DNA from: Nitrospinaceae bacterium
GTDB lineage: Bacteria; UBA8248
Assembly (NCBI GenBank): GCA_018669005.1
Contig: JABJAL010000020.1
Coordinates: 3,117-67,116, forward strand
Direction of reading: 5' to 3'
Length of the DNA: 64,000 nt
Numbering within the stretch: the first letter of the stretch is position 1; every line of letters begins with the position of its first letter. The notes beneath the pieces were generated by a model, which searched no databases, had not been told where the DNA came from, and worked only from the letters and a program-made list of their open reading frames with translations. This document shows positions 1-64,000 of the stretch, in pieces. The position numbers and the translations under genes were made by a program.

Positions 1-12
1 TAAAAAAAAACG

Positions 13-1668
13 CTATCGCGGTATCACCATCACATCGAGACTGGAGGCATCCCGGCCCTCAAGGACGGTGTTCTCCGCCCGAATAAGCAGGGTGTCATGA
101 AAGTTCCTTCTTTCGGCCGCCGAGGCGCAACTTGAAATCTCAAGCCGCAGCCTGTGGCCCGGCTGAAATACATTGCAGGTAGGAACGAGGCCGATCTCGA
201 ATACTTCCTCGGCTCCCGGTGTAAGGGACTTGGGGTTCGTGTGCGGGTGAAAGGGTCGACCCGGTTTTGAGCGCTCCGCGTCCAGCGCCCGGTGGGAGGC
301 GCGAAGCCAGCCGCTCGTTAAAATTCGAAAATCCCCATCCGGCCCCTCGTCTGCAAACGAGACGAGCCAATCGGTGTCCTCAGCAGAGGAGCGGGCCACA
401 AGCCGGAGCGAGAGCGGACCCGTGATTTCAAGCGGGGCGTCCACGGGCCCCGAGCGATAAACCAACCGAGGTTTGCCATATCGCCAGCCCTCGCCCAGGG
501 GATCGTTTACATAGCTTCGCTCTCCGCCGCCATCAGGAGACTCGGACAGCGTGCCCTCAAGTCCGCCCGCCGGGCCGCCAAGATGGAATCTGCGCCACTG
601 CCCCCGCGCGATGGGCCAGGTATCCTCGCCCCGCCAGCGCTCCTCGCCCTGAATGTAGAGCTGAATGGGCGGGCCCTCCATCACCCCGGTGTCCATGCCT
701 TTGAGCCATTGATCGTACCAGCGCAGTGCCTCCTCGTGGTAGGCGCTGAACGGTCGCCAGGGCCGGGGCCGGGGGCCGACAAGCATCTTCTTGGGGATGT
801 CCCCCACTCCCTCCCAGCCGTCGAACACGCCCGGCAGGTGGAGCCACCAGAAATCCCAGTCGCAGCCGAAATAGGTAGGAATCTTGATTTTATCAAGATC
901 ATAGAAGGGCGAGCGCGTCTTGTAGTAATCGCTGTCCAGCGGGCGCTCGAAACATATGCCCTCGCGGATCATCTTGTTGATGCCCGAGGGATCGGCCACC
1001 CGCTCGCCGCCGAGGTTTAGGTTCGCCACCGAGGAGAACCAGTTCCACATGAACCCGCTATAGGGGATCCCCCCGTGATAATTTCGGTTGCGATAGAGAT
1101 CGGTGAAAGCGTCATAGGGAAAGATCGCTTTGAGCGCATCGGGCTGATGCGTGGCTGCCAGCACCTGAGATTCTGCAAAATACGAGCAGCCCATCATACC
1201 GACCGAACCGTTTGACCAGGGCTGGGCAGCCGCCCATTCAATCAGATCGACATAATCGGCCTGCTCTTTTTCTCCCTTGTCGTCATAGCTTCCCCCGGAA
1301 TCGTTGGTGCCCCGAACGTCCACGATGAGGTGAACATATCCGCGGGGAACCCAGAACTGGGTGATGCCCGCCTCGTTTTGATTGAGCAGCACGTCGGTGA
1401 GCTGAAGCCCTCTCGTGTAGGGCGAGAGCGAAAGCAGAACGGGGAATTTTTGCCCCGAGCTGCGGGGGCGGTAAACGTCCGCCGCAAGATGAACGCCGTC
1501 GCGCATCGGAATGAGCAGGTCCATATCCGAGGTGATGGCATGGCGGGGCTCTGAGCGCTCTCTAACCTTGGGCGGCTCATCATAGGGCCATTGCGGCCAC
1601 GCGGCGGGATGTACCGTGCGGATACGATCAGGATCAACATCGGGCTCAATATTTCGGCTCATCGGCAC
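13..1668 (-). CDS. CocE/NonD family hydrolase (S15 X-Pro dipeptidyl-peptidase-like alpha/beta hydrolase)
   Basis: 551-aa ORF. The nucleophile-elbow motif GCSYFAESQ (G-x-S-x-G-like) and overall similarity pattern match the CocE/NonD family; the C-terminal part resembles a beta-sandwich domain. Confidence 0.8.
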   Translation of the reverse strand: MPMSRNIEPDVDPDRIRTVHPAAWPQWPYDEPPKVRERSEPRHAITSDMDLLIPMRDGVHLAADVYRPRSSGQKFPVLLSLSPYTRGLQLTDVLLNQNEAGITQFWVPRGYVHLIVDVRGTNDSGGSYDDKGEKEQADYVDLIEWAAAQPWSNGSVGMMGCSYFAESQVLAATHQPDALKAIFPYDAFTDLYRNRNYHGGIPYSGFMWNWFSSVANLNLGGERVADPSGINKMIREGICFERPLDSDYYKTRSPFYDLDKIKIPTYFGCDWDFWWLHLPGVFDGWEGVGDIPKKMLVGPRPRPWRPFSAYHEEALRWYDQWLKGMDTGVMEGPPIQLYIQGEERWRGEDTWPIARGQWRRFHLGGPAGGLEGTLSESPDGGGERSYVNDPLGEGWRYGKPRLVYRSGPVDAPLEITGPLSLRLVARSSAEDTDWLVSFADEGPDGDFRILTSGWLRASHRALDAERSKPGRPFHPHTNPKSLTPGAEEVFEIGLVPTCNVFQPGHRLRLEISSCASAAERRNFHDTLLIRAENTVLEGRDASSLDVMVIPR

Positions 1669-1707
1669 AGACCTCCCATTTGCCTAAATAAATCAGCATG
1701 CACCCTG

Positions 1708-2022
1708 CTAATTCATCTCCATCATTTGAGAAACACGCATTGTCCCGCCATTTTCCAAAAACGGATCTGATTTAGCTATTTCAATGGCAGCTTCAATGCT
1801 TTCTGCCTTAACAACCGCAAATCCTTTCATCGAATTTGGATCGTTATCATCTTCAACACTCCTTGATGTTACAATTTTTGAAACTGGCAGCGGTGTACCT
1901 GGATTAACGATAGTTTCACCAAGACCTGCTACCCATGCTTTCCATTTTTCCATTTGGGCCATGCCCTCTTCTTGTGAGCTTGGCTGGCTTCCTCCGTGAT
2001 AAGCAATCATGAAATTTGGCAT
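1708..2022 (-). CDS. YciI-like (YCII-related) small protein
   Basis: 104 aa, with the typical YciI fold signature (ferredoxin-like, ~100 aa, sequence resembling 'MFMIAYHGG...AESIEAAIEIAKSDPF'). Confidence 0.65.
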   Translation of the reverse strand: MPNFMIAYHGGSQPSSQEEGMAQMEKWKAWVAGLGETIVNPGTPLPVSKIVTSRSVEDDNDPNSMKGFAVVKAESIEAAIEIAKSDPFLENGGTMRVSQMMEMN

Positions 2023-2071
2023 CTTTCCTCCATTTTTTTAACATGGTTAATCCGGCGCTTAATTCGCCGTC

Positions 2072-3088
2072 CTACTCCCCCTCCCGGACCTTGGGCAGCA
2101 CGTCCTCGGCCAGAATATGCATCGTGTCGAGCACCAGGCTCTGCGGCATGCCCGGCCACTGAATGCTCATGATGAGATGATTCACGCCAAGCCCTTTAGA
2201 CAGCGACAAAATCTGCTCGGCCACCTCGTCCGGCGAGCCCAGCACGAAGCGGTCGCGGAGAAGCTCGTCGAATTCGAGACCGAGATTGTTGTCCCCCTCG
2301 GGCATAGCCTTGTCCTGGCCCCATTGGTGATAGGACTTGTATTTGATTTCGAGATAGGGCCGACAGATGCGAATGGCCTCCTCGCGCGAGGCAGCGACGA
2401 ATACCTCCCGGCGCATGGGAAGCTCCTCGGGAAACGGCTTGCCGAGTTCATCGAGCGCCTGCTTGTAGACGTCCATCTGCCGGAAGGTCGTGTCGAGACG
2501 ATTGTGCGGGTTGATGTACCAGCAGTCACCCAATTGGGCGGCGCGGCGAATGCCTGGGTCGCTGTTCGCACCAATCCATATCGGAGGGTGGGGCTTTTGA
2601 TGCGGCTTCAATGGGCACGAGGCCTCTAGCAACTCGAAATGAGACGCCTTCATCGATACTTTTTCCTCGGTCCAGAGCCGCTTGATGGCCTCTAAATTTT
2701 CGATAAAGCGCTGGACACGCTCGCCCTGCGTGCTCCCGAAGGCCCGGAACTCGACCTCGCGGTAGCCAAGGCCCGCCCCGAAAATAACCCTTCCTCCCGA
2801 CATCACATCCATCGAGGCGAGTTGTTCAGCCAAGTCGAGTGGCTTGTGGAGCGAGAGAAGGACGATCCCCGCGTTGAGGCGCACATTTGGTGCCTCGGCA
2901 GAAACACGGGTCAGAAAGGGGAGTTGCTGGAAATCCTGAAGCGGGTAGGCGCTGTAGTGCGAGCCCTTGGTGATTGAGGCATAACCCAATTTATCGGCAA
3001 CGCGCGCCTGCTCCATCAACTCCATAAAGCGCGCGCCCATGTCTTCACCCTGCTCGAACTGGCCGCGCAACATGAGACCAAATTCCAT
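2072..3088 (-). CDS. LLM class flavin-dependent oxidoreductase (luciferase-like monooxygenase)
   Basis: The ORF 2072..3154 was trimmed to the MEFGLMLRG start. It is a TIM-barrel luciferase-like family protein of ~338 aa. Confidence 0.8.
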   Translation of the reverse strand: MEFGLMLRGQFEQGEDMGARFMELMEQARVADKLGYASITKGSHYSAYPLQDFQQLPFLTRVSAEAPNVRLNAGIVLLSLHKPLDLAEQLASMDVMSGGRVIFGAGLGYREVEFRAFGSTQGERVQRFIENLEAIKRLWTEEKVSMKASHFELLEASCPLKPHQKPHPPIWIGANSDPGIRRAAQLGDCWYINPHNRLDTTFRQMDVYKQALDELGKPFPEELPMRREVFVAASREEAIRICRPYLEIKYKSYHQWGQDKAMPEGDNNLGLEFDELLRDRFVLGSPDEVAEQILSLSKGLGVNHLIMSIQWPGMPQSLVLDTMHILAEDVLPKVREGE

Positions 3089-3324
3089 AGCCCGCCTCCC
3101 TTCGCTGGGCGGGCCCGAAGATGTCCACCCTGGGCTTCCGCCTAAAATCCGCAACCCACATGAATCATTTTGAATGTAGCCATACTACAGGAAACCTCGG
3201 CATCCGCGCCATGCGGCGAGAGGAAGCAATGAGTGCGAATTGGCGTCAATCCCGCATGCAACCAGCAATATTTTTTGTACCAGAGTCGATGCGAGAAAGG
3301 GGGTGACCAGCAGAGAAAGGGGAG

Positions 3325-5193
3325 CTATTTCACTTCGATTTTCACAACGTGGGTCGAGAAATCACTGAATATTTCACGCCAGGTAAGTTTCTTCTTTGGT
3401 TCATTTTTAGCGATAATCTTGGACATAAGATGGGCCTTGCCGAGGGCGGTAGAGGCGGCGGATATTATCGAACCAAAATACACGTGTTTCGATTTCGGGC
3501 CATTTCGCCTGTTTCGTGAAATGCCAATGAGATGGCCAAAATCATCGATAATGGGCCCCCCGCCACTCGGCCCTTCGATGGGCGCAGTGACAGTGAAGCT
3601 AGATGCCATCATGTCGAGTCCGCTAATGGATGCGATGTCACCCGAGAGGATGCTGACCTTCGTCTCCACGGGAAACCCGATGGCGTGGACCCGCATGCCG
3701 GGTCGGGCCTTGGTGTCGGGATCTATGTGAAATCCCTTTTTTTCAGGGCCAAATTTCTCAAGCATCACTATGGCAATGTTGTTTTTCTGATCGCTCGCAA
3801 CAATTTCGCCTGAGAATGATTTCCCGCTGGGATAAATAGCGCGTATGTTCTTTGCCCCTATCACGAAATTCAGATTCGTCATTATGTGCGCCGTGCCTCC
3901 GAGATAGTATCCCAAGCCAGCAAAGCGCCATCCCGCCATTGTAGAAACATGTTCCCCCGCCCCTTTTTTGAGGGTGCCTAACCCTTCAACCGACTTTTTA
4001 TGGATCCACCCAATTTCTTTGCCACTCTCGGACACCTGAAGCCAGCCCCCGGGAATTGTGCCAACCACATGAATATTCTCACCCAGAGTACTGCGTTTTA
4101 GAGCACGGCCCGATTTTTCGGGTATGTCATATATTGCCGCCTCTTCAACAACACGATAGTCCTTATCTTCTTTTCGAATTTTTCCAAAAAGGGATTTCAT
4201 TCTGTCTGCTTGAATTTTTCGCGAGATGATGCGGGATATCTCAATATGATTACGTTTTAGAGCAACGATGAGAGCCGTTTCGCCAAATACGTTTTTGCTG
4301 AACAAATTGGCACCTGCGGCGACAAGCGCCTTGACGATTTCGATGGACTCCTTTTTATTGTGGTCAAGCCAATCGGAAACGGCAACGAGTAGAGCCGTGT
4401 CTCCGTCAAATTTTTTCGCATTCACATCGGCGCCCGCCCGGATGAGGGCCAGCGTTATCTCGGCGCGCCTTTGAGCAACCGCTCGAAGGAGCGGCGTGTC
4501 TTCGTTTTCGGTTTTCGCATTCAAATCGGCCCCGGCCTCAACCTGGGCGTTTACCGCTTTAATGTTATTATTATGAATTGCCAAAAAGAGAGGTGTATTA
4601 CCGGATGCGTCCCGCGTGCCCAGGTCCGCCCCCGCCTTGATGAGCATCTGCATGATCAATTGGTTCTTGCCTGTAATTGCCCGGCTCAGGGCGGTAGCGC
4701 CGCTCTTGCCCTTTGCATTGATATCAGCCCCGCCGTCTATCAATGTTTTCGCCATTTCGACATTGCCCTCCTGGACAACGCGAATAAGAGCCGTGTGGCC
4801 CTCTTCATTTCTGATGTTTAAGTCGGCACCTGCTTTTATCAGGAGGTTGGCAATTTCGCTGTCATCGTTTCGAACCGCCCAAATCAGAGCGGTGTCCCCA
4901 AGATCGGTTTTTTGATTGAGGTCGGCATTAGCTTTGATGAGTGCTTTAACAATTGAAGCATGTTTTTTATGCGCCGCCCAGATTAAAGGGGTAAAGTTGT
5001 CCTTGTCTTTTACATTCAAATCCGCCCCGGCCTGAATAAGAATATTAACGGCCTGAAGTTTGCCCCCCTGGGCGGCATCTATCAGGACGGATCTGGCGCT
5101 TCCACCACACCCGGCGACGAGACCGCAAATGAGAAATAAGCAAACAAAAAGCACAGAGGTTCGTTGCTTGCGAAATGAAACTAATGTTCTCAT
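3325..5193 (-). CDS. Lipoprotein with N-terminal ankyrin-repeat array and C-terminal trypsin-like (S1C/DegP-like) peptidase domain
   Basis: The signal peptide and lipobox are FLICGLVAGC. At least 8 ankyrin repeats match the consensus (TPLIWAA..G..ivkaLIkaGADLN). The C-terminus has a GTAHIM...GPSGGGPII serine-protease signature. An RBS AGGAG lies 5 nt upstream of the second ATG (5193). GC is ~45 %. Confidence 0.7.
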   Translation of the reverse strand: MRTLVSFRKQRTSVLFVCLFLICGLVAGCGGSARSVLIDAAQGGKLQAVNILIQAGADLNVKDKDNFTPLIWAAHKKHASIVKALIKANADLNQKTDLGDTALIWAVRNDDSEIANLLIKAGADLNIRNEEGHTALIRVVQEGNVEMAKTLIDGGADINAKGKSGATALSRAITGKNQLIMQMLIKAGADLGTRDASGNTPLFLAIHNNNIKAVNAQVEAGADLNAKTENEDTPLLRAVAQRRAEITLALIRAGADVNAKKFDGDTALLVAVSDWLDHNKKESIEIVKALVAAGANLFSKNVFGETALIVALKRNHIEISRIISRKIQADRMKSLFGKIRKEDKDYRVVEEAAIYDIPEKSGRALKRSTLGENIHVVGTIPGGWLQVSESGKEIGWIHKKSVEGLGTLKKGAGEHVSTMAGWRFAGLGYYLGGTAHIMTNLNFVIGAKNIRAIYPSGKSFSGEIVASDQKNNIAIVMLEKFGPEKKGFHIDPDTKARPGMRVHAIGFPVETKVSILSGDIASISGLDMMASSFTVTAPIEGPSGGGPIIDDFGHLIGISRNRRNGPKSKHVYFGSIISAASTALGKAHLMSKIIAKNEPKKKLTWREIFSDFSTHVVKIEVK

Positions 5194-5480
5194 TTGTTCT
5201 CCTTTCATAAGAAAATAAATATATCATCGGATAAAAGAGATGCCCACTCCATCAGGATGACCTCTCGCTCTCAGGATAGGCGGGGAAAAGGCAAATCCAA
5301 ATAAATTTCAATCACCAAGACTCTGGAAATTCGAGTTTACAGGATGTAACTTTAAGAAAGGCGATCTATAATTTGCCATAGGCAGTTTTTCCGGGTGCCC
5401 TCCCCATCTGCCAAATTATTCGATATGGGCCGCCATCCTGGGGAAAAAGTAAAAAGGAGCATTTCGTGCATATACAAAAA

Positions 5481-5936
5481 ATGAAATGGTGGATGATTCT
5501 ATTAGGCGCAATCATCGTCGGCAGCATCACCTTTTTGGGGAGTCCGTCAAATTCCACGGGCAATGAGATTACAGTTTACAAGAGCCCAACGTGAGGATGC
5601 TGTTCGGGGTGGGTGGGTCACCTACAATCAAAAGGCTTCAAAGTCACGACAAACAACGTTTCCAATAAACAGCTCAGAGTCCTCAAACAGGAGCTTGGGG
5701 TCCCCTCTCGACTGCAATCATGCCACACCGGGATGATCGGCAAATACATTATCGAGGGACATGTGCCGGGCGATGTCATTCTCAAATTCTTGAAGGAAAA
5801 ACCCGAGTTCGCTGGCCTTGGGGTGCCCGGCATGCCGCCCGGCTCGCCGGGGATGGGGAGCAAAGGCCGGCCCTATACCGTATTCAGTTTTGATAAAATT
5901 GGCGGTGTTAAGCCCTACCAGCAGATAAATCCCTAG
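5481..5936 (+). CDS. copG: CopG/DUF411 copper-binding protein with in-frame TGA (candidate selenocysteine) at 5592..5594
   Basis: ATG 5481 (alternative GTG 5466 with AGGAGC 5 nt upstream) is in frame through TGA 5592-5594 with the ORF 5613..5936. The translation MKWWMILLGAIIVGSITFLGS...ITVYKSPT-U-GCCSGWVGHL...SCHTG...EGHVP...GVPGMPPGSPGM matches DUF411/CopG. The conserved columns are VYKSPTCGCCxxW, SCHT, EGHVP and PGMPxGSPGM. The TGA sits on Cys1 of CxCC. Confidence 0.55.
5592..5594 (+). other. In-frame UGA codon, putative Sec codon of CopG
   Basis: It is in frame with the upstream ATG/GTG and the downstream ORF, and its position equals the first Cys of the CopG CxCC motif. Confidence 0.5.
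5609..5625 (+). other. Candidate bacterial SECIS hairpin (7-bp stem, apical GGU/GGGUC loop) starting 15 nt after UGA
   Basis: GUGGGUG-GGU-CACCUAC forms the pairs G5609-C5625, U-A, G-U, G-C, G-C, U-A and G-C. The apical loop contains G and U 22-24 nt downstream of the UGA. Confidence 0.4.
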
Positions 5937-5946
5937 TGACGGGCCC

Positions 5947-6642
5947 TTAGATTCCCTTGAAGCGCTTGTAGGCCACCGGAATCAGAGACAACACACCGAG
6001 CCCCACGAGGGCGGTGACAATCTCGGGCGTCATGATCCCCGAAAGAGAGAATTCGCCTCCCCCATCGAAGATGCTCCCGAGTCCCGCACCCACCGAGGCG
6101 AAGACAAAGGTGCCGGGGATGACCCCGACAAAGGTTCCGATAACATAGGTTGAGAGCCGTACCCCCAAAAAAGCGGGGACCAGGTTCACCACGAAAAACG
6201 GAAAAATCGGCACGAGCCTCAACACGAGCAGATAGCTCAGCGCGTCGCGCTGGAAACCGGCCTCCATTTTTTTCAGCCAGGGCCCCGCCTTCGCACGCAG
6301 AAAATCACCCAACACCGTTTTCGCGATGATGAAAAGAATCGTCGCCCCGACCGTCGCACCCACAACGATATAGAGCGTCCCCCAAAGGGCGCCGAAGAGA
6401 AATCCCCCGGAGATACTCATCACCAGCCCGCCGGGAATGGAAAAAGCGACGACAGCCGCGTAGAGAACCATGTACGCAACCGCCGCCGCAAAACCGTAGG
6501 CCTCGACCAGCCCGATGAGCAAAAAGCGATTCTCGCGCAACGCCCCAAAGCTCAGGTAGCGATCAAGCCCGAGCGCGAAAAAAGCGCCCAGCCCTGCCGC
6601 CAAAACCACTAGCGGCGCAAAGCGTTTTAAAAATTCCGGCAT
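5947..6642 (-). CDS. TVP38/TMEM64 (DedA-related, SNARE-associated) family membrane protein
   Basis: Multiple TM helices and a family-typical glycine-rich re-entrant region (GGFLFGALWGTLYIVVGATVGA). The start was chosen at MPEFLKRF. Confidence 0.7.
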   Translation of the reverse strand: MPEFLKRFAPLVVLAAGLGAFFALGLDRYLSFGALRENRFLLIGLVEAYGFAAAVAYMVLYAAVVAFSIPGGLVMSISGGFLFGALWGTLYIVVGATVGATILFIIAKTVLGDFLRAKAGPWLKKMEAGFQRDALSYLLVLRLVPIFPFFVVNLVPAFLGVRLSTYVIGTFVGVIPGTFVFASVGAGLGSIFDGGGEFSLSGIMTPEIVTALVGLGVLSLIPVAYKRFKGI

Positions 6643-6649
6643 AATTCCT

Positions 6650-7180
6650 TTATCCCCTCGCCACTTGTTCGGATACACCTGGAGCTTTAGCGACCAACTC
6701 GCCGCCGCCATCGTCTTTAGAATAAAACGCCGCTCCCGTATCTATCGCCCATACGATGACAAAAAATAACAGATGATTCCAGAGCGGATGGCCACTCGCC
6801 GGATTCAGCGGCCAGAGTTTCGCAGGAAATCCCTTGGCGGCAAGAATGCTTATGGTGATCTGAATGGCGGGCGCGGCGATAAGCGTTGTCAGCCAACCCA
6901 GAACCAGCGCCGCCGCGAGCAAAAGCGTACGATTCAAAACAAAATGGCGAGGCAATAGATAGACGGAAATAAGGGCCAACAAAAATGCATAAGACAACCC
7001 AACCCCGAGATGCACCCCCCAACCGAACACAGCAGGCGGAAGTGAATACCCACCCTGACGGACTATCTGCGCTCCGATAAAATTTGTAATTGTGGTGCCT
7101 TGAAAATTCACCTGGTAAACCCAAAAAAGAACGGCGCCCAGAACGCCCCCGGCGATTCCCGTGATCAAAATTCTTTTCAT
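6650..7180 (-). CDS. Hypothetical integral membrane protein
   Basis: A 176-aa hydrophobic protein with a start at MKRIL and a GGAGGAGAG RBS. It is translationally coupled (8-nt gap) to the downstream TVP38 gene. Confidence 0.5.
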   Translation of the reverse strand: MKRILITGIAGGVLGAVLFWVYQVNFQGTTITNFIGAQIVRQGGYSLPPAVFGWGVHLGVGLSYAFLLALISVYLLPRHFVLNRTLLLAAALVLGWLTTLIAAPAIQITISILAAKGFPAKLWPLNPASGHPLWNHLLFFVIVWAIDTGAAFYSKDDGGGELVAKAPGVSEQVARG

Positions 7181-7528
7181 GTGCAACTCTCCTCCAATAA
7201 TTGATTGCCTCGCCCTCATCGCCCATTTGCGGCGAGACATCACACCGGCGGCTATTACCATAACAAGCGTAAAGCGGATTCATTTGCATAAAATCTGCAC
7301 AAACTCCTTGAAGGTGGCACCGAAACCACCATATATCATTGAATATATATTAATTACGTCTTTATATTATTTTTTCATAAAGATGCGCAGCCAGGGGCGA
7401 AAAAGGGGGGCATGGCCTATAATCACCCCATCATTCGTTCAAACATTTTTTAAAATTTTCGGGGTCTTCAGATGGTACATATCTCAAAAAACGTCCAGAG
7501 CGTTGCCGGCGGCGAGCGGGCCAAATAT

Positions 7529-8617
7529 ATGACCACGCACCGCCCACCCGACATGGTCCGCCTCGAATCGGGCACACCTAACTTCCCCACCCCGCCGCAC
7601 ATCAATGAGGCGGCCAAGCAAGCTCTCGACGACGGCTTCACCTTCTACGCCCCCGGCTACGGGGACCCCGAGTTCCTCAAATCCGTCTGCGAGAAAATGT
7701 ACGCAGAGACGGGAGCGGAATACACGCCTAAAGATGTATTCGCCACCAACGGCGCAAGCTCAGGGATTTACACCGTAATGACAGCCTTCCTCGACCCGGG
7801 GGATGAGGCCATCTTCATGGACCCGACCTTCTCGCTTTATCTTCACGTTGTTCGCCAGCTCGGGGCCAAGCCCGTCCTCGTGCCCCACAACGCCGAATAC
7901 CAGCTCGATGTCGAGGCCGTGCGCGCCGCCATAACGGATAGAACGCGCCTCGTGCTCATCTGCAACCCGAACAACCCGACCGGCGTCGTCTACAAAAGAG
8001 AAGACCTTGCCGCTCTCGTCGAGCTATGCGCCGAAAAGGATATTCTCCTTGTATCGGATGAGGCCTATGAGAAAATCCTTCAGCCGGGCTACGAGCATGT
8101 GCCCCTTCTCTCGTTCACCGAGCACAAGGAGCGCCTCATCCTCCTCAATACGCTCTCGAAAACCTACTCGATGACCGGCTGGCGGGTGGGCTACATCGTC
8201 ACGCCGCCGGAGCTCACCTCGCTTCTTTTCGGCATCCATCGCTCGATCAACGGACCAATCTGCTCATTCGGCCAGCGCGCCGGGGCCGCCGCCCTCCGGG
8301 GCTCGCAGCAGTGCGTCGCCGACATGGCCACCGAATACTTCAAGCGCGGCAGCCTCATGCACAAAATGGCGCTGGATATCCCGGGCATGATCCCCGTCAC
8401 CCCACAGGGCGGTTTTTATCTTTGGGTGCGCTATGAATTCCCCCTCACCTCAAAAGAGGTGGCCCAGCTCGTCTGGGATGCGAACGTCGCCCTGCGAAGC
8501 GGCTCGGAATTTGGCGCCACAGGCGAGAACCATCTTCGCTTCACCTACTCGGTGGACGAGTCCACTATCGAGGAAGGGATGCGCATAGTCGGCGAAGTGT
8601 TCAAACAGCTGGGCTGA
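7529..8617 (+). CDS. Class I/II pyridoxal-phosphate-dependent aminotransferase (aspartate-aminotransferase-like)
   Basis: The conserved PLP-lysine region is SKTYSMTGWRVGY, with N-terminal substrate-binding motifs. The start is probably MTTHRPP. Confidence 0.8.
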   Translation: MTTHRPPDMVRLESGTPNFPTPPHINEAAKQALDDGFTFYAPGYGDPEFLKSVCEKMYAETGAEYTPKDVFATNGASSGIYTVMTAFLDPGDEAIFMDPTFSLYLHVVRQLGAKPVLVPHNAEYQLDVEAVRAAITDRTRLVLICNPNNPTGVVYKREDLAALVELCAEKDILLVSDEAYEKILQPGYEHVPLLSFTEHKERLILLNTLSKTYSMTGWRVGYIVTPPELTSLLFGIHRSINGPICSFGQRAGAAALRGSQQCVADMATEYFKRGSLMHKMALDIPGMIPVTPQGGFYLWVRYEFPLTSKEVAQLVWDANVALRSGSEFGATGENHLRFTYSVDESTIEEGMRIVGEVFKQLG

Positions 8618-8640
8618 CGATTAGCTTTACGGAGGAATCC

Positions 8641-10011
8641 ATGCCAAAACCGACCGCCCCATCGAGCCTCGAGAACAGTTACATCGAGGCGCTTCCCGCC
8701 TCCCAGGCGCTATTTGAACGCGCACAAAAGATATTCCCGGACGGCGTCACCCACGACAGCCGGCGAATGAAACCCTTTCCAATCTATGTCGAGCGGGCCG
8801 AGGGGGCCCTCAAGTGGGATGCCGACGGCAACCGCTACATAGATTATTGGATGGGCCACGGAGCGTTGCTGTTCGGCCAGAATCCGCCGCATGTTCGGGA
8901 CGCCGTACGCGATCAGGCCATGCGGGGCACCCACTACGGCGCCTGCCATGAAAAAGAGGTCGAGTGGGGCGAGTGGGTCTGCCGGTTGGTTCCCTGCGCC
9001 GAGCGGGTGCGCTTCACGGCCTCGGGCACCGAGGCCACCCACATGGCGCTGCGCCTCGCGCGAGCCTTCACCGGAAAATCGCGAGCCGTGAAATTCGCGG
9101 GCCACTTTCACGGCTGGCACGAGGGCCTTGAGATCGGGGTGCGCGCGCCCTACACGGCAGAGCCCGAGGCGGGCCAACTCTCAGGGGTGGTGGACGAGGT
9201 TACGGTATGTCCGCTGGACGATATCGGGGCCGTGCGCGGGGCCCTGTCGGGCAATGACGTTGCCGCTGTCATTCTAGAGCCCACGGGGCCGCATTTTGGG
9301 ACGGTGCCGGTTTCAAAAGAATACCTAGAGGCGCTTCGAGAGGAGACGACGAAAGCCGGGGCGGTTTTGATCTTCGATGAGGTGGTCACGGGCTTCCGAG
9401 TCGCCCCCGGCGGGGCGCAGGAATTTTATGGCGTCGTGCCCGACCTTTCGAGCTTTGCGAAAATTCTCGCGGGGGGACTTCCCGGCGGCTGCGTCGCAGG
9501 CCGGGCGGATATCATGCGCCACCTCGAAACAAAAGAAACACCTGAGGAGACGCACGCGACGAAAATCCCCCACCACGGCACTTTTAACGCCAATCCCCTC
9601 TCGGCCGCCGCCGGTGTGGCCATGCTCGCATCCATCGCCGATGGCTCGGCAATTCGCACCGCCAACGAGGCCGCCGCCGCCCTGCGGCGCGGGATGAACG
9701 AAATTCTCGCGCAGGAAAAAATCGCCTGGAAGGTGTACGGGGAGCACAGCGACTGGAAATTTTTCTTTGGCGCCGACGCGCCGCCCAAGGGCGGGGATGA
9801 TCAGTCCGTCGCCGATGTTCCCTGGGAAAAACTAAACGCCAAGTTCCCCGAGAAAAGCCGCACGCTCCGACAGGCCTTCATCCTTCACGGGATCGATTTT
9901 AATGGCGACCGCGCCCTCACCGGCACCGTCCACACACAGGGCATCGTCGAGGAGACGCTGGCCTGTTTTGCCGAGTCAGCGCGAATGCTGAAAAAGGAAG
10001 GTCTTGCTTAA
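8641..10011 (+). CDS. Class III aminotransferase, glutamate-1-semialdehyde 2,1-aminomutase-like
   Basis: The motifs DGNRYIDYWMGHG, FTASGTEA and IFDEVVTGFR are typical of the GSA-aminomutase/ornithine aminotransferase family. It is paralogous to 19840..21192. Confidence 0.8.
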   Translation: MPKPTAPSSLENSYIEALPASQALFERAQKIFPDGVTHDSRRMKPFPIYVERAEGALKWDADGNRYIDYWMGHGALLFGQNPPHVRDAVRDQAMRGTHYGACHEKEVEWGEWVCRLVPCAERVRFTASGTEATHMALRLARAFTGKSRAVKFAGHFHGWHEGLEIGVRAPYTAEPEAGQLSGVVDEVTVCPLDDIGAVRGALSGNDVAAVILEPTGPHFGTVPVSKEYLEALREETTKAGAVLIFDEVVTGFRVAPGGAQEFYGVVPDLSSFAKILAGGLPGGCVAGRADIMRHLETKETPEETHATKIPHHGTFNANPLSAAAGVAMLASIADGSAIRTANEAAAALRRGMNEILAQEKIAWKVYGEHSDWKFFFGADAPPKGGDDQSVADVPWEKLNAKFPEKSRTLRQAFILHGIDFNGDRALTGTVHTQGIVEETLACFAESARMLKKEGLA

Positions 10012-10785
10012 GTGAGCCCAATTCCTGAAAACTTTAAAAAGCTACATCAAGGGGAGGAATTTCTTAGAACGAAGACCTATGAAGCGATTGAAGCAGACGA
10101 AGACTTATCAAGACATGTAGCTGTCACTGAAAGAATCATGGATTTCTTAAACGTTTTATCGGCAAAACCTCCTTCCAAAGAAGATGAAGATACAAAGGCC
10201 GTCCGACTTCTCGGAATGCGTTTGTTTAACGGCTGCGCGGCTGCACTTCAACTCATCGTAACCGGCTACTACCAAAACGCAGCGATGATAATGCGGGATC
10301 TACTTGAGACAGTATTCTTACTGGGATTTTTGGGCCTTGACCGCACTAAAATTTCGGAATGGCGAACTGCTGACGATGCCACCCGAAAAAAAGTATTTGC
10401 TCCAATTAAAATTCGCACTGCACTCGATGAAAATGACGGCTTTACTGGAAAAAAACGCGCCGAAGCCTACAATATCCTTAGCGAACTCGCCTCTCATCCG
10501 ACTTACAAAGGATTTCGGATGCTTGCTCCTAAGGGATCGGAGCATCACTGTGGGCCGTTCTTCGATTTTTCCGTTTTAAAACCCCTGATCGAGCAATTGG
10601 CGAGCCTAGCCGTTCAGGCCGGGGCAAATATCAATCCTTTAATTGAGGATGAGACGAAAGAAATCGCGATGGCTAGCGTCGATTGCATAGAAGTCTCCGG
10701 GGAATGGTTCGAGCGCTACTTTGAGGTTCCTTTCGACCGAAAAAAAATTAAGGAAATGAAGGCACTGCTTAATCAGCGGGAATAA
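10012..10785 (+). CDS. Hypothetical protein, low-GC orphan gene
   Basis: 257 aa with no recognisable motif. The GTG start overlaps the stop of the upstream aminotransferase (TAAGTGAGC). GC is ~45 % against ~65 % for both neighbours. Confidence 0.5.
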   Translation: MSPIPENFKKLHQGEEFLRTKTYEAIEADEDLSRHVAVTERIMDFLNVLSAKPPSKEDEDTKAVRLLGMRLFNGCAAALQLIVTGYYQNAAMIMRDLLETVFLLGFLGLDRTKISEWRTADDATRKKVFAPIKIRTALDENDGFTGKKRAEAYNILSELASHPTYKGFRMLAPKGSEHHCGPFFDFSVLKPLIEQLASLAVQAGANINPLIEDETKEIAMASVDCIEVSGEWFERYFEVPFDRKKIKEMKALLNQRE

Positions 10786-10803
10786 AGGCACACAAATAAA
10801 ACC

Positions 10804-12051
10804 CTACTTCTTCCCGGCCATCCAGCTGTTGCGCGCTTCCATGAAGGCATCAACATTCGCGGGGATGCGCCCAAGTTCACCAAGCGCCTCGCCCGTCACC
10901 TCGGGGGCGTTCTTACCGGTGCCGGTGCCGATGCAGACTACGGTTTCATCGCGCTCGACCTTGGTTTTTCGCGCGCCTGAAAAAAGACTCGCCACACCTG
11001 CGGCAGACGCAGGCTGGAGGAAAAGACCTTCCTTTGCGCCAATCATGAACTCGGCCTGGAGGTTCATCTCGTCGGTCACCTCGACACCCTCGCCCTCGCT
11101 CTTTCTCACGATGTCCGCCACCCGGTCGCCACAAGCGGGCGCAGGGCTGGTGAGGCCGGCGGATTTCGTCGTGGGCGGCCCCCAGGGCTCGACCTTGCCG
11201 CCCGACTCCAATGCCCGGAGGATGGGCGCGCAGCCGTCGGTCTGCACGATGTCGATGCGCGGCATCCGATCGATCCAGCCAAGCTCGAAGATTTCTTTAA
11301 AGCCCTGCTCCATGGCGAGGGTCATCGTGCCGCCCGCCGTGGGGCAAATGACCCTATCAGGGGCCTGCCAGCCGAGCGCCTCGGCAATCTCAAACGCCGC
11401 CGTTTTTTTGCCTTCAACCCGGTAGAGATTTCGGGGCAGTGTGGCGTGAAGCGCACCCAATTCTTTTGAGGCCTCCTCGGCCAGCCGCGCGCCGTCCCTC
11501 ATATCGCCCTCGGCGATGAGTGTGAGCGAGCCATAGGCCCCCACCTGAACGCAGTGGACCATCGAGCTGTCGTCGCGCACGAGGCCGATGTACTCAAGCC
11601 CCCCCTTGGCACAATAGGCGGCAAAACACGCCGCCGCATTGCCCGATGAGGCGAGAATAATCTGCTCCACCCCCACCTCACGGCATTTACTGATCGTCAC
11701 CGAGCCGCCCCGGTCCTTGAACGAGCCTGTCGGGTTGCGGGATTCATCGAGAATGAATAGGCGATCGAGACCCAGCTCGGCCCCTAACCGCTCGGCATGG
11801 AGCAGCGGGGTATCTCCCTCGTGGAGCGAGACCACATTCTTCGGATCGCGCACCGGCAGAAGCTCGGACCAGCGCCAAATTCCCTTCGGGCGGCGGGCCA
11901 CCTCGTCGCGATCCACATTGGCGCCAATCCATTGGAGGTCATAGAGACCCTGAAGGGCTCCGCCCGTCTCGGGGCAGGTGAAGGGGTGCTCCAGGTCGTC
12001 CACCAGTTTTCCGGTCTCAAGGCTCTTATGCCCTTTTAGCGCGCTGAACAA
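10804..12051 (-). CDS. Threonine-synthase-like fold-type II PLP enzyme
   Basis: The PLP-lysine motif is SFKDRG, followed by glycine-rich loops typical of the TrpB/ThrC superfamily. Confidence 0.75.
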   Translation of the reverse strand: MFSALKGHKSLETGKLVDDLEHPFTCPETGGALQGLYDLQWIGANVDRDEVARRPKGIWRWSELLPVRDPKNVVSLHEGDTPLLHAERLGAELGLDRLFILDESRNPTGSFKDRGGSVTISKCREVGVEQIILASSGNAAACFAAYCAKGGLEYIGLVRDDSSMVHCVQVGAYGSLTLIAEGDMRDGARLAEEASKELGALHATLPRNLYRVEGKKTAAFEIAEALGWQAPDRVICPTAGGTMTLAMEQGFKEIFELGWIDRMPRIDIVQTDGCAPILRALESGGKVEPWGPPTTKSAGLTSPAPACGDRVADIVRKSEGEGVEVTDEMNLQAEFMIGAKEGLFLQPASAAGVASLFSGARKTKVERDETVVCIGTGTGKNAPEVTGEALGELGRIPANVDAFMEARNSWMAGKK

Positions 12052-12117
12052 TTTTTTTCTCTCTTTCGGGTTTTAAGTTTCGAACTAAAGATTTCAGGAT
12101 AGGGGTTACTAAAACTG

Positions 12118-13080
12118 CTACACATCTTCTGTAACAACGTTCTGGGGCGCACCTTTGAGGAACGCCTCGATATTGTCTACCGGCAAGGAAATAAACCGAC
12201 CCACCGTGCCATCGGTGTTCCAGGCCGAATGAGGCGAGAGCACGACGTTATCGAGTGAGCGCCAGGGCGAGTCTACGGGGAGCGGCTCGTCGGGCTCGAA
12301 TACATCGACGCCTGCGCCAGCAATTTTATTTTCGCGCAACGCCTCGATCAGCGCCCCCTCGTCCACCAGTGCCGCACGCGAGGTGTTGATGAAATAGGCA
12401 TGCGACTTCATCTTCGCTATCGCCTCGCGCGAAATGATTCCCCGCGTACCATCGTTGACATGGAGGTGGGCGGAAACAAAATCCGCAGCAAGACATTCAT
12501 CGAAGCTCACCGACTCGGCTCCCCACTCAGCGGCCCGCTCAGGGGTCATTGAGCGCGACCAGACGATAGGCCGCATTCCCAGCCCTGCCGCCTTGCGGCT
12601 CACCTTGGTGCCAATGTGGCCAAAGCCCAGGAGCCCTATCGTCTTGCCCTCAATCTCGGTGCCGTCGGCGCGGGGCCACTCGCCTGCCCGCATGCCGGGC
12701 ATGAGAACCGGCAGGCGCTTGGCCAGCGCGAGGACCATCATGATCGTGTGCTCGGCAATAGATACGCTACTTGCACCGGGGACACACGAGACGGTAACGC
12801 CTTTTGCATTGGCCACCTTCATGTTGACCTGCCTGGGCCTGGTGCCCATGACAGCAATCATCTTGAGGTCCGGCATGTGCTCAAGAAGATCTGTGGTTTT
12901 AAAATCAGTCTGATAGCGCGTGGTGATGATAATTTCGGCATCGCCCAGGCGCTCAAGCAAGGCTTCTCTATCCGGCGCGTTGTCCTCGTAGTGGCGCACA
13001 TCACCCAAGCCTTTAAGTCTTTCGAGCTGTGCAGTGCCGGTGAAGAGACTAAAATTGTCGTCTGGGATTACAATTCTCAT
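12118..13080 (-). CDS. D-isomer-specific 2-hydroxyacid dehydrogenase (phosphoglycerate-dehydrogenase-like)
   Basis: The NAD-binding motif is GLLGFGHIGTKV and the catalytic region is R/E/H (SPHSAW). Confidence 0.8.
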   Translation of the reverse strand: MRIVIPDDNFSLFTGTAQLERLKGLGDVRHYEDNAPDREALLERLGDAEIIITTRYQTDFKTTDLLEHMPDLKMIAVMGTRPRQVNMKVANAKGVTVSCVPGASSVSIAEHTIMMVLALAKRLPVLMPGMRAGEWPRADGTEIEGKTIGLLGFGHIGTKVSRKAAGLGMRPIVWSRSMTPERAAEWGAESVSFDECLAADFVSAHLHVNDGTRGIISREAIAKMKSHAYFINTSRAALVDEGALIEALRENKIAGAGVDVFEPDEPLPVDSPWRSLDNVVLSPHSAWNTDGTVGRFISLPVDNIEAFLKGAPQNVVTEDV

Positions 13081-13091
13081 GGGATAAAGTT

Positions 13092-13481
13092 CTACCTCTC
13101 ACTGTCGCGAACGGAAATGACAGACTCGGGCTCAATGGCGAGCCGCACCTTTGAGCCGGCCGTGAAGTAGTTGGCGGGATCGCCCCCGACGCGAAGCTCC
13201 TCATCAAGACCCGGCACTTTCACCAGATAGTCCGCCACGCTCCCGAGGAAGTAGGCGCGCGAAACATCACCGGCAATGATCTGAAGCACGTCATTAATGA
13301 AGATCATCGGCGGGGCAATGGGCCCGCCAAACGTGGAATCCGACTCATACCAATCTCGACTGGCCTCGACCCCCTCGAGGTGGGCCGCCACCATTTCGGG
13401 CAAGACGGTAATATCTCGCTCGCCCGCGACCATACCCACCTTGATGCTCTCCCACTTGAATTCCGGTTTTTCACTGGCCAT
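13092..13481 (-). CDS. Hypothetical protein (129 aa)
   Basis: An ORF with good coding GC, co-directional and tightly spaced with the dehydrogenase. No confident family assignment. Confidence 0.4.
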   Translation of the reverse strand: MASEKPEFKWESIKVGMVAGERDITVLPEMVAAHLEGVEASRDWYESDSTFGGPIAPPMIFINDVLQIIAGDVSRAYFLGSVADYLVKVPGLDEELRVGGDPANYFTAGSKVRLAIEPESVISVRDSER

Positions 13482-13499
13482 ATGGGTATCTTCTCATAG

Positions 13500-13895
13500 A
13501 TTAAATCTCCTTCCATTTACAAACAGCCGCCTATGCCCAGATATTTAACAAATCCTTAGATTCAAATGATACCTTTCCTCGAAAGTTCGAAAAGAATTTA
13601 TAATGATAATTAACAAGAAACCAAACAAAAATATTAAATATATTTTTATCTTAATTTCAAATCTCACCCGCTTTCATTATTTTAATTTTTTGTGATTTCG
13701 ATCTCTTGATACTCCTCTTCTAAGTCGTTAAAGTTTCAAGGGAAAACTTAGCTATTTAAAGTATTTAAGTAAAAATGACGAAACATTATAGAGAATTTAA
13801 TTTCAATTCTAATATATTCATTAGGGTACATTATTGGGATAACCCATTAATACATACCTCGCCATGATGTGGGGCCTCACCTGAGATAGAGAGGA
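13500..13895. promoter_or_regulatory. ~400-bp AT-rich (approx. 28 % GC) upstream region of the giant repeat-protein gene
   Basis: There is a sharp compositional drop relative to flanking genes and no ORF. It is likely a promoter/UP-element or xenogeneic-silencing target region. Confidence 0.5.
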
Positions 13896-16800
13896 ATGCA
13901 TAGCCGCCGAATCACAAGAAAACTCACAGGTTTTTTAGTATGTAGCATTTTGGCGCTTGGTGTATCGAATGCCAACGCGGCCAACAATGCTGCGGACTTA
14001 GCGATGGAGCTGGCCAAGGCGCTCAAAGTGTCGGCGGCCAATGCCCCAGCTGCGCTTAAAGCACTACAGGGACGAGGCATCATACCTGTCGAGGTTTTTT
14101 CAGGCGATCCGGTTACCTCCAACGTGGCGCAGACAATCGCCACTGGTCTAATTAAATCAGGCATCAAACCCCCGGAGGCGGCAAAAACGCTAGCCGCCGC
14201 CGCCGCTGCCGCATCAGTCCCCCTCCAGGATGCGGTGCAGGGTGCCGTCAAGGCCGCCATTGCTGCGGGGGCCGATGTCGCCGCCGTGACAAAGGCTGCC
14301 TCCGAGGGTGCCGTCAAGGGCTCAACGGCCCAGGTCTCAGGCCCTATGACCAAGGGCAGATATATCAAACGAAACTTTCTCAACAAGGACACGCGCTCTG
14401 ACGCCGCCGCCGCCTACGTTCCCAAGGGCAAGGCAAATTTTGAAGCTGTGGTGGCGGAAATTGCAGCCAAGGGAGAGAATAGCTTTGCTGGCAGCAAGGC
14501 CTCAGATCCCCTCACACGCGCCGACTTCCTGACCTTGAGATACCTTCAGGTAGGCGGCAAACCGGGCGCGGTCATCGGCGATAAAAAACGCCTCCTCAAG
14601 AAAAAAGGACTCATCGCCTCCGAGGACATCGGACAGGTCAAATCATTCCAGGGCGATGCTACCCTCACGCACCCCGGCTCAGAAAAATCAATCAAGATCA
14701 CGGGCAACGAGGCGATTCTCTATAAGGATGTAGGAGAAACTGAGCTCGACGCACGAATCGAACTGCTCTTCGACGATGGCAGCACACTCACCATCAGTGA
14801 GGACACAGCGCTCACCATCGACGAAATGATCTACAATCCGAAGACCAAATACCGCTCGATCAAGCTGCGAGTGAAGTCGGGAACAATTCACGTTAAGACG
14901 GCGAAGAACAGCAACCCGAAATCGAAATTCTCAATTGTCACACCGACCGTCGTTGCCGGACTCCGGGGAACAGACGTTTACATGAACGTCACCCCCACCG
15001 GCGCATCACGGGTCACTTCGAACACAGGCGCGAACGCGGGTAACGTTGTCATGCGAGCCGCCACCGTTTCCGACCGACCGCCACCAGCGACGACGCCAAC
15101 CCCTGGCACACCCCCGCTTGCAGCCACCCCGGCCCAGGCGCCGCCAGGGGTCACGGTCACCCCCGGCAACGGCTCCAGCGCCGCACCCGGCGCGACAACC
15201 GCCTCGCCCCCCGCGCCGCCCACCCCGGCGCAGAATCAGGCCGACGCCGCCGCGACAACCATTACAAATCCCGGCACGCCTCAGGCCGTATCGGTGGCAG
15301 GTGATGCCGCCGGGTCTGCTGCGCTAGCCGCAGCGAGCGGTGCCGTGCAGGCCGCCCAGGCGGCAGGCGTGAACGTTGGTCCTGTCGCTAATGCCGCTGC
15401 CCAAGGTGCGATGACAGGCGCGCAAGCCGCTGGCGCGGGTGGTGCCGCCGGTATCATCGCCAACGCATCCGCGAACGGCGCGGTCTCCGGCGCGCAAGTC
15501 TCAGGCGCCAACGTGGCAGCCGCCGCTAACGCCTCATCTCAAGGCTCGATTCAGGGCGCCCAAGCAGTAGGTGCGAACGCCAACGCCGCAGCCGCGGGCG
15601 CAAGCAACGGGGCCGTCCTCGGCGCACAGTCCTCCGGCGCCAACATGGCCGCCGTCGCCAACGCTTCCGCGCAGGGCGCGATGCAGGCGGCGCAATCCTC
15701 GGGCGCGAATTTGGCCGCCATCGCCAATGCCTCCGCGCAGGGCGCGATGCAGGGCGCCGAGGTCTCGGGCGCCAACGCAAGTGCCGTCGCGAATGCTGCG
15801 GCCCAGGGCTCGATGCAGGCCGCCGTCGCAGGTGGCTCGAACGTGGCAGCCATCGCCAACGCTACGGCGCAGGGCGTCGTTGCAGCGGCACAGGCCATGG
15901 GCGGCAACGCCGGAGCCATGTCACAAGCCGCATCAAGCGGCGCCATCGCGGCTGCCCAGGCAGCAGGCGCAAATGTAACCGTAATCGCCACCGCCGTCGC
16001 TTCAGGCGCCGTGGCATCCGCACAATTAAATAACGCCAACGTCGGGGCGATCGCCCAGGCGGCATCGTCAGGCGCGATGCAGGCCGCCTCACAGTTCGCT
16101 CCAGGCGCTCCTGGTGCCCCCGCGGGTGCGGCTAGCTTCGCGAGTGCTATCGCGAATGCGATGGCACAGGGTGCAATGGCCGGAGCGCAGGCAGGGGGCG
16201 CCAACATCGGCGCCGTCGCGCATGGAACCTCCGCCGGCAGCATCGCTGGTGCCCAAGCGGGCGGCATGGACGTTGGCAGCATCGCCCAGGCGATGTCCCA
16301 GGGCCTGACCCAGGGGGCCGGCGCGGCTAACGCTGGCGTCGTGGCTCAGGCCGCATTGACGGGGGCCGTGCAGGCCGCCGCCGCATCCGGCGCGAACGTG
16401 AACGCAATCGCCGCAGCGACATCGACCGGCTCCGTTCAGGCCGCCGCCGCTGCGGGAATCAACATTTCGGTAATAGTTCAGGCGTCATCGGCGGGCGTGG
16501 TATCGGGTGCCGCCTCCATCCAGCAGGCGCAGGCCCAGGGTCAGTCCCTTGCCGGGCTGTTTAGCGGCTCCACCGGAGCGGCTGGCGAACTCGGTGCCTC
16601 CGGTGCCCCCAATGTACCCGGTGCCCCCGGCGTACCCGGCGGACCGGGCGGTCCTCCCACGGCATTTACAATCAACACCACCGCCATCGCACAAGCAGCG
16701 ACTGGCGCAATGGTCCAGGCAATGATGCAGGCAGGACCAGGAGGTCCTGGTGGTCAAGGTGGACCAACGAATATAGCCGCTATCGTTCAAGCCGCCGCAC

Positions 16801-18164
16801 AGGGCGCGGCATCTGCGGCGGCATTTGCCGCAGCCGCAGGAGGCGGTCCGGGCGGTCCCGGTGGACCTGGCGGGCCGGGTAGTCCGGGCGGGCCGGGTGG
16901 ATTTGACGTTGCCTCGTTTGCCCAATCTATCGCCCAGGCGGGTGCTCAGGCATTTCAAGCAGGACCCGGCGGGCCGGGTGGTCCCGGCGGGCCAGTAAAT
17001 ATAGACATCGCCGCTATCACGAGTTCAGTAACCACTCAGACACAGGCGTTCGTCGCACAGGCCCAGGCGGCCGGTGCCTTCAGCGGTCCTGGTGGACCGG
17101 TTCCGGGTGGATTCGCCGGCCCACCACCACCAGGCACTAGCTTTGCCGGCCTTCCGGGAGATCCGGGCGGCGCTCCCGGCGAAGGCGGTGATCCCGGCGC
17201 CTTTATCGCACCTCCTCCTGGTGGCTTCGTCGGCCCTGCTCCCGACGGCTCGACATTTGTTCCGCTCGATTCCCTAGCGACGGACACCACCCTCATCAAT
17301 TTGATCATAGAGGGCGCCACTGCCGAGGAAATCGCTGCAAGCATCATCTCTGGGTCAGTAGGCGATAGCACACTCACCACCACTGTTCAGACAACTACGG
17401 TGGAGGCAGAAGAACCGCCGGTGATTCTCAGGGACTCCCTCGATCGGCAGATCGTGGGTGTTCTCCTCTCAACGGCGCCGGACGGCACCACCGCCGAGAT
17501 GTTCACCTATATATTCGTCAAGGACAGCAACGGGATTAGCACGGTAGATGTCAAAGTGACGGTGCCAAATTCCAACATTCCTATCCCTATTTTCCAAACC
17601 TTCCAGGCATTGGTTTTCCCGGAGGAGACATTTAAATTAGGCTCCCTCATGTCCGAAGACGTGCGGAAGGAGTTTTTCGAAAAAGATCTCACCAGTTCCC
17701 TGCTGGGAACGATTCCGACAACGGGCATTACCGGCACCTATAAATTTGAGGTCTTCGAGCCGAACACGTCCACCCCGAGCATTACGAGGACTGTGCTCTT
17801 CTCGGGCGTCGCGGCACTACTTCCGAATCCTTCGGCGCCGACCGTCTCGGGTTCGGGCACCACACCCACCATCATCGGCACCGCGCTGACATCGAGCCAG
17901 CTCACGGCCGTCGGAGCCTCGGCGGCGTACTACCAAATCATCGCCGAGAACATTACTACCGGAGCTATCGAGTTTATTTTCGACGGTGTGTCTGGACCCA
18001 CCATGGCAACCGCCACTCAGCTACAGTCCGGCATCCAGGTTCCCAGCGGTTTACTCATTAGCAGCAATAGCTACCGTTTCGCGGTCCTTGCATTTGATGC
18101 ATCAACTCTTTTGGGCGCAACAAGAACTTCCGAAAGCGCTGAAGCAAGCGCATTTACACCCTAA
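13896..18164 (+). CDS. Giant secreted protein (1422 aa): signal peptide, FecR domain, Pro/Thr linker, Ala-rich 11/22-residue repeat array, Gly/Pro-rich segments, Thr-rich C-terminal domain
   Basis: The signal peptide is FLVCSILALGVSNANA. The FecR-type segment is SIVTPTVVAGLRGTDVYMNV. There are about 18 tandem 22-aa units (GANxAAxANASAQGAMQxAQxS) and GPGGPGG runs. Confidence 0.8.
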   Translation: MHSRRITRKLTGFLVCSILALGVSNANAANNAADLAMELAKALKVSAANAPAALKALQGRGIIPVEVFSGDPVTSNVAQTIATGLIKSGIKPPEAAKTLAAAAAAASVPLQDAVQGAVKAAIAAGADVAAVTKAASEGAVKGSTAQVSGPMTKGRYIKRNFLNKDTRSDAAAAYVPKGKANFEAVVAEIAAKGENSFAGSKASDPLTRADFLTLRYLQVGGKPGAVIGDKKRLLKKKGLIASEDIGQVKSFQGDATLTHPGSEKSIKITGNEAILYKDVGETELDARIELLFDDGSTLTISEDTALTIDEMIYNPKTKYRSIKLRVKSGTIHVKTAKNSNPKSKFSIVTPTVVAGLRGTDVYMNVTPTGASRVTSNTGANAGNVVMRAATVSDRPPPATTPTPGTPPLAATPAQAPPGVTVTPGNGSSAAPGATTASPPAPPTPAQNQADAAATTITNPGTPQAVSVAGDAAGSAALAAASGAVQAAQAAGVNVGPVANAAAQGAMTGAQAAGAGGAAGIIANASANGAVSGAQVSGANVAAAANASSQGSIQGAQAVGANANAAAAGASNGAVLGAQSSGANMAAVANASAQGAMQAAQSSGANLAAIANASAQGAMQGAEVSGANASAVANAAAQGSMQAAVAGGSNVAAIANATAQGVVAAAQAMGGNAGAMSQAASSGAIAAAQAAGANVTVIATAVASGAVASAQLNNANVGAIAQAASSGAMQAASQFAPGAPGAPAGAASFASAIANAMAQGAMAGAQAGGANIGAVAHGTSAGSIAGAQAGGMDVGSIAQAMSQGLTQGAGAANAGVVAQAALTGAVQAAAASGANVNAIAAATSTGSVQAAAAAGINISVIVQASSAGVVSGAASIQQAQAQGQSLAGLFSGSTGAAGELGASGAPNVPGAPGVPGGPGGPPTAFTINTTAIAQAATGAMVQAMMQAGPGGPGGQGGPTNIAAIVQAAAQGAASAAAFAAAAGGGPGGPGGPGGPGSPGGPGGFDVASFAQSIAQAGAQAFQAGPGGPGGPGGPVNIDIAAITSSVTTQTQAFVAQAQAAGAFSGPGGPVPGGFAGPPPPGTSFAGLPGDPGGAPGEGGDPGAFIAPPPGGFVGPAPDGSTFVPLDSLATDTTLINLIIEGATAEEIAASIISGSVGDSTLTTTVQTTTVEAEEPPVILRDSLDRQIVGVLLSTAPDGTTAEMFTYIFVKDSNGISTVDVKVTVPNSNIPIPIFQTFQALVFPEETFKLGSLMSEDVRKEFFEKDLTSSLLGTIPTTGITGTYKFEVFEPNTSTPSITRTVLFSGVAALLPNPSAPTVSGSGTTPTIIGTALTSSQLTAVGASAAYYQIIAENITTGAIEFIFDGVSGPTMATATQLQSGIQVPSGLLISSNSYRFAVLAFDASTLLGATRTSESAEASAFTP
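15300..16530 (+). repeat. Tandem 66-bp (22-codon, internally 2x11) coding repeat array inside the giant gene
   Basis: The nucleotide unit gccaacgcctccgcgcagggcgcgatgcaggc... is visibly repeated. The protein units consist almost only of A, G, S, N, Q, M, V and I. Confidence 0.75.
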
Positions 18165-18224
18165 CATTGATTGCATTTCGGCTCTCCTTCCTCCCGGCTT
18201 AGTTGCCAAGGGGCGGGGGGGCCG

Positions 18225-18250
18225 GTTTTTTTTGCCCATCGAGAAAACCA
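18225..18250 (+). terminator. Possible intrinsic terminator after the giant gene (GC-rich segment followed by T8)
   Basis: The sequence reads ggggcgggggggccgg followed by tttttttt. The stem pairing is imperfect, so this is a weak call. Confidence 0.3.
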
Positions 18251-18336
18251 CTTTCAATCACAAGGGGTGATTAAGTAGTATGGACAGGTACGATCGGCGC
18301 ACGCTAATAAAAACCACCCGCGGGAGAATAAGAAGC

Positions 18337-19827
18337 ATGACATCAACACTAAAATTACTCGCGATACAAATAATCTCTGCGGGATTAATCACAGCCCCCG
18401 TATTTGCGGCTACCGGGCCTCTCACAGAGGCGAAACAACTCGAGGCCCAGGCAACTAAACACCTAAACGCCAAGAACATAGACACCGCAATACCCCTCCT
18501 GCGCCGCGCTCTCGAGCTTCTCGAGAAAAAACTCGGCCCCGCACATCCCCGCCTGGCATCGACCCTTGGTAACTTGGCAATTGTTCAGCAAATGAAAGGG
18601 CGCAATGCCGAGGCGCTCTCGTTATTCAGCCGCGCACTCAAGATTCGCGAGAAAGCGCTGGGCGCCGAGCATCCAAAAGTCGCCGACACTCTCAACAACA
18701 TCGGCGGCTTTCTTCAATCGCAGGGCAAACAAAAAAAAGCGGCTGCCTTTTTCCGGCGTGCCCTCGCCATCCGAGAAAAAAAGCTTGGTCGCTACCATCT
18801 CAAAGTGGGTCGGAGCCTCAAGAAATTAGCCGACATCTACCGACTTCAACAAAAATACAGCCAGGCCGAGCCTCTCTACCGGCGAGCCCTCGCGGTTTTT
18901 GACAAAACCCTGCCCCCCGGGCACACCAAGATCACCGAAACCCTCGAGTTCCTGACATTGTCGATGTTTCCGCAACGAAAATTCCTGTCCGCAGAACCTC
19001 TTCTTAAGCGCCTGCTCGCCTTACAGGAAAAATATCTGGGCAAGGAGCACATCGTGATTTCCAAGACTCTCAATAATCTGGCCATCTCCCTGAGAATCAA
19101 GGGAAATCTGCCAGTCGCCGAGGGACTCCTTCGGCGCTCTTTGGCTATCGTTCAGAAAAACCTGGGGCCCAACAATCTCCATGTCGCAGTAGGTCTGAAT
19201 AATCTCGCTGATATCTATCAGATACAAGGCTTACTGCCGAAGGCCGAACTTCTCTATATCGCTTCCATGAAAATGCGGGAAAAAATTCTGGGCGACAGGA
19301 GCCCGCAAGTGCTTTTTTCCCTGAATAATCTTACCAGTCTCTACCTCAAGCAAAGAAAATATGACAAGGCTGAACCTATCCTGAAGCGGGTACTCGACAT
19401 TCACACAAAAACACTTGGGCCCAAGCACCCTCGCGTCGCCTCAAGCCTCGCCTTTTTAGGGAACCTTTACCTGCGCAAGGGCGAATTCGAAAAATCCGTG
19501 GCACATCATCAGCGTGCCCTTGAAATTCGCGAGAAGATATATGGCTCAGATCATCCCGAGGTGGCCAAGAGTCTTCATCAACTGGCAACCAGCTACATTT
19601 TTCAGGTTGACCCCGGCAAATTCCGCGAGGCGGCAGATTTACTAAAACGAGCGCTGCGTATCCGGCAGAAAAAATTCAGCAAGAACCACCCGGCCATCGC
19701 TCTAACTCTCGAATCCTTAGCCCTTCTCTACAAAACCAACGAGAGGGACGGAAAACGATTTTCGGAAAGAGCCAAAATTATCCGGAGTAATATCAAGAAG
19801 AACAAAAAGAAAAAAACAAAACGCTAA
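18337..19827 (+). CDS. Secreted tetratricopeptide-repeat protein (TPR_10/TPR_12, kinesin-light-chain-like)
   Basis: The signal peptide is LLAIQIISAGLITAPVFAA. More than 10 repeats of the pattern A..L.nLa.lY..qGry.eAeplyrrALai.ek.lG..HP are present. Confidence 0.75.
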   Translation: MTSTLKLLAIQIISAGLITAPVFAATGPLTEAKQLEAQATKHLNAKNIDTAIPLLRRALELLEKKLGPAHPRLASTLGNLAIVQQMKGRNAEALSLFSRALKIREKALGAEHPKVADTLNNIGGFLQSQGKQKKAAAFFRRALAIREKKLGRYHLKVGRSLKKLADIYRLQQKYSQAEPLYRRALAVFDKTLPPGHTKITETLEFLTLSMFPQRKFLSAEPLLKRLLALQEKYLGKEHIVISKTLNNLAISLRIKGNLPVAEGLLRRSLAIVQKNLGPNNLHVAVGLNNLADIYQIQGLLPKAELLYIASMKMREKILGDRSPQVLFSLNNLTSLYLKQRKYDKAEPILKRVLDIHTKTLGPKHPRVASSLAFLGNLYLRKGEFEKSVAHHQRALEIREKIYGSDHPEVAKSLHQLATSYIFQVDPGKFREAADLLKRALRIRQKKFSKNHPAIALTLESLALLYKTNERDGKRFSERAKIIRSNIKKNKKKKTKR

Positions 19828-19839
19828 ACGCCCTACCCA

Positions 19840-21192
19840 TTGGAGATAACTGTAGTGAGCGATAATTTTGAGAGTACTCATGCGGGCTCAAAAGAGCTTT
19901 TCGCCAAAGCAGGCACCAGGCTCCCCGGTGGCCTCAATGGCGAGCTCCGCGCCGCCGACCCGTTTCCCCTCTTTATCGAGCGCGCCCAGGGCTCTCGCAA
20001 ATGGGACGCAGACGACAACGAGTACATCGACTATTCGATGGGCAGCGCCGCCCTGCTTCTCGGCCACGCCCACCCGGCCATCACCAGCGCCATCGTGCGC
20101 CAGGCCCCGCGGGGCACCCTCTATTCGGGCTTGACCGCCCTTGAGGTCGAATGGGCCACGCTCATCAGTGAACTCTACCCCTCGGCAAGACAGATACGCT
20201 TCACGGGCTCGGGCACCGAGGCCAACACCCTGGCCTTTCGCCTCGCCCGCGCCGCCACCGGCCGCGAGAAAATCCTCCGCTTCGAGGGCCACTTCCACGG
20301 CTGGGGCGATGACACCTCGGTCGGCATCAAGCTGCCCTTTGGTGAGCCCCACAGCCACGGCATCCTCCCCGCCGTGGACGCCGCCTCGGTCCTCTGCCAG
20401 GCCGACGCGGCAAGCGCAGCTGCCGCCATCGATGCCAACCCGGACATCGCCGCTATCGTGCTAGAGCCCTCTGGCGCCTCGTGGGGAACGGTGCCTATCC
20501 CCGATAATTTCCTCGAAGACCTGAGGCAGCTCGCCGATAAGAGCGGCGCGCTGCTCATTTTCGATGAAGTCATCACCGGCTTTCGCTGGAGCCCGGGCGG
20601 GATGCAGGCTTTATCCGGCGTAACCCCCGACATCACCACCCTGGCCAAGAACCTGACGGGCGGCCTGCCCGGCGGCGCCGTCGCCGGGAGCCCCGAGGTC
20701 ATGCGCCTCCTCGACCCAGCCGTTGAGTTCAAGGGCAAGCGCGCTGGCGTCTTCCACCGGGGCACCTTCAACGCCAATCCGCTATCGGCCGCCGCAGGCA
20801 TCGCCGCGCTCGGCATATTCAAAACCGGCGAGCCCCAGCGCCATGCCGACGCCATGGCGGCCCGCCTCCGCGAGGGAATGAACCGCGTCCTACTGCGCCG
20901 TGAAATCGCAGGCGCCGCCTACGGACCCTCGTCCACCTGCCACATCTATCTCGGCCCCGTGAAGCGCCCCGGCACCATCGATGGCCTCGGCGCCGCCGAG
21001 CTAAAAAGCATCCCGCCCAAAACGGTCGCGGCCCTCCAGCGCGCCCTCCGCGTTCGCGGCGTTGATCTGATGAGCTACACCGGGGGCGTCACCTCGGCAG
21101 CGCACACCGAGGCCGACATCGACAAAACGATAGACGTGTTTGATGAAGCTGCCAGCGCACTGGCAGAAAGCGGCACGGTCGAGCGGCTATAG
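19840..21192 (+). CDS. Class III aminotransferase, glutamate-1-semialdehyde aminomutase-like (paralog of 8641..10011)
   Basis: The motifs DDNEYIDYSMG, FTGSGTEA and IFDEVITGFR align with the first copy. Confidence 0.8.
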   Translation: MEITVVSDNFESTHAGSKELFAKAGTRLPGGLNGELRAADPFPLFIERAQGSRKWDADDNEYIDYSMGSAALLLGHAHPAITSAIVRQAPRGTLYSGLTALEVEWATLISELYPSARQIRFTGSGTEANTLAFRLARAATGREKILRFEGHFHGWGDDTSVGIKLPFGEPHSHGILPAVDAASVLCQADAASAAAAIDANPDIAAIVLEPSGASWGTVPIPDNFLEDLRQLADKSGALLIFDEVITGFRWSPGGMQALSGVTPDITTLAKNLTGGLPGGAVAGSPEVMRLLDPAVEFKGKRAGVFHRGTFNANPLSAAAGIAALGIFKTGEPQRHADAMAARLREGMNRVLLRREIAGAAYGPSSTCHIYLGPVKRPGTIDGLGAAELKSIPPKTVAALQRALRVRGVDLMSYTGGVTSAAHTEADIDKTIDVFDEAASALAESGTVERL

Positions 21193-21232
21193 TTTTTTTC
21201 AGAAAATAAATTACAGCAAGGAAAAGCGACGA

Positions 21233-22315
21233 TTACAACACCACAGGCTCGGTGTCTTTCAAGAGGGGCATTACCTCGCGGCCAAAAATTTCGGCCTCCT
21301 CCAAATGCGGCCAGCCCGAGAGGATAAACGTCCCGCACCCGGCCTCTACGTATTCGCGCAAAGCGCCCGCCACCATGTCGGGGGTGCCCACCAGGGTTGC
21401 CCCGGCCCCGGCCCTGACCGCGTTGACCCCCATCCAGAGCGTATCCGTCACCCAGAGAGAGTCCCTTGCGCCCAGCGCGTTCATGCGCCGCTGGCCCTCG
21501 CTCTCGGTCTTGTTGCGCATGTCGGACCACACCTGAATGTTCGAGATATCCGTCCCCTCAATCATCGCCTCGGCCGCCCGGCGGGCCTCGGCCTTTGTCT
21601 CGCGGCAGACGATGTGCATCCTTAAGCCAAGTGTTATCTCGTCCGCTCTTCCAAACTCGGCGGCGCGTTTTTTCATATCCTCTGCATCCTGCGCGGCCTC
21701 CTCGACCTCGCCCGTCCACATCATGTGCACATCGGCATGCCGCGCCCCGCAGCGCCGCCCGGCATCCGAGCTTGCGCCAAGGTAAATCGGCGGATAGGGC
21801 TTGTTGACGGGTTTTGCGTAGATCACAGCCCCCTCGACCTCGTACAAATCTCCTTTGTGATCAACCGGGCCCTCCCCGCGCCAGACAGATTTCACGATAT
21901 CGAGAAACTCATCGGTTCGCGCATAACGCTCATCGTGGTTCAAATAATCGCCATAGCGCTTTTGGTCCACCGCCGTTGAGCCCGTCACCACATTCACCGT
22001 GAGGCGGCCCCCCGTTATGATGTCGAACGTTGCCGCCTGCTGGGCCGTCAACACCGGGCTCATTAATCCGGGCCGGAACGCCACGCAGAATTTAATCTTG
22101 TCCGTTCGCTCCGCAATGGCCGCCGACATCACCCAGCCGTCCATGCAATGCGTCCCCGTGGGCACGAGCAGGTTCACGAACCCCGCCCCCTCGGCGGCTC
22201 TTGCCACCTCGCTCAGATATTCCACCGTCGGCGGGCGCTCGGCCACCTTGGCGTTAATCTTGTGGCCGTCCCCGTACTGCCCCGTTGGCAGGAACCAGGC
22301 GTATTCGGTCGGCAT
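21233..22315 (-). CDS. LLM class flavin-dependent oxidoreductase (second copy)
   Basis: A luciferase-like monooxygenase family pattern with a TIM-barrel and an alkanesulfonate/F420-type fold. Confidence 0.8.
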   Translation of the reverse strand: MPTEYAWFLPTGQYGDGHKINAKVAERPPTVEYLSEVARAAEGAGFVNLLVPTGTHCMDGWVMSAAIAERTDKIKFCVAFRPGLMSPVLTAQQAATFDIITGGRLTVNVVTGSTAVDQKRYGDYLNHDERYARTDEFLDIVKSVWRGEGPVDHKGDLYEVEGAVIYAKPVNKPYPPIYLGASSDAGRRCGARHADVHMMWTGEVEEAAQDAEDMKKRAAEFGRADEITLGLRMHIVCRETKAEARRAAEAMIEGTDISNIQVWSDMRNKTESEGQRRMNALGARDSLWVTDTLWMGVNAVRAGAGATLVGTPDMVAGALREYVEAGCGTFILSGWPHLEEAEIFGREVMPLLKDTEPVVL

Positions 22316-22396
22316 TAATAAGCCTCCGCGTTTATGAATCGGATGATTGTATGGGGAAAGGATAGCATGGCGGGGGGGATGGGAAGAACCGATGTT

Positions 22397-22417
22397 CCCT
22401 CTCCCCCCGGGAGAGGG
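22397..22417 (-). terminator. Perfect 9-bp stem / 3-nt loop hairpin (ccctctccc-ccc-gggagaggg) downstream of the DUF2971 gene
   Basis: The inverted repeat is seen directly. It lies in the 137-bp gap between DUF2971 and the LLM gene, and no U-tract follows it. Confidence 0.4.
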
Positions 22418-22452
22418 TTAGGGTGAGGGAAAAACGAGAACACCCATCTCCA

Positions 22453-23190
22453 TCAATCAACCGGATCGATATCGAGCCCGTATTCTTTTTCCTTGATTCG
22501 CGCCTCGTAAAATTGGAGTGGCGAACTTCTTTTCTTCTCCCATTCACGAAAAAGAATCTTGTAATCCTCTTCCATCCGACAACCAAAAATTATACCTTTC
22601 AAAAGTTCTTCTGGAAATTTCCGAGTAGTGCTTGCTAAATTAAACGCAAAAATTCTTCGTTCTTTTTCATATTCCCATTTCCTTGATTTAGATAAGAACA
22701 TATTTTCCAAATCTTTCTCGGGAGAATGAGAGAGAGGATCGACTATTGGATATTCATTTGAATAGTTAACCTTTCGGGCACTTCCAAAAAAAGAAGTTTC
22801 ATTTGGCACCTCGAACTCCAAACAGAATCCTTGGTGTGAACTTGAGTAATGCGAATACATTAAAATTTCATCATTAATTTCACTGAAACAACATAGACCT
22901 ACTCCCATATTTTCACATTCTTTTAAAAAATTATTTCTAATTGTCGTCTCTAATTTTGTCTTATCTATCATTGCCATGTGTTCGGGGGTAATTTCTATTA
23001 ATTCTCCAACAAATTTTTCTTTGTCTTCTTCTGTTTCTCCAATTCTAAATCCAGGCCGACAATCAAATGGATCGTTAAAATCCAGTGGCGAGGAAAAATA
23101 TATTTCACTATCACAGATCAGACTTCTGGCGTGTTTCAACTCTTCCGTTGTGCTCAATGACTTGTATTTATAAAGAGTTGAAATACTCAT
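22453..23190 (-). CDS. DUF2971 family protein
   Basis: The N-terminal signature is LYKYKSL...EIYFSSPLDFNDPFD (DUF2971: lYKYrs...lwfssp..fNDP.E). GC is ~35-40 % in a 65 % GC context. The start overlaps the upstream hydantoinase stop by 23 nt. Confidence 0.65.
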   Translation of the reverse strand: MSISTLYKYKSLSTTEELKHARSLICDSEIYFSSPLDFNDPFDCRPGFRIGETEEDKEKFVGELIEITPEHMAMIDKTKLETTIRNNFLKECENMGVGLCCFSEINDEILMYSHYSSSHQGFCLEFEVPNETSFFGSARKVNYSNEYPIVDPLSHSPEKDLENMFLSKSRKWEYEKERRIFAFNLASTTRKFPEELLKGIIFGCRMEEDYKILFREWEKKRSSPLQFYEARIKEKEYGLDIDPVD

Positions 23191-26100
23191 CTTGCCCCCC
23201 CCTCACCTTCCCCGTTGCCTTCTCATCAACTTCAAACGTCTCGGGGTCAACAACCACGCCATAATCCTCCCGCGCGCTTTTAACCGAAACAACTCCGTCT
23301 TTCACATCGGCAGCAACGGTCTCAAAGGGGCGATCAAATGGCTCGCCAAACCCGCCGCCACCCGGCCCCTCAATAAGGAGCCTGCCGGGGGGAAGATCGA
23401 CGTTGGCGTACTGGGGAAGGTCGGAAAGTTTGCCGTTTTCACCGAACATAACGCGCGCGATGGCGCCGGGGCCGCCGCCATGAAGACCAAAAGTCGTGAC
23501 CGTTCGGCAAGATTCCCCCCTCGTTGAGCACGAAACAGGGGCATCGATTTCGGCCTCATAGTAAACGCCCGTGCCCCCGCGCCAGCGGCCGGGGCCGCCC
23601 CCGTCCATGCGAAGCTCTTGCCTGATAAAGCGCACCGGGTAGTCTTGCTCGTAGTGCTCTAAGTTCGGAATGGTGAGCGCCCCCAGGGTGGGCATGTTCC
23701 CGATGAGGGGAAAGCCGTCGCGGCCCTCGACTGCCCCCGCGCCGGGGCCGCCCCCCCAGTGGTAGACAACAAAAAACTCGCCGCGCACATCAAAGCCCGC
23801 CGTTACCGGGTAGGCGGTTTTGGCCCAGGCCGCAGACACGCGGCCCGGCGCGACATCTGCCAGCGCCTTCCAGACGCACTGGGCAATCTCGTGCGAGGGA
23901 AAGACGGTGCAAAGCGTCACCGGGGCCGGAAACGAGGCGTTCACGACGGTGCCTGCGGGCGCAATGATTTTGATGGGCCGGTAGGTGCCCTCGTTGTGGG
24001 GAATGAGCGGGTCCATCATCGAGGAGAGGCCAACATAAAGGGCCGAGCAGGTGTTGGCGATGGGGCTGTTCTTGTAGCCCTTCATCTGGGGAGCCGAGCC
24101 CGTGAAATCTGCGGTGATGTCGGTGCCTTTTTTCGTGAGCGTGAGTTTTACGGGAATCTCGGCGGGCTCAAAACAATCGGTATTCATGTACTCGGTGGCG
24201 GTGTAAACACCGTCGGGTATCACCTCAAGCTCGGCGCGCATCAGGGCCTCGGAGTAATCCAAAAGCCCCGAGAGCCCGGCAACAAGCGCGGCCTGCCCCA
24301 TTTCCGCGCCAATCTCGGCAAGGCGTTTTGAGCCAATGTGGGTGCTCCCCACCATGGCGGCAAAATCGTGGGCAATCACCTCGGGGGCGCGGGTGTTGGC
24401 GAGGATAAGACGGATAAGATCGGCGCGCGCCTCGCCCCTCTCGTGGATTTTTACCGGGGTGATCCTGAATCCTTCGTGGAAAATTTCTGTGGCATCAGAA
24501 TTATAGGTCCCGATGACGCCGCCGCCCACATCGACCTGGTGCGCTCGATTCGAGACAAATCCGGCCAGATCGCCTCCCACGAACACCGGGGCGATGACGG
24601 TCCAGTCGGGCAGGTGGTTGCCGCCCCCCATGTAGGGATCGTTTAAGAGAAATAAATCGCCGGGATTAATGTCGCCTGCAAAATCTTTTAACACCCCCCG
24701 TACGGCAAAACCGCCGCTGCCGGTGTGGATGGGCAGGCCGTCGGCCTGGGAAACAAGGTGGCCCTCGGGGTCGCAAATAAAACATGAGAAATCGTGTGCC
24801 TGGCTAAAGATGGTCGAGCGGGCCGTGCGCTGCATGATGATGCCCATCTCGCGGGCAATGACGTCGAGGCGCTGCTGCAAGATGGCAAGGCTGATGGGGT
24901 CTGTGGCCCCGGTTTTCACATTTTTTGGGGACTCAACTTCGACGGCTTTAGCCGGGGCGGCCCCAACCGGGGCGACTTCGATAATGAATGCGCCACCGCC
25001 GCCCAGGCGAAGGGTATCGCCGGGCTCGATGAGAATCGTGGTGGTCGGCTCCTCGACGATGGCCGGGCCCTCGACAACGGAGGCGGCGATTAAATCACTT
25101 CCGCGCCAGACGGCGGCCTCCTCCCAGCTACCGGTTGCCTCGAAATAAGCGCGGCGATGAGATTGAGGCTGCGCCACGACGTCGGCACCGGGCGCTGTGT
25201 CAAAAACAAGGGGTGGTTGTTCGGCCTCGGCACGGACCCTGAAGCCGGTAATCTCGACGGGCTCGCCGGGGCGATGGTGGCCGTAGGTTGATTTGTGGGT
25301 CTCGTGAAAGCGCTCGGCAATGCTAGTGGCTGCACCATCGTTTAATGTGCACTCGACCTCAACAGAAAGGTGCCAGGCCTGGCCGGGGTAGCGCATGTCC
25401 AGGGCCGAGGTGAGGGTGAAATCCCCTGGGGCGCTTCCGGCGCTCTCAATATCGCGTGCGAGCTCTTCCCTGAGGGTATTGATTTCGCCCTCAAGGACCG
25501 AGGCGGGGGTCTCATCTAGCCGCAACGTTCGGCTTTTCAATCGGTTATATCGAATCGGGCTCCCCGCCATCCCGACGGCACACACCCCTGCCGCCTCGCG
25601 CGGAACGATGATGTGCGACATGTGGCAGTGGCGCGCCACCGCCGCCGCCGAGAGCCCTCCTGCCCCGCCGCCCGCGACGAGGGCCATCTGCCGGGGGTCG
25701 GCCCCGTGCCGCGCACATATTGTCTCGACTGCGCCCGCCATCTGGCGGCTCGCCAGTCGAACCGCGCCCGCCGCCGCCTCGGGGACGCTCATCCCCAGCG
25801 CCTCGGCCACCCTTGCGAAGGCTGACTCGGCTTTCTCCGCGCTCAACGGCATCTCGCCATCCAGCAGCCCGCGCGGGTCCAACCGACCCAGAATGAGATG
25901 GGCATCCGTGATGGTGGGCCGCTCACCACCTTTTCCATAGCTCGCAGGACCCGGCTCGGCTCCCGCGCTATCGGGCCCCACACGGAGCCCTCCGCCCGGA
26001 TCCGCCCAGACGATGGCGCCGCCCCCGGTGCCGATGGTGTGTACCTCAACAGAGGGAAGCGCCACGTGATAGCCGCCGACGGCGGACTGATCCACCATCC

Positions 26101-27028
26101 CCGGCTTTCCATCGCGCAGGAGGGTAACATCACAACTGGTACCGCCCATGTCGAAGAAAACGGCGCTTTTGACCCCGCCCGCCTCGGCATAAATTCGCCC
26201 CGCCGCCGCGCCCGCTGCAGGCCCGGAGAGAACAAGGGAGGCCGGATGACGGCGGCAGTGGGCCACGGTCGCCATCCCACCGTTGCTCTGAAGGAGCATG
26301 AGGGGCCCCTCATAGCCCATATTCCGAAGCGCATTTTCTAGTTCCTGGAGATAACCAGAAATGCGCGGGCCAAGAAAGGCGCTGACCGCCGCCGTCGAGG
26401 TGCGCTCGTACTCACCCATGATTGGCGCTGTGTGCGATGACAGGGTGATGTAGGCGTCCGGAAGCGCTTTGGCAAGAATTTCGCCAGCACGCTCTTCATG
26501 GGATGGGTTTAGATAGGCGTTGAACAGACAAACGGCTATGGCCTCGACTTTTTCACGCACAAAAATCTCCGCCGCCAGATCGACACTGGCCTCATCGAGC
26601 GGAGCTGTCTCCTCCCCTCCCCGGCCGATTCTCCCAACCACCGGAAGGCTGAGATGACGCGGAACCAGCAAGGGCGGATTGGGTGCCCGATGGTCCCAAA
26701 CATTTTCACGCAAACCCCTACGGATGGTCAGTGCGTCACGGAAACCCTCTGTCGTGAGTAGTCCGGCTCTAGCTCCCTTTCCGGTGAGCAGGGCATTCGT
26801 CGCAACCGTCGTGCCGTGGACGAAACACCCACAGGCACTAAGAAGTGTTTTCGTGTCGATATTCAACATGGCGGCAGCGCGCCCCAGAGCCTCGACAACA
26901 CCTTCCTCGGGGCTAAACGGGCGCGAGGCCGCCTTGGCCAGGCATATAATTCGCCCGCCGTCATCGGCGATGACAAGATCGGTAAACGTGCCACCAACAT
27001 CGACACCGATGCGGTAGGTAGGCCCCAT
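23168..27028 (-). CDS. Fused hydantoinase A / hydantoinase B (N-methylhydantoinase / 5-oxoprolinase / acetone-carboxylase family), 1286 aa
   Basis: The HyuA-type N-terminus is RIGVDVGGTFTDLV. The HyuB-type C-terminal half is DPISLAILQQRLDVIAREMG... The start was chosen at MGPTYRIG with an AAGGGA RBS. Confidence 0.85.
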   Translation of the reverse strand: MGPTYRIGVDVGGTFTDLVIADDGGRIICLAKAASRPFSPEEGVVEALGRAAAMLNIDTKTLLSACGCFVHGTTVATNALLTGKGARAGLLTTEGFRDALTIRRGLRENVWDHRAPNPPLLVPRHLSLPVVGRIGRGGEETAPLDEASVDLAAEIFVREKVEAIAVCLFNAYLNPSHEERAGEILAKALPDAYITLSSHTAPIMGEYERTSTAAVSAFLGPRISGYLQELENALRNMGYEGPLMLLQSNGGMATVAHCRRHPASLVLSGPAAGAAAGRIYAEAGGVKSAVFFDMGGTSCDVTLLRDGKPGMVDQSAVGGYHVALPSVEVHTIGTGGGAIVWADPGGGLRVGPDSAGAEPGPASYGKGGERPTITDAHLILGRLDPRGLLDGEMPLSAEKAESAFARVAEALGMSVPEAAAGAVRLASRQMAGAVETICARHGADPRQMALVAGGGAGGLSAAAVARHCHMSHIIVPREAAGVCAVGMAGSPIRYNRLKSRTLRLDETPASVLEGEINTLREELARDIESAGSAPGDFTLTSALDMRYPGQAWHLSVEVECTLNDGAATSIAERFHETHKSTYGHHRPGEPVEITGFRVRAEAEQPPLVFDTAPGADVVAQPQSHRRAYFEATGSWEEAAVWRGSDLIAASVVEGPAIVEEPTTTILIEPGDTLRLGGGGAFIIEVAPVGAAPAKAVEVESPKNVKTGATDPISLAILQQRLDVIAREMGIIMQRTARSTIFSQAHDFSCFICDPEGHLVSQADGLPIHTGSGGFAVRGVLKDFAGDINPGDLFLLNDPYMGGGNHLPDWTVIAPVFVGGDLAGFVSNRAHQVDVGGGVIGTYNSDATEIFHEGFRITPVKIHERGEARADLIRLILANTRAPEVIAHDFAAMVGSTHIGSKRLAEIGAEMGQAALVAGLSGLLDYSEALMRAELEVIPDGVYTATEYMNTDCFEPAEIPVKLTLTKKGTDITADFTGSAPQMKGYKNSPIANTCSALYVGLSSMMDPLIPHNEGTYRPIKIIAPAGTVVNASFPAPVTLCTVFPSHEIAQCVWKALADVAPGRVSAAWAKTAYPVTAGFDVRGEFFVVYHWGGGPGAGAVEGRDGFPLIGNMPTLGALTIPNLEHYEQDYPVRFIRQELRMDGGGPGRWRGGTGVYYEAEIDAPVSCSTRGESCRTVTTFGLHGGGPGAIARVMFGENGKLSDLPQYANVDLPPGRLLIEGPGGGGFGEPFDRPFETVAADVKDGVVSVKSAREDYGVVVDPETFEVDEKATGKVRGGQDEYFNSL

Positions 27029-27072
27029 GTTTTTCCCTTTCAAAAAATATCGACTGCAAGGTAGGTGACTGA

Positions 27073-27855
27073 CTACTGGAGAGTAAGTCCACCATCCATG
27101 ACGAAAAGGCCGCCCGTCACATAGGAAGAAGCTGGCGAGCAAAGATAGATCACTAGCGGAGGCATCTCCTCGGGCTGGCCAACACGGCCCATCGGCATTT
27201 TTTTCACATAAGCGGCAAGCGCCTCGGGATTGCTCATCAAGGGCTCTCCCATGTCAGTGTCAAACTGGCCAGGGACAATTGTATTTACCCTAATACCGAG
27301 TGGTGCCCAATCCACCGCCATGGCCTGAGTGAGGTTATGGACAGCGGCCTTGCTTGCCGCATAAACGGGCAGGCCGGGCCGGGCGCGGAGACCGGCAACG
27401 GAGCCGAAATTCACGATGCGCCCGCCGCCTGATTTTTGAACCTCCGGCTTTTGCATATGGGGAACCGCAGAAGTGCAAAGGCGAAAGGTGCCGTAAACAT
27501 TTACGGCAAATGTGCTCTCAAGTTCATCATCCGAGGTATCAAGAAGGCCTACCCGGGGACAGATTCCCGCCGCGTTAACGAGCACATCAAGGCGACCCAT
27601 CTCTCCCGCCACTTTTTCGACCGATTCCCTCGCCGAGACAGGATCCGCCACATCGAGCGGACAAACAAAAGCGCGACGGCCCAAAGCCCGGATTTCCCCG
27701 GCCACTTCCTCAAGAAGATCGGCTCTGGTTGCGCCCAAGGCAACATCGGCCCCGGCCTCTGCAAGCGCTAATGAAACGGCGCGCCCGAGACCACGACTCG
27801 CGCCTGTGACAAACGCGGCAGAACCACTCAAGTCAAACCCTTTCATTCCAGCCAT
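27073..27855 (-). CDS. SDR family oxidoreductase
   Basis: TGASRGLG Rossmann motif and YAASKAAV catalytic YxxxK. Confidence 0.85.
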   Translation of the reverse strand: MAGMKGFDLSGSAAFVTGASRGLGRAVSLALAEAGADVALGATRADLLEEVAGEIRALGRRAFVCPLDVADPVSARESVEKVAGEMGRLDVLVNAAGICPRVGLLDTSDDELESTFAVNVYGTFRLCTSAVPHMQKPEVQKSGGGRIVNFGSVAGLRARPGLPVYAASKAAVHNLTQAMAVDWAPLGIRVNTIVPGQFDTDMGEPLMSNPEALAAYVKKMPMGRVGQPEEMPPLVIYLCSPASSYVTGGLFVMDGGLTLQ

Positions 27856-27885
27856 TGTCTTTCACCCTTTCCGATGCACAAGAAA

Positions 27886-28434
27886 TTATTTCAGGGGATT
27901 TTCTTTTCCATCGGGAATTTCCACCTGGCAGGCGTTCAGCGTCATCGACACGCCTGTGTAGTGACCGATGAGTCCGATTACGTCGATCACACCATTTTGA
28001 CCGAACTGATCGAGGGCCTTTTGAAAAACGGCGTCACTCACTTCGTGAGTCTCATGCAGCGCGGTGCAAAAATCATAGAGCGCCTCCTCATCGGGCTGCA
28101 TGTTCTCGGGTCGCCGACTCTCGGAGATCGCTTTGATAATCTCGGGGTCAAGGCCGCCCTTCAGGGCATGAGGCTCATGAGCGAACCACTCGTATTGCGC
28201 CTTCCAGAAACGCGCTGTGATCAATATCGCCATTTCGCTAAGGCGCGGGGACAAGGCGCTATCGTAGCGCAGGAACCCCCCCACCTTTTCGAGAACATCG
28301 AGATAACCCGCGCTGTGGACCCACATATGAAAAGGCCCCCGAAATCCGCCGCGCTTGCCCGAAGTGATCCGGTCGTGAATTTTCCGTTGCTTGTCGCTGT
28401 ATTCATCAACTGACATAACTGGTAAACGTGACAT
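27886..28434 (-). CDS. Carboxymuconolactone decarboxylase (CMD/AhpD-like) family protein
   Basis: ~180 aa with an all-helical CMD pattern. Confidence 0.65.
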   Translation of the reverse strand: MSRLPVMSVDEYSDKQRKIHDRITSGKRGGFRGPFHMWVHSAGYLDVLEKVGGFLRYDSALSPRLSEMAILITARFWKAQYEWFAHEPHALKGGLDPEIIKAISESRRPENMQPDEEALYDFCTALHETHEVSDAVFQKALDQFGQNGVIDVIGLIGHYTGVSMTLNACQVEIPDGKENPLK

Positions 28435-28661
28435 TTCATCTCCTGATGGATGTGACCCTTCTCCACGGAACCGGCCTACAAGGCGTCCCTGCCCGTCTCA
28501 TAGCGGGCCGTCGAAGGATGAATCGTTGAATACCTACAAGGTAAATGGGAAGGCGAGGCGGGCGCAACCCTTGGAGGGAAAGTCTGCAAATCAAATTCAA
28601 ATAGGCTACATTTGAGCCTTGCAAATCAAGTTTTACTAATTTTCAGCCCAAGGAGATCACC

Positions 28662-28991
28662 ATGCAATATTTCTACGATTTAAACCAAATTGATGAGCAA
28701 GACATGCCGGGGCGAAAGCGCCAATTGGTCGTTGGTAAAGATGTCATGCTCGTCTATATCGAGCGGGAGGCGGGCACTACACAAGAACATACCCACGACA
28801 ACGAGCAGCTTGTCTATTTACAGAAAGGAAAAGCCCGCTTTACCGTCGAAGGCGAGACCCGCGAGATTGAGGCGCCCGGCGTGGTTCATATCCCCAAGGG
28901 GGTCCTCCACGGTGTCGAGGCGCTGACGCCGATAACCTATATTGGAATTTATACGCCCCCGCGAGAAGCTGTCATTAACGCAACGGCGTAG
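28662..28991 (+). CDS. Cupin domain protein
   Basis: 109 aa with the two cupin motifs G(x)5HxH...E and P.G..H. Confidence 0.65.
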   Translation: MQYFYDLNQIDEQDMPGRKRQLVVGKDVMLVYIEREAGTTQEHTHDNEQLVYLQKGKARFTVEGETREIEAPGVVHIPKGVLHGVEALTPITYIGIYTPPREAVINATA

Positions 28992-28998
28992 CTCAAGT

Positions 28999-29403
28999 TT
29001 ACTCGGGCGCCTCCCAGCCTTCGGCTTTTAGCTCCTCCATCGCCTCTAGCATGCAGGTGACGCCGTAGGTCAGCACCTTGGCCCCGCAAGGATTCACGCA
29101 CACCATCAGCGCCTCGCCAATCTCCTCGGGCTTAAGCCCGAGTTGCAAACCCTTTTTAAGGTGTTGGCGGAGGTGGGGCTGGTTATGGGGGTTCGAGCCC
29201 GCCACGGCGAGAGCGAGAATGTGAAACAGCTCGTGCATCCTCTCATCAAAGAGACGGTCTTTTTCGCGGATAACTTCGTCCAGATTGAGAAGCGCCTCCA
29301 TGTAGTCTGGAAATTTTTCTGCAATAAACTCGTGGGCCGGATAGCGCCTGCCGCGTTTTGCGGCGATTCTATCGGCGAGTGATTTAGCGCTCTCAGTGTT
29401 CAT
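28999..29403 (-). CDS. Carboxymuconolactone decarboxylase family protein (AhpD-like core)
   Basis: 134 aa with CMD-domain helices. Confidence 0.7.
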   Translation of the reverse strand: MNTESAKSLADRIAAKRGRRYPAHEFIAEKFPDYMEALLNLDEVIREKDRLFDERMHELFHILALAVAGSNPHNQPHLRQHLKKGLQLGLKPEEIGEALMVCVNPCGAKVLTYGVTCMLEAMEELKAEGWEAPE

Positions 29404-29441
29404 ACTCTCTCCTCATGAATGATTCATAAATAAATCCAACC

Positions 29442-30362
29442 CTAGAGCGTGTCCGGATCTTCATCAATAACCAATTCGGCGAATTTCATATCGACGCCCG
29501 CATCATATGGGATCCCCTCCCGGATCAGAGCGCCCGAAATGCACGATGCCCGGAGCCGCTCGTAGCCCTCGCGCTCCAGCATAGGTGTTTTGTTCCATAT
29601 ACCAAGTGACTTATAGCGAGCAATAGCCCGGGACAGAAGATCATGAGACATTTCGGGAAAGTAGGAAGCAATGCACCCGGCAAATGCCTCGGCGCTGTTG
29701 TTGTCAATCCATTTTTGGGTGCGGTACATGGCCCGGGTCATTTTCAAAAGCGCATCCGGCTCACGCTCCAAGAATTCTTTTGTTGTATTAAAGGCGGTGT
29801 ATGTCGTCAGCCCGCGAGAGGCCGCTGCAAACCATATCTGGAAATTCCCTTCTACAAGCAACTCCTCGGCAAAAGGCTGAAACACCTGGACCGCATCAAT
29901 TTCACCTGCGCGGAGGGCCTCGGCGTTCTCCGTCATTGAACGATCGGCTATACGCTCAAGAGCCCCCGGCTCCACTCCCGCTTGGAGAAGATCATGCTGA
30001 AAACACATCCATGGCGTTGGCACCTCGCTCACGGTGGCAATCCTCTTTCCGGCATATCCGGAAAACCCTCCCTCCGGCACCGCCCCGCGACCAACGAGAA
30101 AAAACGGGTCCCGCGCCACGACCTCGCAAAACGAGACAAGACCGCAATCAGGATTCGAATCTCCTGCCACGAGCACGCGCATGGGACCGCCCCAGAAGAC
30201 ATCCCCGTCTCCAGAAAGAACGGCCTTCGATGTCTGGGCAGGCCCGGAGGATTTTTTGTGCGCCACCTCGACGCCCTCGGCCTCATAGGCCCCAAGGGAA
30301 AATGCCGCATAGAAAGGCGCATAAAACACGGCCCGGAAATTTTCAATCAGACCGATGGCCAC
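29442..30362 (-). CDS. NMT1/THI5-like (SsuA/TauA-type) substrate-binding protein, no obvious signal peptide
   Basis: Resembles the periplasmic-binding-protein type-2 fold pattern of sulfonate/nitrate/HMP-binding proteins. Confidence 0.6.
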   Translation of the reverse strand: MAIGLIENFRAVFYAPFYAAFSLGAYEAEGVEVAHKKSSGPAQTSKAVLSGDGDVFWGGPMRVLVAGDSNPDCGLVSFCEVVARDPFFLVGRGAVPEGGFSGYAGKRIATVSEVPTPWMCFQHDLLQAGVEPGALERIADRSMTENAEALRAGEIDAVQVFQPFAEELLVEGNFQIWFAAASRGLTTYTAFNTTKEFLEREPDALLKMTRAMYRTQKWIDNNSAEAFAGCIASYFPEMSHDLLSRAIARYKSLGIWNKTPMLEREGYERLRASCISGALIREGIPYDAGVDMKFAELVIDEDPDTL

Positions 30363-30381
30363 CTATTTTCTCCCTTCAAAA

Positions 30382-30397
30382 GGTTTGAAACATCAAA
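30382..30397. promoter_or_regulatory. Perfect palindrome GTTTGA-AACA-TCAAAC in the divergent promoter region
   Basis: Seen directly. Confidence 0.4.
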
Positions 30398-30417
30398 CTA
30401 ATTGGCCATACGTCTGA

Positions 30418-30456
30418 CCGCAACCCCTATGGGGGCGCAACCCCTGTGGGGGCGCA
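30418..30456. repeat. 2.3 tandem copies of a 17-bp unit CGCAACCCCTRTGGGGG (each with internal CCCC-N3-GGGG dyad)
   Basis: Seen directly, 60-100 bp upstream of the DHH gene start. Confidence 0.6.
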
Positions 30457-30545
30457 ATTCCAGCAGGGGATAAAGTACATACCTGGGCATTGACATCCTA
30501 CCACCCTCCAGCGGATTGTATTCTGAAATGCCAGAGGATCGTAAT

Positions 30546-31478
30546 ATGAGCTACCAGAGGAAATTTCGCCTGATCACCCGCCATGACTTTGACGGCCTGG
30601 TAGGTGCGGTTCTTCTTAAAGAACTCGGAATGATCGATGAAATTGAATTCGCCCATCCCAAGGACATGCAAGATGGCAAGGTGAATGTCAGCGACCGCGA
30701 CATCATCACGAACCTTCCTTATACAGAAGGCGCCTACCTCGTTTTTGATCACCATCTAAGCGAGGCAAATCGCGTACCATCGAAGGGAAACTACATATTC
30801 GACCCAAATGCGCCATCAGCCGCCCAGGTGGTGTACGACCACTTTGGGGCAGAGTCCGTGTTTCCGGGCTATGTGCAAGAGATGCTCGCGGCCGTCAACA
30901 AGACGGACTCGGGTCTTTTTACGCGTGAAGAAATACTGCGTCCGCGCGGCTGGATACTTCTTCATTTCTTGCTCGACCCCAGAACCGGACTTGGGCGATT
31001 CAGGAATTTTGAGAAAACCGACCAGGCGCTAATGCTAAATCTGACAGACAATTGCCGCAAACAACCTATCGAGCAGGTGATGAATCATTTTGACGTAACC
31101 GAGCGCTCGGATCGCTACTTCGTTCTTGAGGAGAAATTCAAGGAGCAACTTGAGTCCTGTGCACGCCACAACGAAAAAACGCTTGTAATCGATCTTCGGG
31201 AGCAGGATGTAATCTTTGCGGGAAACCGCTTTTGGCCCTATGTCCTGTTTCCCGAGAGCAACATTTCGATTCATGTCATTTGGGGCCAGGGGAAAAAGAA
31301 CACAGTATTTGCTGTTGGAAAATCCATTTTTGATAGGAGCTCCCCATATAATATCGGGGTGCGAATGTTTGAGCGGGGCGGCGGCGGCCATGAGGCGGCC
31401 GGGACCTGCCAGGTCCCCAACGAGAGGGCAGATGAAATCCTGGAAGAAATTATCCGGGAAATATCCTCAACTAGCTGA
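30546..31478 (+). CDS. DHH family phosphoesterase (NrnA-like bifunctional oligoribonuclease/pAp phosphatase)
   Basis: The DHH motif is VFDHHLS, there are D..D metal ligands, and the DHHA1 motif is GGGGHEAAG. Confidence 0.75.
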   Translation: MSYQRKFRLITRHDFDGLVGAVLLKELGMIDEIEFAHPKDMQDGKVNVSDRDIITNLPYTEGAYLVFDHHLSEANRVPSKGNYIFDPNAPSAAQVVYDHFGAESVFPGYVQEMLAAVNKTDSGLFTREEILRPRGWILLHFLLDPRTGLGRFRNFEKTDQALMLNLTDNCRKQPIEQVMNHFDVTERSDRYFVLEEKFKEQLESCARHNEKTLVIDLREQDVIFAGNRFWPYVLFPESNISIHVIWGQGKKNTVFAVGKSIFDRSSPYNIGVRMFERGGGGHEAAGTCQVPNERADEILEEIIREISSTS

Positions 31479-31572
31479 AATCAAACCCAAAACACCACAT
31501 TTCATTTCCCTTGAAACACACTTTTCATCAACATGAAATTTCAATTCCCAGCTCAGATTCCATAAAAAAAAA

Positions 31573-31595
31573 GAGCGGGGCTCGGCGCCCCACTC
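31573..31595 (-). terminator. Rho-independent terminator on the minus strand
   Basis: GAGUGGGGCGCCGAGCCCCGCUC is followed by U9 (the plus-strand A-run at 31564-31572). Confidence 0.6.
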
Positions 31596-31946
31596 GGTGG
31601 CCAGGAAGGTTGTAAGGGAGGATTTGAGAAAAAATCTTGAGAACTACTTGGCAGGGTCCTAGGTGAGCGTTGACCACTGACAAGAATCCTAACAAACACC
31701 CCTTTTCAATATGTCTAGATCTTGTCATGGACATGTAATGAAGTAGTAATTTCCCCAATATTTGGCACCAAATATCACTTACCCCCTAAAACAAATGATG
31801 TTTTCAGGCATTGGGTTAAAGTATTTTATGTCTTGATTTCCACCTCATTTTGTATCAGGATTACTTAAACAATAAATCCGCCCAATATAAAAATTGCTGA
31901 TCGCACCTTTGCGTACCCTTTTTCCGCGCCCGGAAAGAGCCGCGAG

Positions 31947-32192
31947 ATGATGAACTATAGAAGAGAATTGTTCCGTGAAATGATCGGATCGACCACTGAA
32001 ACCACCCCGAACAAAGAACTCCGTGAATGGAGCCGTTTGATGCAGGATAGGGAACGGAGAATATTTGACCTCATGGACAAAGAGGCCTCTCAGCGCCTAT
32101 CGAGCGGCACCTCCCTCCCCACACATGAAGACAAGATGAACGAAACCATCAAAAAGGGAATGTGGGTGCCACCTACGAAATCGAATAAATAA
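31947..32192 (+). CDS. Small hypothetical ORF (81 aa)
   Basis: The only ORF in a 770-bp gap. It is charged and possibly helical, with no family assignment. Confidence 0.25.
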   Translation: MMNYRRELFREMIGSTTETTPNKELREWSRLMQDRERRIFDLMDKEASQRLSSGTSLPTHEDKMNETIKKGMWVPPTKSNK

Positions 32193-32245
32193 AAAAGAGA
32201 ATTCAAATCCAAGGATAATTACGCAAGACGAACTCCCCCTTCCGG

Positions 32246-32728
32246 CTACCCACCAGCGGCGGGGGGATTTTTTAGTTGCTCGTCTGCTTGCCTAAGCTTA
32301 CTGGAGAGCTGCAGTGCGATATTGCAGGCTATCTTAAATCCAAGAGCGGGCACTTTGGTTTCTAAAATTTCCCGAGACACGGAAAACACTTCGGCCTTTT
32401 CCGAAACACTGGCAGAGGCATTTCGTCCTTCATGTTCGAGAATGCCCATCTCACCGAATATTTGCCCCGTTCGCAAACGTGAGAATTCCTGCCCTCCGGC
32501 CGTGATAACGATTTCGCCCGAGAGAATAAGAAAAAAATCTTCAGCGTCATCTCCCTCATTGAAAATCGTGGCCCCCTCGTCAAATTCTTGCCGATGGCAT
32601 AAACGAAGAAATTGATAAATTTCATCATCCTGCATATCGGCAAAAAAACCGTAATTTCCCTTTAGATTGGCGATATAGTGAGGATGGTCTTGGATCGGAA
32701 CACCACTTCCATCAATTTCATCAGACAT
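32246..32728 (-). CDS. Stand-alone cyclic-nucleotide-binding (cNMP/CAP effector) domain protein
   Basis: The motif is FGEMGILEHEGRNASA (FGE..l.....R.Atv), and there is no HTH domain. Confidence 0.7.
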   Translation of the reverse strand: MSDEIDGSGVPIQDHPHYIANLKGNYGFFADMQDDEIYQFLRLCHRQEFDEGATIFNEGDDAEDFFLILSGEIVITAGGQEFSRLRTGQIFGEMGILEHEGRNASASVSEKAEVFSVSREILETKVPALGFKIACNIALQLSSKLRQADEQLKNPPAAGG

Positions 32729-33034
32729 TGGCGATTACTCCCCTCGTTCAGGGTGTTAGTCACAAGGTCGGCACCCTATATGCCGCTGCCACGCAACAAC
32801 ACCAAAAGGAATAAAAAGCTCGACTTCATCCAAATAACTGGCCGTATTCTAACATTAATTCTTTATTATAGTCATACATCTACTTTTAACGCTTTACATC
32901 TTTATTCTGAGGGGAGAGAAAAACAAGCTCCCGCTCAACCCCAAAGCCATACACCACGGGACTTTTATTTTTTTCATCCGATAACCAATCAATTTTCTTT
33001 ATCCAATATTTTTTTTGATCTCTTGAATTATGCT

Positions 33035-33733
33035 CTAAAGCAAGCTTCGAATGTCTATTCTTAATTTCTTCAAGGAATCAGGATCGTTGCTGTGATAATA
33101 ACCTCTAATTTGTGCCGACTGATCCACGAGAACAAAACGTGAACTGTGAGTAATTTCAACACCTAGTTTTTTATTTTCCCCATGGTCATGGTTTGCATGT
33201 GCAGAGGCTGTCGGAACCAGAATATTTCCAATTATCGTCGCCACGCTATTTTTTGAATTGAAAATCGGAAGATGAGAAGCGCCGCTAATCGCGATAGCCA
33301 GCCTGAACCCTTTCATAACAAGATTTTGAATTCTCTTCTTCTCCCCCGTAAGAAAGAACCATTTCTGGGGGTCTGCATTAAATCGTTCGGCATATTTCTT
33401 CAGGACAAGAGGGCTGTCGAAGTCCGGATCGGCGGTGATGCTGACGAGCCGGAAATTGAGTTCACTCTCAAAATCTTTCTGTAGACTGGCCATTTCTGCA
33501 GATTCGAGGGGGCATGTATCCTCGCAACGGGTAAAAATAAAATCAGATACCCATACCTTTCCTTTCAAAGTGCTTAATTCTACTGACTTCCCTTCCGAGT
33601 CGATCAAAGAAAAATCAGGGAGATCGCCATAGACGGGCAACCTTGAAAAATCCTTCTGGACAAACCAAAGGGCGCCCACCAGAAGGGTTAAAATAATTAC
33701 TGGAAATACGACAATCTTTCCGGGACTTTTCAC
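33035..33733 (-). CDS. SCO1/SenC family copper chaperone (thioredoxin-like)
   Basis: N-terminal TM anchor, an FIFTRCEDTCP (CxxxCP) motif and a distal His. It is low-GC. Confidence 0.75.
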   Translation of the reverse strand: MKSPGKIVVFPVIILTLLVGALWFVQKDFSRLPVYGDLPDFSLIDSEGKSVELSTLKGKVWVSDFIFTRCEDTCPLESAEMASLQKDFESELNFRLVSITADPDFDSPLVLKKYAERFNADPQKWFFLTGEKKRIQNLVMKGFRLAIAISGASHLPIFNSKNSVATIIGNILVPTASAHANHDHGENKKLGVEITHSSRFVLVDQSAQIRGYYHSNDPDSLKKLRIDIRSLL

Positions 33734-33781
33734 AAATCCTTCTCTTTCTTATTTTGAAGCAACACATGTCGCAAGTAACGA

Positions 33782-34966
33782 TTAGGCAGGGCTCTCCAAT
33801 GTATTCGCCGCCTCCAGCAAGGTGGCAGAATCCGTTCCATCCCCATGGAGGAACGTTAGGATGTCTCGCACAATTTTCTCACTCGGCCCTTCGCGCATTA
33901 TTCCCATTCCACCGAGAACATCGAGCCCCAGTTCGATGGTCTTCAGACCCACCTTATCGCTGAATACCTTGCCAGATCGGGTAAACCGAGAGGTGAATGT
34001 CTCGTCATTTTCAGCCCCCCAGCAGATTCGCCACATGAACTGTTCTGCCACCTCGATGTTCATGATCATCTCGGCAAGCATATGGCGAATCGTCAGGTGC
34101 TCGATGATGGGCTTGCCGCCCTGAACACGTTCCTTGGCATGTTCATAACAAATTTTGTAAAGACTGCGGGCAAGACCCGTATTACAGGCTGCGAGCTCGG
34201 CACTACCCCGGAAGGCATGGGCTCGGACGGCAGCGGCGCCGTTTACTTCTCCTAAAACGTTATCCCTATGAACACGTACGTTGTCGTAGTAACTCTCCCT
34301 ATTCGGGTAGAGGCGGTAGCCCATTTTGTTATGAGTTTGGCCAAAAGAAATTCCTTCCTCAGAGCCATCGAGAAGAAATGCGGTTACACCTTTATTCATC
34401 GGGGCATCGGGGTCGGTCCGCGCATAAAAAACAATCAACTTCGATTCGCCAATGAGTGAGGTGTAGCGTTTAGCACCGTTGATGACGAAATGATCTCCGT
34501 CTTTAACGGCTGTTGTCCGCATGCCGAGTTTGGGATCGCCGCCATGTAGGCGATTTTCGGTACTGTGGTCGGGTTCGGTCGAGGCGAGGGAGCAAACGGC
34601 ATTATCATCGGCGGCGAATTTCGGAAACCAATGGTCCTTCTGAGCCTTGGTGCCGGCCTTCGAGAGAATTGTTGTGGCTTTCCAGCACTGGCTCAGGCAT
34701 TTAATCGTTCCAACCTCTATCTGAGCGCCTTCCCAGAGGGCGAGCGTTTTTGTGAAGATATCAGCGTCCATCCCGCCATATTCCTCAGGCAACGCTATCG
34801 TGCGAAGCCCGAGCTTTGAGGCCTTGTTGATCAACTCTTTTGGATAGCAATCCTTGGGGTCCGGGCGGGCATCTATCTCACCGCCGACGGGGGCCACCTC
34901 GCGCTCCATAAAATTGCGGGCCAACTCTGCGATTGCCAGTTGTTCATCTGTAAATGGATATTGCAT
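33782..34966 (-). CDS. Acyl-CoA dehydrogenase family protein
   Basis: ACAD N/M/C domain pattern with a C-terminal helical domain carrying the catalytic Glu region. Confidence 0.85.
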   Translation of the reverse strand: MQYPFTDEQLAIAELARNFMEREVAPVGGEIDARPDPKDCYPKELINKASKLGLRTIALPEEYGGMDADIFTKTLALWEGAQIEVGTIKCLSQCWKATTILSKAGTKAQKDHWFPKFAADDNAVCSLASTEPDHSTENRLHGGDPKLGMRTTAVKDGDHFVINGAKRYTSLIGESKLIVFYARTDPDAPMNKGVTAFLLDGSEEGISFGQTHNKMGYRLYPNRESYYDNVRVHRDNVLGEVNGAAAVRAHAFRGSAELAACNTGLARSLYKICYEHAKERVQGGKPIIEHLTIRHMLAEMIMNIEVAEQFMWRICWGAENDETFTSRFTRSGKVFSDKVGLKTIELGLDVLGGMGIMREGPSEKIVRDILTFLHGDGTDSATLLEAANTLESPA

Positions 34967-35085
34967 GTGAGTGCTCCCCTCCCTAGAAAAAACGGATAAA
35001 AAAATTCGGTTTCAAACTTTAAAATTGGTATATTTCCGAATCGATATCAAACTCATCGAGCCTACAAACTTGCGCGACCGCGCCA

Positions 35086-36075
35086 TTATGCGAAGTCGCT
35101 TGCCCAGAGCCCGGCGAGGCGCTCAACAGATGCCTCTGAAAGGCCGGGAGCTCCTGAGCATGCGACCGTCTCCTCGACCTCGGCTACACTGGCGCAACCG
35201 GCCAGGGCAGCCGAGATTTCAGGCCGCATCAGTGCGAACCGGAAGGCCGCCTGGGAGAGGGAACAAGTCTCTGCCTCGGCAAGCCAGGCCAGCTTTTGGC
35301 CCCTTTCAACATCACGGGAATAACCAGAGCCCGGCGAGAGGGAGCGCGGCTCTTTTCCGCCGGTCTTCGGGCTAGCCACCAGGGCGCCCCGTGCAAGAAC
35401 GCGAATGGCAAAAATGCCCATCCCCTGCTCGGCGGCTTTTAGGAGGAGTCCACCGTAGTCGAGCGGCTCATAGCCCGCGGGGGCAGGATAGGCGGCTGTC
35501 GGGTTAAGCAAATTGTAGTAGACCTGGATTGAGTGCAACATGCCGCTCATAACGAGGACGTGGAGGGACTCGGGCCGCCCGAGGCCGGTGAAGCCGAAAA
35601 AACGGACTTTCCCTTTATCTTTCAATATCTTAAAGCCATCTACTACCCCGCCAGGATCAAGCACCTCCTCAGGCGTAATCGAGATATCCCCCCACTGGCC
35701 CTCGGGCGCCACATGGTCGTGGAGCTGGATGAGGTCCACAGATTTTCGCCGCAGGCGCGCGAGGCTCTCCTCGACCGAGGCAACCACTGCGCCTGCAATA
35801 TCCCCGGGCCTATCGGCCCCCAGACGCACCTTGGTTGAGAGCGTCACCTCCGCCTCCAGCTTTTCAAGTGCACGTCCCAAATTCGACTCCGAGCGCCCAT
35901 CGCCATAGGAGGACGCCGTATCGAAGTGGGTAATCCCCAGCTCCAACGCCCGCCTCACCACGCGAAAATGCTCCTCTTCCCGCTCATTGTCCGTCATCAG
36001 GCCGCCGACGGCCCCGCCGCCAAACGAAACTTCCGAAACTTTGAGACCCGTATTTCCCAGCTTCCGGTAGCGCAT
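35086..36075 (-). CDS. Aldo/keto reductase
   Basis: Starts MRYRKLGNTGLKVSEVSFG, with the AKR catalytic tetrad pattern. Confidence 0.85.
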   Translation of the reverse strand: MRYRKLGNTGLKVSEVSFGGGAVGGLMTDNEREEEHFRVVRRALELGITHFDTASSYGDGRSESNLGRALEKLEAEVTLSTKVRLGADRPGDIAGAVVASVEESLARLRRKSVDLIQLHDHVAPEGQWGDISITPEEVLDPGGVVDGFKILKDKGKVRFFGFTGLGRPESLHVLVMSGMLHSIQVYYNLLNPTAAYPAPAGYEPLDYGGLLLKAAEQGMGIFAIRVLARGALVASPKTGGKEPRSLSPGSGYSRDVERGQKLAWLAEAETCSLSQAAFRFALMRPEISAALAGCASVAEVEETVACSGAPGLSEASVERLAGLWASDFA

Positions 36076-36084
36076 TTCTTCACC

Positions 36085-36855
36085 TCAAACCATTGTGCTC
36101 CCGCCATTCACATCAAGCGTAACACCCGTTATATACCCACCCTCGCGGCTGCACAGAAATAAAATAGGCCATGCAATCTCCTCGGGCTCGCACATGCGCC
36201 GAAGAGGCGTTGTCTGCTCAATTTTCGCCGTCTGCGCCTCCGTTCGCATGGCCATCGTCCTCGGGGTGTTTACGCTTGCAGGCGCCACCGCGTTCACGGT
36301 AATCCCATTCGGGCCCAGTTCACGCGCAGCCTGCCGCGTCAGACCTAAAACCCCCGTTTTCGCCGAAGTATAGTGCGGAGAATGATTGCTCGATCGCGCC
36401 GCCGCGCTCGACAGCGTTACAATGCGCCCATACCCCGCCTTTATCATCAATGGCGCCGCCGCCTTGAGCAGATAAAACATCGACTTTAGATTGGCGTCCA
36501 TAACCCCTTCCCAATCCCCAACAGGCATGTCGATAAGGCTGATGTATCGCGGAAACCCGCCAGCGCTGTGAACCAGCACATCCAAACGCCCAACTCGGCT
36601 GTGAACCGCCTCCACCGCCTTCCGGGTCGCCTCAAAGTCGGTGAGATCCACTATCGATGTCGCAGCGTCTCCCCCCTTCCCCCGAATGTCGCCCGCAACA
36701 CGCTCGGCCCCCTTTTCATCAAAATCCATCACAGTGACAGAGGCGCCCTGCCGGGCGAAAAGATGCGAACACGACTCGCCAATACCCGTCGCCCCTCCTG
36801 TCACAATGACGCTTTGTCCATCAAAATTTAAAGTAGTGTTATCCACGGAACTCAC
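36085..36855 (-). CDS. SDR family oxidoreductase
   Basis: TGGATGIG motif and YTSAK (YxxxK). Confidence 0.85.
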   Translation of the reverse strand: MSSVDNTTLNFDGQSVIVTGGATGIGESCSHLFARQGASVTVMDFDEKGAERVAGDIRGKGGDAATSIVDLTDFEATRKAVEAVHSRVGRLDVLVHSAGGFPRYISLIDMPVGDWEGVMDANLKSMFYLLKAAAPLMIKAGYGRIVTLSSAAARSSNHSPHYTSAKTGVLGLTRQAARELGPNGITVNAVAPASVNTPRTMAMRTEAQTAKIEQTTPLRRMCEPEEIAWPILFLCSREGGYITGVTLDVNGGSTMV

Positions 36856-36860
36856 CTCCC

Positions 36861-37754
36861 CTATACAGCTCGATTATCCAGGCCCGCCATCTCGCGCAAC
36901 ACCTCATAGAAAGCGACAGAATCCTTCTCCGCCAGCCCTTTGTTGTAGGCGGCCTGCGCTACCTGAGACCACACGCTCGTCACCATCATCGGCGAGCCGA
37001 AACGCTGGCCCTGCTCAAGCATGAGCCGCGAGTCTTTGAGCGAGATGCGCACCAACCCTTGAGGCGAATAATCCGCATCAAGCATCTTGGGGCCCTTGTC
37101 GATCATCGTCTTCGAGCTGCAAGCGCCATCCTTTAGAACCGTAAGGAGAGTTTCCATATCCATCCCGGCCTTCGTTCCGAGCACCAACCCCTCTCCCAGT
37201 GCCAGGCGATTGGCAGCAAGAATCAAGTTGATGATCAATTTGCACACTGAACCCGAACCTATGGGGCCCATGTGGTAGGCCCCGCGGCTCATGGCGGAAA
37301 AATAAGGTTTACAGGCATCAAAATCCGCCTTATCACCACCTGCGATTATGATAAGATCTTTCTCCCAGGCCATCGTACTTGTACCGCTCACAGCAGAGTC
37401 AAGAAAATGGATTCCTCGCTCGGCGAGTTCTGCGCCAAGACGCTCGGAATCCTCGGGCCGCGAAGTCGACGCATCGCAAAGAATAAATCCCTCCCCAGCA
37501 GATTCGACGATACCCCCATCTCCAAAAACCACCTCCCTGACGATATCGCTCGTGGGGAGTGATGTGACCATCCACTTCGCCCCCTTGGCTGCCTCTGCGG
37601 GTGACGACACGGGGATGCCCCCCCGTTCGGCAAATTCATCCACTCTTTTACCGTCAACATCAAAGCCCTGAACCTCAAAACCCGCCTCTATAAGATGCGC
37701 AGACAATGCCGACCCCATGAGGCCAATTCCGGCTATCCCAACTCGCTCACCCAT
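36861..37754 (-). CDS. NAD(P)-dependent 3-hydroxyisobutyrate-dehydrogenase-like oxidoreductase
   Basis: The N-terminal Rossmann motif is GIAGIGLMGSAL, with a 6PGD-like C-terminal domain. Confidence 0.8.
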   Translation of the reverse strand: MGERVGIAGIGLMGSALSAHLIEAGFEVQGFDVDGKRVDEFAERGGIPVSSPAEAAKGAKWMVTSLPTSDIVREVVFGDGGIVESAGEGFILCDASTSRPEDSERLGAELAERGIHFLDSAVSGTSTMAWEKDLIIIAGGDKADFDACKPYFSAMSRGAYHMGPIGSGSVCKLIINLILAANRLALGEGLVLGTKAGMDMETLLTVLKDGACSSKTMIDKGPKMLDADYSPQGLVRISLKDSRLMLEQGQRFGSPMMVTSVWSQVAQAAYNKGLAEKDSVAFYEVLREMAGLDNRAV

Positions 37755-38027
37755 CACATACACCTCCTTCAAGAAAAAAAAGAATAAAACCCGACAAAAT
37801 GGCCGGGAGCAGATACAGGTCAACATCCAATATTATCGTCATAAAAAAGTGCAGGCCGCCTACCAAAAGGAGAACTACCGTCATTTTCATGATCATATTG
37901 GAAGCTGTATCGATAAGGTCAGATTACAATGGAGAATGAACCACCGGCAAGGCGTCCGTCGCATACAGAAGTGGAAAAATCGGACCCAGCTCAAGGTATC
38001 CGCCGGGCAATGAGCTTACTTACAATA

Positions 38028-38591
38028 CTATTTTGGCCATCCATCGGCCGTTTTATCATTTTCTTCGATATTTTTGGGAATAACGATATTTTCGTTTGCT
38101 TCCCGAAGCCTCGCCGACATCTGCTGGGCGACACCAAGCAAGACCTTGTAGGCCAAGGTGGGCATCCGGGTATTCAGAACTCGTACGGGGATAAAGAACA
38201 ATATCGTGGTCTCTGAAGCAGTAGCGGTTGCTGTGCGCGGAATGTTCTCCAAAAGCGCCATTTCGCCAAGCACTTCACCAGCATGAAGCCGCGCCACCTC
38301 CTTGTCATCCATTTCAATGACAACCTCACCCGACACAATGAGATAAAAATGGTCGGCAGAAGCGCCTTCCTTAAAAATAACAGCACTGGGCTCATAGGTT
38401 TCCTGTTTGCACATTCTAAGGAAATCACTGATTTCCCCCTCGCTCATTTCTGAGAAAAAATTATAATTTTTTTGAAGCTTATGAATCAGCTTCAATAAAT
38501 TAGCGGGAATGATAGGACGGGCTTTTAAGGTGCGTCCCTGGGGAGCTTTTGCTCCTGCAGGATCATTTTCGGTTTCAACGTTACCGCTCAT
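38028..38591 (-). CDS. Stand-alone cyclic-nucleotide-binding domain protein (second copy)
   Basis: The motif is GEVLGEMALLENIPRTATA. It is low-GC. Confidence 0.65.
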   Translation of the reverse strand: MSGNVETENDPAGAKAPQGRTLKARPIIPANLLKLIHKLQKNYNFFSEMSEGEISDFLRMCKQETYEPSAVIFKEGASADHFYLIVSGEVVIEMDDKEVARLHAGEVLGEMALLENIPRTATATASETTILFFIPVRVLNTRMPTLAYKVLLGVAQQMSARLREANENIVIPKNIEENDKTADGWPK

Positions 38592-38928
38592 GGAAACTAT
38601 CCCCTCTAGGGATTCGTTGAAATCATTCGCCACTCATCTCAGATTAAAACATCCGCGATAAAACTTAACAACAACATACTACAATCATACACCATAATGA
38701 CATATGTGACGGCGATCTCTTTTTTGAAATAAATTCATTTTGATATTTAAACTATTTTGATTATCTGAATTGAAAACATAAAGCCTGTCCTGAATTTCTT
38801 GCTACATTGTAATCGAGCATTTTCCATAGCAAAAGAAATTGCACTGACCGTATTCGTCTTCTTCTTCCTTATGCACAAAAACATTTCGCTTAGCAAGAAC
38901 ATGATACTCGAATAAATGGAGACGCCCG

Positions 38929-39294
38929 ATGCCTACAACGATAGAAGAAAGAGTTCACGAAAGAAAAAGCATTGACGCAAACACAGCAATATTCGATGCA
39001 CCTGCACTCAGCGGAAAAATCATTTCATACAAGGACATCAGTTTTGGCGGATTGATGATTGAGTCGTCTATTCCTCTTGAGGTTTGCACCACAATCCCAT
39101 GCTCGATTCAGATCAACGGCAACACCTTCATGGACTGCGAGGCTACGGTGGCGTGGATATCAGAAAACAAGACGACACCACCCGTATGGAAAATAGGTTT
39201 TTTGCTTCGAGTGCCTGAAAATCGGCGGAATGAATACGAAGACACCATTGAAGAGGCTTTTCCTTCCTACGAGACCCCGCCCTCGAGAGCCTAA
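38929..39294 (+). CDS. PilZ domain protein (c-di-GMP receptor-like)
   Basis: The N-terminal RxxxR motif is EERVHERK, and the D-I-S-F-G-G (DxSxGG) motif is present. Confidence 0.5.
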   Translation: MPTTIEERVHERKSIDANTAIFDAPALSGKIISYKDISFGGLMIESSIPLEVCTTIPCSIQINGNTFMDCEATVAWISENKTTPPVWKIGFLLRVPENRRNEYEDTIEEAFPSYETPPSRA

Positions 39295-39438
39295 AGTCAC
39301 AAAACCCCACCGGCAGGGAATTTTCAGCAGGAAAATTCCCTGCCAAATTCATCGATTTTTTGGTATTCTACCTCTGAAGCTAAGCGGGAAGGCCTGATAT
39401 TTGTGTATCAAATTGGCTTAACTGGGGAGCGTGGGGCG

Positions 39439-39885
39439 ATGAAGAAAATACTGTCTACCATTTTTTTTGCTGTACTTCTTATTGTTGTGATTTCGGCTGG
39501 CAGCGCGGAGGCCCGGCGTAGAACACATTTCGGCGTGGGACTACATTTTCTCTTTGCTCTGGGCCACTACGGGCATCATCATCACCATTACGGCCACTAC
39601 CCATACGCACCGAAGATATATCTTGAATACAGCGACCGTTTCCTTCTATCGGAGAATACCAATCACACACTCGAAACGGCCCGCTCGGGCGAGAAGGTGA
39701 GATGGACAAACCCAGAAACGGGAATTATGGGTTCGGTCGTCGCCAGACCTGCCTATAAAAATGCCAGGGGACAGTATTGCCGGGCATACGAGCAGAAGCT
39801 AAGAGACGCTAGGCTCATCCAGCGCGGCTACGACACCGCCTGCCGCCTCCCCGATGGAAAATGGGAGAACGACCCTCAGCGATAA
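39439..39885 (+). CDS. Secreted His-rich protein with C-terminal 17-kDa-surface-antigen-like domain
   Basis: It has a signal peptide, the His stretch HYGHHHHHYGHYPY and the motif GQYCRAY...DTACRLPDGKW. Confidence 0.5.
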   Translation: MKKILSTIFFAVLLIVVISAGSAEARRRTHFGVGLHFLFALGHYGHHHHHYGHYPYAPKIYLEYSDRFLLSENTNHTLETARSGEKVRWTNPETGIMGSVVARPAYKNARGQYCRAYEQKLRDARLIQRGYDTACRLPDGKWENDPQR

Positions 39886-39922
39886 GTTCCACAAAATCAG
39901 CTATTTTTTATCTCGCCTGAAA

Positions 39923-40306
39923 TTACTCTATAAACACCTTGCCGCTTTTATACGGATTCGAGCAGCCGCCGTAGCCGCCGACACCCTCGACGGGCTCGGT
40001 TGCGCTCTCCACTTCTGTACAGTGGACCTCGCCTCTCGGAATAAACATAAAATCTCCGGGCTCGGTCACGAATTTCTCCAGCTCCTCGCCGATATACCAA
40101 ACCGCCGTTCCCGAAATGCAATACCAGATCAAATCGCCATCGGTATGGTAGTGGCGCTTGCTTCTGCTCGCGGGAGGGAAATGGGTTTTCACCAACGTGG
40201 CGGTTTCGATTCCAGTCGTCTCGTCGGTGATTCCGAATGTGAGTTCGAAACCAGGCTCATATTTTTCGTCAACAGGAAGATTTTTTACACTCAATACCTT
40301 AGCCAT
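39923..40306 (-). CDS. Cupin domain protein (127 aa)
   Basis: Start at MAKVLSV with an AAAGGA RBS. The cupin motifs are HYHTDGDLIWY and GEVH. The longer 240-aa ORF extension has no RBS or codon signal. Confidence 0.65.
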   Translation of the reverse strand: MAKVLSVKNLPVDEKYEPGFELTFGITDETTGIETATLVKTHFPPASRSKRHYHTDGDLIWYCISGTAVWYIGEELEKFVTEPGDFMFIPRGEVHCTEVESATEPVEGVGGYGGCSNPYKSGKVFIE

Positions 40307-40368
40307 GAGAATTCCTTTCACCGAAAAAGAGAAAAGTACCAAACTTTCCAATCCAATCGAAAATAAAC

Positions 40369-41493
40369 CTAAAGCTCCGCTTCGATCTCCTCGGGAGAAA
40401 TGGGGAGCGACAATGGCTTCTTCCGCTTCGCCGAAAGATCGCAGGCCATTGTCATCATCAAATTGCGATGACCTTCCGCTCCGGTGGCGTGGGGGGTGTC
40501 CACACCGGTATAGAGCCGCGCGAGCCAGGCGTTCGATTCCTCGCGCATGGGACCCCAGAATTGACCATTGGACATATCGCCCGGCGGATAGCTGCACAAG
40601 AACGTCACGTTCTTCTGGTCGCTGCTGCCGCGATGACTCTGCCATGGTTTTTCGGAGGCCATCACCATATCCCGGTGGGTGTCGTCGATGGTTAACACGC
40701 CCTCGGTCCCGACAATCCCGATTTCAAGGCTGTAGGTCGAGGCAGGCCAGACTTTAGGCAGCGCCCAGCAACAGGACATACTCCAGAGGGTCCCGTCATC
40801 GAAGGTAAATATGCTGAAGGTCGAATCCTGGGTGCCCAAGCCGGCGAAGGATTTATCGACCGAGCGGGCATAGACCTCGGCAGGCTTTTTCCCCTCACCA
40901 AGCACCCAGAAAATTACGTCCAGCGCATGGGTGCCCGAGACCACCATCGGCGTGAGCCTCGAGCGGTCCTCGTTGGCCTCGAGGCGGGTGGGACCCGTCA
41001 ACCCGTTTAAAAAAGCGCGGGTCGTGGCCGAGGTAATATCGCCCAACATGCCCTGGGCGACCTGCTCGCGGGCGGTCAGCCAGCGGCGACGGAAACGCTG
41101 TGTGTAGCCCACAAGGAGATCGACGCCGGCCTTATCGGCGGCCTCGACTATCCCCGCGGACTCGACCACGTTGGTCGCCAGCGGTTTTTCCACGAGGATG
41201 CTGTGGCCGTGCTCGATGGCCGCCCATAGGGTTCCCGCGTGCTCGTTCTCATCTGTTGCAAGTACAGCGGCGTTGACCTCCGAGCGCCCCAGAAGCTCCT
41301 TATAGTCGGTGCAATAAAAATCGGCTCCCAGCTCCTCGGCAACCGCCTTGGCGCGCCCCTCGTCTATGTCGCAGCAGCCTATCCACTCGACTCCTGGATA
41401 TTCTGCCGCGCAACGTCCACGAATCTGCCCCACACGACCGCAGCCGACAATCGCCAAGCCGATAGGATTCTTTGTCAGCCCCTTGATGCCCAT
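40369..41493 (-). CDS. Gfo/Idh/MocA family oxidoreductase
   Basis: N-terminal Rossmann motif LAIVGCGRVGQ and a GFOR-like C-terminal domain. Confidence 0.8.
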   Translation of the reverse strand: MGIKGLTKNPIGLAIVGCGRVGQIRGRCAAEYPGVEWIGCCDIDEGRAKAVAEELGADFYCTDYKELLGRSEVNAAVLATDENEHAGTLWAAIEHGHSILVEKPLATNVVESAGIVEAADKAGVDLLVGYTQRFRRRWLTAREQVAQGMLGDITSATTRAFLNGLTGPTRLEANEDRSRLTPMVVSGTHALDVIFWVLGEGKKPAEVYARSVDKSFAGLGTQDSTFSIFTFDDGTLWSMSCCWALPKVWPASTYSLEIGIVGTEGVLTIDDTHRDMVMASEKPWQSHRGSSDQKNVTFLCSYPPGDMSNGQFWGPMREESNAWLARLYTGVDTPHATGAEGHRNLMMTMACDLSAKRKKPLSLPISPEEIEAEL

Positions 41494-41605
41494 TAGCGCC
41501 CCCATTTCCTTATTGCGTAAAAAGATGACAGATAAAATAACGTAATTTAAAACCCTGGCCCACTACAAATTGAGGCGGAATCTCCAAATGCTAAGGAGGC
41601 TCGCC

Positions 41606-42781
41606 CTACTCCTCATCCACGATGGCAAACATGGGGTCTGCCGCAGGCACATAGGTCTCGGGCACGCCCAGCTCCCGGCGGACGATGTTCGTGCCTCGGG
41701 CCAGAGCGACCATCTTATAAAAGGCATGCCGCCGGCCCATTCCCTCGCGCCCGAACCCCGTGTCGGTCGTAATACAAAGCCGCTCGGCAGGAATAACCTC
41801 AAGCGCCTTTCGTATCAAAGAAGCCACGTCCTCGGGACGCTCAACCTCAAGGGTGCGCGCATTGATGACGCCAATTCCGATCTTGGGCCCGGTGATGTGC
41901 TCGGCGATGGACGAAAGATCCATCCCACCGGTGCTCGCACACTCAAAGGTGAGCACATCCGCCTCAAGCTCGTTCATGTAGGCAAGGGCCGGCTCATAGC
42001 TTTCCTCAAAGCCCCCGCCGCGCTGCTGCGCAGGATTTCCCCAGCTTGTGTGAACCCAAAGCTCAAGTTTATCCCTGAGCCCGCGAACGCTTCGGTTGAA
42101 GAAGCCAATACTTTCCTGGGCCTCGGCCTCAATATTCGAGGATTGAAAATCCAAACGGTGGACCCAAGGCTCCTCAACCTGAAAAACGGTGGCGCCAGCC
42201 GCAGCCAACCCGTGAAACTCCGCGTTCATAATGTCGCAGAGAACGCCTATGAGCTCGGCTTTGTCTTCGTAGTAGACGTTGGGGATCATCCGGCCCACCT
42301 GCTCGGGGCTCACCATCCCAATTTTAACGGGTCGGGAGGTCATCTGCTGGGCACAGCGCCAAAGCTGGGTAAGCTCAATGTGGCCGGGGCCAATCTTTTC
42401 CATGACAATAGGGAGCACCCTCGAATTGTGCACTTCGTAGAGAAGGCTGCCCATCGCTTGTGAGTTCCGCCGTGGATATTTATATTGTGCGGAATGGTAA
42501 TCCGACACACCGTCGAGGCGCTCCATGACGTAGCTGACCCACGAGCGTCCACCCACGTCGTTGTCGAAGCGCGCATCGCCGTCCGAGACGATATCGAGAC
42601 CCGCACGTTCCTGGTCGCGAATGAAGCTCGAGACCGCATCAAGGTACTGCTCGCGGTGAAGACTATCGACCATCGCGGCGCGAAGGGGCTGGCCGGCTAG
42701 ATTTCTGTTGAACCAAGCTGGCCGCGGGAGCGAGCCAGCCATGGTGGTCGGAAGCACTTTGCCTTTTGTGGCGGTGTACAC
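41606..42781 (-). CDS. Cobalamin-independent methionine synthase (MetE C-terminal domain)-like protein
   Basis: A URO-D/MetE-like TIM-barrel pattern, with Zn ligands H/C/E/C implied. Confidence 0.7.
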   Translation of the reverse strand: MYTATKGKVLPTTMAGSLPRPAWFNRNLAGQPLRAAMVDSLHREQYLDAVSSFIRDQERAGLDIVSDGDARFDNDVGGRSWVSYVMERLDGVSDYHSAQYKYPRRNSQAMGSLLYEVHNSRVLPIVMEKIGPGHIELTQLWRCAQQMTSRPVKIGMVSPEQVGRMIPNVYYEDKAELIGVLCDIMNAEFHGLAAAGATVFQVEEPWVHRLDFQSSNIEAEAQESIGFFNRSVRGLRDKLELWVHTSWGNPAQQRGGGFEESYEPALAYMNELEADVLTFECASTGGMDLSSIAEHITGPKIGIGVINARTLEVERPEDVASLIRKALEVIPAERLCITTDTGFGREGMGRRHAFYKMVALARGTNIVRRELGVPETYVPAADPMFAIVDEE

Positions 42782-42926
42782 GTCTCGGGCTCCTATAATT
42801 GGGTCAGTCGAAAATTTTATTTAGTCCGATTATCATAAAGGAAGTTGGAGCCATCGGGAACCAGGACGGGCCTGATTAAGATGGTTTTACGAAATCGCCA
42901 TAAAACAGATATAAGGAGAAACGAAG

Positions 42927-43580
42927 ATGGCAAGAGTTCCGCTGCTAACCCCCGAGGATGCCCAAGGAGAGGTAGCGCGCACCTTCGAGATATTTGGCAA
43001 ATTCCAGAAGCGCAATGTCCACTCCGTGCGCGCAACGGCCAACTCGCCGTTTCTCGCCCGGATTTTCTACCCCCTCGTACAGACCTTGATGCGCGAGGGC
43101 CTGGGGACCGTCCTCTCCTCAAAGCTCAAGGAGATTGCCACCATCAAGACCAGCCAGCTAAACGGCTGCGACTACTGACTTCTCCACAACACCATGCTCG
43201 GCCGGGCGCTGGGCATCACCGATGAAATGGTCGAGGCCATTGGTTCCGATAACTATATGGACTCGCCCCTGCTCACTGATCGTGAAAAGGCCACCGTCCT
43301 ATGGGCCGAACACGTCACCCTCAACACAGCCAAACACCGCGACGACATCGCCGCCGAGGTGCAAAAACATTTCTCCGACCAAGAGTTTGTCGAGCTCACC
43401 TTCGTGACCAGCTACTTCAACATGCGTAACCGCTACCACGATTCGCTCCAGCTACCCCTCGATGAGGTCGAAGTTGCCGGGGACATCAGTCGCCTCCGGC
43501 CGGATCCAGACAAACTCAAATCATTTCTGCAAAATATTCTCGACAACTGGCCCGACAAATTCCCCGAGCCAAACGATTAA
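42927..43580 (+). CDS. AhpD-like / carboxymuconolactone-decarboxylase family selenoprotein (in-frame TGA at 43176..43178, CxxU motif)
   Basis: The ORFs 42927..43178 and 43194..43580 share one frame and are joined by the single TGA. The context ...QLNGCDY-U-LLHNT equals the CMD/AhpD C-x-x-C-x-x-H catalytic motif, with Cys2 replaced by U. Confidence 0.65.
43194..43216 (+). other. Candidate bacterial SECIS hairpin (9-bp stem incl. 2 G-U pairs, CGGGC loop) starting 15 nt after UGA
   Basis: AUGCUCGGC-CGGGC-GCUGGGCAU. Confidence 0.45.
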
Positions 43581-43622
43581 TTTTTTCACTCAATTTTCAG
43601 ACCTTATTAAAGGAGACTTCTG

Positions 43623-44339
43623 ATGGACCGAGGCATTTGGGCAATCTGGTACGATCTTCCCGAAGAGGGACGCGAGGAATATCTCGCCTGGCTTCATGAA
43701 GTGCACCTCCCCGCGGCTCTCAAGCGGCCCGGCTACCTATGGGCGGCCCATGTCGAAAATATCTGGGACGAGGCGCATGAAGCCCATAAAGCCAAAGTCC
43801 TCACCTGGACCGACGATCCCGCCATACCCACCGGAAACGACTACCTCCTCCTGTTCGGAGCCGAACTCCCCACCACTTTCCTCGACCCCAGCCCCGCCCA
43901 ACTCGCCGAGAAATGGGGCAGCGATGAGCGTGAAATGCTCACCCGGCGGATCGGCGCGCGCCAGTGCATCTTCATGGAGCGCGACCGCATCGAGGGCTAC
44001 GAGGTTAGCACCCGTGCGCCCGGCATCACGCCCGGCCCCGCCATCCAGGTCGGCACATTCAACACCCCTCTAGAGTACGAAGAAGAACTCGGCTCGTGGT
44101 ACTCCCAGGTGCGTATGCCGCGCCTGACGAAAATGGATGGTTGCATCGGAGCGCGAAATCTCATTTCGGTCGCCGGATGGGCCCATCATGCAATCATGTA
44201 CGAATGGACTTCCATCGAATCGCTACAAAAGAATTTCACCACTGAGGGCACGCCGCGCTCAAGAGAGGCTGTGAATAACCTCGTCCACGCACCGAAATCG
44301 CCCACCCTGGGACAGCGAATCTGGCCGCCGGTGGAATAA
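43623..44339 (+). CDS. Hypothetical protein (238 aa)
   Basis: An ORF with good coding potential and no confident family. Confidence 0.45.
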   Translation: MDRGIWAIWYDLPEEGREEYLAWLHEVHLPAALKRPGYLWAAHVENIWDEAHEAHKAKVLTWTDDPAIPTGNDYLLLFGAELPTTFLDPSPAQLAEKWGSDEREMLTRRIGARQCIFMERDRIEGYEVSTRAPGITPGPAIQVGTFNTPLEYEEELGSWYSQVRMPRLTKMDGCIGARNLISVAGWAHHAIMYEWTSIESLQKNFTTEGTPRSREAVNNLVHAPKSPTLGQRIWPPVE

Positions 44340-44376
44340 ACTACGTCTTTGGTATCGTATTGATAAGGAGCCCAGC

Positions 44377-45384
44377 TTGATCATCGACCATCACGCACAC
44401 ATCGTCCCGGAAGGGATTCTGGAAGACCTTCGCGCCGGAAAATACGCACCCATCCTACGCATCGAGCAGGGCGAGAAATGGGAAACCCTCGTCCGCGAAG
44501 ATGAACTCTCCAGCAAGGTTCGCCAGACCCAGAATCGCATCCCGCCCGAGGCAGTCGATCCCGAGATTCGCCTCTCGGACATGAAAAAGATGGACATCGA
44601 CCACCAGGTTCTCTCGGCCATTACCGGAATGACATTTTATCCTTTAGAGGCCGGAATGGCGGGAGAGATCGCCGCCTCGCAGAATGAGGGCCTCGCCGCC
44701 CTTGTCGATAAATACCCCGACAAGTTCAGCTGTATCGCCGCCGTCCCGCTGCAAGACCCGCCCGCCGCCGCCGCCGAGCTTGATCGCGCGGTAAAACTTG
44801 GCCACAAGGGCGTAAAAATTGGCACGAACATCCGGGGGGAAAACCTCGACGATCCGGCGCTGGATGTTTTCTGGGACAAGGTAGTCTCACTCGACGTTCC
44901 GATTCTGCTTCATCCGGGCGACATCATTGGCCGGGAAAATCGGATGAAGGACTACTACCTCCACAACCTAATCTCGAACCCGCTCGACACCACCATCGCC
45001 GCCGCCTGCCTGATGTTCGGCGGGGTTTTTGACCGGTTTCCGAATCTCAAGATCATTCTTGCCCATCTGGGCGGCTTCACCCCGTGGATCAGGGGCCGCT
45101 GGGATCACGGATGGGAAGTGCGCGGGGAGCCGAGGGCCAAAGGCGCTAAATCGCCCGATGAATATCTATCGAAATTTTATTACGACACCGTGATTCACAA
45201 TGCCGATTGCCTGGAGTTTGCCGTCAAAACCATTGGCGCGGATCAGATACTCTACGGCACCGACGCCCCCTGGGACGTGGGCGACCTGGGCCCCGCGCGG
45301 GAGGTTCCCGGCCTCTCGGGCCTCTCCCCAGAAGATCAGGAGAAAATCCTCTCGGGCAACGCGAAGAAGCTTTTTAAGATTTAG
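44377..45384 (+). CDS. Amidohydrolase-2 (ACMSD-like metal-dependent hydrolase/decarboxylase) family protein
   Basis: The N-terminal HxH motif is IIDHHAHIVPE, with a TIM-barrel metal-ligand pattern. The start is TTG. Confidence 0.75.
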   Translation: MIIDHHAHIVPEGILEDLRAGKYAPILRIEQGEKWETLVREDELSSKVRQTQNRIPPEAVDPEIRLSDMKKMDIDHQVLSAITGMTFYPLEAGMAGEIAASQNEGLAALVDKYPDKFSCIAAVPLQDPPAAAAELDRAVKLGHKGVKIGTNIRGENLDDPALDVFWDKVVSLDVPILLHPGDIIGRENRMKDYYLHNLISNPLDTTIAAACLMFGGVFDRFPNLKIILAHLGGFTPWIRGRWDHGWEVRGEPRAKGAKSPDEYLSKFYYDTVIHNADCLEFAVKTIGADQILYGTDAPWDVGDLGPAREVPGLSGLSPEDQEKILSGNAKKLFKI

Positions 45385-45560
45385 GTGAAGAACTCTGAAG
45401 ATGGAAGGCAAGAGAACCAACGATGGCACCAAGTGACCGAGACGACCCGCGTGATATTCGCTATATGTCCGAAGCCGAACTAGCGGCAGAACTCTCCGTT
45501 TAGCAAAAATGCGCCCCCGGGGCGACGCATAGAGGGCGGCGATGCACCGGGGGTGAACGG

Positions 45561-46442
45561 CTAGAAAATGCGCCAGGAGATGATTCCCACTCCGAGGACG
45601 ATGAGCAAGGTGCCCGCGACGATGATGAACGTCACGCGCTCGTCCTCCTTGAGCACAAACCGGCTCAGCAGCAATGAAAACAGCGGCGCCGTCGCCGAGA
45701 GCGGGGTCACGATGGTCAGATCCCCGTAGCTGAGCCCGACAAAAAGAAAAAACATCGCGAGCGCGTTAATCGCCCCGCTCGCCGTGTAAAAGCGCCAGGC
45801 CTCCGGGCGGTCGAGCTGAGGCCGCTGGCCGGCGGGCAATAGCCGCGCGAGCAGGGCGAGAAACACCATCCCCGAGGCGCTCATCACCGTGATCGCCATC
45901 AGGGGCGAGCCCACCATCTCGACCCCCGCTTTGCGGAAAACGAGGGAGGTCGAGAACATCATCACCCCCAGAATCGGAATCCACAGGTGGCCCCGGCTCC
46001 AGCTTTTATCGCCTGCCTTTTTGTGGGTGATGACAATGCAGCCCAGCACGATGAGAAACGTGCCCGCCCAGATAAACGGCCCGGGCCGCTCGCCCAGCAT
46101 CCCCACCCCGAAGATCGCCGCGAATAGGGGCATCGTCGAGAGCAGCGGCATCGCCCGCGCCACCCCCAGGTGGTGAATCGCCGAGAAGTAGAGCACCCGC
46201 GCGATGGCCGGGCCCAGCAATCCCCCCGCCGCGAGGAGCACCCACACCCTCGGGTTCCACCAGCCGGGCTCCCAGAGCGCCCAACACAGCGCCGCCAGCG
46301 GCGGCACCGTCACCATAAGCCCGATCAAAACACCCGTGACCGCGTTGGCGTGGTGGCCCCCCCGCCGCACGATTACCGAGAACGTTCCCGTGGACATCGC
46401 CGTGAAGATCGAGAACATCCCCGCCAGCGCCGTCTCGTTCAT
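45561..46442 (-). CDS. DMT (EamA-like) family transporter
   Basis: 10 TM helices with two EamA-like halves. Confidence 0.65.
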   Translation of the reverse strand: MNETALAGMFSIFTAMSTGTFSVIVRRGGHHANAVTGVLIGLMVTVPPLAALCWALWEPGWWNPRVWVLLAAGGLLGPAIARVLYFSAIHHLGVARAMPLLSTMPLFAAIFGVGMLGERPGPFIWAGTFLIVLGCIVITHKKAGDKSWSRGHLWIPILGVMMFSTSLVFRKAGVEMVGSPLMAITVMSASGMVFLALLARLLPAGQRPQLDRPEAWRFYTASGAINALAMFFLFVGLSYGDLTIVTPLSATAPLFSLLLSRFVLKEDERVTFIIVAGTLLIVLGVGIISWRIF

Positions 46443-46548
46443 GAATTTTGTGTCATGGATAGGTCCCGGAAAAGGAGAGCTACTAGAAGGGCATTTTACC
46501 ACTGATGTGGGTTATACTAGTTAGCCTTTCATCATGAATATCAAAATC

Positions 46549-47772
46549 TCACTTCACAACGTGAATCTCTCGTATCGGGTATTTCTGAAAATTCTCGGCA
46601 CCATTATCAGTGACGAGGCAGACGTCCCCTAGCCAGATGCCCATTTTCTCATCCTCCGTCGAGGGCCAGCCCGTCACGCTGAGACAGGTATTTCTCCGGA
46701 ATACGAAATCGGGGTCCGTCACGGTGTCCCCCGCGCCCCGCACATCGGGGGGCTCGTTCCAGGTGGACCAGCCGGTAATGCTGGTCTTGGCCTTGTAGCC
46801 CGCCTTTTGGGTGTCGTCTAGACAAATTGATGTGAGATCCCCGACCCGGACCCCCGGCTTGATGGCCGCATGAAGATCGTGACTGGTCTTGGTCCCTAGT
46901 TGAAAAAGTTTTTCGTACTCAGGGGTGGGGTCGCCCATGAAGAAAGTCCCCCAAATTTTTCCGTAGTAGCCGCCGATGCCCGCCGATACTTCTGTCATCA
47001 CCACATCGCCCATTTCGATGGGCGTGGTGAGTGGATAGTAATGAGGGTAATCCATGTCGGGATCGCTCATCGGGGTGCGGCCCACGTGGCCCAGCGTCAG
47101 CCGGGCGTCCATGCCCAGCGCGGTTTGGCCCATGAGTTTATACAGATCGCAGGGACGAACTCCCGGGCGCGCCGCCGTCACCATGACATCGTAGACGGCG
47201 TCGGTGACGGCCGCCGACCGGCGCATGCGCTCGATTTCCTCCTCGCTCTTCGGCAGGCGAAGGTTCTCATACCAATTGGTAACAACCTCGAATTCGGCTG
47301 TGGGAAGTGCCCCAGTGATGAGCACATGCGCCTCGTGGGGCAAATTGATATTCAGCCAGCCCGTGTCGCCGACGATTCCGATACGCTTATTTTCAAGCCC
47401 GAGTTCTTTGAGGCGCTCGGCCACCGGGCCCGCGGAACCGCCCATGCCGCCTGTGCGCGTGAACATGCCGCCGGGCCTGACGTCCTTTATGACCGAGTTG
47501 TCACGAATATTTTTGACCTGGTTCGAACTCATGATAAACATGGTCGGGTCCTCGTTTAGGGGAAATACGAGGTAGGTCTGGCTCCACGAGGCCACACTGG
47601 TGAGGTAGACTAGGTTCGTCTGGCCGGGCTCCATGCCCATACCCCGACTGACGCCGTAGACGAGGAGGCAGTCAAGACCCTCAGCCGCCATGCCCTCACG
47701 GATGAGCGTGTAGCGTCTTTGATATTCTTCCTCGGAAAACCAGGGCCAAAAATAATTTGGACACTCGGCCAT
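46549..47772 (-). CDS. M24 family metallopeptidase (creatinase/Xaa-Pro aminopeptidase-like)
   Basis: A creatinase-like N-domain plus a pita-bread fold with a metal-ligand pattern. Confidence 0.75.
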   Translation of the reverse strand: MAECPNYFWPWFSEEEYQRRYTLIREGMAAEGLDCLLVYGVSRGMGMEPGQTNLVYLTSVASWSQTYLVFPLNEDPTMFIMSSNQVKNIRDNSVIKDVRPGGMFTRTGGMGGSAGPVAERLKELGLENKRIGIVGDTGWLNINLPHEAHVLITGALPTAEFEVVTNWYENLRLPKSEEEIERMRRSAAVTDAVYDVMVTAARPGVRPCDLYKLMGQTALGMDARLTLGHVGRTPMSDPDMDYPHYYPLTTPIEMGDVVMTEVSAGIGGYYGKIWGTFFMGDPTPEYEKLFQLGTKTSHDLHAAIKPGVRVGDLTSICLDDTQKAGYKAKTSITGWSTWNEPPDVRGAGDTVTDPDFVFRRNTCLSVTGWPSTEDEKMGIWLGDVCLVTDNGAENFQKYPIREIHVVK

Positions 47773-47829
47773 ACTCTTCTCCTTATTAAAAAAATGAATG
47801 TTCGCAGGAAAATTCGAAGCCCGTTGAAA

Positions 47830-49269
47830 TTAATTGTTGCCAGAAGCTCTCTCAGGGGTCGGCGTCGCGCCGGCGGGCTGGTTCATGATGGCATCGCGGC
47901 CACCATGCCGCTCGACCAGTGCCGCCTGGTCCGCCTTCGCCTGCTGATCCACCTCTTCGGGATCGAGAATTTCTCTGAGTTCCGCCTCCATCTCCTTGAG
48001 CGTCGCCTGATGCTCAGGGCTCGATGAGAGATTATTCAACTCCTCGGGGTCGGCCTCGAGATCAAAAAGCTCGGGCTCGTAATTCACATAGTAATTAAAT
48101 TTAAACTTCCCGCGGCGAATCATAAATGAGCCGGTATCGGCACCGGCGGCATGGTATTCGCTGAAGACCACCCGATCCGGGTTATCGGGCCCTTGAACGA
48201 AACCGTAAAGGGATTCACCCGGAAGCGAGGTGTCATAATCATCGAGTTCGACCCCAACCGCCTCAAGAATTGTCGGATAAAAATCGGCGAGTGACACCGG
48301 GGTCGAAACCACCTTTCCCTCGGGAACATCCGGCCCGGATAATATGAGCGGGATGGCGGCGGATTCCTCATACATCGTCCCCTTGCCCCAGGTGCCCCGG
48401 GCGCCCAGATTCTCGCCGTGATCCGAGACGTAGACAATGCGGGTGTTATCTGCTTGACCCGATTTTTCGAGGCTATCGAGCACGAGGCCGATGTTGTGAT
48501 CAAGGAACGTGCAGAGACCAAAATATGAGGCGATGGCGATTCGGCGCTTTTCGTCGTCAAAGTAATAGTCTGAGTCAATGCAATTTCTGAACGCATCGAC
48601 CCAAGGGTGGCGCTCGCCTTCCCTGGCCGGATGCATCTTGGGCATCGGAATCTCATCCACCGGATACATGTCATAAAACTCTTGCGGCGCCTTCATCGGA
48701 AAATGGGGGCTCACCATCGAGACGAACGTCATCCAGGGCCTGTCTGTTTGCGTGGGCGCCACGTTCTCGAGCCAGTGGCAGGATTTCTCTACAATATCGA
48801 GATCGTAGTTCGAATAGCTCGTTGGCCCGCCTCCAATCTCGCGGGCAAGCGCCTTGGCGCCCTGCACCGGCAGTGGGTCACGCACCGAGCCCGGCAGGCT
48901 GCCCACCCCCTCGCGCACGTGCATGGGCACCACCTGCTCATCGAAACCCGTGGGGTCCTCGGTGTTGCGGTAGTGGAGCTTTCCGATGGATATGACGGGA
49001 ACATCATTGTCCTGAAGACGGTGCCCCCAGCTTGGCACCTCTCCCATATAGGGATGCGCGTTGTCCCAGTTTCCAATTTCGTGGATGTAGCGCCCGGTAG
49101 CGAATCCGGCGCGCGCCGGCGTGCAAATGGGACAGTTCGTGTAGGCGTTCTCAAAGCGAGTGCCCGAGGCAGCTAGCCGGTCGATGTTCGGCGTTTTCAC
49201 GATCGGATGACCGTAGCAGCCCGACGCCTTGACGCTGTGCTCATCCGACATGATGAAGAGCAGATTCAT
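47830..49269 (-). CDS. Sulfatase (Cys-type arylsulfatase family)
   Basis: The motif is CPICTPARAGFATGRY (C-x-P-x-R formylglycine motif), with MSDEHS metal ligands. Confidence 0.85.
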   Translation of the reverse strand: MNLLFIMSDEHSVKASGCYGHPIVKTPNIDRLAASGTRFENAYTNCPICTPARAGFATGRYIHEIGNWDNAHPYMGEVPSWGHRLQDNDVPVISIGKLHYRNTEDPTGFDEQVVPMHVREGVGSLPGSVRDPLPVQGAKALAREIGGGPTSYSNYDLDIVEKSCHWLENVAPTQTDRPWMTFVSMVSPHFPMKAPQEFYDMYPVDEIPMPKMHPAREGERHPWVDAFRNCIDSDYYFDDEKRRIAIASYFGLCTFLDHNIGLVLDSLEKSGQADNTRIVYVSDHGENLGARGTWGKGTMYEESAAIPLILSGPDVPEGKVVSTPVSLADFYPTILEAVGVELDDYDTSLPGESLYGFVQGPDNPDRVVFSEYHAAGADTGSFMIRRGKFKFNYYVNYEPELFDLEADPEELNNLSSSPEHQATLKEMEAELREILDPEEVDQQAKADQAALVERHGGRDAIMNQPAGATPTPERASGNN

Positions 49270-49425
49270 TGGCTCCAAAATAATCCCTCCAACCAGCTAA
49301 AAGATACCGCACCCTTGAACACACCAAAAACAGCCCTTTTCTTGCGGCATAAAACAACAAACCGGTTGCAACCGCCCGGCTCATCGAAATGAGAATTATC
49401 TAACTCAAACAATCCCCATTATTCT

Positions 49426-49845
49426 TCAATCTTTCAGTTCAATGCGAACGCCCTCGAAAGGCCGAGTATCGATATTCTCGACCGCGTGGATGCCCTCGGG
49501 CTCTATCCAGTGGGGCACCCCTTCCCGCCTCCCGCCGGTGCGCGGGGTGGAGGAGCCGTCCTCAAGATAATAATTAACCTCCGGAAAGCTATTGATGATG
49601 AAAACACTCGACCACCTATGGGTGTGCATATTCTCGCGCTCGCCCGGCTTCACCAGGACATTAACCACCCGGACCTTATCGTTTTCAAAAACCACTTCGT
49701 GATGCTCGGGCGCGGCGATAACCGCGTCATAATTCTCGGGCGTGCCTAGAATGAATGGCGGCCTCCCGGGCCTGTCGTCTTTTGTAGCCGATTCTTCTCC
49801 CAAAATACTCCCCTTTTTTAAAATCTTCCCCCCCGTGGGCACCAT
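49426..49845 (-). CDS. Cupin-like hypothetical protein
   Basis: HTHRW and HAVEN motifs. The start is uncertain. Confidence 0.4.
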   Translation of the reverse strand: MVPTGGKILKKGSILGEESATKDDRPGRPPFILGTPENYDAVIAAPEHHEVVFENDKVRVVNVLVKPGERENMHTHRWSSVFIINSFPEVNYYLEDGSSTPRTGGRREGVPHWIEPEGIHAVENIDTRPFEGVRIELKD

Positions 49846-49897
49846 AAAAACGCCGCCAAACGTATGAAAACTATGGGACACGAGGATCAAATTGATG

Positions 49898-50737
49898 TCA
49901 GACTGAGGCACCAGCGGTGCGCGTCTCCTTGTTTACGGGGGCGCGCGAGTGGCCTATCTCATTATTCTTAGCTCGCGTTCTGAAAAGAACCGAAATTTTC
50001 TTTCCCGTCTGAACAACCTTTCGAATAATCTGATCCTGGCGACTTTTCGATATTCCCGTATAGGGCATCGCCGCCACGAGTATTGCCAGCAAATTACCAT
50101 TTGGACACAAAATGGGCGCGGCAACACCGAAGATATCGGGATAATGCTCCCCCTTACTCACGGCATAGCCCTGCTTTCGAATCCGCACCAACTCCTTTTC
50201 AACATCCTCTCTTCGCGTAATTGAATTTTCAGTGTATCGGCGCAGACCATGTTCCCGGATTAATCGATCAAGCCTATCGAAGGGCAAGTAGGCCGAGAAA
50301 AGCTTGGCCCCTGAGCCAACGAAATGCCACGTCCGCCGATTACCATGGAGCGAGTGCACACGGAGCCTGCCAGGGCTCTCGATGGTCTCGACAACCACAG
50401 TCACATCACCGTCCTCCACACGAATGGAAACGGTTGCCTGAATCTCAGAAGCCAGATTTTCAAGAAGGGGTCGCGCCTCGGGAACCAGATTGATGCGCCT
50501 TCCCGCCTCAACCCCGAGTTCAAACGCGCCAAAGCCAAGTGAATACTTGGTCGAGTCCGGACACATCTGAAGGAAACCGGCATCCACCAGGGTCTTGAGG
50601 GTGCGGTGAACCTGATTTTTATGCAGGCCCAACTCCCGGGCTATATCGCTCACCCCCCACTCAGGCTGATGCTCCTTGAAGATACCGAGTATTTCGAGCC
50701 CCCGTCTAAGGCCCTCGGAGCGATTCGCCTCTCCCAT
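49898..50737 (-). CDS. IclR family transcriptional regulator
   Basis: An N-terminal wHTH (LEILGIF...VSDIARELGLHKNQVHRTLKTL) and a C-terminal IclR effector domain. Confidence 0.8.
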   Translation of the reverse strand: MGEANRSEGLRRGLEILGIFKEHQPEWGVSDIARELGLHKNQVHRTLKTLVDAGFLQMCPDSTKYSLGFGAFELGVEAGRRINLVPEARPLLENLASEIQATVSIRVEDGDVTVVVETIESPGRLRVHSLHGNRRTWHFVGSGAKLFSAYLPFDRLDRLIREHGLRRYTENSITRREDVEKELVRIRKQGYAVSKGEHYPDIFGVAAPILCPNGNLLAILVAAMPYTGISKSRQDQIIRKVVQTGKKISVLFRTRAKNNEIGHSRAPVNKETRTAGASV

Positions 50738-51002
50738 ACCAAAACTCCTGTCATGCCGTTCACATTATGTGTACATCATCAATCTATATGTGTAAGTTCA
50801 GTTTCCGACTTCAACTACCATGAGTCAACCTATCCTCGGGCAAAATACCTTATCTTATTCAGTAACAATAACTTACGCTTCACATCTACCTACGACAGAT
50901 TCCCGGCTGTAGGATATGGTATGATAAACCATACTTATAAGGCGAGCGTCTTCGTCTCGATGTTTTCTAGCCTAATCTTTCTATTTAACGGAGACCTTAA
51001 AA

Positions 51003-53288
51003 GTGGCAGATCACGATATTCTCGGAAAAAGATATGCCCGCGATGATGGGAACGATATGGTCTCTGGTGATGCACTCTTCGTTGAGGACATCGAACCAGG
51101 CAGGCTCCTTTACGGTGCAGTGGTTCGTGCCGGTAGGCCCCATGCACGCATCCTCAACGTGGATACCGCCAAGGCCGCTCGTGCAAAGGGCGTCGTATGT
51201 GTCCTTACCGCCGAGGACATCCCCAACAATCGCTACGGACCCTCCTTTCCCGATCAACGACTCCTCTGTGATGATAAGGTGCGCTACGAGGGAGACCCCG
51301 TTGTCGCCCTTTGTGCCGAGAGTTGGGAGGAGGCCGAAGAGGCGGCCCGTCTGGTCAACGTCAAATACGAAGACCTGCCCGCCGTGCTGACCGCAGAGCA
51401 AGCCTTGGAGGAGGGCAGCCCCCTTGTCCACGAAACGCATCCCACGGGCAACCTCGTTACCGAGGGAAAAGTAATTCGGGGCGACGTTGAGGCCGGATTT
51501 GCCGAGGCCGACATCGTTGTCGAGGAGTGCTACCACTCGCAGGCGCAGGAGCATGCCTCGATAGAGCCACATCTTTGCATGGCACAGTTGGAAAGCAACG
51601 GTCGCCTGACGATCCACGTATCGACCCAAACTCCGTTTCGTATCCGGGGCGATCTGGCCAAGGTTCTTGGCCTGCCCCTCACGAAGGTTCGCGTCCTGAG
51701 CGCCACCGCTGGCGGCGCCTTCGGCGGCAAACACGAAATTATGCTTGAGGCCTTCGCCTCGATATGCGCCATGCGCACCCGGCGACCCGTGAAATTTCGC
51801 ATGTCTCGCGAGGAGGAATTCACCGCCTCGACCGTACGCCACCCCTTCAAGATGAACTACAAGACCGGTGTGACGCGGGACGGAAAGATCACCGCCGTCG
51901 AGATCAAACTGCTTCTGAACGGCGGGGCCTATGCCTCGGCAGGTGGTGGCGTGGCCGCCAAAGCGGCGCTCATGGGACCGGGCCCCTACAAGATAGACAA
52001 CATTCGCGCCGAATTCGCTCTCACCTATACCAACAACGGTTTCGCCGGCGCCGTCAGGGGATTCGGCGCCACCCAAACGTGCTACGCCTGCGAGCGCCAC
52101 ATGGACCTCATAGCACGCAAGTTGAACATGGACCCGCTTGAGCTAAGACGTCGCAACGCCATGAAAACAGGCGACCCGGCCCATAGTGGCGATGCCATCA
52201 CGAGTTGCGGACTAGGCGAGACGATGGACACCGCCACGAAGGCGGTGGACTGGGACAACATTGGTCGCGGCGCAAAATCCGCCTGCGGCACGAAACGACG
52301 GGGACGCGGAATGGCCGCGATGATTTATCCGGTTGCCGGTTTCGGCAATGCCACACCCAGCGCCGCCTTCTCCCGCGTGAACGAAGACGGCACCCTGACC
52401 GTCATCGTCGGCATCACAGACGTTGGCCAGGGCTCGAACGTTGTCCTCCGACAAGTGGCCGCAGAGGAATTAGGCATCCCGATGGAGCATGTCTCACTTA
52501 TCAACGGTGACACTTCAGTTTCTCCGTTTGATCCGGGCTCAACGGGCAGCCGCATTTCCCATCTCGGCGGCAAGGCAGTCAAAATTGCGGTAAGCAAGGT
52601 GAAAGCGCAGCTTCTAGACAAAGCCGCCGGCATGATGGAGGCCGCCCCCGAGGATTTACGTATCAGAAACAGCATGGTCTATGTCGAGGGCTCGCCAGAT
52701 CGAAAGATTCCGCTTAAAGAGGTCGCCCTAGCCTGCCACAAGGCATCCGAATTAGTTGTCAGCGAGGGCACCCACAAGTCGCAAGACCTCGGCGTGGACA
52801 AGACAACCCATCAGGGCAAGGGCTTTGAGTGCTATGTTTTCGCTACACAGTGTGCCGAGGTCGAGGTGGATATAGAAACAGGTGAATACCGCGTTCTACA
52901 TCTTGCCGCCTCGCATGACGTGGGAACCGCCATCAACCCGATGAACGTTGAAGGGCAAATAGAAGGCGGTGCGAGCATGGGCTACGGCTTGGGGCTTATG
53001 GAAGAGATCCAGATGAAGGATGGGCGTGTGCAAAACCCCTATTTCATGGATTATCACATTCCAACACCGACAGACATGCCGGAAAAATTCACCTCAATAA
53101 TTGTCCAAACCAACGAGCCAAGAGGCCCCTTCGGGGTCAAGGGCGTGGCAGAGCCATCCGTAAACCCAACGGCTCCTGCTGTTGTAAACGCGCTGTGCGA
53201 CGCCATCGGCGCGGAGATCACCGATCTTCCGGCAACGCCTGAGGCTGTTTTAAGGGCTTTGCAGAACAAAACTAAGACTATTTCGTAA
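51003..53288 (+). CDS. Xanthine dehydrogenase / aldehyde oxidase family molybdopterin-binding large subunit
   Basis: 761 aa with the Ald_Xan_dh_C and C2 pattern (GGAFGGK, the AQ..EVE active-site Glu region). Confidence 0.85.
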   Translation: MADHDILGKRYARDDGNDMVSGDALFVEDIEPGRLLYGAVVRAGRPHARILNVDTAKAARAKGVVCVLTAEDIPNNRYGPSFPDQRLLCDDKVRYEGDPVVALCAESWEEAEEAARLVNVKYEDLPAVLTAEQALEEGSPLVHETHPTGNLVTEGKVIRGDVEAGFAEADIVVEECYHSQAQEHASIEPHLCMAQLESNGRLTIHVSTQTPFRIRGDLAKVLGLPLTKVRVLSATAGGAFGGKHEIMLEAFASICAMRTRRPVKFRMSREEEFTASTVRHPFKMNYKTGVTRDGKITAVEIKLLLNGGAYASAGGGVAAKAALMGPGPYKIDNIRAEFALTYTNNGFAGAVRGFGATQTCYACERHMDLIARKLNMDPLELRRRNAMKTGDPAHSGDAITSCGLGETMDTATKAVDWDNIGRGAKSACGTKRRGRGMAAMIYPVAGFGNATPSAAFSRVNEDGTLTVIVGITDVGQGSNVVLRQVAAEELGIPMEHVSLINGDTSVSPFDPGSTGSRISHLGGKAVKIAVSKVKAQLLDKAAGMMEAAPEDLRIRNSMVYVEGSPDRKIPLKEVALACHKASELVVSEGTHKSQDLGVDKTTHQGKGFECYVFATQCAEVEVDIETGEYRVLHLAASHDVGTAINPMNVEGQIEGGASMGYGLGLMEEIQMKDGRVQNPYFMDYHIPTPTDMPEKFTSIIVQTNEPRGPFGVKGVAEPSVNPTAPAVVNALCDAIGAEITDLPATPEAVLRALQNKTKTIS

Positions 53289-53291
53289 GGA

Positions 53292-54128
53292 TTATTTGAG
53301 CGCGGGACCCACTGGCCACTCAAGGGCCGAAACGCCTATGAACCATTTGGGCTCCGGGCGATAACAGAGAAGCTTCGCCTTCGTGTCACCTGCCATAGCG
53401 GCGGCGGATAGCCAGTTTCGTAGCTCGTTTCCACCGTTTCCCCCAGCATCGATTTGCTCCTGGCTCCATCCGGCAAGGCTCTTGGCATCACCCGCCTCAA
53501 GCGGCCGGATGACCGACATGTCCCACTCTTCATCAATACGGCCAAGCTCCGGGGTGCCAATCCAATGCGCTGGCGCGCCGGTTGCCAGAACGGCCACGCG
53601 CTCCACCTTATCGTAGGCCTCAACCGCATGGCGCACGGCAATTCCGAGTTGATAGGCCCGGCGGGCCGGAGCAAGAGGCGGCGCAACGGTATTTTGCAGT
53701 ATCGGCACCAACGGAATTGCCGGGTCGCCCATCAGGACAAGCGGCGAGACTATCGAATGATCGAGATCTATTTCCTGGCACATCGCCGGATCGAAGTCGC
53801 TTTCAAGTAGCGATTCCACTAAATGTAGACCGAGATCGGGATCTCCCCTCCGGCCGCCATCCGGCTCTGGCATATACGCCTCGCTCGCCACATTACGAAA
53901 CACGGGTTGCACACCAACCGCCAGCGAGGGATGCCGATCCAGGAAAAGTGAGTGGAGGTGATCGTTTTCGAAAACGATTAGCGCCTGGGCGCCCCGATCC
54001 AGCATCGCCTTTCCGATACCCTCGTAGCAGGCGAAAACCTCATCGCGCACCTCTTGCGAAGGCTCATCATGCCGCAAAAGGAAAAGAGGGGTATGGGTAG
54101 CTGCATAAACACCGACAACCTCAGCCAT
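53292..54128 (-). CDS. ligB: Class III extradiol ring-cleavage dioxygenase, LigB family catalytic subunit
   Basis: LigB-type His/Glu ligand pattern at ~278 aa. Confidence 0.7.
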   Translation of the reverse strand: MAEVVGVYAATHTPLFLLRHDEPSQEVRDEVFACYEGIGKAMLDRGAQALIVFENDHLHSLFLDRHPSLAVGVQPVFRNVASEAYMPEPDGGRRGDPDLGLHLVESLLESDFDPAMCQEIDLDHSIVSPLVLMGDPAIPLVPILQNTVAPPLAPARRAYQLGIAVRHAVEAYDKVERVAVLATGAPAHWIGTPELGRIDEEWDMSVIRPLEAGDAKSLAGWSQEQIDAGGNGGNELRNWLSAAAMAGDTKAKLLCYRPEPKWFIGVSALEWPVGPALK

Positions 54129-54424
54129 CAGCTCACACCTCCCTGCGGCTCATAAAAAGAGAGCCCCTCAAGCGCAGCCCTGTATTCATCGTCGCTAATT
54201 CCCTTCCAGATTTGATAAACCCGGAGAAGGTAAGGATTCACACCCATGTTCCAGAGCGCACGAACATCCCCGTCTTTTACGGCGGAAAGCTCCTTGGCCG
54301 AGAGATTGAACGTTTCGATAAACGCTTCGGGATCCTGATCGAAGAGGGCCCGCTTGTCGGGAAACTGAATTTCGTGGACCAGTTTATTCAACTGATAATG
54401 AAGCATTATACGCCTCATACGCAC
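54128..54424 (-). CDS. ligA: LigA-like small subunit of aromatic ring-opening dioxygenase
   Basis: 98 aa, in a column pattern similar to protocatechuate 4,5-dioxygenase alpha (LN...F.D..A....NL.....AV...D......G.N.Y.L). It is translationally coupled to ligB (overlap at 54128). Confidence 0.6.
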   Translation of the reverse strand: MRMRRIMLHYQLNKLVHEIQFPDKRALFDQDPEAFIETFNLSAKELSAVKDGDVRALWNMGVNPYLLRVYQIWKGISDDEYRAALEGLSFYEPQGGVS

Positions 54425-54566
54425 AAGAAACGCGCCAGCCCGAAAATGGGAAGCTTAAAAAAATCACCCCCCCCTGGCGGGAAGGAACAAACATCAATTA
54501 TCCAGCAAAAAAAACCAGAGACTGCCTAGCTATGAAATTCCAGGACAGCGCCCCGAGGCATACTGC

Positions 54567-55820
54567 CTAGACGGAAACTTTCTCGCCGCCTGTTCCCGAA
54601 CCGAGACCCGCATCAAGACTCAGGCCTCGCATTACTTTGAGCTTTTTCATGATGATGCCGCCGTCGCTGTGGAGCATGTTGTAGGCGTTTCGTAGATACA
54701 TTTCGATGGGCAACTCGCGCATGACGCCCATGCCGCCATGAATCTCCATCGCGTCCCGCGTCACATCACAGGCCGCCTCGTGGGCGAAATAACTCGCCGA
54801 GCCTGCCATCTTCAAGTCGACAGGCAACTTGTCGCGATCGTCGATTTGCCGTGACGCCTGCCAGATATAGGCCCGCGCGGCGTTGATCTGGGTATACATC
54901 TCGACGAGTTTGAGGCCGATAGCCTGGTGGTGAATGAGCAGCTTCCCACTCGCCTTGCGGTTGCTCGCATACTCCAGGGTCGCCTCATAGGCCGCACGCG
55001 CCAGCCCCACCATCGCCGCCGCATTTATCAGGCTGTCTCCGCCCCGGAGGTGGCTGTTGATATTCACGATGCCGTAATTCTCAGGGCCAAGACGGTTCGC
55101 AACGGGTACCTTGGCGTCCGTGAATATCATCTCCCGGTTGAGGTTCAGACGATAACCCATCTTGTCATGCACCCGCCCAAAAGAGAGCCCCGGGGTGTCG
55201 ATCGGCACCATAAGCAGGGTCGAGCCCTCGAGGATATTTTTAGTCGGGTCAGTACGGACATAAACAAAGTTCAGCTTGGCGTAGCCGACATTCGAGATAA
55301 AGCGTTTGCGACCGTTCAAAATATAATGGTCGCCCTCGCGCACCGCCCGCGTACGGAAACCACCGTCCACCCCGTCGTAGGGCAATAGGTTTTCCGAGCC
55401 CGTGTCGTCCTCGGTCATGGCCTGGGTGATCAGAAATGTGGGATCGTCAACAAAAGCCTTGAGCCATTTATCGCGCTGCTCCTTGGTGGCCAGCGCTTCG
55501 GCCATGAGGAGATGGGATATTTTCGCGCACGAGAGGAGCATGCCCACCACGCCCCGGTCGCCCCAACCAAGCTCCTCGCCAACGACACAATGGGTGAACA
55601 AGCTAGTAATGCCGCCACCGCCATATTCCTCGGGGATGGTCATCGTCCGAAAACCCGCCGCGTCAGCTTTCTCAAGCAAGGTATCCATGAAGGCGCTCTT
55701 TGCCGGATCGGGATTATGGTCCAAATCCATGGCGACGGGACGAATTTCCTTTACCGCGAATTCATGGGCCAGTTTTTGTAGTGCCAACTGCTCTTCAGTC
55801 ATATACGCATCAACAAACAT
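54567..55820 (-). CDS. Acyl-CoA dehydrogenase family protein
   Basis: ACAD domains. Confidence 0.85.
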   Translation of the reverse strand: MFVDAYMTEEQLALQKLAHEFAVKEIRPVAMDLDHNPDPAKSAFMDTLLEKADAAGFRTMTIPEEYGGGGITSLFTHCVVGEELGWGDRGVVGMLLSCAKISHLLMAEALATKEQRDKWLKAFVDDPTFLITQAMTEDDTGSENLLPYDGVDGGFRTRAVREGDHYILNGRKRFISNVGYAKLNFVYVRTDPTKNILEGSTLLMVPIDTPGLSFGRVHDKMGYRLNLNREMIFTDAKVPVANRLGPENYGIVNINSHLRGGDSLINAAAMVGLARAAYEATLEYASNRKASGKLLIHHQAIGLKLVEMYTQINAARAYIWQASRQIDDRDKLPVDLKMAGSASYFAHEAACDVTRDAMEIHGGMGVMRELPIEMYLRNAYNMLHSDGGIIMKKLKVMRGLSLDAGLGSGTGGEKVSV

Positions 55821-55934
55821 TTACGCCTCCCACCCAGCGACAAAAACCAAACCATCTCCCGCCGCATCGGGTAATTAAAAAAATCAAAAGATGATTTCTG
55901 TTGTACCGAGCTTTATCTCTTTCTTCATCAGCAA

Positions 55935-57089
55935 TTAATTCACAACTGCGATTTCTTCATCGCAATCATTCAACATCTCAAGCCTATCGGCATGAAGGAA
56001 ATACGACTCTCCCACAAAAAGCTGGCGCCAGTCCCCGGTGGCCGTCATCGGATGCACAGTAAGGAGCAACCCCGGCTCAATGATACGCTTGTTGTCGAGA
56101 TTCATGATGGACTCGCTCAGATCAAGCCCTGTGGTGTGTGCGCTGCCGACTCCCTTCATGGGATAGCCGTGCTTCTCAAACGCCTCGGTTATCACCTCAG
56201 CCACCGAAGTGAATGTCTCGCCTGTTTTAATCTGCGCCAGGGCGACCCGTTTGGCATCGAGACAGGCCTCATGCGCCTTTTGAATATACTCGGGCGGCTC
56301 GCCAAAGGACACCAGACGCACCACCTGATTCCAATAGCCCTCGACACGCGGCGTAATTTCAAGAAGAGCGAGATCCCCTTTTTGGAATTTCCGCGCCGTT
56401 GGAGAGACAACAAATCCTCTAAAAATATCATCTTCCTCATCTGGTCGTCCGGCATCAGGGCGACCGGCGCCCAGCATGTTGAAATACCCGTCCGCACCCT
56501 CAGCGGTCATAACCCGTTCAAGTTCAGCCTTCCACTCAAACTCGCTCAACCCGGGCCGGAGTATTTCGAGCGAGCGCCGCCAGCCTAAATCACCAACCCG
56601 TGCGCCCCGCCGGGCCGCCTCTAATTCCTCTTCGCTCTTTTTCTCGCGAGCATCAAAAACAGCGAAAACGCCATCGACAAGCTCCGCACCAGATAACTTC
56701 CCGCGAATCTCGTTCATATCCTCTGAGGGAATGGCAGAGAAACTCGAAATGCCGATTTTGCCGCTCGCAGCTTTTAAGCTGCTCACGTGGGCACACAACT
56801 CCCCAACCGGATTCCCGGTAAGACGCATGTCCTCAATCCAACCAGGACGCCGAGCGTCGAGAAGCTGATTCTCGCCCGGAATAAACGCCACGGGCTCACC
56901 CTCAAGAGGAAAATAAACAGCCGCCGAGGCGAAGATCGGACAATAATCAGTAAGATAGGAGAAGTTTCCCCGCCATTGGCCACCAACGCCCGTGCTTCCA
57001 TAGACAATAAGGGCATCGAGACCTGCTGTTTCCATGCTGACGCGGACGGCCTGGTAGCGACGGTCACGTTCATTTAAAGAAAATCCCAA
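55935..57089 (-). CDS. M24 family metallopeptidase (creatinase/prolidase-like), second copy
   Basis: Creatinase N-domain plus pita-bread domain. Confidence 0.7.
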   Translation of the reverse strand: MGFSLNERDRRYQAVRVSMETAGLDALIVYGSTGVGGQWRGNFSYLTDYCPIFASAAVYFPLEGEPVAFIPGENQLLDARRPGWIEDMRLTGNPVGELCAHVSSLKAASGKIGISSFSAIPSEDMNEIRGKLSGAELVDGVFAVFDAREKKSEEELEAARRGARVGDLGWRRSLEILRPGLSEFEWKAELERVMTAEGADGYFNMLGAGRPDAGRPDEEDDIFRGFVVSPTARKFQKGDLALLEITPRVEGYWNQVVRLVSFGEPPEYIQKAHEACLDAKRVALAQIKTGETFTSVAEVITEAFEKHGYPMKGVGSAHTTGLDLSESIMNLDNKRIIEPGLLLTVHPMTATGDWRQLFVGESYFLHADRLEMLNDCDEEIAVVN

Positions 57090-57265
57090 GACTAAAGCTC
57101 CTTAATTTATTCAGAATTTGGTATGGATGTGCAGTTCATATTTAAGGCCTCTGCGTCTATAATCATAATACTTCAGATACTTTGGTTCAAACCAATTCGA
57201 GGCCAGAGGCCCCAGAATAAGGTATCGCCCCAGCCGAGCACGTTATTTAAGGAAAGGCGAGATAA

Positions 57266-58270
57266 ATGACAAACGAGGTTTCAGAAAATCAAATCTATTT
57301 GGCGCTGGCCGGAGACATCGAAATTCACCGCGAAGACCCCGAGAAGGTATTCGATCTCATCCTTCCCGAACTGAATAAAGCCGACATCCGCTTCGGCGGC
57401 CTTGAGGCTTCGATGTCCGAGAAGGGCACAGCCACGACAGGTAAAATCACCATGCGCCACCATCCAGATATGATAGAGGGCTACATCGCAGGAGGATTCG
57501 ACACGGTTGCCTTCGCCAGCAATCATTGTATGGATTATGGGCTGGAGCCCTTCGTCGAGACGATGGAGCTGTTGGAGAAACGCGGCATCGCCTTCTCCGG
57601 CTCGGGACGAGACATCGCCGAAGCGCGCACCCCGGTCATCATCGAGCGCAAAGGCGTGCGGGTCGGCTTTCACACCTATGTACTCAACTTGCCCATGGGC
57701 TGGGGTGCGAATCCAAGAAAACCGGGCGTCGCACCTATCCGCCAAGACCCCCTCTTTGGTCCCCCCTATGTCGACGAAGACGAACTTGAGGCCATGGCCG
57801 AGGACATAAAGAAAACGCGGAGCCATGTTGATGTCCTCCTCACGACCTTCCATTGGGGATCGAGCCAAAGCCGCACCATGACCCTCTCGCAGCAGGCAGC
57901 GGCACACACCGCTATCGATGCCGGGGCAGACCTTATCATTGGCCAACACCCGCATATTCTCCAAGGAATCGAAATCTACAAGGGAAAAGCGATATGCCAT
58001 GCCCTGGGCAACCTTGTTCTCGATCACGATCATCCCATGTTCCTGCCCACGGTGAAGGAATCGATTCTCGTAAAATGCATAATCGAGGACAAGAAGATCA
58101 GCCGCCTTTCTTTTGTACCTGTCATGATCGGCGAGGATGGGCGCCCCTCTATTCAAAACGAGGGGGACGAGATGTGCGGGGTGATTCTCGGAACGATGGA
58201 CAGAATTTCTAAAAAGCTGGGCACCAACCTTAAAATATCAGGGAACGAGGCTACAATCTTAGGTGATTAG
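57266..58270 (+). CDS. CapA family protein (PGA_cap metallophosphatase-like)
   Basis: The N-terminal portion matches PGA_cap (AGDIEIH...FASNHCMDYG). Confidence 0.7.
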   Translation: MTNEVSENQIYLALAGDIEIHREDPEKVFDLILPELNKADIRFGGLEASMSEKGTATTGKITMRHHPDMIEGYIAGGFDTVAFASNHCMDYGLEPFVETMELLEKRGIAFSGSGRDIAEARTPVIIERKGVRVGFHTYVLNLPMGWGANPRKPGVAPIRQDPLFGPPYVDEDELEAMAEDIKKTRSHVDVLLTTFHWGSSQSRTMTLSQQAAAHTAIDAGADLIIGQHPHILQGIEIYKGKAICHALGNLVLDHDHPMFLPTVKESILVKCIIEDKKISRLSFVPVMIGEDGRPSIQNEGDEMCGVILGTMDRISKKLGTNLKISGNEATILGD

Positions 58271-58297
58271 TATTTCTCTTTTCGAGGAGCCGGCGCT

Positions 58298-59512
58298 TTG
58301 GACCTTCTAACAATCACCGCTCGGCCTGAAATACATAAAGAGAAGTTTTCGCTGCTCGTCCACGGATTTCGTCCATTTTTCCTTCTCACGAGCATCTACG
58401 GTTCGGTGTTCCTGAGCGCCTGGCTGGCGATCTTTTTTGAGGCCGCACCAAACCCGGTAAATATCCGACCGGTTATCTGGCATGGCCACGAGATGGTCTT
58501 CGGTTTCGCCTTCGCAGCCGTTTGCGGATTTCTCCTCTCGGCGACCCCGACATGGAGCGGGGGGCAGCCCATCAAGGGGCGCCAGCTCGGCATCATTGTC
58601 GGCGCATGGATTGCCGGGCGCGCCGCCATGTGGCTCGATGCCACGCTTCACACCTGGCTCGTCGCCCTGTTTGACCTTGCACTGATTCCGGCGCTAACCG
58701 TTGCCCTCTGGCCCGTGCTTACCTCGCCAAAAAGCCGTAAGAATTTAATTTTCCTCATCGTCCTCGGCGCTTTTTTCGCCGCCAATTTGATGTTCCACTT
58801 TGAAACATCCGCCCTCAGCGAAGGCACCGCTCTCGGCGGCCTCACGCTCGGGGTGCATCTTCTCGCGCTTTTAATCGTTATCGTCATCGGGCGCATCGTC
58901 CCTACCTTCATTGCCGTCGAACGCCTTGCCACGGAAGGACCCAAGCCCCCCTTATCTAGCCCTGCACTTGAATGGCTGGCCATCGTCTCTGTTGCGCTTG
59001 TTCTCGCATCAGATTTAATCGACCACGAGGCCGCCTGGGTCGGCCTCCTTGCCCTCGCGGCGGCGGCGATTCAGATTGTGCGGATTTTAAAATGGAGGGC
59101 AGGCCGCTTACTTTTCAAGCCACAACTCGCCGCACTTCATGTAGGATATGCATGGATCATCACTGGCCTCGCTCTCATGGGATTCGCTTACCTCGATGGT
59201 CCCGTCCCTGTGGTAAGCGCCCTTCACGCGATAACGGTTGGCGGAGTCGGGACTATAATTCTGGCCGTTATGTCAATCGTTTCACTTCTTCACACGGGAC
59301 GACCCGCTAAAATTCACCCACTTGTGATTCTCGCCTACATGCTCGTGTCGTCAGCGGCCCTCCTCCGGACATTGGCACCCATAATTTTCTTTGAGAGCTA
59401 CCAAGAGGCGTTGATCATTTCCGGGGCTCTCTGGGCATGCGCTTTTGGTATTTTTGTGGCCGTCTACTGGAAAATTCTCACCACACCACGACCAGACGGC
59501 ATTCCTGGTTAA
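58298..59512 (+). CDS. nnrS: NnrS family membrane protein
   Basis: ~400 aa with 12 TMs and NnrS-typical His (WHGHEMVFGF). The start is TTG. Confidence 0.65.
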   Translation: MDLLTITARPEIHKEKFSLLVHGFRPFFLLTSIYGSVFLSAWLAIFFEAAPNPVNIRPVIWHGHEMVFGFAFAAVCGFLLSATPTWSGGQPIKGRQLGIIVGAWIAGRAAMWLDATLHTWLVALFDLALIPALTVALWPVLTSPKSRKNLIFLIVLGAFFAANLMFHFETSALSEGTALGGLTLGVHLLALLIVIVIGRIVPTFIAVERLATEGPKPPLSSPALEWLAIVSVALVLASDLIDHEAAWVGLLALAAAAIQIVRILKWRAGRLLFKPQLAALHVGYAWIITGLALMGFAYLDGPVPVVSALHAITVGGVGTIILAVMSIVSLLHTGRPAKIHPLVILAYMLVSSAALLRTLAPIIFFESYQEALIISGALWACAFGIFVAVYWKILTTPRPDGIPG

Positions 59513-59740
59513 CAAGAAAATCTCTTAAAGACAATATTTTCAATATCTGCGGCAGATGTTTTCTAAATAAGACCTCACCCTTTGCCCAGCACGCAACACA
59601 CTCCCATTAAATATCTACTTAAAAATACATCCTCGAAATAAAAATCAAGGAAATCCAAAGAAAATTCAATAATTATTATGCTAGACTATTGATACCCAGA
59701 AATTGTTTGCGGAAGAACAACTCAACTCTAGGAGACAGAC

Positions 59741-60844
59741 ATGCACAGATTGGTAAGAGCAATTCCGCTTATCGCCCTGGCGGCTTTTTTCACCTCCGCC
59801 ATCGTAGCGACGGCAAGCCCCATTACGCCCCAGGAGCAAAAGCTTATCCGGGCCGCCAAAAAAGAGGGTGCAGTCACACTGCTGAACCCTCTTTTCAGTG
59901 ACGGCACAGCTACAAAAATGGGCCCCGCGTTCATTAAGCGCTACGGCCTCGGCTCAGATTTCAAGTTCCAAAACGTCAGAAAACGCACCGGCGATGTCAT
60001 TGGAACGGCCCGCGCCGAGATGAAGGCAGGCAAGTATTCCTTCGATACCTTTGTTGTTATCAATCCGGGCTTCTTCGCCGCAGCGACCAAGCGCGGCTAT
60101 TTCTCGAAACTTGACCTCGGCCAGTGGAAATACCACGTCAAGGCGGTTGAGCGGGCCGGTCAGTACCACCATTACCCTGAAGTTCCTGTTGTTCTCGCCT
60201 ACACCTTTCAGCCCGTATGGAACACGGCGTGCCCCGGCATGAAAGACGTGAAGGTAGCCTCTTACTGGGATACGGTTAGGCCTGAATTCAAGGGCAAGAC
60301 CATCGTGAGCCGGATTCCGGTCAGCACAAGCTATACCCTCACCACTCTTGGCATGCAGGAGTCAGGTTTCGATCTCTTCGGTTTCTGGAAAAAACTTAAA
60401 GCAACAGACCCTGTTGTCGAGGCGAGGACCGAGCCTAAAATGCAGATGCTCATCGCCTGCGAGCGGGGCATGGACATGTGGAACATGGCCGGTCGCGTAT
60501 TCCAGAACGTCAAGAAAAAACCCAGCCTGGCCAAGGTGCTCCGCGTGGGCTCCTACAAAGAGGGACAGGTCATGCTCGGCAACCAGGCAGCCGTGCCCAA
60601 GGGTGCGCCGCACCCGAACGCGGGCAAACTCTTCCTCGACTTTCTTCTCTCGAAAGAGGGCGCGGACATTTTTGTCGGCGGCGAGGCGGTCTACACATTC
60701 CGGGAAGGCTACACGGCGCCTGCTCATGTGAGGCCCTACCTGCTGGACCTCAGCAAGACCAAGCTATTGGGCTTGAAAGATTGGCTCGGGGCCTCAAAGA
60801 AAGTCAAAGGCATCCGCGGCAAATGGAAGAATCAGTTCAAATAG
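59741..60844 (+). CDS. ABC transporter periplasmic substrate-binding protein (Fe3+/polyamine-type SBP fold)
   Basis: Signal peptide and type-2 PBP pattern. No permease or ATPase gene is adjacent. Confidence 0.6.
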   Translation: MHRLVRAIPLIALAAFFTSAIVATASPITPQEQKLIRAAKKEGAVTLLNPLFSDGTATKMGPAFIKRYGLGSDFKFQNVRKRTGDVIGTARAEMKAGKYSFDTFVVINPGFFAAATKRGYFSKLDLGQWKYHVKAVERAGQYHHYPEVPVVLAYTFQPVWNTACPGMKDVKVASYWDTVRPEFKGKTIVSRIPVSTSYTLTTLGMQESGFDLFGFWKKLKATDPVVEARTEPKMQMLIACERGMDMWNMAGRVFQNVKKKPSLAKVLRVGSYKEGQVMLGNQAAVPKGAPHPNAGKLFLDFLLSKEGADIFVGGEAVYTFREGYTAPAHVRPYLLDLSKTKLLGLKDWLGASKKVKGIRGKWKNQFK

Positions 60845-60949
60845 GAAAATCGCAGCAAAAAAACGGAGACTAGGCGACGGATAATCCGCCCCTGGTCTCC
60901 GTTTTTTATTTTAAAAAATATTCGAAAAATCCTTTGACCTACGAGAAAT

Positions 60950-61876
60950 CTACCAACCCCTAGGCTCGCTCTCCATGATGCCAAGAGATTCGAGCGTTTC
61001 AAGGGTATGGGCCTTCGCCTCGTCATTTAAGGGCAACACCGGCTTTCTCGTTCCACCAACCGGACGCCCCAAAAGCTCCATCGCGTATTTCACCGTAGCC
61101 GGATAGTTCGTCTGCAGCAGCTTCAGCAAAATCCCCACCTTGTACTGAAGCGGCCTGGCCGTCTCATAGTCACCCTTCATGCAGGCATCGAAAAGGCTCA
61201 AGATCATTTTCGGGGCCACCTCGGCACAATTTGAAAACGAGCCCGACCCACCCACAGGAATCGACGTGAGCAGCCACTCGATGCCCGTGAAAACGGAAAA
61301 ATTATCTCGCACACCTGAGGCAACCCGGCAGGCCCCTGTGAAGAAGTTCATATCAAATGAGGCGTCTTTGAGAGCAACCAGATTGGGAAGCTTTTCGATC
61401 ATCTCACCCAGCATATCGTGAGAAATTCCCACCTGCACCCGCCTCGGGTTGTTGTAGGCAATCATTTTCAAGTCAACACTGTTGCCAATGGTGAAGAAAT
61501 GATCCAGATGAGCCTCGCGTTCAGGCTCCCAGTGGTAGGGCGAGAGGACAACCATGCCCGTCGCCCCGGTGGTTTCAACGTGGCTCGCCATATCAAGCAT
61601 ATTGTCGGTACCGTGCATGCTCACATTCACGAAAGTGGGAACACGTCCCCCCGCCGCCTTAACCAAGCAGGTGGCCAAATCCTTGCGCTCTTGCACGGTC
61701 AAATTGGGAGACTCACCAATGTGCATCGGATGAGCAATGAAAGGAAGCCCTGCATCAATCAAAAAATTGACCTGTTTTTCAAAAGTTTCGTAATCTACGC
61801 TGCCATCGCCATGAAAAGCGGTGACGAGAGCGCCCATGATTCCTTGAAGTTTACTTTCCACCTGATTACCCCCCAA
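60950..61876 (-). CDS. Dihydrodipicolinate synthase / N-acetylneuraminate lyase family (class I aldolase) protein
   Basis: DHDPS-family TIM barrel with a Schiff-base Lys region. Confidence 0.7.
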   Translation of the reverse strand: MGGNQVESKLQGIMGALVTAFHGDGSVDYETFEKQVNFLIDAGLPFIAHPMHIGESPNLTVQERKDLATCLVKAAGGRVPTFVNVSMHGTDNMLDMASHVETTGATGMVVLSPYHWEPEREAHLDHFFTIGNSVDLKMIAYNNPRRVQVGISHDMLGEMIEKLPNLVALKDASFDMNFFTGACRVASGVRDNFSVFTGIEWLLTSIPVGGSGSFSNCAEVAPKMILSLFDACMKGDYETARPLQYKVGILLKLLQTNYPATVKYAMELLGRPVGGTRKPVLPLNDEAKAHTLETLESLGIMESEPRGW

Positions 61877-61897
61877 TTACTAAATAGCCGCCCTTTA

Positions 61898-62983
61898 CTA
61901 CTCTTTCGATAGTTGAACAACTTTTTCGCAAAGATAATCTCCTACGCCTTTTGTATTCAGCTCACCGCCCAAATCACCGGTTACTTTATTGTCATTGACG
62001 GCACTCTGAACCGCACCCCAAATCAAATCGGCCGGACGCCGGTGCCCAAGAGTGTCGAGCATAATGCGACCCGTGAGGACAGCAGCAAAGGGATTCGCGA
62101 TTCCCTTTAAGGCTATCGTGGGGGCTGTGCCGTGCACGGGCTCGAACATGCACACCCTGCCCGGATGGATGCAGCCCGAGGCGGCAACACCTACACCACC
62201 CACCAGGCTCGCGCAAAGGTCGCTCAGGATATCGCCGTACATGTTGTTCGTCACAATGACGCCAAAATGCTCCGGGAACTGAACAAGGTCCATGCACAGG
62301 GTATCGATGAAATAATGCTCACCCTCGATATCGGGAAACTCTTCGGACATCTGCCAGAAAACCCGTTGCCAGAGCCCGTGTGCGTGGATGAGCGATACGT
62401 GCTTATCGGCCATCGTCACTTTCGAGTAGCCGTGCGAGCGGGCGTACTCGAAGGCGTAGCGGCAAATACGCTCGACGCCCTTATAGGTATTTATGTCTTC
62501 TTGAATCGCCACCTCATCGGTCGTCCCCTTCTTGAAGTTGCCGCCCATACGAACATTCACACCCTCGGTATTCTCGCGGACCACAACGAGGTCGATGGGC
62601 ACATCCTTTTTGAGAGGACAAAACCGATGATCCAACAAGGACGCGGGCCGAAGATTAACAAAAAGATCAAGTTCCCAACGAAGCCCGACGAGCAGATCCC
62701 TGCAATTGATGCCCGCAGGAACCCTGGGATCATCACCTGCACTACCGAACATTATCGCATCATGCTTGTCGGCCAGATCGTGAACCAAGGCAGGAACGTC
62801 CTCGGGTAAAGGCGTACCCTCCTCGACATAACGCTGGGCCCCGTAGCCGAACACTTCGTGGGTCACCTCAACCCCGCATGCGGCTGCGGCCTCGGTAACC
62901 ACTTGAGTTGAAACAGGTAAAATATCGTGTCCTACACCATCACCGAGAATAACGGCGAGATGTATTTTATTTTCTGCCATCAC
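61898..62983 (-). CDS. Isocitrate/isopropylmalate dehydrogenase family (tartrate dehydrogenase / 3-IPM dehydrogenase-like)
   Basis: The N-terminus is IAVILGDGVGHD, and the metal-ligand pattern is GSAGDD...DxxxD. Confidence 0.85.
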   Translation of the reverse strand: MMAENKIHLAVILGDGVGHDILPVSTQVVTEAAAACGVEVTHEVFGYGAQRYVEEGTPLPEDVPALVHDLADKHDAIMFGSAGDDPRVPAGINCRDLLVGLRWELDLFVNLRPASLLDHRFCPLKKDVPIDLVVVRENTEGVNVRMGGNFKKGTTDEVAIQEDINTYKGVERICRYAFEYARSHGYSKVTMADKHVSLIHAHGLWQRVFWQMSEEFPDIEGEHYFIDTLCMDLVQFPEHFGVIVTNNMYGDILSDLCASLVGGVGVAASGCIHPGRVCMFEPVHGTAPTIALKGIANPFAAVLTGRIMLDTLGHRRPADLIWGAVQSAVNDNKVTGDLGGELNTKGVGDYLCEKVVQLSKE

Positions 62984-63056
62984 TCTTTCCTTTAGAGGCT
63001 CGCCGGAGCGCCATCACGCAAAAATCAACAGACCGGACAAACCAATAAATTAAAGT

Positions 63057-64000
63057 TTATCTAAGTTTCGCGGCCGCCTTGAGACTCATAATCGAGTCCG
63101 CAGCCAGGTGCGGGAACACGCTGGCATCGCGCAGGAGCTTTTCAACCGGGGCGTCCCGCATGACACCCGAGCCGCCAAAGATTTCCACCGCATTCCTCGT
63201 TATCGAAAGCGCAGCCTCGGTGGCGAATACTTTCATCATTTGCTTCGAGGCCGACTCGAACTCGGCATTGCCCGATTCGGCGCTCTCAACAACCTGAAAG
63301 AGATAGCTTCTCGCCGCCTCAAGACGCATATACATATCTGCGAGCTTAATGGCTATCGACTGATGCTCGATAATAGGCTTACCACCCTGTATGCGGTTTC
63401 TGGCATGGTCGACAGCGTGCTCAAATGCAGCCGTCGAAATGCCAATAACGTTCGCGGCAAGCTCCACATCGTTGAAACTGACATAGCGCTCCGAGCTATC
63501 CTGTTTGCCCATATTGAGCTCGCCCAGCATGTTTTCTTGAGGCAACCGGCAATCCTGGAAAATCAGTTCGGCATTTTGATAAAAACGCCAGCCGATCTTG
63601 TCGTGCCGCCTGCCGATGGTGAATCCAGGCGTGTCTGAGGGGACAAAGAACATCGTGGTCCCCTCGCTAATGGGCACATTTGGGTTAGTCCGGGTCCGAA
63701 GGATGTATAGCTTGGCAACACCGCCGTTGGCGATGAAGTGCTTCATCCCATTTATTACCCATTCATTGCCATCCTGAACGGCCGCTGTCTTCCATCCCGC
63801 CGTGGGGTCTCCGGGAGGGGGCATCCGGTTATCAGAGCCAGCGCCCGGCTCGGAGCCACCCATCGCAAGCAAGTAGAGATCATCTTCCATGAACTGGGGC
63901 AAAAAGCGCTCGCGCTGCTCTTTCGTCGCCAGGCGACAGAGCATGGGCGTCCACTTCCAACACTGGCTGAAAGTCTTGGCCACCCCACCATCGCCGCGCG
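63057..64000 (-). CDS. Acyl-CoA dehydrogenase family protein (N-terminus beyond window edge)
   Basis: ACAD middle and C-terminal domains. The reading frame stays open up to the window end at 64000. Confidence 0.75.
   Translation of the reverse strand, partial: RGDGGVAKTFSQCWKWTPMLCRLATKEQRERFLPQFMEDDLYLLAMGGSEPGAGSDNRMPPPGDPTAGWKTAAVQDGNEWVINGMKHFIANGGVAKLYILRTRTNPNVPISEGTTMFFVPSDTPGFTIGRRHDKIGWRFYQNAELIFQDCRLPQENMLGELNMGKQDSSERYVSFNDVELAANVIGISTAAFEHAVDHARNRIQGGKPIIEHQSIAIKLADMYMRLEAARSYLFQVVESAESGNAEFESASKQMMKVFATEAALSITRNAVEIFGGSGVMRDAPVEKLLRDASVFPHLAADSIMSLKAAAKLR

Follow-up and report, generated by a model that had tools for sequence, protein, structure and literature searches.

A probable AhpD-like selenoprotein gene split by an in-frame UGA in a Nitrospinaceae bacterium

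Within the 64-kb stretch of Nitrospinaceae DNA analyzed here (the window), two consecutive open reading frames (ORFs) very likely represent a single gene, encoding a 217-residue AhpD-like thiol/selenol oxidoreductase (CMD family, COG2128/TIGR01926 type) in which UGA 43176-43178 is decoded as selenocysteine (Sec). The features of the locus are listed in Table 1. Since AhpD-like selenoproteins have been known since 2005, the novelty of the finding is low, and it is biologically expected rather than surprising; its value lies mainly in correcting the annotation. Every public copy that we examined is split into pieces of 83 and 128 amino acids (aa), GenBank holds only the C-terminal fragment, and Trp stands in place of Sec in some JGI entries. 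The catalytic motif is restored when the locus is read as one selenoprotein gene.

Table 1. Coordinates of the features discussed in the text (positions within the window)
Feature	Position	Strand	Details or basis
Shine-Dalgarno-like AAGGAG	42913..42918	+	8 nt ahead of ATG 42927; read from sequence
Very probable AhpD-like selenoprotein, complete CDS	42927..43580	+	217 residues including U84; TAA stop
Active-site motif C81-D-Y-U84-L-L-H87	43167..43187	+	Alignment A1; PA0269 register
In-frame TGA, read as selenocysteine U84	43176..43178	+	Aligned-codon conservation
Candidate bacterial SECIS hairpin	43194..43216	+	Stem 43194-43202 + 43208-43216; loop CGGGC 43203-43207
Weaker family-register hairpin	43195..43208	+	5 bp; loop GGCC 43200-43203
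Conserved neighbor, 238 aa, tandem ferredoxin-like domains	43623..44339	+	Adjacency, AlphaFold, Foldseek
Amidohydro_2 (ACMSD-like) gene	44377..45384	+	Third same-strand gene; Pfam Amidohydro_2 E = 9.7e-42

The joined reading frame and its product

As the initial annotation had proposed, ORFs 42927..43178 and 43194..43580 lie in the same frame (43194 - 42927 = 267, divisible by 3), and translation showed that they are parted solely by TGA 43176-43178, the only internal stop in a frame of 217 codons (U84 counted in) plus TAA; no frameshifts are present. Around the TGA, the product reads IKTSQLNGC81-D-Y-U84-L-L-H87-NTMLGRALGITDEM. With 99 instances in the 64-kb window, ORF pairs split by one TGA (at least 45 + 45 codons) are common in themselves; what makes this pair significant is that homology extends across the TGA and that a hairpin follows it, not the arrangement of the ORFs.

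Both the Pfam CMD domain (PF02627; residues 60 to 105; 31.7 bits, with a cut-off of 23) and TIGR00778 (ahpD_dom; 30.3 versus a cut-off of 27.8) were matched by the joined product, and both matches span the TGA. The best NCBIfam matches were the YciW-related (seleno)protein model (NF053654) and TIGR01926 (peroxid_rel). The latter aligned residues 8 to 177 with positions 7 to 174 of a 178-position profile but scored 56.7 bits, below the curated cut-off of 81.8, so that the product is related to this subfamily without being a trusted member of it. Similarly, scores below the cut-off for NF053654 (62.9 versus 310) and NF041238 (AhpD_rel_CFYUT; 28.6 versus 175) place it outside these two equivalog families. 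AlphaFold modeled the joined sequence as one domain with an AhpD fold (pLDDT, 90.3; pTM, 0.88), and the top 36 Foldseek matches in the PDB were all AhpD/CMD-family structures (TM up to 0.72/0.82; 0.71/0.82 for Deinococcus radiodurans AhpD, 6k40). Judged by these profiles and this model, the joined product is a CMD/AhpD-family protein with a predicted all-helical AhpD fold.

A profile search of the PDB (E = 1e-13 to 1e-23) identified as the closest solved relatives Pseudomonas aeruginosa PA0269 (2ijc/2o4d/7xw1), Atu0492 (2gmy), D. radiodurans AhpD, and TIGR01926-type proteins (2pfx, 2prr, 2oyo, 3c1l, and 6k40 completing the set of structures), with TM values of 0.5 to 0.72 when normalized to the query. 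While PA0269, Atu0492, and the "peroxidase-related" structures have their Glu/Cys/Tyr/Cys relay residues in register with our product, they are all Cys proteins of 145 to 197 residues, share only 16 to 26% identity with it, and do not have the C-terminal extension of this subfamily, which ends in a conserved DNWP..FPEP motif. The debrominase Bmp8 (6ohi/6ohj), a reductive dehalogenase of the CMD family, also shares the CMD fold (E = 2.6e-14 in the profile search), but its structural similarity is lower (TM about 0.6; rmsd, 5 to 8 Å), and no sign of halogenated substrates emerged from this analysis.

The public gene calls correspond to a different reading, in which the TGA is a genuine stop and an 83-aa product is followed by a separate 128-aa product, starting at an ATG (43194) 15 nt past the TGA and named "carboxymuconolactone decarboxylase family protein" in GenBank. 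However, such a division would halve the Pfam domain as well as the catalytic motif, homologues of full length exist as undivided proteins that have Cys where the TGA falls, and AlphaFold renders the joined sequence as one confident domain. Additionally, inspection of the sequence upstream of ATG 43194 revealed no Shine-Dalgarno motif comparable to that preceding ATG 42927, making independent translation of the second ORF less plausible, and the start of the downstream fragment varies in most relatives (123 to 138 aa). Finally, all 133 other copies have TGA at this codon, with TAA and TAG absent, a strictness that would be unexpected for an ordinary stop. We therefore consider the presence of two genes highly improbable.

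Conservation of the TGA codon and the active site

The aligned codon is TGA in 82 of 82 copies (the target plus 81 gene copies from 80 genome loci), as well as in all 52 further copies from metagenome loci. These 133 related copies, 39 to 90% identical, derive mostly from Nitrospinota metagenome-assembled genomes (MAGs) but also from other lineages, the MAGs of the genome loci being labeled Nitrospinota, SAR324, Tectomicrobia, Rhodospirillales, Acidimicrobiales, and Betaproteobacteria. Only distant homologues (31 to 35% identity) have TGC at this position. On either side of the TGA, dN/dS amounts to 0.07 to 0.22 (dS, 0.45 to 2.1), and both halves of the gene are under purifying selection.

Because the sequence is MAG derived and a single-base change suffices to turn TGC or TGT into TGA, we weighed whether the TGA might have arisen through an error in sequencing or assembly, or through a recent mutation that inactivated the gene and left a pseudogene. 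This explanation is effectively refuted: the gene is found with zero mismatches, and with an identical TGA, in five independent MAG assemblies of the same organism, a JGI contig also carries the identical TGA, and relatives down to 39% identity all share it, while the low dN/dS of both halves at saturated dS, together with the intact frame, does not fit an inactivated gene. The exact C-terminal protein was present in 51 blocks of the sequence collection.

In alignment A1, C81 and H87 are invariant and position 84 is occupied, in 15 full-length homologues, by the second Cys of a CxxC motif. This comparison with Cys-containing homologues bears out the earlier proposal that Sec has taken the place of that second Cys. 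The same proposal held that the His of the motif is retained, which is correct, but the implied spacing is not: the His lies three residues past U84 (C-x-x-U-x-x-H), versus four in the canonical C-x-x-C-x-x-x-H, and the invariant H87 is thus found one residue ahead of PA0269 His55. E69, C81, Y83, and U84 are in register with PA0269 Glu36, Cys48, Tyr50, and Cys51, respectively (for the roles of the PA0269 and AhpD relay residues, see PMC3141380). Since U84 aligns with PA0269 Cys51, it corresponds to Cys133 of Mycobacterium tuberculosis AhpD, the second Cys of that active site and the exposed residue that attacks AhpC (PMC6626918, PMC3141380). While our product shares the all-helical AhpD fold (as predicted) and a CxxC-type active site with the M. 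tuberculosis enzyme (Cys130-x-x-Cys133, with relay residues Glu118, His132, and His137), it differs in having Sec at the position of the attacking residue, a Tyr that replaces the His located between the two redox residues (a feature shared with PA0269), a His at +3 rather than +4, another arrangement of domains with an N-terminal active site (again as in PA0269), and no adjoining ahpC gene.

By analogy with Cys133, the U84 selenolate would act as the attacking nucleophile, with a peroxide or an oxidized partner, such as a peroxiredoxin, as its putative target. C81 would then resolve the adduct, yielding an intramolecular selenenylsulfide to be reduced by a thiol reductant, and E69, Y83, and H87 could supply the proton relay.

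The assumption, made at the outset, that AhpD-like proteins with Sec form a documented bacterial family agrees with the literature (COG2128/TIGR01926, CxxU; PMC1088965, PMC2398784, PMC13188914): a 2005 description from the Sargasso Sea (PMC1088965) was followed by "AhpD-like 1," with 299 sequences, in the GOS survey of 2008 (PMC2398784), and a 2026 review also includes the family (PMC13188914). In common with that family, the gene studied here is of marine bacterial origin, encodes a CMD/AhpD domain whose CxxC motif carries Sec in place of its second Cys, has Cys homologues, and shows a hairpin with an apical-loop G downstream of the UGA. Unlike that family, its product scores below the curated model cut-offs and has a His spacing that is shorter by one residue (CxxUxxH), its subfamily carries the C-terminal extension mentioned above, and, in Nitrospinota, it is accompanied by a gene encoding a 238-aa protein.

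The hairpin downstream of the UGA

A 9-bp hairpin with a CGGGC loop, reported in the initial annotation to begin 15 nt past the UGA, was recovered at exactly that position (43194-43216; AUGCUCGGC / CGGGC / GCUGGGCAU, including two G-U pairs). It represents the local minimum-energy structure (-12.6 kcal/mol), and the same holds in loci L086 and L087. Published constraints on bacterial SECIS elements (PMC13188914) comprise a loop of 3 to 9 nt, a stem of 4 to 16 bp, a G within the first two loop positions, a UGA-to-loop distance of 16 to 37 nt, and an energy of -7.5 kcal/mol or lower. The hairpin falls within all of these, with a 5-nt loop, a G at loop position 2 that is followed by another G, a UGA-to-loop spacing of 24 nt, and an energy of -12.0 to -12.6 kcal/mol. 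As a background, local hairpins were enumerated after all 2012 TGA trinucleotides in the window, a procedure in which the target scores -12.0. Hairpins within the constraints followed 5.3% of these TGAs. With an upper energy limit of -10 kcal/mol, the share dropped to 2.2%, and with a limit of -12.6 kcal/mol, to 0.4%; a hairpin as stable as the target followed about 1%.

In an alignment of 17 sequences from the gene's own clade, 89.5% of cells are paired in the hairpin, versus 22 to 53% in slid controls, a conservation signal to which coding constraint also contributes. One compensatory pair was observed within this clade (U-A in 11 sequences and G-C in 4). Synonymous variation is suppressed in the stem, where third-codon positions are invariant, while the loop position varies. 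Two further calculations did not single out the hairpin: the 71-nt region showed no extra stability relative to shuffled sequence (z = 0.22), and the global minimum-energy structure of the 60 nt straight after the UGA lacks the hairpin, which is displaced by competing pairings. A search of the whole window at Rfam gathering thresholds yielded no match, although Rfam may not include models of bacterial coding-region SECIS elements; with relaxed thresholds around the site, the sole match was to a lncRNA, which we dismissed as meaningless.

The apex of the hairpin conserved in the wider family is located 3 nt upstream of that of the 43194-43216 hairpin. In this family register, the window sequence reaches only -4.4 kcal/mol. 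In a comparison of 75 distinct family sequences, every one had the apical pairs, the loop read GG[U/C/A][C/A], and the closing pair covaried perfectly (U-A in 43, C-G in 32, and unpaired in none). With both registers considered, the G-rich apical loop of the conserved hairpin lies 21 to 24 nt past the UGA.

The SECIS of Escherichia coli fdhF is a minimal hairpin with a GGUC apical loop. The family-wide hairpin resembles it in that a GGUC tetraloop caps a short stem, which covaries and lies within the coding sequence, but the family loop is one codon further from the UGA and no bulged U was found; moreover, the clade represented in the window has a GGCC loop, and its stabler hairpin, shifted by 3 nt, has the loop CG[G/U]G[C/U]. 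During translation, SelB carrying Sec-tRNASec would be expected, from the established bacterial mechanism, to bind either the 43194-43216 hairpin or the overlapping family-register one, so that Sec would be delivered to the UGA in competition with RF2.

Neighboring genes and selenocysteine use

The gene for the 238-aa protein adjoins the Sec gene, being located downstream of it in the orthologue clade and immediately upstream, on the same strand, in a paralogue clade. No terminator-like site was seen between the two genes in the window, which are probably cotranscribed. AlphaFold modeled the 238-aa protein with a pLDDT of 92, and Foldseek linked the model to two-domain ferredoxin-like proteins, its structural neighbors including cofactor-independent monooxygenases and sulfur oxygenase reductase. 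In Pfam, only a weak DUF4286 match was obtained, and the family to which the protein belongs has no Pfam model and counts about 490 members, annotated as "hypothetical proteins." Since two paralogous clades have retained the pairing despite opposite gene orders, a functional link is suggested, and we regard the 238-aa protein as a candidate partner of the AhpD-like selenoprotein. One member of the pair might make or bind an oxidized intermediate (a peroxide, sulfur, or halogen species) that is reduced by the selenol. That the two form a fixed working pair in Nitrospinota, and thereby an undescribed selenium-dependent module, is a speculation to which we assign a rather low probability. A universal association with AhpD-like genes was rejected, as three distant loci (L166 to L168, one of them from a Chloroflexi MAG) have no AhpD-like gene near their copy of the neighbor.

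The Amidohydro_2 gene follows the 238-aa gene only in L086 and L087 and is absent from the wider clade. While the ACMSD-like, LigB, and IclR genes nearby might bring a decarboxylase function to mind, we did not adopt this idea, given the redox CxxC-type motif of the product. That motif also sets the product apart from the window's other two CMD paralogues, 27886..28434(-) and 28999..29403(-), which have no CxxC motif and, in line with the initial annotation, no internal TGA (Pfam CMD score of 20.6 bits for the first, which misses the cut-off of 23, and of 28.4 bits for the second).

A second TGA in the window shows the same behavior. In a DUF411/CopG gene at about 5481..5936, TGA 5592-5594 takes the place of the first Cys of CxCC, is kept in relatives, and is followed 21 nt downstream by a hairpin with a GGU loop. 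With the same Sec/Cys pattern, a conserved TGA, and a hairpin in both genes, the AhpD-like gene does support reading the CopG TGA as Sec, as had been argued before, and together the two genes point to Sec decoding of UGA in this Nitrospinaceae organism.

Decoding of the UGA without a Sec system, whether through a reassigned code (Trp or Gly), a suppressor tRNA, or near-cognate read-through (Cys or Trp), could be advocated on the basis of two database entries with W at the codon (P0074 and P0079), the scarcity of TGA stops, and the lack of Sec machinery in the 64-kb window, where no selA, selB, selD, or tRNA-Sec was found: ARAGORN detected no tRNA there, Pfam scans of about 50 window ORFs detected no SelA, SelB, or SelD domains, and tblastn with an approximate E. 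coli SelD query gave no match in the window and the collected loci. However, the W in P0079, the one entry of the two that was checked, stems from the genetic code applied by the gene caller, the DNA showing TGA. Furthermore, TGA does serve as an ordinary stop in at least four Pfam-supported window genes (in one case with the next start 9 nt later), and other Pfam-supported genes in the window need no read-through. The residue aligned in homologues is always the Cys of a redox motif, which is a signature of Sec, and a conserved, covarying hairpin is present at SECIS distance. Additionally, a related MAG, FO_M_Nitrospinota_01, from which the 79%-identical orthologue L001 originates, is cataloged in BSepDB as Sec utilizing, with 54 selenoprotein genes (PMC13326102). 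Non-Sec decoding is, consequently, very unlikely, and Sec insertion is the reading that we retain.

Other potential read-through genes in the window were rejected: neighboring ORFs in the same frame turned out to be separate genes or to have TAA or TAG between them, read-through ORFs in the gaps between genes were small and seemed spurious, and a minus-strand candidate (31035-31760) is not a gene. The AhpD-like family itself is very abundant in Nitrospinota, with several paralogues per genome, some of them in tandem, in agreement with the roughly 50 selenoprotein genes published for related MAGs. Finally, unusually few genes in the window end in TGA (4 of 45), a possible avoidance that might be tied to heavy use of UGA for Sec in this organism.

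One protein read across a conserved TGA

The two open reading frames (ORFs) that the initial annotation had joined do form one frame with a single TGA (see the table). Taken alone, an ORF pair split in this way is not unusual in the window, which holds 99 such pairs, each of at least 45+45 codons. The joined product, which reads ...IKTSQLNGC81-D-Y-U84-L-L-H87-NTMLGRALGITDEM..., is nevertheless one conserved protein with an AhpD fold, and not two proteins. Its Pfam CMD match (PF02627) spans the TGA (residues 60 to 105; 31.7 bits against a cut-off of 23), and the AhpD core domain model of NCBIfam (TIGR00778) scored 30.3 against a cut-off of 27.8. A PDB search with the family profile retrieved PA0269 (P. 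aeruginosa), Atu0492, D. radiodurans AhpD, and TIGR01926-type structures (E = 1e-13 to 1e-23). AlphaFold2 predicted a single all-helical domain for the joined sequence (pLDDT 90.3, pTM 0.88), for which the top 36 Foldseek matches in the PDB were all AhpD/CMD-family proteins (best, 6k40; TM 0.71/0.82). No motif resembling AAGGAG precedes the internal ATG at 43194.

Features of the gene, its surroundings, and its relatives
Feature	Position or loci	Strand	Remarks
AhpD-like selenocysteine (Sec) gene	42927..43580	+	217 codons in one frame, TAA stop; sole interruption TGA 43176-43178
Shine-Dalgarno-like AAGGAG	42913-42918	+	8 nt upstream of ATG 42927
Candidate bSECIS hairpin AUGCUCGGC/CGGGC/GCUGGGCAU	43194-43216	+	starts 15 nt past UGA
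238-aa gene	43623..44339	+	42 nt past Sec gene; own Shine-Dalgarno-like motif
DUF411/CopG (PF04214) copper-resistance homologue	~5481..5936	+	in-frame TGA 5592-5594
Linkage of 238-aa gene and Sec gene (fetched loci of relatives)	L001-L013, L017, L019-L033, L041, L053, L064, L086-L090		
Expansion of Sec gene family (loci and contigs)	L035, L099, L106, L118, L120; OZ242260.1, OZ253442.1, CAMYJL01		

A protein search returned about 100 matches of 123 to 138 amino acids, each starting just past the TGA; gene callers truncate this gene in many genomes. We fetched 80 genome loci, mostly from metagenome-assembled genomes (MAGs) labelled Nitrospinota or Nitrospinaceae and otherwise from SAR324, Tectomicrobia, Rhodospirillales, Acidimicrobiales, and Betaproteobacteria MAGs; the aligned codon was TGA in all 81 of their 81 gene copies, as it is in the window. 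A metagenome scan added 52 copies with TGA and found TGC only in three distant homologues (31 to 35% identity). Between the window and nine relatives, dS was 0.45 to 2.1 and dN/dS was 0.07 to 0.22 on either side of the TGA; selection thus acts on both halves of the gene, which are both translated, and the TGA has outlived saturating divergence. The gene, TGA included, was identical in five independent NCBI MAG assemblies, which, together with the dN/dS values, led us to exclude a sequencing error or a pseudogene. The exact C-terminal product was found in 51 blocks of the genome collection. The family has also expanded: several MAGs hold three or four paralogues each, five loci have copies in tandem, and every copy carries the TGA.

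Active site and relation to the known CxxU family

The residue aligned with U84 is Cys in 15 full-length homologues (34 to 54% identity), in agreement with the earlier proposal that Sec replaces the second Cys of CxxC, and C81 and H87 are invariant in that alignment. This His lies one residue nearer to the Sec than in canonical AhpD (CxxUxxH in place of CxxCxxxH), a minor correction to the initial annotation. By alignment, E69, C81, Y83, and U84 correspond to Glu36, Cys48, Tyr50, and Cys51 of PA0269, which belong to a described proton relay (PMC3141380). In M. tuberculosis AhpD, the exposed second Cys, Cys133, attacks AhpC (PMC6626918), and the Sec therefore sits at the nucleophile position. 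Following the probable SelB-dependent insertion of Sec at UGA 43176-43178, the U84 selenolate would attack peroxide or an oxidised partner, the adduct might be resolved by C81 to give a selenenylsulfide, and a thiol reductant would presumably regenerate the enzyme. No ahpC adjoins the gene, the nearest AhpC-TSA/SCO1-like gene lying about 10 kb away.

The gene belongs to the AhpD-like CxxU selenoprotein family, which, as the initial annotation held, is a documented bacterial one: it was reported in 2005 from the Sargasso Sea (COG2128; 27 sequences) (PMC1088965), ranked fourth in abundance among the selenoprotein families of the GOS data (299 sequences) (PMC2398784), and was placed under TIGR01926 in a 2026 review (PMC13188914). 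Our gene product differs from that family in scoring under curated HMM cut-offs (its best full-length NCBIfam alignments, to NF053654 [YciW-related (seleno)protein] and TIGR01926 [peroxidase-related enzyme], both do so), in having His at +3, in a C-terminal extension bearing a conserved DNWP..FPEP motif, and in its conserved 238-aa neighbour. These are details only, and the gene is already known in kind; the value of the finding lies in a corrected annotation. Public entries split the gene into two ORFs, retain only a 128-aa C-terminal fragment named "carboxymuconolactone decarboxylase family protein" (MBT3352972.1 and copies), or show Trp at the Sec codon (protein entries P0079 and P0074) by use of another genetic code, the underlying TGA being confirmed in DNA for P0079 (L175:185-781) only.

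The downstream hairpin

A conserved hairpin lies at SECIS distance from the conserved UGA. The 9-bp stem with a CGGGC loop is present as originally claimed; it is the local minimum-energy structure (-12.6 kcal/mol) and falls within all four published bSECIS constraints (PMC13188914), with a 5-nt loop on a 9-bp stem, G at loop positions 2 and 3, a distance of 24 nt from the UGA, and an energy under -7.5 kcal/mol. When all 2012 TGA trinucleotides in the window were scored against these constraints, a qualifying hairpin followed 5.3% of them, one of -10 kcal/mol or lower followed 2.2%, and one of -12.6 kcal/mol or lower followed 0.4%; the target hairpin scored -12.0 in this test. Rfam gave no match for the hairpin, the stability of the 71-nt region was not in excess of shuffles, and the hairpin was absent from the global minimum-energy fold of one 60-nt context.

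A short apical hairpin occurs in all 75 distinct sequences of the wider family; its tetraloop is GG[U/C/A][C/A], in most cases GGUC. Covariation at the closing pair of this hairpin is perfect (U-A in 43, C-G in 32, unpaired in 0), a synonymous Leu codon change being coupled, two codons downstream, to a change between Gln/Lys and Arg. The 17 distinct sequences of the clade that includes the window (74 to 90% identity) hold this register only weakly: 4 of them break it, and in the window it reaches just -4.4 kcal/mol. The better structure in this clade is the hairpin first proposed, which is 89.5% paired (against 22 to 53% for slid controls) and includes one compensatory pair (U-A in 11, G-C in 4). 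Third-codon positions in the clade are invariant within the stem, and one falling in the loop varies; gene-wide, third positions have a mean entropy of 0.91 bits and only 8.7% are invariant. The family apex (GGUC tetraloop, 21 nt past the UGA) is replaced in the clade by a more stable hairpin, shifted 3 nt downstream (43194-43216 versus 43195-43208), with the loop CG[G/U]G[C/U] (alignments A2 and A4). The RNA element has apparently been remodelled with little change to the encoded protein segment, L-G-R-x-L-G.

Sec use, neighbouring genes, and a second candidate

Neither a tRNA nor a SelA, SelB, or SelD domain was found in the window. There is good indirect evidence that the organism uses Sec. 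One line of it is the conserved TGA of the DUF411/CopG gene, described below. Another is that the MAG FO_M_Nitrospinota_01 (GTDB phylum UBA8248), which supplied L001, an orthologue of 79% identity, together with three paralogues, is listed in BSepDB as Sec-utilising, with 54 selenoprotein genes, among the highest counts known (PMC13326102). A genetic code reassigned at TGA is unlikely, because TGA still terminates genes in the window; four Pfam-supported genes end in it, one of them 9 nt before the next gene's start. Over the whole window (45 to 47 genes; 55.5% GC), TGA stops are strikingly scarce: the stops of 45 supported genes were TAG in 24, TAA in 17, and TGA in 4 (binomial p ~5e-6 against 40%), although as a trinucleotide TGA outnumbers each of the other two (2016 versus 816 and 1054). 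TGA makes up about half of the stops in related loci of similar GC and 63% in the orthologue clade.

The 238-aa gene, from which no terminator-like site separates the Sec gene, adjoins it throughout the orthologue clade, directly precedes it on the same strand in a paralogue clade (the opposite gene order), and is found nearby in some Rhodospirillales loci. Pfam returned nothing for its product beyond a weak DUF4286 match, and its family comprises about 490 "hypothetical proteins." AlphaFold predicts two tandem ferredoxin-like domains (pLDDT 92), resembling 2pgc, anthrone-oxidase-like and putative monooxygenases, and sulfur oxygenase reductase. Three distant family members, including one from a Chloroflexi MAG, show no such linkage to AhpD-like genes. 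A functional pairing of the two genes is possible. The surrounding genes (44377..54128) resemble a catabolic cluster, including an ACMSD-like amidohydrolase, an IclR regulator, a molybdenum hydroxylase large subunit (Ald_Xan_dh_C/MoCoBD), a LigB-type extradiol dioxygenase, a sulfatase, and M24 peptidases. The other CMD-family genes, 27886..28434 (-) and 28999..29403 (-), lack a CxxC motif and were rejected as redox-type AhpD paralogues; one of them scores under the Pfam cut-off (20.6 versus 23 bits).

In the DUF411/CopG gene, the TGA occupies the first Cys of a CxCC motif (YKSPT-U-GCCSGW) and is followed, 21 nt downstream, by a 7-bp hairpin with a GGU loop. The closest homologues are C-terminal fragments of 107 to 108 aa with the same break point; homologues at greater distance are full-length and unsplit there. 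Neither a 2026 selenoproteome review nor the literature searched mentions DUF411 together with selenocysteine. Relatives carry TGA at the site in 6 of 6 loci (three distinct sequences in three genomic contexts), and the gene may represent an undescribed selenoprotein family.
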